Position numbers and translations under genes: made by a program. Below the pieces are notes generated by a model. It did not search any database. It was not told the origin of the DNA and saw only the letters and a list, made by a program, of their open reading frames with translations. Source: Octopus sinensis (Eukaryota). From it: a DNA stretch of 37,845 nt. Below are positions 1-37,845 of this stretch, one piece after another; the first letter of the stretch is position 1, and each line of letters starts with the position of its first letter. Where the stretch lies: contig NW_021835922.1 of NCBI RefSeq assembly GCF_006345805.1, positions 1 to 37,845 of the forward strand. The letters run 5' to 3'.

Positions 1-299
1 TTTCAACATTCAATAAAAGAAACTCTTATAATCATTAAAAATTCTTGGCATGCAAATTTAAATACTAATATTCATAGTATTTACGAAAATATTCCTTCCT
101 CCCACCCACCATAAACTTCAAAACTGGTTTAAGACAATCTAATGAAATTGAATAGTTTTCTTTTTCTTTTTTAAATATTCATTTTTCTCACAGAAATAAA
201 GCAAATTTGCTAATGGATGAATAAAGAGCTAAACACTTTAATAATTGTATAATTCTAACACATTCATAGATTAAGAACAAAAACAATGACAATACTTAC

Positions 300-363
300 A
301 ATCCGTAAGAGTTGTTACTCCTGCCAATGTTATGATAGGAACACTAGGGATTTCACCATTCAT
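300..363 (-). CDS. NIPBL: First coding exon of Nipped-B-like cohesin loader (N-terminal MAU2-binding segment); gene continues leftward out of the window
   Basis: Minus strand reads ATG AAT GGT GAA ATC CCT AGT GTT CCT ATC ATA ACA TTG GCA GGA GTA ACA ACT CTT ACG GAT T|gtaagt = MNGEIPSVPIITLAGVTTLTD. This matches human NIPBL MNGDMPHVPITTLAGIASLTD. The coding part is 64 nt with a phase-1 donor GTAAGT (299-294), the same position as human c.64+1. An extra in-frame ATG lies at 366-364. Confidence 0.93.
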
Positions 364-410
364 CATGTGATTTAGTACATCCTTTAAACCAAGTTACATC
401 TATAAAAGAA
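364..410 (-). promoter_or_regulatory. NIPBL: Splice acceptor and 5'UTR portion of the NIPBL first coding exon (exon 300-399)
   Basis: ttcttttatag|ATGTAACTT gives an acceptor AG at 401-400. An in-frame TAA upstream of the ATG shows this part is untranslated, which implies an upstream non-coding exon. Confidence 0.75.
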
Positions 411-550
411 GTTATGAAAATATTTAAAACATGATTTTCAAAAATAAACACGTATGAAGAAACAAAATATTTAGTCTCATATATTATTAATAAACCAATT
501 CACCATAAACAATAAAATAGACAATTTTTAAAAAGTCCTACATATATACA

Positions 551-686
551 GGTGCAGACATCGCACCTGTATGTAGGATTCAGTCCTACTGTGTGGCATC
601 TTGAGCAAACATATTCTATTATAACTTCAGGTCAACCAAAGCCTTGTGAGTGGATTTGGTAGATAGAAACTGAAAGAAGCCCATCA
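551..686 (+). mobile_element. Degenerate tRNA-derived SINE (5' half)
   Basis: ggattcagtcctactgtgtggcatcttgagcaa...caaccaaagccttgtgagtggatttggtagatagaaactgaaagaagccc is the same family as 25744-26130 and 26486-26826. Confidence 0.8.
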
Positions 687-700
687 TATATATATTTCTA

Positions 701-748
701 TCCAACCCATGCTAGCATGGAAAACAGACATTAAACGATGATGATGAT
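701..748 (+). mobile_element. RTE LINE extreme 3' tail with (GAT)n
   Basis: tccaacccatgctagcatggaaaacagacattaaacgatgatgatgat matches the RTE termini ending at 20587, 25166 and 34521. Confidence 0.8.
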
Positions 749-894
749 TATGAATAATATATATATATTATTATATATATAAGAATATATATATACAGAC
801 ACACAGACAGACACACATAAAGTGTTAGCTATCATATATGAAGAGGAATTTTTGTGCCACCATGAGTAAATATCACGAAAAGAAAGGATAGGGC

Positions 895-985
895 ATAGTG
901 ATTGGTACAGAATTTAGAAGAGGAACAAAAAATATGAGCGATGAGACAAGTGGACCTGCTACTGGCACAACAGCCAGATCCAAGA
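895..985 (+). pseudogene. Possible very old mariner transposase fragment
   Basis: Translates EFRRGTKNMSDETSGPATGTT, resembling the mariner N-terminal EFKRGRxSxxDExRSGRPxTATT segment. Short, no TIRs seen. Confidence 0.3.
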
Positions 986-2050
986 AATAAAGGTTACTGC
1001 AGTAGAAAAGGCAGAACAAGGATACTATGTTTGTATGTCAGAGATTAGAATATGCTGATAAGCAGCTGTATGCCAATCAGTTAGGTAAGTTGTCAAAATG
1101 ATTGTCTAAGACATGTAACTTTCACTCAGATTTTATTCATCAGGAAATGAGTTCACATATAAAAATTAGGTTCTAGAAAAAATTTGCATCTGCTTGAATT
1201 TGAATGAAGCGTGTGTGTGTGTGCATATTCGTGTAGACAGGTTATGGACTAAACTCAAACATTGGTTCCAATGTCTGACTAAATATCTTATGATAATATT
1301 ACCAATGGAATTTTATGAGTAAAAAATAAACTTACAAACAACACAAATGTAAAATACTTCTTGAACTATAAAAAAATTAACTGGTTTTAGTTAATGTATT
1401 GGATTAACCTTTTTGCTATATTTCTGTTGAAATATATAGCTTGTCTTTTACTAAAATTTTAAAATAAGAATTTAAAAGAAAAGAAAATCAATGAAAAGGC
1501 TTTATGAAATCATTCCCAAAAAACTGTGCTTACCTAGCAACTTAACCAATTCAGAGATGATTCTAATCTAGATGTATTCAATTAATACCATTTATTTTTT
1601 TAAAGTATAACAATTTCAAACTGTTGCTACATGAACTATTAAACTGCAATACATGACACAAGATATAGAAAAGAAAAAGTAAAAGAATACATGATTGGTC
1701 TGCAGATGTTAATGAGCTTCAGAACATTATTGTTCCAAGGGACTAATAAGAATATATGAAAAATTATTTAAAAACGTGAACCTAGTTATATCTTTAATAT
1801 AAAATATTTGAAAATTTGTTTCACAAATATTCATTTATTCGTTCCTTTAGCATGTTTGTCCATATTAGCATGGTTGCTCAGCAACTTATCTGTGGCACAA
1901 TTTTACAGCCAGATGTTCTTCATGCCACTAAGCCTTACCTGTTTTCAAATCAGGAATTACACTTTCCACACATCTTTGAAAGTGTAAACCAATTGGCTGT
2001 AATATTAACGGAGATGTAAACGTATTACACAACACACACGCAATAATTTC

Positions 2051-2145
2051 TGCAGTTTCTGGCAACCAAATTCACTCCTAAGGATTTAATCAGCCCAAGG
2101 CTATAAGAAGACACTTGCCCAAAAACGACATGGATACCACACAAA
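2051..2145 (-). mobile_element. SINE fragment
   Basis: cagtttctggcaaccaaattcact...aggctataagaagacacttgccc is the reverse complement of the core of the SINE at 25744. Confidence 0.7.
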
Positions 2146-4697
2146 CTTTTTAACCACAGACCCATTATACACACACGCAACAGAAACTATGATTCATAAA
2201 ATAAACACCATTTGACAGATTATTCTCCATCTATATTTATTTCTGTCCAATGGGAATGCCTCTCATCAATATATCTACTTTGATACATAAATTAATAGTT
2301 ATGTTTCTATCAAGCAATGTATCTTAAAAGTTACTCTGTAGCTTTTAAGCATGCTCTACATAGACTGCAGGACACACTAGGTCCTAACAATATTCCACAA
2401 AGACTGCCTATATGTACTGTTGATTGCTTTCTTGAAGCAAATGAAACTGATTGACAGAATGCTTAAATTCCATATACTGTTTAAAACAATGCTCCTAAGT
2501 GTAAAGATCCTACAATTACATCCACAATGGAATTCTTGCTTTACATGTGCATGTATAAATGTTTTCATGTGTATGGGGGGGGGGTTAAACAATGATGGTT
2601 GCAGAAATTGCTGGTGACTCACAAGCTTTTGTTAACAGTAGTGTTTTTTTTTGTTTTTTTTTTTTTCATGTTTTGTACAACTAAGAGATGACAATAACAT
2701 TTGAAGGACAAATCTGCAAATTAATCTAGCCCTAGATAGAAAGCCACATGAAGTATATGTGTTCTATTGTTACAGCTAATAAATGTAACTCATGTTAAGT
2801 GATATCGCTCTTCAGTGCACCAATATCACAGTTACTTATACTGTAAAGCTTCAGTAATTGTATCTAACATGTTAGTTGTCTGCTGAGTGTGAGATGCACT
2901 TTCTGTAAAAATGCTACTTCTTACATCTACTTCATGTTTAAGAAATTTAGAAAGGATTTTTATATAGTTTTCTAGCATTTTCCTATCCAAGTTATTTTGT
3001 ATATGCAACTTTTATATACAATTTTCAGTTGACCATGAATGGATGATTATGCATATAGGTCATCAGTCATGCATTTAGTTACATTTATGCTCATGCAATA
3101 GCTACAAACATGCATAAGCATGTGATCATTAGTCACACATGTGCAAGCATATTTATTCAAATAAATGAGAATTTATAAAGGAAGATTAATGATTTATAAC
3201 TCAAAACAGATCTTACTAAATATTACTGCCTATTAAATGATTTCTCTAAGGTCAAAGAATAATTCAAATAGCCCTTATTTTCATGAATGTAGGCTGAAAC
3301 AAATCAACCACCATTTTCTAATGTTAGATTTACAAATAATATACATTAACCAATGTACTCATCACTCACAATAACATACAAATCCTGATTTCCACCAGAT
3401 TCTTTCAGTTTTATTTTATCTTTTTCTTTTTTAACCTGTTATTACATACATTTCTCAGAATTTATTATTTATTTTTATTCCAGTTTTATATCTTTAACAC
3501 CCATGCAGACAAGCATTAAATAGAACTATAACATATCACTCCATATTTTGCTCATATCCTTTGGATTTTCCACTGCCTACATGAAGTAAATAATGTAAGA
3601 CAGATTTGTTTACCAGATTTTCATAGTACTTATCTTGCTGTTGTCTCACCAAAAAAATATCAAGTATGAATTTCATCCCTATCAATCTCAAATCTCTTGC
3701 ATTAATTTCCCTACTACTTTCACAATTTGATCTTTTAAAACACTTAATATTTCCTCATTTCTAATACTTTTTAGGTTTGCAGCAGCTGATGATACTGCTG
3801 CACCAATCTATCAGGCATAAATGCCTTCTCATTAGAAAAACAAATGACAGTAAAAGGGCAACAAGTTTTTATATTTTCAGCAACTATCCTTCAAACACTA
3901 AAAGCTTTACATGAATGTTACATTCACATTTTGTCAGACAGTAGTGATAGAAATGTTTCTACTACTGACATTTTGTTACATTCAGCAGTAGAAACATCAC
4001 ACATATTTCTATTGCTAACCTCCAATGGAAGTAGGTTTTTCTGTCCACATTCTTACTGCCTCTTCAGCATGTTCTCAGAATGACAATATGCTTGTTTCTT
4101 TTAATATGTTACTGAGTACAGAGCTAAAGATTTTGTCATGTATCCTCACAAACTAGAACATTAACAATTCTTAGTATCTACAGTTAAATGTAACACATTT
4201 TCATGATTTCAATTTTGTTCAGCTTCAAACCTTTCCTTCCTGAATTGTTTTTTTTATAAATAGCCAAATAGCTATGCTACCAGCAGAAGCTTGCCCTCAC
4301 CTCTCTTTCAAAAGGGTTGAATAACCAACCACTAACTTACAAGTAATTTTGTACATTTACTTAATAAATGTTTCATCAATACTTCAATAAGTACAATGAA
4401 GATATGCTTTGTTGATGTGAACGGAAGACCAAAATATTTGGCATAGTATTCTGAACTTACTGGAAAATGAAAATACATGTCATTGACTAATGTAATTTTT
4501 TACCTCATTACATATTTATTGCTAGTTAGCTTAGTAATGTACTGTACATAAAATATGTTAACACTAACTTAGCAAAGACTACCTAAAATAAAGGTTATAG
4601 AGTCATTCTGGTAACATGCTTAATAAATTTTTCAATTCTTTCATTCACCTTCTAATAAACTTTCTTCAGACACCCTTAATAACAACATTACCAACAA

Positions 4698-4699
<2 letters not shown>

Positions 4700-4768
<69 letters not shown>

Positions 4769-4783
4769 ATCTCTCTCTCTCTC
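4700..4783. repeat. (CT)n microsatellite
   Basis: Near-perfect CT dinucleotide run. Confidence 0.97.
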
Positions 4784-5843
4784 ATAATAGTTTGATTGAG
4801 CAACAAGTCATTAATTAGCTATCGAAGTACTTTTCCTTCCAAAGAAAGTTGTGTACTGAAGAGATAATGAGTGTTTTGCCTGCATGTTTCTATTCTACCA
4901 TAGTCTTACACTTAATAGTTTTTCATTTTCATGATCTTCACATATTTTCCTGCTTTTACTTATTTATTTTTTAATGACTAGTGTTGTTATAACATTAAAT
5001 ATATGTAAATAATATTAAATATTTTGTTAATTCAGATTATTCAAAGTGAATCTTCCATTTCAATACTGTCTATATTTAATATTTTTGTATGTAAACTGAT
5101 AGTTAGTCAAGTCAAGAGTGCATGATCCAATGATACCAGGTTATTATTATTGTCTGGGGAGACCAACAAAAGAACAAAATGCTTATAATTTTCCCTCTGG
5201 TCTCTATGCAGTTCATATCCATGAGTGATATAGGCCACAGTATTAAAACAGATGCAAAAACCATATTATTGTTAAGTATAAGAACACATGTGGTTATATA
5301 CAAAGATGTATAAACAAGGAGAGAATAGTAACTCAAGTTACTATTCTATGTTTTGACACAGCAAGGTGGGGGATTAGGTAAACTAAATCTCTTTTTGCAA
5401 GAGAATGGGGCGAGATCTATTGAAAAACTTTTAACTTGAAGATTCCTGTGCAAACAGTTCATGAAAAACAGAAAAGAATAGTTACTGGTGAGTAATACAG
5501 GCTTCTAAAGCCATACATCTTATAATTCAATACCACGGTCTATTTAACTGGATTAGGTCACTATTTCATATTGCATGTAATCTGTCCAACAAACACTCAT
5601 GTCTCATCTGTGATACAAAAACAAAAACAACCTATATAGCAAGTGTATGCTAATCATAAGATGAATTGTGTTTGAAAAAAGAAATTTCCAATATATAAAT
5701 CCCTTTTTATTTAATTTAACAATTATGTATTTCAACCTTAGCATACTTTTTTTTCCACCATCATCATCATATACAGTAAATTTTTTTTTAATAAGTTCAA
5801 AATGTAGAAACAGATGATTTCATTTTTGCTGTCAACTTACTGA

Positions 5844-6720
5844 GAGACTGTTAGAGTGGAATGTGAAAGTAAAGAGTGGTTTAACATCAAGAAAGGAGTT
5901 AGGCAAGGGTGTCTTCCTTTACTTCTCTGCTTTAACCTCAACTCAAAGAAAGTGATGCAGAGGTCAGCCAATTATCTTGGTTAGGTTACTGTCAGCATCA
6001 GCAGTTGGTGGGTTAATAACCTTTGTTATGCTAATGATATTGTGCTGATTGCTACCTTGCTAGCTGAGCACTAGAGCTTGATTAACAAAGTTGGCTGAAT
6101 CTGTAACACATTTCAACTAGATCAGCACCAAAAAAACCCAAAGTTATGACAACCACCAGGAACCAGATGAACTTACTATGCAATACTGGTGGGTAATGCA
6201 AACCCAGATTGACAAGCTTGACTACCTGGGTTCCATTGTTGATCAAACAGCAGACTGTACCCAGGAAATCAGGGTAGGACTAGGTGTAGGAAGATCAGCC
6301 CTAAAGGCATTCAATAAAATATGGGGAGACTGAAACTTCTGAAAGCCCTGGTCAGACCAGTAATGTTGCACAGATGTAAAACATGGACCCTAAGTGCAGC
6401 TGACACCAAGCAGCTGTGATTGCTCAAGATAATGTGCAACAAGCATGTGTTGCAAATTGGTTGGGTTAGTAAAACCAACAATTCAGTCTTGGAGATGGGA
6501 GAAAATCAAAATCTGGAAATGGTCAGAGAAGAAAAACTATAATATTTTTGCAACATAATCAGGACTCAGAACCTTTGTGCCCACTTCCTCAGGGTTGGAA
6601 AACAGGCTTACTGGCAACAAAGACAAAGATGGAGCAATGACCTCAAGGGTTTCACAAGGTGGACCATAGTGGTGTATATAGGTGTAGCAAAGAATGGTGG
6701 TTGTATGTAAGAACTTTGCA
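5844..6720 (+). pseudogene. Old RTE-clade LINE reverse-transcriptase remnant
   Basis: Translates EWFNIKKGVRQGC..., NNLCYANDIVLIA (decayed YADD), ...DYLGSIVDQTADCTQEIRVGLGVGRSA..., ...PVMLHRCKTWTL..., with stops and frameshifts. Absent from the ORF track. Confidence 0.85.
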
Positions 6721-8653
6721 CTACAAACATGAGGACATGAATACCATAATACTCAGAAATATATGTTTTTACTAGCTTTGAGAAAAACTATCACTTTTCA
6801 TGTATATATTATAGCAACTTAAAAATTTAAAGTATTGCCTAAAATATGTTTAGCCATAGAAAATAATTAGTGTAAGTAAGGAAATGTATTTGAAAATACA
6901 TAGAATACAAAAAATATTATAAAGAATAATGCACTATATTTTGTCTAATGCATTTTTCAGATTTAGTTAAGTGGATATTTTACTTATGATCTAGTCTCAA
7001 TTAAAGCAAAAAGAAAAGAAATAAAACATTTATTGGTTTTGTAACAAGTGAGTGTTAAACTTCCCTTCTCTTACATGTAAGAAGTAAGAACATTTGAAAT
7101 ACAGTCAGTTAATTTAAATTTATTGATTTATTCAATATTAAATTCCTGAGTTTATTTACATTTTCAAAAAGGGAAAAAATGTCATGGTTAAAATTTTTTA
7201 TATATTGTTCAATATTATAAATTTCTTCAACAAAATAATGGTCTAAACATATTTTGCATGGTAATTTTAAATTTTATTTTATTTTTGACAAGAAATAAAT
7301 GGTAAATATAAGTTCAAATGTAATTTTATTTATATGTTTCTTACTGGTTTACACTCACCACCTCCACTTCTCATACTTCCATGAACAAGCTGATTTATTT
7401 TCTACAGTAATTGTTTTTGTTTAGCTTTGTGTACATTTGAATAGCCTTCCTTAAGAGGCAGGAGTAGAATTTGTGTTTTAGTTAGTTAAGGAGATTTAGG
7501 GCCACAACACAATGACAACCGGAAAAAGTTACCCTTATGGTCACATACATGGTTTGCAATCCAGCACCTTAATTTCACAGCCTTTGTGTTTCTCTATTGG
7601 AAAATATTTATAATTGAACAAGAAGATATTTTGAAATTAAAAAAATCAAAAGCAAACCAAAAGTGTTTAAAATTACAAAATATCTTAATAATTATTTCAA
7701 AACAAAATAAATATGATTGATTCATTAAGCATTTAGAGAGTAGACTACCTGAAATCACCTCTGAGTTCTATGATATTAAACACGTTTTAACTCTAAGCCT
7801 TGTTATGCTTTCTCTTTATGAATCTTTTAAGCCTGTAAGAAACTAAATTTTGAAATGCCAGTTAGTCCAGTATTAAAAAACCATAATATATCTATTGCAT
7901 GGAACTGGATGAAATTTGTGTGATTGATGTATAGTGTGAATGTGGGTTTTTTTTCTTTTTGTCATATCACTCACTTGTCCAGGTAAGTTGATTACATATA
8001 GTTGTTTTCACATGTATTATCATGGTACTGATTCCTGGCTACTGATTTCCTGTCTCAGATCTGAATTTACACTCCAATTAATCTCTACATTTTGGGAGCT
8101 GCCAAATTTCTATAAGAAACAGTGCTCCAAAATATGTCATCATCTCTTCCAATTAAAAATTTTGTAAGGTCCAACAAATGAGGCTATTTTCTCTCGTTAT
8201 AATAAATATACTGTCTTCATAAAACTACATATGTGTAGAGATCCTACATTTAAAATATATCAGAAAATGAATGCTTGCTTTCTGTTAGTTTTTACCATTC
8301 ACTAATGAAAGTATCAATGCAATTTCAACTATATATTTCCACTCCTACTCAGAATTGATAAATTCCAATATCAGTTAGCTAAATCAATTTTAATTAAAGC
8401 CAGCAATAAAAACAATAAAGTCAAAAAGCAGAGTTTTATGGGATTTAGTTTTATCCTTCTATATTCCTTCCAACTTGAGTAGTAGACTTAATCTGAAGTT
8501 TTGTTTAGTACTATTAACTAGCTTTTGTGCAACCTTAGCAGAGTATAATCTATTGCAACCAATCAAGCCAGATCATTAGTCAGAGGATAATTCCCTACAT
8601 TTGAGTCCTGAAGACTTTGCAAAGGATCATGAGTGTTGATCTTCTTGCCTTAA

Positions 8654-10180
8654 CCCTTTAGTGTTCAGATTAATCTGTCAAATGTAATGCTTATTTGTTC
8701 ACATTATTTTGAATTACTCAGGTTCAAGAGGATTGCCCACAATATTTGCTTATAACTTTGTTAATTTTTTACATACAGATTTGAAATTTTGTCGGTGAAT
8801 GCTTATAGACCAGTGGTTTATAGTTACGTAATTTTAGCTGATCTTTCTCATTAAATGTGATTTTTATGGGCAGGTACATTTAATTAACAGGTGTAAACGC
8901 AATAACATTATGGATAAACACTAAAATTGAAATTTTTAATGCATCCTAATGTTTGATTTGTTACTAAAATTATCCCAGATGTCAACTGCCACAATTTTGC
9001 CACTTTTCAAGATGAGGTACATTAATTTGAATTAATTAAAATACAGGTATAATTGGTACAAGATTTTATTCTTTCTCTATATTTCATTCAAAATTTTTCA
9101 TTGAAAATAAAGTACAAAACTCTTTTATTAGTCAATATACCAACAGCTATGTGCTCTTATACAATTTAATGAATACATTTACATAACAGAATGTATCTAA
9201 TAAAAAAAAAAGCTCATTAACAGGTGAAACAAAGGTGAATACAGGTGTGTTACTTTCTGAAAATTAATATGCATTTCTCACTTTCACATATTATTTGTAA
9301 TAAAATGAAAGGAATATATGATAGTATTATTATCAAACACCAAAATATAGTTATACCATATTTCTATCATGAAACTATCCAAAGCACCCTTTACACAAGG
9401 CCACTTTGCAAAACGAACACATATATAAGGTTTCAACTTGATATCCTTTTGCAATTTTTCTTTTTTTACAGTGAACACAATCCGCAAACTTTTTTCCTTC
9501 CATTTATTTTTTCCAGTTTATGGAAGTCAATATTTTCTTTGTTGACATCCACCTCAGTTAATTTTGCTTTTCTCAGTTCAGTGCTTTCTGGAAGAAAAGC
9601 CCTCAAGTAACTGAGATGCGATGTCTACACAAAATTTCAAATGGTCATAGTCTCTTGGTGGCAGAGGTACCTTGTGGCTTTTTACATACAGAAATGTTGA
9701 TAATACTAAAACTTTAGGGATGTTTGTGTGTAACTGAAATATTTCAGAAATAGTATATTTTATCTTAACCTTTTTTACATATTTATTTTCATAATTACCT
9801 TTGGCAGTGCAGTACAAATTTTTGTGACATTTGAACCTCTATTTAAACAATTAAACACACTTTTTGTTACTGTTATATGAAAAAAATTCATGGCTTCCAT
9901 AGCATCAATACACATACACACATACAGAATACACACACATATAATGAATGTCATTGCATGCAATCAACACAAATACACATTCGCTATCTGTGACATATAC
10001 ACACATTGTCTTCACACTCTCTCACTTGAATAAAGGCAGAAGCTACAAATATTCAATAACATGATTTGTTTATATTTTAGTGATTTCATGGAGGAATCAG
10101 ATATGGCTGGATTTGACCGGTTAAAACAAATAAAGGGGAATTATTTTCAGCTGGTTATAGCCAGTTAGAAAACTAAAGGG
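8654..10180 (-). mobile_element. Internally deleted piggyBac-family element (TTAA-flanked)
   Basis: TTAA(8650-8653)|CCCTTTAGTGTTC ... GAAAACTAAAGGG|TTAA(10181-10184): a 13-bp TIR with one mismatch. It encloses a piggyBac transposase C-terminus. The left end could instead belong to a separate truncated MITE. Confidence 0.65.
9362..9690 (-). pseudogene. piggyBac transposase C-terminal remnant with Cys-rich domain
   Basis: Across frameshifts: DHLKFCVDIASQLLEGFSSRK ... HKLEKINGRKKVCGLCS ... ETLYMCSFCKVALCKGCFG*FH. This is the CxxC...CxxC...LCxxCF..FH pattern of piggyBac. Confidence 0.85.
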
Positions 10181-10497
10181 TTAAGCCATAATTAAAAAAC
10201 AAAACATTCAAATTTTAGCAAAGTTGACTTCATACTTCATCATTCTGGTTAATAAAAATAAATACCAGTCATTTTATAGGATTGAATAAACTGAATATAT
10301 TTCTTCCTCTACTATTGTGTAGCTTTGTGCCACTGTAAGAATTAAGTTAAGTCCATAATTTAATAATAATGTATGACAGTAAGAATTTTGAATATTAGAT
10401 TATAATCTAATATTAAAAAATTATGTATGTCCAAAAATTAAAATTTAATCAAATCAATAAAACTAGAATGAATGTAGCCTACAAGTAAAAAAAAAAT

Positions 10498-11147
10498 TAA
10501 AAAGAGGTGCCCTGCAAGTGAAATGCATATGTCTCTTAAATAGATGAAGTAAAATAACAAGTAAAATACTAAAGAATATCTAAGTATCCAATATATTTTA
10601 ACCCTTTTGATACCAACCTACCTGAGACCACCCCTAACTCTGTGATACAAACTTCTTGTTTTCAAGAGTCTTGAATTAAAATCTTCCATCAAAACTTTGC
10701 ATTAATTTATGTTCCAAACATCATTTAATAATGACAAAATTTTACTATATTCCTCATTATCTTCAAAATTAATCGGAGAAAAGACTGGGTATCTCAAAAG
10801 AAATATGGCAACAAAAAGATTAAAAAAGAGGTGCCCTGCAAGTGAAATGCATATGTCTCTTAAATAGATGAAGTAAAATAACAAGTAAAATACTAAAGAA
10901 TATCTAAGTATCCAATATATTTTAACCCTTTTGATACCAACCTACCTGAGACCACCCCTAACTCTGTGATACAAACTTCTTGTTTTCAAGAGTCTTGAAT
11001 TAAAATCTTCCATCAAAACTTTGCATTAATTTATGTTCCAAACATCATTTAATAATGACAAAATTTTACTATATTCCTCATTATCTTCAAAATTAATCGG
11101 AGAAAAGACTGGGTATCTCAAAAGAAATATAGCAACAAAAAGATTAA
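10498..11147. repeat. 324-bp tandem duplication (2 copies)
   Basis: gtgccctgcaagtg occurs at 10507 and 10831. The copies are identical by eye except G10807/A11131. Confidence 0.95.
10602..10819. mobile_element. TTAA piggyBac-type MITE (degenerate); duplicated at 10926-11143
   Basis: TTAA|CCCTTTTGATACC ... GGCAACAAAAAGA|TTAA. The body aligns with the better-preserved MITE at 17567-17780 (ttgaattaaaatcttcca, ttaatga, ttttacta, atctcaaaa). Confidence 0.8.
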
Positions 11148-12589
11148 ATCATCAACACGAAGTGGTGATATTTAAAATAATTGTTTTATAAAAGAAAAGA
11201 CTGTAACTGTACATATTCCCAAGAACATTCCTCTCAAGGTCTTACAACAGTACTAACAGCTTTCTTAAATACCATTTAACCAATATTAATGAGAAAGAAA
11301 AATTATTCATTTATAGAATCACTAAGAATAAGAGATTAAAAATATTCTATTAATTTGATTTGCAAAAAAAAAAAAATCAATAAATTCCAGTCATCTGCAA
11401 GATTTTAGGATCAATATAAAAGAGCATTAAAAAAACTTTTTTAAAAACCCATTCAAGTGTTCTAAATAGATCCACTTGTATATTTGAAAGTGCTTTGTTG
11501 TTGTTTAGCTGCAGGCCATTCCTGTATTACTGTACCCTTCCTTTTTTAAGATGTTAAAATGTGATTTGAGAGACATTTGGCTACTACTATCAGGCTCATT
11601 TTTGCATATACAGAAAATTCCTTTAATAGATCATCAAATTAGTGCAACTGATGACAAAATAATATTAACTCAGGTATGTTGAAGTGGCAATCTGAATTTA
11701 AATGAGAGGTCAAGTTCAAATTAATTGTCAAAGAACAATGTGGCATCATGTAGGTTGAAGAAGTTCATAATCATTTTACCTCATCATTATGATACAAATG
11801 GTTCTTTGGCCAAAATCACAGCTAAATTGTCTAAATTAGTGAGGTAATATCGTCAGTATATAAAATTGTTGTGCATTTGATTGTTTTACCAAGCACATAA
11901 CTATTCCAAGGAAACAAATTTGGAGATTATATCATTCCCAAATTATAAGAGTTACAACTGTTTAAACTACAATGACTTGTTTTTGTCAAACAAGTAATAA
12001 GGAAATATTTTTCAAGATGGAAAACAAATTATACACCTTCAAAATAAAATATATAAAAAACAGAAAATTATTTTTAGGATATTTTATGCAAATGATCAGC
12101 ATGTCTCAAGTCACTGCACATTTTTTTCCAATATAAGACATAAATTTAACTATCACAGAGACTGTCAACAAAGAGTGATTATCACCACACAGTAAATTGC
12201 TAACCCTCAGCTTACTGACAGTATCCCCGATGAAGTGTTAACTGAAATTTGGCAACTGAGGATCAAATCCACGATATGCCTGCATGAAGACACTACAAAT
12301 TACGATGTGGAATAAAAAATTTATCTACTGTCATGGAAAACGTGTAATAGTAAACATGCAGAATTATCGGAGTAATGGGCATTCAAAAAGGTATGTATGC
12401 ATAGAAATAAAGGAATGAAGTCTTTACGGTTTAAGACTGAAATTAAGGAAGTGCAATAATAATGTTTAGCAGTTCAAAACTGTGAGTAGTGAAATGTAAA
12501 ATTAGGTTGACTGATCATAAGAATCAAATATTGATTGCTTCATTAAAATCTGCAGGTGGTATGAGTTATTTCCCCTGGGTTGTTTAAAT

Positions 12590-13066
12590 AAAGTATTAGT
12601 AATATGTAGTAGATAGAAGGATCCATTGGAAGGGCCCTATTATTGATTTTTTTTTTCAACAATCTAAGTATGTCACAAGGTTTCCAGACAGAAGTTCTAC
12701 TCATGTGTCAAATAAAGTATAAAAGTGATATTATCTGCAATTATTAGGAATAGGACACACAAAATGTCAATCTTTAAAGTAATCGCACATAAACAATGAA
12801 ATGGGTTATCTCACTTAAGTGTCAAAAAAATAATATAAAAGGGGCTACGGGTTAGTTCCCTTGGATGTTTAAAAAGAAATCAGTTATAGAAGGTAGATAT
12901 AAAGGTCCCTTACAGTGGCCATATTGATTTTTTCAATAATGTCACAAGGTTTCCAGGCATGAGTTATACTCACGTGTCAAGTTTCATCAAAATCAATAAA
13001 ACAATGTAGGAGTTAGCAAACAACACCACAAACAAACACATACCGATTTTCCACATATGTACAAGA
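12590..13066 (-). mobile_element. Degenerate Helitron-like element with an internal ~90-100-bp repeat
   Basis: aagtttcatcaaaatc...acaaacaaacacat...tacaagat resembles the layout of the Helitron 5' end near 35239. The block 12609-12711 is repeated at 12893-12980. No 3' CTAG or hairpin found. Confidence 0.4.
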
Positions 13067-13291
13067 TACATATGAATATATATATATAATGATATATGTA
13101 TTTATATATATATATAAGATATATATATAAAAAATTTGAAAAAAAACACCTTTTATCAATTCAAAATGAACAATTAAATTACACCATCTAGAAAATGACA
13201 TATAATACAAATATAAAATTAAAATAACAATAAAATGTCAATGATTAAGTAAATTGCAAAAAAATAATAAAAACGTATATAATTGGTAGAA

Positions 13292-13380
13292 TAAGGACAC
13301 GTGTTTCATGGCTATATTTAAGAAATGATTATAGTAGTTGTGAAATCACTTCGATATAAATATAGTCACTCATCAGGTTA
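13292..13380 (-). ncRNA. Hammerhead ribozyme (type I), damaged copy in the inverted arm
   Basis: Minus strand: taac CTGATGA gtgactatattta...taaatatagccat GAAA cacgt GTC ctta. The first stem I pair is a C-C mismatch and the first stem II pair is G-U. Confidence 0.75.
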
Positions 13381-13434
13381 AAAATAAACTAGAATAATAA
13401 AATAATTAATTAATAAATATACTTTAATTATATA

Positions 13435-13476
<42 letters not shown>

Positions 13477-13988
13477 ATACTAAATATACATAAGTGAAAA
13501 CTAAAACAATACTTAAATTATTAAATACTTTAAAATTAAATAAAATACACAAAGCTAGTACAAGTCATTAAATTGTAATCAAAATAAGAAATATAGACAA
13601 ACTCCTTAAATAAGCTAACTATATAATAACTATACATGTGTAGTATCTATAGATTTAATATAAAAATCTATAACAAAGTTGACTAAATATCAAATAATAT
13701 AATACCTAATTAACTTAAAATTTAATATTACAAATAAATAAGCCACCTAATAATTAAATAATATATTGTCTGGCGAAATTAATTCTTAAATCAAATTAAA
13801 TGTAATACATTAGATCCCTTTATATATAAAAAAATATATATATATTTAAAAAAAAAGAGATGCAAGAATTAATATCTACAGTAACTTTTATCTATCAATA
13901 TATATAAAAAGATATAATGGCGAGAATAATATGTTAATGGAAAGTAAGAAAACCTATCAACCCCAAAATTATGGAATGGTTGGGTTTT

Positions 13989-14504
13989 ACCCAACCATTC
14001 CATAAAATTAATGAAAATCTTACATATATTAATGCTTATAGTAATCATCCACCTTCTGTTAAAAAATCTTTGATAAATAATGTAGGTAAAAGAATATCAT
14101 TACTTTCTTATGATTTAGAGACTTTTAATAAGCATGCACCTTATTATAATAAAGCCCTGAATGAGGCTGGATACAATAATAATATTAAATTCTTTAATAT
14201 TTGTAAACGTAATTATAATTTAAAAGATAATTTTTTTAATGATTTTTATAATGATAAACCTAATTGTCTGTATTATGATAGGTCTTATTTAGGTACTTAT
14301 CATCTTAATAATAATAGGAATTTTGATGATGGAAATCTTAAATCTAATATTAGAATAAAAAATAAAAAGTATCGTAATAATAATTAAAATAAAAATATAA
14401 ATAAAAATAAGATTAAATTTAATTCAGTTAATTAAGATAATATATTTAATAATATTGCAAATAATTATAGTAATAATAATGATAGTTATAATAATAATTA
14501 TAAG

Positions 14505-14564
<60 letters not shown>

Positions 14565-15310
14565 TATAACTATAATCATAATATAAAAGATATAAATAAA
14601 AATAAAATTTGGTTAATCATTCCTTTAGGGACTCTGGTTAAAACAGATCTTATAAATGAGATTTTAGATATAATTGAAGTATTTATTAGGGATAATAAAA
14701 AATATAATATTTTTTCTAAAGATAATTTGGGAGTAGGTTATTCAACTACTAATAATATTGGTAATATTATTTCTTTATGTAATATTTTTAAATTAAAGAA
14801 ATTTTATAAAGATAGATTAAATAATAATTATAATTATAATAATAAAAACCAAGAGTTGATTTGTTGTACATGTAGGGATAAGTCTACATGTAAAGTGAAA
14901 AATTATTGTAATTTAGATAATGTAGTCTATAGGTGTAGGGTAACTATAATGGATGATAAGAATTTGAATCATCATAATTTAAATACTATTTATATAGGGT
15001 CTACTTCGAATAAAATTAAAACTAGAATTTCCCAACATATGTATTCTTTTAGGAATAAAAATCTTATAAATTCAACAGATCTCAGTAAATATATTTGTGA
15101 CCTTAAATTTAGATCTATTAAATATGAATTAAATTGGGATATAATTGGAGGGCTAAATCATATACTATAGAGAGTAATAGTTGTTCTCTTTGTAATAACG
15201 AATTTAGGGAAATATTATTTCATAACAGTTGTGCGTTGGTAAACTCTTTGGACGAACGTAAAATTAAATGTAAACATAAATTAAAGTACCTTTATAATAG
15301 ATTTAACTGA
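13989..15310 (+). pseudogene. Penelope-like RT C-terminus, Asn-rich linker, Cys-rich finger and GIY-YIG endonuclease
   Basis: YINAYSNHPPSVKKSLINNVGKRISLLS...YNKALNEAGY; KIWLIIPLG...NIFSKDNLGVGYS; CTCRDKSTCKVKNYCNLDNVVYRCRVT...IYIGSTSNKIKTRISQHMYSF...TDLSKYI. After a frameshift near 15150: CSLCNNE...KCKHKLKYLYNRFN*. Track ORFs 13971 and 14727 are in the same frame. Confidence 0.92.
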
Positions 15311-17566
15311 TAAATAATTATATTATTTTTAAAAAAATATTATAGTAATATAAATTATTTTCAACATAATATATATGTATTTGATTTGATTACTTATTAT
15401 TTAGACTTTAAATTTATAGTAAATAGTCTTTTAAATTAAATATTTTAATTTTATGTACTTATATATTACATTTAACTTATCTTTAATATTATTAAACCTT
15501 ATTTTGTCTTTTGTGGCTTATTTATTTTATTGTAGATATTATTTAATAGTATTAGAGTATTTTTTACTGTTTTATTATAAGTTATATTTTAAACAAAATG
15601 ACGAATATTTGTTGATGGTGAGTTTGAGATGAGTTTTGGGCTTCATGTGTTGGAGACTATGGGAAGGGTTGAAAGGTAGGGGGATAGTTGGCTGTGAATT
15701 AATTTGGTGTTAGTTGACAGTTTGTTGTAGATTCGATTTTGGTAGTGATGGTAATAATTAATAATGATATTAATAATGATAATAATTATGTTGATAATTA
15801 TAATATTAATAATAATAATATTTATAATCACGTACGGCTTGTTGTAGGGCCCGGGTAGTATTGATGAACAAGTAATACTTAATATACTATTTTTACTATT
15901 TTTATTAATTTTATTTGATTCATGAAGCCTAGATAATTCCCTATTTCATTAATAAATTCCTTTTAGCCTTTTTCATTAATAATTTTTATTCCACGCAACG
16001 TCTCCACGAGTTTTACTTCTTACAGATGCTAAAAACTATTATTTATGTTTATAATCTAGCGATATCTTCTCAACTAACTTAGCAACGTTCTTTTCTTCTT
16101 TTCGTTTGGATTTTGTATTATTTTGGGATTAATGTTTAGCTGTGATTAATATTATTATTGATATATTAATAGGTGTCTGTTAGTTTTAGTTGGGTGTCTT
16201 CATATTAGTTTCTCCATAAGTTGTGTTTTTCTCACATTTCTTTAGTTCATGAGGCTTTAATGTTTTTCTGTTTTTTCGTATTTTTCATTGATAAAAAATC
16301 TTGCCATTTTCATTGAGTATTTATTCTATTTCTTTGCACTAAGTCTCCACACGATAAATTTTATAAACGCTTTAACTATTTTGCTTTAAAAATCGGTTAC
16401 TCTTTTACTTCGCAAAGCTAAATTTGACATTTTACTGTTTCTCTATTTCATTTGAATTTTGAATCATTGTGTGTTTGAAATATTATTAATATTGTTGTTG
16501 TTATTATTATCATTGCTGTAATATTATTATTTATTTATAGTTTCTTGATAGTATTTTTTACGTTCGATATTGGATATGATATCTTTTAATTATTATATAG
16601 GAATTTAACGTTTTACATATTATTCAATTTGAGAATTAATATAGTTAGACTATATTTCTTTTAATAATTAGATAATATTTTCATTAAATAGTATTATTTT
16701 TAAATAAACTAGTTTTTATTATAATATAAATTTCATGTTTAACTTTTTTATCATGTGATATATTAAATCTATAGATATTATACATGGATATTAATATAAC
16801 TAGTTTATATAATGGATTTGAGTATATTTGAACTATTTCCAATTTTTGATTGTATTACTCATAAAGAGGAATTGTATTGGGTATATTAATTAGATGCTAA
16901 AACATATTAATACATTTAAAATCCAGATAGATTAACTTAATCATTGAACTTAGTAATTTAGTTTGTTTATCAATATTAGTTAGATCTTGTTATTATTTTG
17001 AGTTTGATCATTGTTATTATTGTTATTGTTATTGACTGGTTTTGTAGAGGACAGGTGATTGTGATTGTACATCTTCACAGTGTATTGTTCTTTGATTCTA
17101 ATATTTTTGCACTTTTCTTTAATTTTGGAGTTGATATGTTTTCTTACTTTCCATTAACATATTCTCGTCATTATATCTTTTTATATATATTGATAGATAT
17201 AAGTTACGGTAGATATTAATTCTTATATCTCTTTTTTTTTAATATGTATATATATTTTTATTTTTAAAGGGATCTAACGTATTACATTTAATTTAATTTA
17301 AGAATTAATTTTGTCAGACAATATATTATTTAATTATTAGGTGGCTTATTTATTTGTAATATTAAATTTTAAGTTAATTAGGTATTATATTATTTGATAT
17401 TTAGTCAACTTTGTTATAGATTAATATATCAAATCTATAGATACTACACATGTATATTTATTATATAGTTAGCTTATTTAAGGAGTTTGTCTATATTTGA
17501 ACCATTTCTTATTTTGATTACAATTTAATGACTTGTACTAGCTTTGTGTATTTTATTTAATTTTAA

Positions 17567-17780
17567 CCCTTTCATTACCAACCCGGCTGAAACCGGCTCT
17601 GAATACAAATGTCTTGTTTTCATAAGTTTTGAATTAAAATCTTCCACCAAACCTTAGTCACAATTCATGTCCCTAACACCAGCTTAATGATAACTAAGTT
17701 ATTTTACTAAATTCTTTGTTATATTTAAAGTAATTGAAAGAAACACAGAACATCTCAAAATAAATACAGTAACGAAAGGG
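17567..17780. mobile_element. 214-bp piggyBac-type MITE with demonstrable TTAA target duplication
   Basis: TTAA|CCCTTTCATTAC...GTAACGAAAGGG|TTAA. The left inverted arm (~13521-13560) shows the empty site with a single TTAA. Confidence 0.95.
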
Positions 17781-17907
17781 TTAAAGTATTTAATAATCTA
17801 AGTATTGTTTTAGTTTTCACTTATGTATATTTAGTATTTTCGTATATATATATATATTAAAGTATATTTATTAATTAATTAATTATTTTATTATTCTAGT
17901 TTATTTT

Positions 17908-17996
17908 TAACCTGATGAGTGATTATATTTATATCGAAGTGATTTCACAACTACTATAATCATTTCTTAAATATAGCCACGAAACACGTGTCGTTA
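17908..17996 (+). ncRNA. Hammerhead ribozyme (type I) in the Penelope pLTR, intact core
   Basis: Stem I taac(17908-11)/gtta(17993-96). Core CTGATGA at 17912-18. Stem II gtgattatattta/taaatatagccac. GAAA at 17981-84. Palindromic stem III acacgtgt. GTC cleavage triplet at 17990-92. Confidence 0.88.
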
Positions 17997-18255
17997 TTCT
18001 ACCAATTATATACGTTTTTTATTATTTTTGTGCAGTTTACTTAATCATTGACATTTTATTGTTATTTTAATTTTATATTTGTATTATATGTAATTTTCTA
18101 GATGGCGTAATTTAATTGTTCATTTTGAATTGATAAAAGGTGGGTTTTTTCTAATGTTTTACATGTATATATTATATTGTGTGAAATTTGGTTTAGTATT
18201 TCTAAATTGAATTTTTTTCCTTGTAAGTTTGGATTTTATTCCCTCAAATAATAAT

Positions 18256-18298
18256 TATATATGATATATTATATATATATATATATATAATATATATA

Positions 18299-18346
<48 letters not shown>

Positions 18347-18450
18347 GTATATATATTATATATATTTATATATGATATATATATATATATATGACATTTA
18401 TTTATACATATGATATATTTATATATATATCATATATATTTATATATATA
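18256..18450. repeat. (TA)n microsatellite tract
   Basis: Imperfect TA run. Similar TA/TACA tracts at about 13070-13130, 25170-25740, 27745-27950, 32934-33235, 34522-34842 and 36669-36995. Confidence 0.95.
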
Positions 18451-18457
18451 TGACATA

Positions 18458-19691
18458 TAAACTTCCTTTCTTCTCCAACAACAACTTCCGGGCCTTCACA
18501 GCAAGTTACAAAAACATTTTTTATCTCATTATCTTTCGTACCTCACTCGTGCTCATTCGTGCTCATTCGTTACTTCTCATTCGTGCTCATTCGTTACTAT
18601 TGTTAAATGTCTGTACTCATAGAGTAACTTGCTTATCTTTCTCTCTACGAAATTTAACCCTCTTTAACGTTCAATCCTTAATTCCATCTTTCCGCCATTC
18701 GCCAATTTTAAACTTCCTTTCTTCTCCAACAACAACTTCCGGGCCTTCACAGCAAGTTACAAAAACATTTTTTATCTCATTATCTTCCGTACCTCACTCG
18801 TGCTCATTCGTTACTTCTCATTCGTGCTCATTCGTTACTTCTCATTCGTTACTATTGTTAAATGTCTGTACTCATAGAGTAACTTGCTTATCTTTCTCTC
18901 TACGAAATTTAACCCTCTTTAACGTTCAATCCTTAATTCCATCTTTCCGCCATTCGCCAATTTTAAACTTCCTTTCTTCTCCAACAACAACTTCCGGGCC
19001 TTCACAGCAAGTTACAAAAACATTTTTTATCTCATTATCTTTCGTACCTCACTCGTGCTCATTCGTTACTTCTCATTCGTTACTTCTCATTCGTGCTCAT
19101 TCATTACTATTGTTAAATGTCTGTACTCATAGAGTAACTTGCTTATCTTTCTCTCTACGAAATTTAACCCTCTTTAACGTTCAATCCTTAATTCCATCTT
19201 TCTGCCATTCACCAATTTTAAACTTCCTTTCTTCTCCAACAACAACTTCCGGGCCTTCACAGCAAGTTACAAAAGCATTTTTTATCTCATTATCTTTCGT
19301 ACCTCACTCGTGCTCATTCGTTACTTCTCATTCGTGCTCATTCGTTACTATTGTTAAATGTCTGTACTCATAGAGTAACTTGCTTATCTTTCTCTCTACG
19401 AAATTAACCCTCTTTAACGTTCAATCCTTAATTCCATCTTTCCGCCATTCGCCAATTTTAAACTTCCTTTCTTCTCCAACAACAACTTCCGGGCCTTCAC
19501 AGCAAGTTACAAAAACATTTTTATCTCATTATCTTTCGTACCTCACTCGTGCTCATTCGTTACTTCTCATTCGTGCTCATTCGTTACTATTGTTAAATGT
19601 CTGTACTCATAGAGTAACTTGCTTATCTTTCTCTCTACGAAATTTAACCCTCTTTAACGTTCAATCCTTAATTTCATCTTTCCGCCATTCG
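18458..19691. repeat. ~250-bp satellite, about 5 units
   Basis: taaacttcctttcttctccaac starts at 18458, 18709, 18964, 19219 and 19459. Length variation comes mostly from ctcattcgtg / ctcattcgttactt subrepeats. Confidence 0.97.
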
Positions 19692-19696
19692 GCGGT

Positions 19697-19946
19697 GCCC
19701 CCGCCCTCCCACCCCCACTACCGGTGAACACTTCTCACCCCCGCCCTCCCACCCCCACCACCAATACCGGTGAACACTTCTCACCCTCGGCCACCAATAC
19801 CGGTGAACACTTCTCACCCCCACCACCAATATCGGTGAACACTTCTCACCCCCACCACCAATACCGGTGAACACTTCTCACCCCCACCACTAATACCGGT
19901 GAACACTTCTCACCCCCACCACCAATACCGGAGAACACTTCTCACC
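19697..19946. repeat. ~31-bp minisatellite
   Basis: About 7 copies of ccccaccaccaataccggtgaacacttctca. Confidence 0.93.
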
Positions 19947-20393
19947 ATCTACACCGGATATGCCCTCTTTCCTCCTCCTCCCCCACCACCATTGCGTGTG
20001 TCTCTCCCTCCTACCCCTCCTTCCCACATGCTTTCACTGTGTACTACCCCTTCCCCCCACCAAGACAAGCTGCTAGCACCGCAGCTCATTAACTGCCCCA
20101 CTGATCTTACGTTACCTCCTGTTTAGAATCTGTCACTGCCTCAATCCAACTATCTCCTTCCAGTCCCCTCCCCGTCTCGTGATATCCTACGTTTTTATTT
20201 CTTCTGCACCAACCCTTCCTTGTCATCGTTCCTCCTTACCCAACCTTCCCCACTGGTGCTTCCCTATATTACCTGCACCCCCCACTATCTCTCCCTCTCT
20301 TTCCACTGGTGGAACCTTTCTCAGCTAGACCCCCCCCCAACTCAACTCTAAAAAAGCTCGAACCGATTGCGACCGATGCCGGACCCCCCAGCC

Positions 20394-20587
20394 CCTGTGC
20401 AGGTGGCACGTAAAAAGCACCCACTCCACTCGCGGAGTGGTTGGCATTAGGAAGGGCATCCAGCCGTAGAAACTCTGCCAGATCAGACTGGAGCCTGGAG
20501 CGGCCTCTGGCTTCCCAGACCCCGGTCAAACCGTCCAACCCGTGCTAGCGCGGAAAACGGACGTTAAACGATGATGATGATGATGAT
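20394..20587 (+). mobile_element. RTE LINE 3' terminal segment
   Basis: ggtggcacgtaaaaagcacccact...ggttggcattaggaagggcatccagccgtagaaa...ggacgttaaac(gat)n, matching 24980-25166 and 34324-34521. Confidence 0.9.
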
Positions 20588-20645
20588 ATACGATATCTAT
20601 ATGTATATATAGAAATATATATATTTATATATTTATATATACATA

Positions 20646-20676
<31 letters not shown>

Positions 20677-20677
<1 letters not shown>

Positions 20678-20800
20678 GAGGCACGTGGCTTAGTGGTTAG
20701 GGTGTCAACATCATGATCGTAAGATTGTGGTTTCGATTCTTGGCCCAGGTGACACATTGTGCTCTTGAGCAACACTTCATTTCACATTGCTTCATTTCAC
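20677..20800 (+). mobile_element. tRNA-derived SINE head
   Basis: A-box TGGCTTAGTGG and B-box-like GGTTTCGATTC at tRNA-like spacing, followed by cttgagcaa-type body. No tRNA acceptor stem. Confidence 0.8.
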
Positions 20801-21260
20801 AATGCACTTCTTTATGCAGCAGTCTTCATTCATACACATCACATGTCCAAACCAACATAGTCTTCTCTCTTGCATGCTACATCTGATTCCTCTTATGCCC
20901 AACTTTTCTCTCAATATTTTTGCACTTTTGCGCACTGATGTTGCACATCCAATGGAGCATACTACCTTTGTTTCTCCCCAGTCTATGCATGTCTTCAGCA
21001 TTCAGAGCCCATGTCTCACTACCATGGAGTATAGCCATTCATACACAAGCATCTTTATAGTATACCTTTCATTCTGAGAGAGAGGCATTTTTGTTGCCAA
21101 CAGAGGTAATAACTTTCTGACCTTCCTCCACCCAATTCTTATTCTAGAAACAATACTTTCAGAGCATCCTCCACCATTGCTAATTTGATCACCTAGATAA
21201 TAGGAACTATCTACAACTTCAAGAGAGCCTCCTGGGCATTTGAGAGAATTTAATTCTTGT
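20801..21260 (-). pseudogene. RTE ORF 3' fragment (different subfamily)
   Basis: EVVDSSYYLGDQISNGGGCSESIVSRIRIGWRK ... LREKLGIRGIRCSMQERRLCWFGHVMCMNEDCCIKKC, homologous to 24230-24650. Confidence 0.88.
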
Positions 21261-21345
21261 GTGCTCTAAGTACTTATTGTTCCTGCACATCTGCCACATA
21301 CATACACATATATAAATATACATACATACACATATATACATACAT

Positions 21346-21422
21346 TTATTTCTCGACTGCCCACAGGGGGCTAAACAGAGGGGACAAACAAGGACAGACA
21401 TTGGGATTAAGCCAATTACATC
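21346..21422 (-). mobile_element. SINE 3' fragment
   Basis: Reverse complement of the tail of the SINE at 26200-26411 (tgtctgtccttgtttgtcccctctgt...agccccc). Confidence 0.75.
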
Positions 21423-21762
21423 TACTCACTCTCGGCCTCACTCTGTCTCTCCCTCCCTCTTCCGATTACCACTCGCTTAGCCAAGACTTTCACCAACACC
21501 ACTACATATAAACCAGCGCATGCAGAAGATGCTCTCCTTTAAACTTCCTAGTTCGAGTTAACCGCAACATATTAAGTTGCTATTGTTCCTATCCTTTGTC
21601 ATCCTTGGTTGTCTCCCATGAACACTTCTAAAGGCTTTATGCCACCCCTACTCCTACTTAGGGCTATCTCCTATGTAAGGTAGTGATCATATAGAGCAAA
21701 AATATGATAGTGTAGCATATGAAGGTTCAACTGAAGGCTATTGTATTGTTTGTTTATGAATT

Positions 21763-24700
21763 ATGCCAAATGCTAGCTTTCTTTTCAGGTACATGAAGCT
21801 ACTGTCCCCCATTCCAGGGTCTCACGGGCCCATACTTCCCACACCCTCAGGGTTGGCACTCTCAACATTGGCACACTGAAAGGTAGGTCCACTGAGATTG
21901 TTGAGATGCTTGAACAGAGACGTGACAATATGTGCTGCATCCAAGAAGTAAGGTGGAGAGGAGGTTCTGCTAGGTTCCTCCACAGGCAAAGAACACAGGT
22001 ACAAGATTTTCTGGGCGGGGAACACTGACAGGGTCGGGGGCATGGGTATACTTCTTGCTGAGAAATGGGTAGATAAGGTAATCGAGGTAGTCAGAGTATG
22101 CGACAGAATACTTAAGATTACATTAGTGCTGCATCATGGGTTAGCAACCATTATATCGGCCTATGCCCCTCAGCCAGGGCTACCCGATGGACAGAAAGAC
22201 TGATTCTATGACACCCTCTTGCAAACTACCTCATTGATGAATGACCGGGACCTTCTCTTTGTGGCTGGTGACTTCAATGGACATGTTGGACAACATACAG
22301 GTGGGCTTCCATGGCATACATGGAGGCTATAGTTACGGTTCCCGCAAAGAGGAGGGAACCAGGCTGCTGGAGTTCTGCGATGCAAATGATCTTATTGTTT
22401 GCAATACTAACTTCAGGAAACCTGCCAGTCACCTAGTCACCTACAGATCTGGCAGACACACTAGCCAAATTGACTACATCTTCGCCAGAAAAAGGGAAAG
22501 ATGGCTGCTTATAAATGCCAAAACCTTCCCAGGCAAAGAATGTACCCCACAACATACACTGGTAGTTAGTGACTTTAGGATCAGGGCTAAGTGGATGCCC
22601 AGAAGGCGACCAGCATGGAGGAGAAAGGTCTGAAGCTTAAAGATTCTACGAAGGACAGAGATTTAGAGACATATTACTCAAAGCCTTTGACGAAATAGAA
22701 GCGGATATAGCTTCACACGGTGTAGAAGACAACTGGAGCTTTCTACGGGACAACCTGCTGAGAGCCACTGACCAGATCTGTGGATGGTGCAAAGTCCCCT
22801 CTTGACCCAAAATAACATGGTGGTGGAACAATGTTGTTATTGGAGAAAAGAAACACACTTGGAAGGACTGTGGCAGGGAATTGTATTACTCTGCCAGAAG
22901 GGAAGCTAGGAGACAGATTTTTTTAGCCAGAGGGGAAGCAGATAAGAAAAAAATTTGCCAATGTTCTGCACTGTGTAGACCAAAGACTTGAGGTATTTCA
23001 TGTTGCAAGACAGTAAAGAATCATGATGTTGTAGGAGAGAAATGTGTCCGCATGGATGATGGTTCTCTTGCACTAAATGAGGGTGCAAAGAGAAAAGTTT
23101 GGAGACGCCACTATGAAAGGTTGCTCAATAAAGAGAATGAATGGGAGAAAGAGAGTCTGCCGAATGTCGACCAAACAGAGGGACCTGCTATCCGAGTTGA
23201 CAGTACCTTGGTAGATAAAGCAATTAAGAGTATGAAGACAGGGAAAGCCCCGGTCCATCAGGAATTACTGCAGAGATGCTCAAGATATATCTGGCAGTGT
23301 CAGCTATAGCCTAGTCACCCGTATAGTTAACCAGGTGATACACGAAAGAGTCATACTCAATGACTGGTGTAGCAGCATAATAGTCAACTGCTACAAAGGT
23401 AAAGGTGATGCTTTAGATACAAATAATTACAGAGGTATCAAGTTGTTGAATCAGGTAATGAAGGTCATGGAGAGGGTCATAGCCCAACTAATTAGGGAGT
23501 GAGTCAGTTTAGATGAGGTGCAGTTTGGGTTCATGCCAGGGAAAAGCACCACTGATGCTATATTTCTGGAGGAGAAATACCTAGCCAAAGATAAACCTCT
23601 GTACCTCGCTTTCGATGACATAAAGAAAGCCTTTGACAGGGTCCCCCGATCCCTTATCTGGTGGTCAATGAGGAAACTAGTGATAGATGGATGGTTGGTG
23701 AGAGCTGTGCAAGCCATGTATAGGGATGCTGTCAGTAAGGTGAGGGTTGGCAACAAGAACAGTGAAGAATTCCAGGTAGAGGTAGGGGTCCACCAAGGTT
23801 CAGTCCTCAGCCCCCTCCTATTTATCACAGTTCTCCAGGCAATAACAGAGGAATTCAAGACAGGATGCCCCTGGGAGCTCCTCTATGCTGACAACCTTGC
23901 TCTCGATTTGCTGAATTACTATCAGAACTAGAGGAAAAGTTTCAAGTGTGGAAACAAGGATTAGAATTGAAGGGCCTTAGAATCAACCTAGCTAAAACCC
24001 AAGTCCTATTAAGTAGGAAGGCAGGCGAACCACAAATCCCTTCAGGTAGATGGCCCTGCTGGATCTGTAGAAAAGGTGTAGGTAGAAACTCCACATGGAC
24101 ACATAAGAGGTGCAGCAATATCAAAGGAAGGCTAACTGGGAAGATAGTTTTTATATGTGGCAGATGCTCAGGTGCAATAAACACTGAAAATATGCAGAGA
24201 ACAACTTCTGCCACATTACAGGGAAAAAAAATAGAAGTAGTTGATAGCTTCCGTTACCTAGGTGACCAAGTCAGTAGCAGGGGAGGGTGCACTGAAAGTG
24301 TAGCTGCTAGAATATGAATAGCCTGGGCAAAGTTCAGAGGGCTCTTACCTCTGCTGGTGACAAAGGGCCTCTCATTCAGAGTAAAAGGTAGACTGTATGA
24401 TGCATGTGTACGAACAGCCATGCTACATGGCAGTGAAACATGGGCTGAGGACATGCGTAAGCTCGCAAGGAATGAAACCAGTATGCTCCGATGGATGTGT
24501 AATATCAGTGTACATACTCGACAGAGTGATAGTACCTCGAGAGAAAAGTTGGACCTAAGAAGCATCAGATGTGGTGTACAAGAGAGACGACTGCACTGGT
24601 ATGGCCATATGGCAAGAATGGATGTGGATAGCTGTGTGAAAAAGTGCCACACCCTAGCAGTTGAGGGAACATGTGGAAGAGGTAGACCCAGGAAGACCTA

Positions 24701-25166
24701 GGATGAGGTGGTGAAGCATGACCATCAAACATTGGGCCTCACCGAGGCAATGACTAGTGACCAGCAACAAGCTGGCCTCCATGCCGGTGGCACGTAAAAA
24801 ATATCATTCGAGCATGATCATTACCTGCATCGCCTTACTGGCACTTGTGCTTGCGGTACGTGAAAACACATTCAAGCGAGGTCGTTGCCAGTGCTGCTGG
24901 ACTGACTCCTATGTAAGTGGCACATAAAAAGGACCATTTGAGCGTAGCGGTTGCCAGTACCACCTGACTGGCCCTCGTGCCGGTGGCACATAAAAGCACC
25001 CACTACACTTTCGGAGTGGTTGGCGTTAGGAAGGGCATCCAGCTGTAGAAACTCTGCCAGATCAGATTGGAGTCTGGTGCATCCATCTGGTTTGCCAGAC
25101 CTCAGTCAAATTATCCAATCCATGCTAGCATGGAAGCGGACGTTAAACGATGATGATGATGATGAT
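21763..25166 (+). mobile_element. Near full-length RTE-clade LINE (5'UTR may extend further left)
   Basis: APE endonuclease + RT ORF, a 3'UTR with ~65-bp degenerate repeats (24780-25000), a conserved tail and (GAT)n. Confidence 0.95.
21840..24761 (+). pseudogene. RTE APE-RT ORF, disrupted by stops and frameshifts
   Basis: LRVGTLNIGTL...CCIQEVRW; ISAYAPQ; AGDFNGH; SQIDYI; NYRGIKLL; QFGFMPGKSTTDAIF; KAFDRVP; GVHQGSVLSPLLF; LLYADNL; FRYLG; AMLHGSETW; RLHWYGH; RGRPRKT. Confidence 0.95.
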
Positions 25167-25200
25167 TATACATAGATATATACATATACATATTATACAG

Positions 25201-25244
<44 letters not shown>

Positions 25245-25401
25245 GATACAGCCACACGTACATATAATCTATATACACATATATATACATATATGCATAG
25301 ATACATACACATACATACTTTCATATATATACATTTTTATATATATATATAATATATATATATACATACACAGGTACATATACGTGTATGTATTATGTAT
25401 A

Positions 25402-25451
<50 letters not shown>

Positions 25452-25481
25452 CATACACAGGTACATATACGTGTATGTATG

Positions 25482-25522
<41 letters not shown>

Positions 25523-25586
25523 GCATACGTACATATACATGTGTGTGTATGTATATATATACATACATACGTACATATATGTGTAA

Positions 25587-25626
<40 letters not shown>

Positions 25627-25743
25627 GCAATATTAAATCTCTGAGCGTGATGTAAGCACCAGCTTGCAGTTGGCAATTGTTTTTTACGATATATATATAT
25701 ATGTGCATGTATGTATGTGTGTGTATGTATATATGTGTATATA

Positions 25744-25908
25744 AGTGCAGGAGTAGTTGTGTGCTAAGTAGCTTGCTTACCAACCACATGGTTCCAGGTT
25801 CAGTCCTACTGCGTGGCACCTTGGGCAAGTGTCTTCCGCTATAGCCTCAAGCCGACCAAAGCCTTGTGGGAGGATTTGGTGTACAGAAACTGAAAGAAGC
25901 CCGTTGTG

Positions 25909-25941
<33 letters not shown>

Positions 25942-26130
25942 TTGCATGTCTGTGCTTGACAACCGATGCTGGTGCGCTTACGACCCCATAACTTAGCGTT
26001 TCAGCAAAAGAAACCGATAGAATAAATACTAGGGTAACAAAGAATAAGTCCTGCGATCAATTGGCTCAACTAAAAGCGGTGCTCCAGCATGGCTACAGTC
26101 AAATGACTGAAACAAGAAAGAAAAAGAATA
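25744..26130 (+). mobile_element. Full-length tRNA-derived SINE with internal (TA)/(TG) microsatellite and CR1-like 3' tail
   Basis: Head with ggttcagtcc B-box, core ccttgggcaagtgtctt...ccaaagccttgtg, tail gcggtgctccagcatggctacagtcaaatgactgaaacaag. Confidence 0.9.
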
Positions 26131-26199
26131 CATGCACATACATTCATATACATACACACGCACACAATTCCCTAAGCCCTTGTCATTATTCTGATTGGT

Positions 26200-26411
26200 T
26201 TAGCACACCGGGCAAAATGCTTAGCAGTATTTCGTCTGCCGCTACGTTCTGAGTTCAAATTCCGCCGAGGTTGACTTTGCCTTTCATACTTTCGGGGTCG
26301 ATTAAATAAGTACCAGTTACGCACTGGGGTCGATATAATCGACTTAATCCGTTTGTCTGTCCTTGTTTGTCCCCTCTGTGTGTAGCCCCTTGTGAGCAGT
26401 AAAGAAATAAG
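26200..26411 (+). mobile_element. tRNA-derived SINE (second family)
   Basis: B-box gagttcaaattcc, then gactttgcctttcatactttcggggtcgattaaataagtacc, which from recall resembles the Nin/Deu central domain. A-rich end. Confidence 0.85.
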
Positions 26412-26485
26412 CAATACTTTAAAAAGCATTAGCTTTATTTTTCTTATGATAAACAAGCGAAAAAAATTGTTTTTAATTCAACATA

Positions 26486-26826
26486 GGCGTAGGTGAGGCT
26501 GCTCCTTTCCAGCGATATGGTCTTGGGTTCAGTCCCACTGTGCGGCACCCTGGACAAGTGTCTTCCATGATAGCCCCGGACCGACCAAAACCTTGAGGGG
26601 ATTTGATAGAACCATTGTTTGTGCATCTGAGTCTGTTTTTTGTATGTGTGTACGCGTGCGTCCCACCGTCGTTTGAATAACTGATGTTTACATGCTGATA
26701 ACTTAGCAATTCAATAATAAGAAACAAGTAAAGTAGTGCCGAGCATAAAATGAAGTAGTGTGATCGATTTTTCGACATAAGTCTTCAAGGCGGTATCCCA
26801 GAATACCCGACTGAAACAAGTAAAAC
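26486..26826 (+). mobile_element. Degenerate copy of the 25744-family SINE
   Basis: gggttcagtcccactgtgcggcaccctggacaagtgtctt...ccgaccaaaaccttg ... aaggcggtatcccag...gactgaaacaagtaaaa. Confidence 0.8.
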
Positions 26827-27009
26827 ATGAACCACAACTGTCATCGGCAAAAATGTCATTTAAAAATACAAAATACAAAGAAACTAATGAGAAAATAACG
26901 CCAGAGGGAGGGAAAAGAGTGCAGCAGTTTATGCCTGCTGATTACTATGTCATCTCTCCAACCAAACATTCCCTTGTCCCATCAACTTCAATCAATATGG
27001 CAATGATTC

Positions 27010-27290
27010 TTAGATTTGAAAAGTGCATACAAGTTCGCAACATGAAACTTGACCCACAGCTCATTTTATTCGGATTGAGAAAAAACACATATACTGATAG
27101 CATCTTTGACTTTCTAACATTATTAGCAAAATTTTTTTATATACAAAAGCAAAGTGGCAAAAAACACTCTCAATTTTAGAAACTTTGTGCATGACAGATA
27201 TCTAATTGAAAACAAATAGATTATACAATGAAAACAAGCAAGATGAATTTTATAAAAAATGGAGGCTCTACCTTGTGTTTGTAAATACAT
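27010..27290 (+). pseudogene. L1/Tx1-group ORF2 extreme C-terminal remnant
   Basis: LILFG...IFDFLTLLAKFF/IYKSK...RYLIE.../DEFYKKWRLY fits the ILFG...LLAKxxIYKxK...FxKKW terminus of L1/Tx1 ORF2. Confidence 0.65.
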
Positions 27291-27782
27291 GGTAGTCCTC
27301 TAGTGTTACTTCTTGTAGAACTGTATTAAGATTTTATGAGTGATTCATGATTGATTCTGTAGTCTATTCTAATATCTTCTATTTATTTATTTTTTATTCA
27401 TCCTTTTCTCTCTCTCTTTTTTGTTTCGTTTTTTTATAAGTATTTTTTCTTTCTCTTACAAAACAGTCCTAATCTCCATTTGTTTTATACAAAACATCAC
27501 AGTTCACTAGCCGTGTTGTTTCATATCATAACAGGGAAACCTGGAAATAAATTGTAAGTTTAAAAAAATCTCCATGTCAAGTTGAATGCGCACTCAACAA
27601 AGAAACATCCACAGTTGACGATCCATGACTGTTAGCATCGAATATGACGGACAATCGTATGACAGAGAGAGAGAGAAAAAAACAGAGTGAGTTACCGAGT
27701 TTGTGTGCACGCATATTTTTTCTAAAGATATAATGTATGTGTATTATATATATATATATGTGTGTGTGGTGTGGTGTGTATG

Positions 27783-27825
<43 letters not shown>

Positions 27826-28019
27826 ATATATATACATATATATATACATACACACACCACATACAATATACAGATATAGATATATACACATTGATACATA
27901 CATATATATATATATATGATAGATAGATATAGATATAAATACATAGATATATTCAAAAGTGTGTGTATTTTCTTTATTTTATATTTATATTTATTATTAT
28001 AACTAAACATTTGTACTTT

Positions 28020-28145
28020 ATAACCTCTGACGAAGCCTATAGGTATATACAAGTACCTCATGTTCTACCTATTATCTCAATCCACTTGAGTAATATAGGT
28101 AGAATGAGATATTTTTATCTATTGGCTGAAACAGTTGTAAGTTAT
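28020..28145 (+). ncRNA. Hammerhead ribozyme with very long stem II
   Basis: Core CTGACGA at 28027-33. Stem II agcctataggta/tatctattggct, extended by ctcat-ttctacctat-ctcaa/ttgag-ataggtagaa-atgag. GAAA at 28128-31, c-agtt-GTA (28137-39). Stem I ataacct/agttat with one bulge. Confidence 0.82.
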
Positions 28146-28157
28146 TTTACCAATTAA

Positions 28158-28219
28158 TTTGTTTGTTTGTTTCTAGTTTCAGCTTATGAGCTGTGGCCAT
28201 GCTGGGGCACCGCCATTTG
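28158..28219 (-). mobile_element. CR1-group LINE 3' tail (very short insertion)
   Basis: caaatggcggtgccccagcatggccacagctcataagctgaaactag(aaac)n matches the termini at 31198-31272 and 32866-32933. Confidence 0.88.
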
Positions 28220-28529
28220 ATATTCATGTTTTTTATAACATTTACTGGTATCTTTATACATTACTAAATTTATATCTTATATCTAATATGTAAAGAATAA
28301 TATGCTATATCTATGTATGTTATTATAATTATCAGTTTAATAAATAAATTAGTTAACATTTTAATGTCAAAAAGTTGATGAACCACCTGTTGTTCTCCAT
28401 TTTCTCATTTGTGATATAGATATATATATATAACGGGAAGCTTTACGAAAATAAACAAAAGACGAAGGCAGGTGGAGTACAAACAAACAATTGTATTAGT
28501 ATGGCGCTCAGGAATAGTAATAAAACAAG

Positions 28530-28567
28530 TCTTTTACATTTCGAGCCTACGCTCTTCAACAGAAAGA
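28530..28567 (-). ncRNA. Minimal hammerhead-like motif (A6U core variant, extra A, no stem III loop)
   Basis: TCTTT CTGTTGA A GAGC gtag GCTC GAAA T GTA AAAGA: perfect 5-bp stem I and 4-bp stem II, at the expected 3' pLTR position. Confidence 0.72.
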
Positions 28568-29259
28568 TACACAGAAAAGAAACATGGAGAGAAACAAGGA
28601 GAGAGAAAAAATGCATGCGGGAGCTAACGAATCAACATGGCGGTCTGATTTCGGCCAGAAGTCAGAGATCAGACGTTAGACGCAAGAGGGATAGTAGGGG
28701 AGATAACAAGATCAAATGACCTCGCACCAACATGAGGGTGCGTGTGTGTATGAGAGAGTATGTATGTGCATATGAAAGGTCTGGACGTGTGTATGTATGT
28801 ATGATGTGATGTGTAATGTTGTATGGTGTGTGTAGTGTAGTGTCTATGGTATGTGTGTAGTGTAGTGTAGTGTGGTGGGAGGTGGGGAGGAAAGGGAAAG
28901 CCATGGGGGTGTGGGTTCAGCTGGGGGTTGGAGTAGAGTGGGGGGTTGTGGGGAGAGTGAAAGGGGTGAGGTGGGGTGTGGGGGTTGTGGGGAGAGTGAA
29001 AGGGGGAGAGAAGAGAGAGGGAGGAGTGGAGGAGGGAAGAGAGATGAGGGGGAGGGGAGGAGGAAAGAAGGAGAGGAGAAGGAAGGGGGAGGGGGAGAAG
29101 GAAGGAGAGAAGAGGAGGGGAGGGGAAGGGGAGAGAAGGGGAGTGAGGGAGCAGAGAGAAACAGAGAAGGGGAAGAGGGAAGAAAGAGGAAAGAAGAGGA
29201 GGGAAAGAGAGTGGGGTGAAAAGATGAAAGACTGACGAGAAGTAGGGATCGAGGGGGAG

Positions 29260-31170
29260 GTTAGATGAGAAGGGGGGGAGAGTTGAGACCAAATGGTGTG
29301 AAAGAGTGAAGATTAATTCCTGTTCACGGCGCAAACGGGAATCCGGATGGCCTCTGTGCAAGGACAATCCAAACACAGACAGGTGTTGCAAGGAGTGACC
29401 GGTGGAGCGGAAATGGCGTGAGACCGGTGTGTTGTTGGCAAGGCGGATGTCACGGAGGTGTTCCACGAACCAGTCAGCCAAGCGGCGTCCCGTTTGTCCG
29501 ATGTACAGGGAATGGCAGAGAGAGCAGGAGATGCAATAGATGATATTGCTGGAGGTGCAGGTGAAGGAGTTGATGATGCGATAGATTCAATGATGGGTGC
29601 CAGTGAGGAGGGTGGTGTTGGAGAGGTATGGGCAAGTGCGGCAACGTGGGCGGGAGCAGGGGAACGAGCCAGGTTGGGACGTAGGGTCAGGGAAGGAGCT
29701 GTGGACCAAGAGGTCTCGTAGGTTATGGGCTCGTTTGAAGGAGGGGTTGGTTAGGGAAGAGGTGTGAAGTGGACGGGTCGGACTGGAGAATCCGGAAAGC
29801 TCGAAGAACGCTGCGTTGGAGAGGTAGGGTCGTGGGGTGGTAAGTGAGGGAAAAAGGGAGGCGAGAGACTACAGGGCAGGTTCGGTGGGAGAGAGCAGAT
29901 GCACAGCCTACGGAACGTGCTCTGGCAAGGGCGGTGTGGATAGTGGTGAGGGGGTATCCACGTAGGATGAAGTGGCGAGCCATGAGTTGAGACTGAGTCT
30001 CAAAGTCATGGTCGTCACTACAGAGCCTACATAGACGGAGAAATTGGGAATAGGGGATGGAAAGCTTGGTGTGTTTGGGTGGGAGGAGGAGAAGTTTAGG
30101 TATGAGTGTGAGTTTGTGTGTTTGTAGTGAATGGAGGTGGTAAGAGTGGAGTGATGAATGCTGACCGAAATGTCGATGAAGGAGATAGAGGTGTTGAAGA
30201 TAGTGGAGGTGAAGTGGAGGGCAGGATGGAAGGATTGAACGAAAGAGAGAAAGGAATCTAGATGTTCACGGGAGAATGAGGTGGCACCGATAATGTCGTC
30301 AATGTAACAACCGTATAGTTCGGGAGTGGGACCAGTGAAACTAGAGAATATTTGGGCCTCAACATAGCCAACGAACAGGTTCGCATAGTTGGGGCCCATT
30401 CGCGTTCCCATGGCCACTCCCGACTACTGTTGGTAGAACTCGCCCGCGAACGAGAAGCAGTTAAGAGAAAGGACAAGTTCGGCCAGACGAATGAGTGTGG
30501 AGGTGTCGGGTTCGGAGTTAGGGCGGAGGTCGAGAAAGTGTTGAAGTGCCCGCAGTTCTTCGTGGTGAGGGATGACGGTATAGAGGCTCTGGATGTCCAT
30601 TGTAAAAAGTATTTTGGAGGAGCCGGGAGGAAAGGAGAAAGAGTTGAAAAGCCGGAGAGTATGGTTGGTGTCGTGGATGTTGGAGGGAAGAGACGCCACT
30701 AGGGGGGCAAGGACACGGTCGAGGTATTTCGAGATGAGCTCCGTGGGGCAGTTACAGGCGGAGACGATGGGGCGGCCAGGGTTGTTGGTTTGTGGATTTT
30801 GGGGAGGAAGTAAATGGTGGGGGTGCGTGGGATTCGCACAATGAGGTTGGATGCGGTGTGGGGGAGACGGGAGGACGAGATGAGGTCGTGGACAGTAGAG
30901 GATACCGTCTGTTGGTAGCTACGCATGGGGTTAGAGGACAGAGGGGAGTAGAAGAAGCTGTCATTGAGTTGGCGGAGCGCCTCGGCCCTGTAGAGGTCCG
31001 CGCACCACACCACCACAGCTCCACCCTTGTCAGCCGGTTTGATGATAATGTCAGCGCGCCGTTGGAGAGAACGAAGAGCCGAGAGCTCGGCCGGGGAGAT
31101 GTTGAGGCAGCGGTGGCGCCTGGAGAAGTTGAACCGCTCCAACGCACGCTGACAGGCGCCCACGAAAGAT
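29260..31170 (-). pseudogene. Penelope RT and GIY-YIG endonuclease, disrupted
   Basis: IIIKPADKGGAVVVW; YFLPKIHK; PGRPIVS; LFTMDIQSLYTVIPH; GVAMGTRMGPNYANLF; YIDDI; SYLNFSSSHP; CSRPRCRTC; NIIYCISCSLCHSLYIGQTGRRLADWFVEH...REQELIFTL. Confidence 0.95.
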
Positions 31171-31197
31171 GTATATAGATAAAAATATATATATATA

Positions 31198-32626
31198 TTT
31201 CATTTAATTTTTTTTTCATTTCATCTAGTTTCAGCTCGCGAGCTGTGGCCATGCTGGGGCACCGCCATTTGGTGTTGCTACATGATTTTGCTTCACAAAT
31301 GCTTTTTAGCAATTGACATTTGGTGCATGAGAGAGTTTGACGCAGCTGCCCTCATCTGCACCTCCTGCCGCGAAGTTGGTTCATCTGGGACACCTGACAG
31401 GAAGAGATCCAATTTTATTTTAAAGACATCTGCATCCACCCCATGCAGGTCTCTCAGGTCCTTCGGGAGGATATTGAAGAGCTGTGGTCCTCTGAAGCCC
31501 AGGCTATCACAGTATCTTGTCCTACATCTTGATGGCAAATTTGGAGTCCTTGGCACTATGCAGTGGCGCCCAATTCTAGTATTTGTGTAACTCTCGATGC
31601 CAAAGTTTGGGACAAGTCCTTCCAGGATCTTCCAGATGTATATTATGGCATATCTTTCTCGCCTATGCTCTAAGGAATGGAGTCTCAATCTCTTGGGTCT
31701 TTCCCAATAGCTTATATGCTGCACAGAGGCTATCTTCTTCGTGTAGCTTCGTTGGATAGCCTCAAGTTCTGTGATTAATTTGACACTGGTTGGTGACCAT
31801 AGCTGAGAGCAATAGTCAAAGTGGCTTTCGACAAGTGTCCTCCAGAGGACCATCATGGTTTCCTTGTCTCTTGTTCTAAAGGTTCTAAGAATCCATGCGG
31901 TCAGCCGCCTACATTTCATTGCCAATTTAGCAACATGCACATGAAAGGTTGCATCATTACTCATGTAAATACCCAGGTCTCGTACTGATTGTGCCTCTGG
32001 GATTGCAATCCCTCCAGGTCCAGTGTATTTATTGGGTATTGCATTTAGTTTTGCATGCTGATAGCATAAAGCTTGAAACTTTTCAGCATTGAACTGCATG
32101 CTATTCTTTTCAGCCCACTTGTATATTTTTCCAGCTCACATTGCAGGTGCTTAGTGTCTTCAGGGTTCTGTATTGCCTGTGAACCTTGTATCATCTGCAT
32201 AACTTGTGATCATGGCTCTCTGCGTGGCTGAGGGCATGTCTGAGAGGGCCATTATGAACAGTAGCGGTCCCAAAACAGTGCCCTGCAGAACACTGCTCAC
32301 TATTTGCGTGTTAAGTCATGAAGCCATTCTCCCAATTTTCCAACTATGCCAAGATCACGCAGTTTGGACATATCTTCCATGATCGACTTTATCAAGGCCT
32401 TTGCAAGTCGATATATCACTCACTTCCACATTTGAGTGTTGGTTTGTTTCAGTACCCAGTCATAGTGTTCAGTACCCAGTCATAGTGTTGTAGGAGCTGA
32501 GTTAGGCAGCTTCTTCCTGGTCAGAAACCATGTTGGGTGTCAGGCAGAAAGTTATTTTCTTCAAGGAAGGCGATTAGTTTCCTTCTGAGTATTCGTTCCA
32601 TGACCTTGCTGATTTGTGAAGTCAGA
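31198..32626 (-). mobile_element. 5'-truncated CR1-group LINE (RT and C-terminal domain, ORF 31293-32099)
   Basis: LTSQISKVMERI; QHGF*PGRSCLTQLL; QGTVLGPLLF; YADD; MQFNAEK; RDLGI; DYCSQLWSP; LEAIQR; SLEHRRER; FKIKLD; then a short 3'UTR and A-rich tail. Confidence 0.93.
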
Positions 32627-32933
32627 GGACTCCAAATTTGCCATCAAGATAGCTCTTCAATATCCTCCCAAAGAACCTAAGAGACCTGCATGGGGTAGAT
32701 GCAGATGTCTTTAAAATGAAACTGGATCTCTTCTTGTCAGGTGTCCCAGATGAACCAACTTCACGGCAGGAAGTGCAGATGAGGGCAGCTGCAGCATCGA
32801 ACTCTCCTCAGCACCAGATGGCATTTGCTAAAAAGCATTCGTGAAGTAAATCATGTAGCAACACCAAATGGCGGTGCCCCAGCATGGCCACAGCTTGTGA
32901 GCTGAAAACTAAATGAAATAAAAAAAAATAAAA
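32627..32933 (+). mobile_element. Second CR1-group 3' end, inverted relative to the first
   Basis: Aligns to the reverse complement of 31198-31550 with scattered substitutions and an ~40-nt internal deletion. Confidence 0.92.
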
Positions 32934-32990
32934 TATATATAAATATATACATACATATATATATACATACATATATAATAATAAATATAT

Positions 32991-33033
<43 letters not shown>

Positions 33034-33124
33034 GATATATATACATATACATACATATATATATAGAGATATAATATATATATACATAGATATATATACA
33101 TATACATATACATACATATATAAT

Positions 33125-33165
<41 letters not shown>

Positions 33166-33235
33166 CATATATTATATATACATATATATATATACATATA
33201 CATACATATATATATATATATATTGATATATATAT

Positions 33236-34521
33236 CTGGTGACTAAAGGCCTCTCGCTCAGAGTAAAAGGCAGACTGTATGATGCGTGTGTATGAAACAC
33301 AGCCATTCTCATGGCAGCGAAACATGGGCCGTGACTGCTGAGGACATGCGTAAGCTCGTGAGGAATGAAGCCAGTATGCTCCGATGGATTGTAATGTCAG
33401 TGTACATACTCGACAGAGCGTTAGCACCTTGAGAGAAATGTTGTACCTAAGAAGCATCAGTTGTGGTGTGCAAGAGAGACGATTGCGCTGGTATGGTCAT
33501 GTGGCGAGAATTTATGAAGATAGGTGTGTAAGAAAGTGCCAATCCCTAGCAGTTGAGGGAACCCGTGAAGAAGGTAGACCCAGGAAAACCTGGGACGAGG
33601 TGGTGAAGCACGACCTTCGAACTTAGGCCTCACTGAGGAAATGACCAGCGACCGAGACCTTTGGAATATTCTGTACGTGAGAAGACCAGGCAGGACAAGT
33701 GAGCCCAGCCCACTTATGAATGCCTTTCCTCCCTTGGACACAAAGACCTGTTGAGGCAAGCGAAGTCGATATAGAACCTCATCCGACGACAGACACCCCA
33801 TGCCAACCCCCATGCTTGCGAAGACATGTTGGGGCAAAGCGAAATCGAAATCGAAACCGAATTGAACCAGCCAGGATCCTGGCCTGGTGGTACGTAAAAA
33901 GCACTATCCGACTCGTGGCCGTGGCACATAAAATACTCCAATGCGACCGTACGACAGGCAACCCATGCCAACCCCCTTTGCTTGTGAAGACATGTTGGGG
34001 CAAGCGAAATCGAAATCGAATTGGACCAGCCAGGATCCCTGGTCTGGTGGTACGTAAAAAGCACTATCCGACTCGTGGCCGTGGCACGTAAAATACTCCA
34101 ATGCGACCGTACGACAGGCACCCATGCCAACCCCCTTTGCTTGTGAAGACATGTTGGGGCAAGTGAAATCGAAATCGAATTGGAACCAGCCAGGATCCCT
34201 GGTCTGGTGGTACGTAAAAAGTACTATCCGACTCGTGGCCGATGCCAGCACCGCCTCGATGGCTTCTGTGCCGTGGCACATAATACACCAATCTGACCGT
34301 GGCCGTTGCCAGCCTCGCCTGGCACCTGTGCAGGTGGCACGTAAAAAGCACCCCACTACACTCACGGAGTGGTTGGCGTTAGGAAGGGCATCCAGCTGTA
34401 GAAACATTGCCAGATTAGACTGGAGCCTGGTGCAGCCTTCTGGCTTCTCAGAACCCCGGTCGAACCGTCCAACCCATGCTAGCATGGAGAACGGACGTTA
34501 AACGATGATGATGATGATGAT
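33236..34521 (+). mobile_element. 5'-truncated RTE LINE with expanded 3'UTR
   Basis: [19 protein letters not shown]...[12 protein letters not shown]...GRPRKTWDEVVKHDLRT, then a repeat array and the (GAT)n tail. Confidence 0.93.
33788..34241. repeat. ~160-bp tandem repeat (about 2.8 units) in the RTE 3'UTR
   Basis: catgccaacccc at 33799, 33964 and 34123. Internal (cgaaat)n. Confidence 0.92.
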
Positions 34522-34842
34522 ATATACATACATATATATATATACATGTATATATACATATATATATATATACACATATATATATACATATATAGGTTTT
34601 TTTGTTTTTTTCTTATGTGCTAGGCCACTTGGTGTTAAACTGATGGTATTATTAAATTAATATCTAATTTTTCACCCTCATTTATGAATTTATACATATA
34701 TATTTATATACATATATATATACATATATACATATATATATGTGCATATATATATACATATATACATATATACATATATATATATACATATATACATATA
34801 TATACACATATATACACATATATATATATACATATATATATA

Positions 34843-35239
34843 CTAGCAGTATCGCCCGGCGTTGCTCGGGTTTGTAAGGGAAATAATTATATAAGCATTT
34901 TTAGAGATGTAAAGTATAATAGCCATCTCAATATGGCTAACCACAAAGGGGGAGGGGCGTTACTGTAGCTTTTTACGTTCTGAGATTTAATAATAAATTT
35001 TAGAGAGTTACTTCCCTTATATATGTCAAAAATGGATTAAAAATGGGGAAAAATTGATGGTAAATTTTTTTTTAAATCGTAGACTCATCGTAGACGCGCG
35101 CTAATACCCAGACGGTCTCGATATGAATCACGACTATAAGATACCCGGTTTTGGTTAAACTGCACCGCAAAATGTGGGAGTAGTTTAGGAATCTAAATCG
35201 TAGGAGACAGACACACAACCTCACTTTTATATATAAAGA
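34843..35239 (-). mobile_element. Non-autonomous Helitron, 397 bp
   Basis: Minus strand A|TCTTTATATATAAAAG ... CCCGAGCAACGCCGGG hairpin, cgatactg, CTAG|T. This gives 5' TC, 3' CTAG, a subterminal hairpin, insertion between A and T, and no TSD. Confidence 0.9.
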
Positions 35240-35301
35240 TTTCCTCTATTTAACATAATATTGAGGTCTCTTTCTTTCTTTTGTTATCTTACTGTTTTTA
35301 C

Positions 35302-35337
<36 letters not shown>

Positions 35338-35346
35338 TATATATAG

Positions 35347-35666
35347 TTACAGAGATGTACTTGCATAGCAAGTGACTTGATCTGAGATCGTGTGCTGGAA
35401 CGAAAACAGTTGCAGCGTTGAAGGTGTTTATAAGCCATTTAAGAAACACACAAAAACCGTTAGATTCACTTCAACATTTAAATTAATTTGTCAAAATATT
35501 TTCGTCGCTTTGAGACCGCGACCTGTTAGCACGATATTTTTGTCAGTGAACAGGTCGCGGTCTCAAAGCGACGAAATTTTTGGCAAATTAAATTTAAATG
35601 TTGAAGTGAATGTAACGGTTTTTTGTGTGTTTCTTAAATGGCTTACAAACACCTTCCACGCTGCAA
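35347..35666. repeat. Foldback element: 118-bp inverted arms (35410-35527 / 35549-35666) with a 21-bp spacer; probably Penelope pLTR-derived
   Basis: ttgcagcg...gcgacctgtt is mirrored by aacaggtcgc...cgctgcaa. The left copy extends ~60 bp further. Flanked by (TA)n. Confidence 0.9.
35539..35587 (+). ncRNA. Candidate hammerhead variant with G3:C8 core swap
   Basis: TTTGTCA GTGAACA G GTCGC ggtctcaaa GCGAC GAAA TTTT TGGCAAA. The mirror copy (35487-35527, minus strand) supplies GAAA ATATTT TGACAAA. Confidence 0.6.
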
Positions 35667-35684
35667 TATATATATACACATATA

Positions 35685-35720
<36 letters not shown>

Positions 35721-35769
35721 TGTATGTATGTAGTGTGTATATGTGTATGCATGTATGTGTGTGTGTGTG

Positions 35770-35984
35770 CGTGTCTGTGCTTGTGATTGTCCACCACTGC
35801 TTGACAACGAATGTTGGTTTGTTTACATCCCTGTCACCTAGTGGTTTGACAAAGGAAACAGATAGAATAAGTACAATGCTTACAAAAATAAAACTGGAGT
35901 TGATTCATTAAACTACAATTCTTCAAGGCATTGCCCCAGCATGGCCACAGAGCAATGGCTGGAAAAAGCAGAAGAATAAAAGAA
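35770..35984 (+). mobile_element. 3' half of the 25744-family SINE
   Basis: gcttgacaac...gatagaataagtac...cttcaaggcattgccccagcatggccacag. Confidence 0.8.
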
Positions 35985-35985
35985 T

Positions 35986-36162
35986 TGAGGGGGACCTCTA
36001 CATGGTAGCTAGACCTGGTAGAAATAGCAGCAAAATTTCCCCCAAATCACACCTTACTGTCTTATCTATGTATATATGTATGTATGAGCCTATGAGGGAG
36101 ACCCCTACATGGCAGCTAGACATGGTAGAAATAGCAGCCAAATCTCCCCTTACTGTCTTATC
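35986..36162. repeat. Two diverged ~75-bp copies of a dispersed-repeat fragment
   Basis: tgaggg..acc.ctacatgg.agctagac.tggtagaaatagcagc.aaat...ccttactgtcttatct occurs twice. A related reverse copy lies near 11545-11600. Confidence 0.75.
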
Positions 36163-36212
36163 TTTCTGCTACTTGGATATAGGTGTTATATTCGTCTAAA
36201 AAAACTTTCCTG

Positions 36213-36252
36213 TCGCACACTCACGCGCGCGCGCACGCACGCACACACGCAC

Positions 36253-36302
<50 letters not shown>
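36213..36302. repeat. (CG)/(CA)n microsatellite
   Basis: cgcgcgcgcgcacgcac followed by a long CA run. Confidence 0.93.
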
Positions 36303-36305
<3 letters not shown>

Positions 36306-36684
36306 AGCTTACAATTTTATTTATATATTTGCGTGTGTATGTGTTGAAAGAGGAAGTGGGAGGCAGAGTGAAAGAATCACTCACTACAGTAAGCGAATTA
36401 CTTTCATTTTATTCGTTGCCCACTGTGTGTGTGCGTTTGCGTGTAGTGTAAACCAGACTAAGAAAAGCATTTGACACACACACCAGAATGTGAGTTTTCT
36501 GTAAATTTTGCTTAATTGGAGTTTAAATTTTGAAAACTGGACCTGGCATGACGCGATGCATTGTACTCTTAAAACTGCTAGGTAAATTGTAATTGAAGAA
36601 ATCCTATATTGTAGATTTGTATAACTCCCAAAGGGAGGCAGATAAAATCTGCCTTTTATAATAAGAGATATATACATATATATG

Positions 36685-36756
<72 letters not shown>

Positions 36757-36819
36757 TACATACATATACATATATATCATACATATATATAATATATATA
36801 TATATACATATATATATAC

Positions 36820-36926
<107 letters not shown>

Positions 36927-36956
36927 CCTATATATATCACACACACCACACATATA

Positions 36957-36995
<39 letters not shown>

Positions 36996-37845
36996 TGATA
37001 TGGAGGTCAGTTGAGAAACAGAGTGCTTGTGGCCTGGTTTCGTGGTTTGGCACCAGGCAGACAGATAAAGCCTTTGTCCTGTCGGTTTCTGGAGAGATTA
37101 ATGGGTTTGGAAGAGACATCTGACCCTTTTTCGGTCAGGGAAAGTTTAAGAAACCACCCTTTAAAATGCAACGAACCGGGTTTGTTGGTCAGTTCTGCCT
37201 GAGACAGTGAATTGGCAACAGGGCAGTTCGGCAGTTTGGCCAAAGACAGCAGTGATACGGACGGTCAGCCAAGAAGGTGGCGATGGCGAGAGGCAACGAC
37301 AACGTTGAGAAAGACAGGCAGTGAATGTGAGAGATGACAAGCGCATTGAGAAAGACAGACAGATAGCATTGGGGACATGTAAAGCGAAAGAGAGGGATTA
37401 CGGCGGAAAGGCATGGCTATTGTAGTAGGAGTTTGTAACGGTATGTTTGTTTATGTTTTGATGTGAAATGTAAAAAGAAACAAGATTGTGACATAAATTG
37501 TAATCTGTTGTAAAGAACTAAAAAAAAAGAATTGATGAAGAGAAAAAAAGAATTGTGTCAAAGAAAAGAGAACATTGTGAATTGAGAACAGAGGAAGAAG
37601 AAAGAAAGAGAAAGACTTTAATGTTGAACTGTTCCGAACTATATTGCATCAATTTGAACTGTTTTGATTGTCTCCGGACTTGGTGTATCGTGCATACCTT
37701 TGATTGTTTTTGAACGACATGTTATGTTTAAATGCATTGGTTATTTTTCTTTTTAATTCTGTTGCATGTTATTTTCTTTAATGTAACTGATATGTTTTCA
37801 CGTTTTATTTGATGTAATAATGTTATAAACTGTTCTTAAATGTAA
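36996..37845 (+). mobile_element. Probable LTR (runs off the window)
   Basis: Begins with TG immediately after (TA)n. TATA-like TTTAAAA at 37160 with an Inr TCAGTT whose A (37191) is 31 nt downstream. Non-coding and T-rich distally. No terminal CA, PBS or partner LTR visible. Confidence 0.5.

What the first reader, a model, noticed from the sequence alone, without database searches (positions are those of the whole stretch)
35487..35587. Candidate hammerhead with a compensatory G3:C8 core swap, hidden in a foldback repeat
Seen: 7-bp stem I (UUUGUCA/UGGCAAA; perfect UGACAAA in the mirror arm), then GUGAACA, an extra G, a perfect 5-bp stem II (GUCGC/GCGAC, G10.1-C11.1) and GAAA. The mirror arm adds a palindromic AAUAUU stem III and a UUU cleavage triplet. 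Known: C3 and G8 form a Watson-Crick pair in the active hammerhead, and the swapped pair can restore activity. GUGAACA is exactly CUGANGA with both partners exchanged, so standard CUGANGA searches would miss it. Neither arm is complete: the right lacks 2 nt of stem III and the left lacks the core 5' end. Inference: a dispersed family carrying a natural core-variant, probably dimer-acting, ribozyme.
Basis: partly seen in the sequence, partly recalled or inferred. Interest (0 to 1): 0.8.

Follow-up and report, generated by a model that had tools for sequence, protein, structure and literature searches.

The report
Core-swapped hammerhead in Penelope retrotransposon
This stretch is a damaged copy of a short motif carried at both ends of a Penelope-type jumping gene with thousands of copies in this genome; the motif is likely a self-cutting hammerhead RNA whose key core base pair is naturally reversed, a form we found in print only as a laboratory mutant, but cutting is untested.

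Summary
The motif is real. It is the terminal-repeat (pLTR) hammerhead of a Penelope-like element (PLE): 4,097 exact genomic matches, present in both pLTRs of a full-length RT+GIY-YIG copy, 56 nt upstream of the ORF start, and the only hammerhead-like motif in that element. Most copies carry the complete AAUAUU helix III, so no two-arm reconstruction is needed. G3:C8 is the family state (81 of 85 copies chosen without the core). At the same place the two sister PLE families of this genome carry C3:G8 and U3:A8; 9 of 9 related lineages pair 3 with 8 (shuffle p 0.002). The foldback is an ordinary PLE 5' inversion, later captured by a 1.83-kb non-autonomous Helitron (about 590 copies). The window copy itself is probably dead: helix III is damaged and the foldback is 58 kcal/mol more stable. 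Cleavage is untested; RNA data were uninformative. Natural G3:C8 was not found in the literature searched, but two key papers could not be read. This scan noted unverified G3:C8 candidates behind PLE RTs in two other genomes. Verdict: new variant of a known kind.

The parts
35539..35587 (+). Type I minimal hammerhead motif with G3:C8 core (damaged copy: helix III reads AUUU instead of the family's AAUAUU)
35546..35553 (+). Core 5' strand G3-U4-G5-A6-A7-C8-A9 plus the extra G between 9 and 10.1
   Evidence: G3:C8 in 81 of 85 copies chosen without reference to the core
35528..35667 (+). 5'-truncated forward pLTR fragment of the Penelope-like family; ends at the shorter of the family's two 3' ends; holds the ORF's first ATG at 35638
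   Evidence: 115 of 125 aligned bases identical to L162:2858-2986; ORF start in L162 at 2957
35346..35527 (-). Inverted pLTR fragment, truncated inside the core (keeps A6 onward), with the ~60-nt tail found at one end only
   Evidence: 165 of 178 aligned bases identical to L162:2868-3048; two classes of 3' ends
35304..35345 (.). (TA)n microsatellite on the left of the PLE insertion; a TA-rich run also follows 35667 (likely target site)
   Evidence: most copies end in (TA)n or (TAA)n
34843..36668 (-). 1.83-kb non-autonomous Helitron composite that carries the foldback as cargo: 5' TC, 3' CTAG, 16-nt GC hairpin 34855-34870, inserted between A and T
   Evidence: ends seen in 27 and 28 of 30 loci with constant A|T flanks except one tandem junction; shared span; 591 matches of the cargo junction

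Best explanation
The motif is the pLTR hammerhead of a Penelope-like retrotransposon family, with a G3:C8 pair in place of C3:G8, and it likely cuts the element's RNA slowly after the UUU triplet as a dimer, while the window copy is a probably inactive passenger inside a Helitron. Shown: position in both pLTRs of an RT+GIY-YIG element, 4,361 nt apart, cut site 56 nt before the ATG; family-wide G3:C8; C3:G8 and U3:A8 at the same place in sister families. Inferred: stems I and II fold within each copy; two copies in one tandem transcript (or two transcripts) exchange their self-complementary AAUAUU strands to make helix III; G3 pairs with C8 and so holds the 2'-OH of residue 8 at the scissile bond; because the A-U-only helix III is marginal, the element's own protein probably helps, as reported for the Anolis PLE. 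The cut would trim read-through RNA to unit length.
For: Full-length copy L162 has the motif at 2865 and 7226 and no other hammerhead-like motif on either strand. ORF copies of up to 1,042 open codons exist; relatives match RVT_1 (5 of 29) and GIY-YIG (4 of 29). Sister family B (about 56% protein identity) has C3:G8 at the same place, 2,981 matches, including a fully canonical CUGAUGA subfamily (13 of the first 100 listed, counted by eye). Sister family C has U3:A8, 3,414 matches. Six metagenome relatives show C3:G8 (4) or U3:A8 (2). All 9 lineages pair 3 with 8, which the scan did not require (shuffle p 0.0017; 0.0095 by hand calculation without the two motifs picked by eye); all 9 have one extra base before G10.1-C11.1; 8 of 9 have a palindromic helix III. 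Tree: A is sister to B+C (support 100 and 99), outgroups mostly C3:G8, so G3:C8 is a derived double change. Published PLE hammerheads have the extra base, G10.1-C11.1, palindromic 15.2-16.2, and often U17, including a UUU triplet in Crassostrea (PMC4209133). The engineered C3G/G8C double mutant partly restores cleavage in a PLE hammerhead, which needs the PLE protein (PMC11167929).
Against: No cleavage data. The AAUAUU duplex is only -0.2 kcal/mol and the computed minimum-energy dimer does not form it. G3:C8 rescue is only partial in the published mutants. The larger subfamily of sister family B has C at position 9, which suggests a tolerant or weakly selected core. Hammerhead mutants did not affect PLE insertion in vitro and no RNA ends were seen at the cut site in Anolis. 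The nine lineages are related, so the shuffle p overstates independence (about 4 changes of the pair on the tree); of 21 metagenome loci examined only 6 gave a motif, 2 of them picked by eye and one with G12 changed; the rest lacked a 3' flank or showed none. The tree is the quick one (SH-aLRT only).
Confidence: 0.7

Rival explanations
1. The motif descends from an active PLE hammerhead but in this family no longer cuts at a meaningful rate; the fold is kept for another role (protein binding, template recognition, splicing or promoter element) or by recent descent alone.
For: Marginal helix III; low in vitro activity of PLE minimal hammerheads in general (PMC4209133); cleavage dispensable for insertion in vitro; among copies that lost C8, G8 is 15 of the first 30 against about 24 of 100 for a control C, which may mark a once-mobile G3-G8 form that could not pair.
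Against: A double transversion that restores exactly the tertiary Watson-Crick pair of the active conformation, and parallel U3:A8 changes in other lineages, are hard to explain without selection for the active fold; intact-ORF copies all keep G3:C8 (22 of 22).
Confidence: 0.24
2. The window's foldback itself is the working unit: the two arms complement each other to make an active ribozyme or a functional hairpin RNA at this locus.
For: The foldback is kept in about 590 Helitron copies and folds very stably (z -26).
Against: The arms are reverse complements, so only one strand of each arm is hammerhead sense; the foldback is 58 kcal/mol more stable than any fold with stems I and II; such inversions are routine PLE insertion products with varying breakpoints (PMC8557442 Fig. 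2 legend); cargo copies tolerate loss of C11.1 (7 of 28).
Confidence: 0.03
3. Chance resemblance inside a foldback or MITE.
For: No Rfam hammerhead match.
Against: Same position as canonical hammerheads of sister PLE families, covarying stems, 0 hits in 60 shuffles.
Confidence: 0.03

Closest known systems
Minimal type I hammerheads in pLTRs of Penelope-like elements (Cervera and de la Pena 2014, PMC4209133; main text parts 1-2 of 4 and supplement parts 1-2 of 3 read)
   Same: Location in both pLTRs, one extra base between 9 and 10.1, G10.1-C11.1, tiny palindromic helix III, U17 common, many dispersed truncated copies, opposite-strand pairs close together.
   Different: Core pair G3:C8; none of the 56 representatives in Fig. 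S3 has it (C3:G8, U3:A8 and one U3-G8 only). No cephalopod is in that figure.
Natural U3:A8 core variants (PMC4209133; Perreault et al. 2011, PMC3088659, section on core variation read)
   Same: Compensatory change of the 3:8 pair in nature; sister family C here has it.
   Different: G3:C8 needs two transversions rather than two transitions and is not listed there.
Engineered C3G/G8C double mutant (Anolis Poseidon PAc hammerhead, PMC11167929, passages and section 3 part 2 read; review PMC8495972, passages; Martick and Scott 2006 cited there, not read)
   Same: Same base pair; partial rescue of cleavage.
   Different: Laboratory construct; here the pair is the natural state of a family with thousands of copies and intact ORFs.
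Neptune/Nematis-type EN+ PLEs (definition from PMC8557442, passages read)
   Same: RT followed by C-terminal GIY-YIG, C-x3-C-x2-C linker and CCHH residues visible in the ORF, (TA)n insertion bias, 5' inversions, tail at one end.
   Different: Clade not fixed: no reference proteins were available for a tree.
Non-autonomous Helitrons with captured cargo (recalled knowledge)
   Same: 5' TC, 3' CTAG, GC hairpin near the 3' end, insertion between A and T, no target duplication.
   Different: Cargo includes a PLE foldback with the hammerhead in antisense to the Helitron's orientation.

Membership tests
Hammerhead ribozyme, type I minimal (PLE type) | Core U4 G5 A6 ... A9, G12 A13 A14, A15.1-U16.1, H17 | tested here: met
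Hammerhead ribozyme, type I minimal (PLE type) | Watson-Crick pair between positions 3 and 8 | tested here: met
   G3:C8 in 81 of 85 copies; 9 of 9 lineages pair. The consensus letters C3/G8 themselves are not met.
Hammerhead ribozyme, type I minimal (PLE type) | Helix I and helix II with G10.1-C11.1, supported by compensatory changes between families | tested here: met
   note that the scan required these stems, so only the variety of pairs, not their presence, is informative
Hammerhead ribozyme, type I minimal (PLE type) | Self-complementary helix III for dimer formation | tested here: met
   AAUAUU in 22 of 30 and 82 of 110 copies; not met in the window copy (AUUU)
Hammerhead ribozyme, type I minimal (PLE type) | Site-specific self-cleavage | not testable with these tools
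   only contigs of runs guessed to be RNA were available
Rfam hammerhead families | Covariance-model match | tested here: not met
   no hammerhead family at E <= 10; expected for a minimal core variant, lowers only the claim of membership in an Rfam family
Penelope-like element (EN+) | Single ORF with RT and C-terminal GIY-YIG | tested here: met
   Pfam hits only in relatives, none for the protein itself
Penelope-like element (EN+) | Direct pLTRs around the ORF, 5' inversions, tail at one end | tested here: met
   L162 repeats 2339-2989 and 6632-7350
Neptune versus Nematis clade | Placement in an RT tree with reference elements | not tested
   no reference sequences held; linker motif fits both
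Non-autonomous Helitron (carrier of the window copy) | 5' TC, 3' CTAG, 3' hairpin, A|T insertion | tested here: met
Non-LTR retrozyme | Head-to-tail tandem short repeats each with a hammerhead | tested here: not met
   copies are dispersed singles, inversions or ORF-flanking; no tandem array at this place

The most novel reading that the evidence does not exclude
This is the first natural, catalytically active G3:C8 hammerhead family, and three sister PLE families in one genome have each fixed a different Watson-Crick pair at 3:8 (G:C, C:G, U:A), showing that PLE hammerheads are under selection for the active catalytic conformation and that CUGANGA/UUGANAA searches miss whole families, possibly including PLE clades reported to lack hammerheads.
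Probability: 0.5. Interest if true: 0.68.

Novelty: new variant of a known kind. Interest (0 to 1): 0.55.

Why it matters
The 3:8 pair forms only in the active hammerhead fold, and G3:C8 was found in print only as a partial laboratory rescue. A natural family that fixed it, beside sisters with C:G and U:A, gives a ready-made natural series to ask the open question whether PLE hammerheads must cut (their function is unresolved: PMC8557442, PMC11167929). It also shows that standard descriptors and Rfam miss thousands of copies in a single genome. It is not a new ribozyme class, and the window copy itself is likely inert.

Tried and rejected
Rfam scans of the window region and of the intact pLTR: no hammerhead. 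Pfam on the family's own protein: no family; PDB profile search gave one weak RT hit. Sequencing runs: no RNA holder listed; runs are contigs only, four organism codes hold the stretch; laying them showed no molecule ends and no splice joint, which is uninformative. Idea that the two arms complete each other: rejected. Idea of a MITE or foldback transposon: rejected, the arms are PLE pLTR pieces and the mobile unit here has Helitron ends. Search for a C3:G8 form inside family A: none among the first 100 listed of 4,577 nor the first 100 of 285 copies lacking C8. Search for further sister families among 35 more RT-bearing loci found only A, B and C. Literature searches for a natural G3:C8 hammerhead found only engineered mutants (PMC11167929, PMC8495972, PMC3884650). 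Lunse et al. 2017 (about PLE hammerhead variants), Przybilski and Hammann 2007, Martick and Scott 2006 and Scott et al. 2013 were not held, so a prior report there cannot be excluded; the bioRxiv retrozyme preprint was read only in part 1 of 5 and its supplements are closed.

Full report
Observation. The described parts are all present on the + strand at 35539-35587. The window is a whole small contig of a 2.72-Gb genome; the best named protein relative is from Octopus vulgaris at 57% identity, so an octopus host is inferred. The motif lies in the right arm of a foldback of about 128-bp arms (-196 kcal/mol for 35340-35680). A scanner with positions 3, 8 and 9 free finds only this motif in the window and nothing of equal quality in 60 shuffles. 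Rfam does not see it.

The family. An exact pattern of core and stem II gives 4,097 matches, control 0, with several loop II variants. With positions 3 and 8 free there are 4,577 matches, 92 of the first 100 listed being G3:C8 and none C3:G8 (counted by eye). In copies chosen by upstream, downstream or protein sequence rather than by the core, G3:C8 is found in 32 of 35, 27 of 28 and 22 of 22. Helix III is the complete palindrome AAUAUU in 22 of the 30 best matches to the window and 82 of 110 other distinct copies. The window copy has AUUU; whether this is mutation or assembly error cannot be told.

It is a Penelope-like element. Walking upstream of the motif leads to an ORF with RT motifs, a C-x3-C-x2-C linker, and a GIY-YIG domain, ending 0.9-1.1 kb before the motif. 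L162 (G000:C2:32069200-32079199) is full length: repeats at 2339-2989 and 6632-7350 flank the ORF, the motif sits at 2865 and 7226, the ORF starts at 2957, and no other hammerhead-like motif exists in it on either strand. Its ORF is interrupted once; other copies have open frames of 793-1,042 codons. Copies end at two positions about 60 nt apart and join (TA)n, matching the tail and microsatellite bias described for PLEs (PMC8557442; PMC11167929). Head-to-head pairs with varying breakpoints are common, so the foldback is a routine 5' inversion: window 35528-35667 matches L162:2858-2986 and the inverted 35346-35527 matches L162:2868-3048.

The carrier. The foldback plus its flanks recurs as one 1.83-kb unit with 5' TC and 3' CTAG ends on the - strand, a GC hairpin near the 3' end and constant A|T flanks (27 and 28 of 30 loci show the two ends): a non-autonomous Helitron by recalled criteria. 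Its cargo junction occurs 591 times, about one seventh of the family count.

Covariation. Two sister PLE families in the same genome have a hammerhead at the same place behind the ORF. Family B: C3:G8, 2,981 matches, all of the first 100 listed with G8, one subfamily with the canonical CUGAUGA and a larger one with C9. Family C: U3:A8, 3,414 matches. Of 21 metagenome loci of related PLEs examined, 4 gave a motif by scan and 2 by eye; the rest lacked a 3' flank or showed none. Across these 9 lineages the 3:8 pair is G:C once, C:G five times and U:A three times, never unpaired (shuffle p 0.0017); all have one extra G before G10.1-C11.1, 8 of 9 have a palindromic helix III, and stem pairs vary compensatorily, though the scan required stems. 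A quick IQ-TREE tree of 26 rows puts A sister to B+C with C3:G8 outgroups nearby, so G3:C8 is derived and U3:A8 arose more than once (SH-aLRT only, several rows partial). The lineages are related, so the p value overstates the evidence.

Mechanism. Most likely (0.7) the motif cuts the element's RNA after UUU, 56 nt before the ATG, as a dimer of the two pLTR copies or of two transcripts. Stems I and II are the minimum-energy fold of the intact unit, also within 125 nt of context. Helix III is marginal (-0.2 kcal/mol; the computed dimer does not form it), so slow cutting or help from the element's protein is inferred; the Anolis PLE hammerhead cuts only with its protein, and its C3G/G8C double mutant is partly active. 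U17 and the extra base are usual in PLE hammerheads. The main rival (0.24) is a fold kept without meaningful cutting. The window copy is probably inert: the foldback is -179.0 against -121.1 kcal/mol with stems I and II enforced, and its helix III is not self-complementary.

Results against or unexplained. No RNA evidence was obtainable. The C9 form of family B and the dispensability of cutting for insertion in vitro argue for weak constraint. Among copies lacking C8, G8 is 15 of the first 30 against about 24 of 100 at a control C in the same trinucleotide (counted by eye); this may be an old G3-G8 intermediate or a mutation hot spot and was not resolved.

Novelty. PLE hammerheads and natural U3:A8 are known (PMC4209133, PMC3088659). 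Eight searches found G3:C8 only as an engineered mutant; none of the 56 motifs in Fig. S3 of PMC4209133 has it. Lunse et al. 2017 and Przybilski and Hammann 2007 could not be read and may bear on this. Earlier notes of this scan report unverified G3:C8 candidates behind PLE RTs in two other genomes; none exist for this genome or sequence. Verdict: new variant of a known kind, interest 0.55.

Noticed in passing
L164:6660-6715 and about 2,980 genomic copies (family B): The larger subfamily of sister family B has C instead of the conserved A at hammerhead position 9; metagenome locus L208 has C9 together with U3:A8. A second recurring core variant worth testing.
   Followed up: partly
L285-L314: Family A copies that lost C8 carry G8 more often than a control C changes to G (15 of 30 against about 24 of 100); possible relic of a G3-G8 intermediate.
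   Followed up: partly
L162:2820-2845, about 14 nt upstream of helix I: Branch-point-like, pyrimidine-rich and AG sequence resembling an intron acceptor, as in the Drosophila virilis Penelope pLTR; many truncated copies begin near it. No splice joint was seen in contigs.
   Followed up: partly
window 29300-31160 (-): Broken RT and GIY-YIG ORF of a different, distant Penelope-like family (C-rich strand); no hammerhead hit behind it with the scanner used.
   Followed up: partly
window 13112-18177: Long inverted repeats around a very AT-rich interior that holds remains of another RT C-terminus and GIY-YIG domain (13938-15170 +), probably a further PLE with inverted ends.
   Followed up: no
window 18458-19950: Five tandem 255-bp units followed by a 32-bp tandem array; possibly pLTR-like repeats; no hammerhead hit.
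   Followed up: no
window 34843-35241: The composite's 3' part looks like a smaller Helitron with its own TC-type 5' end, suggesting the composite arose by read-through from an upstream Helitron end.
   Followed up: no
window 21700-24000, 31340-32800, 33240-34520: Decayed LINE fragments (endonuclease and RT remains) and a 160-bp tandem repeat before a GAT-tailed repeat.
   Followed up: no
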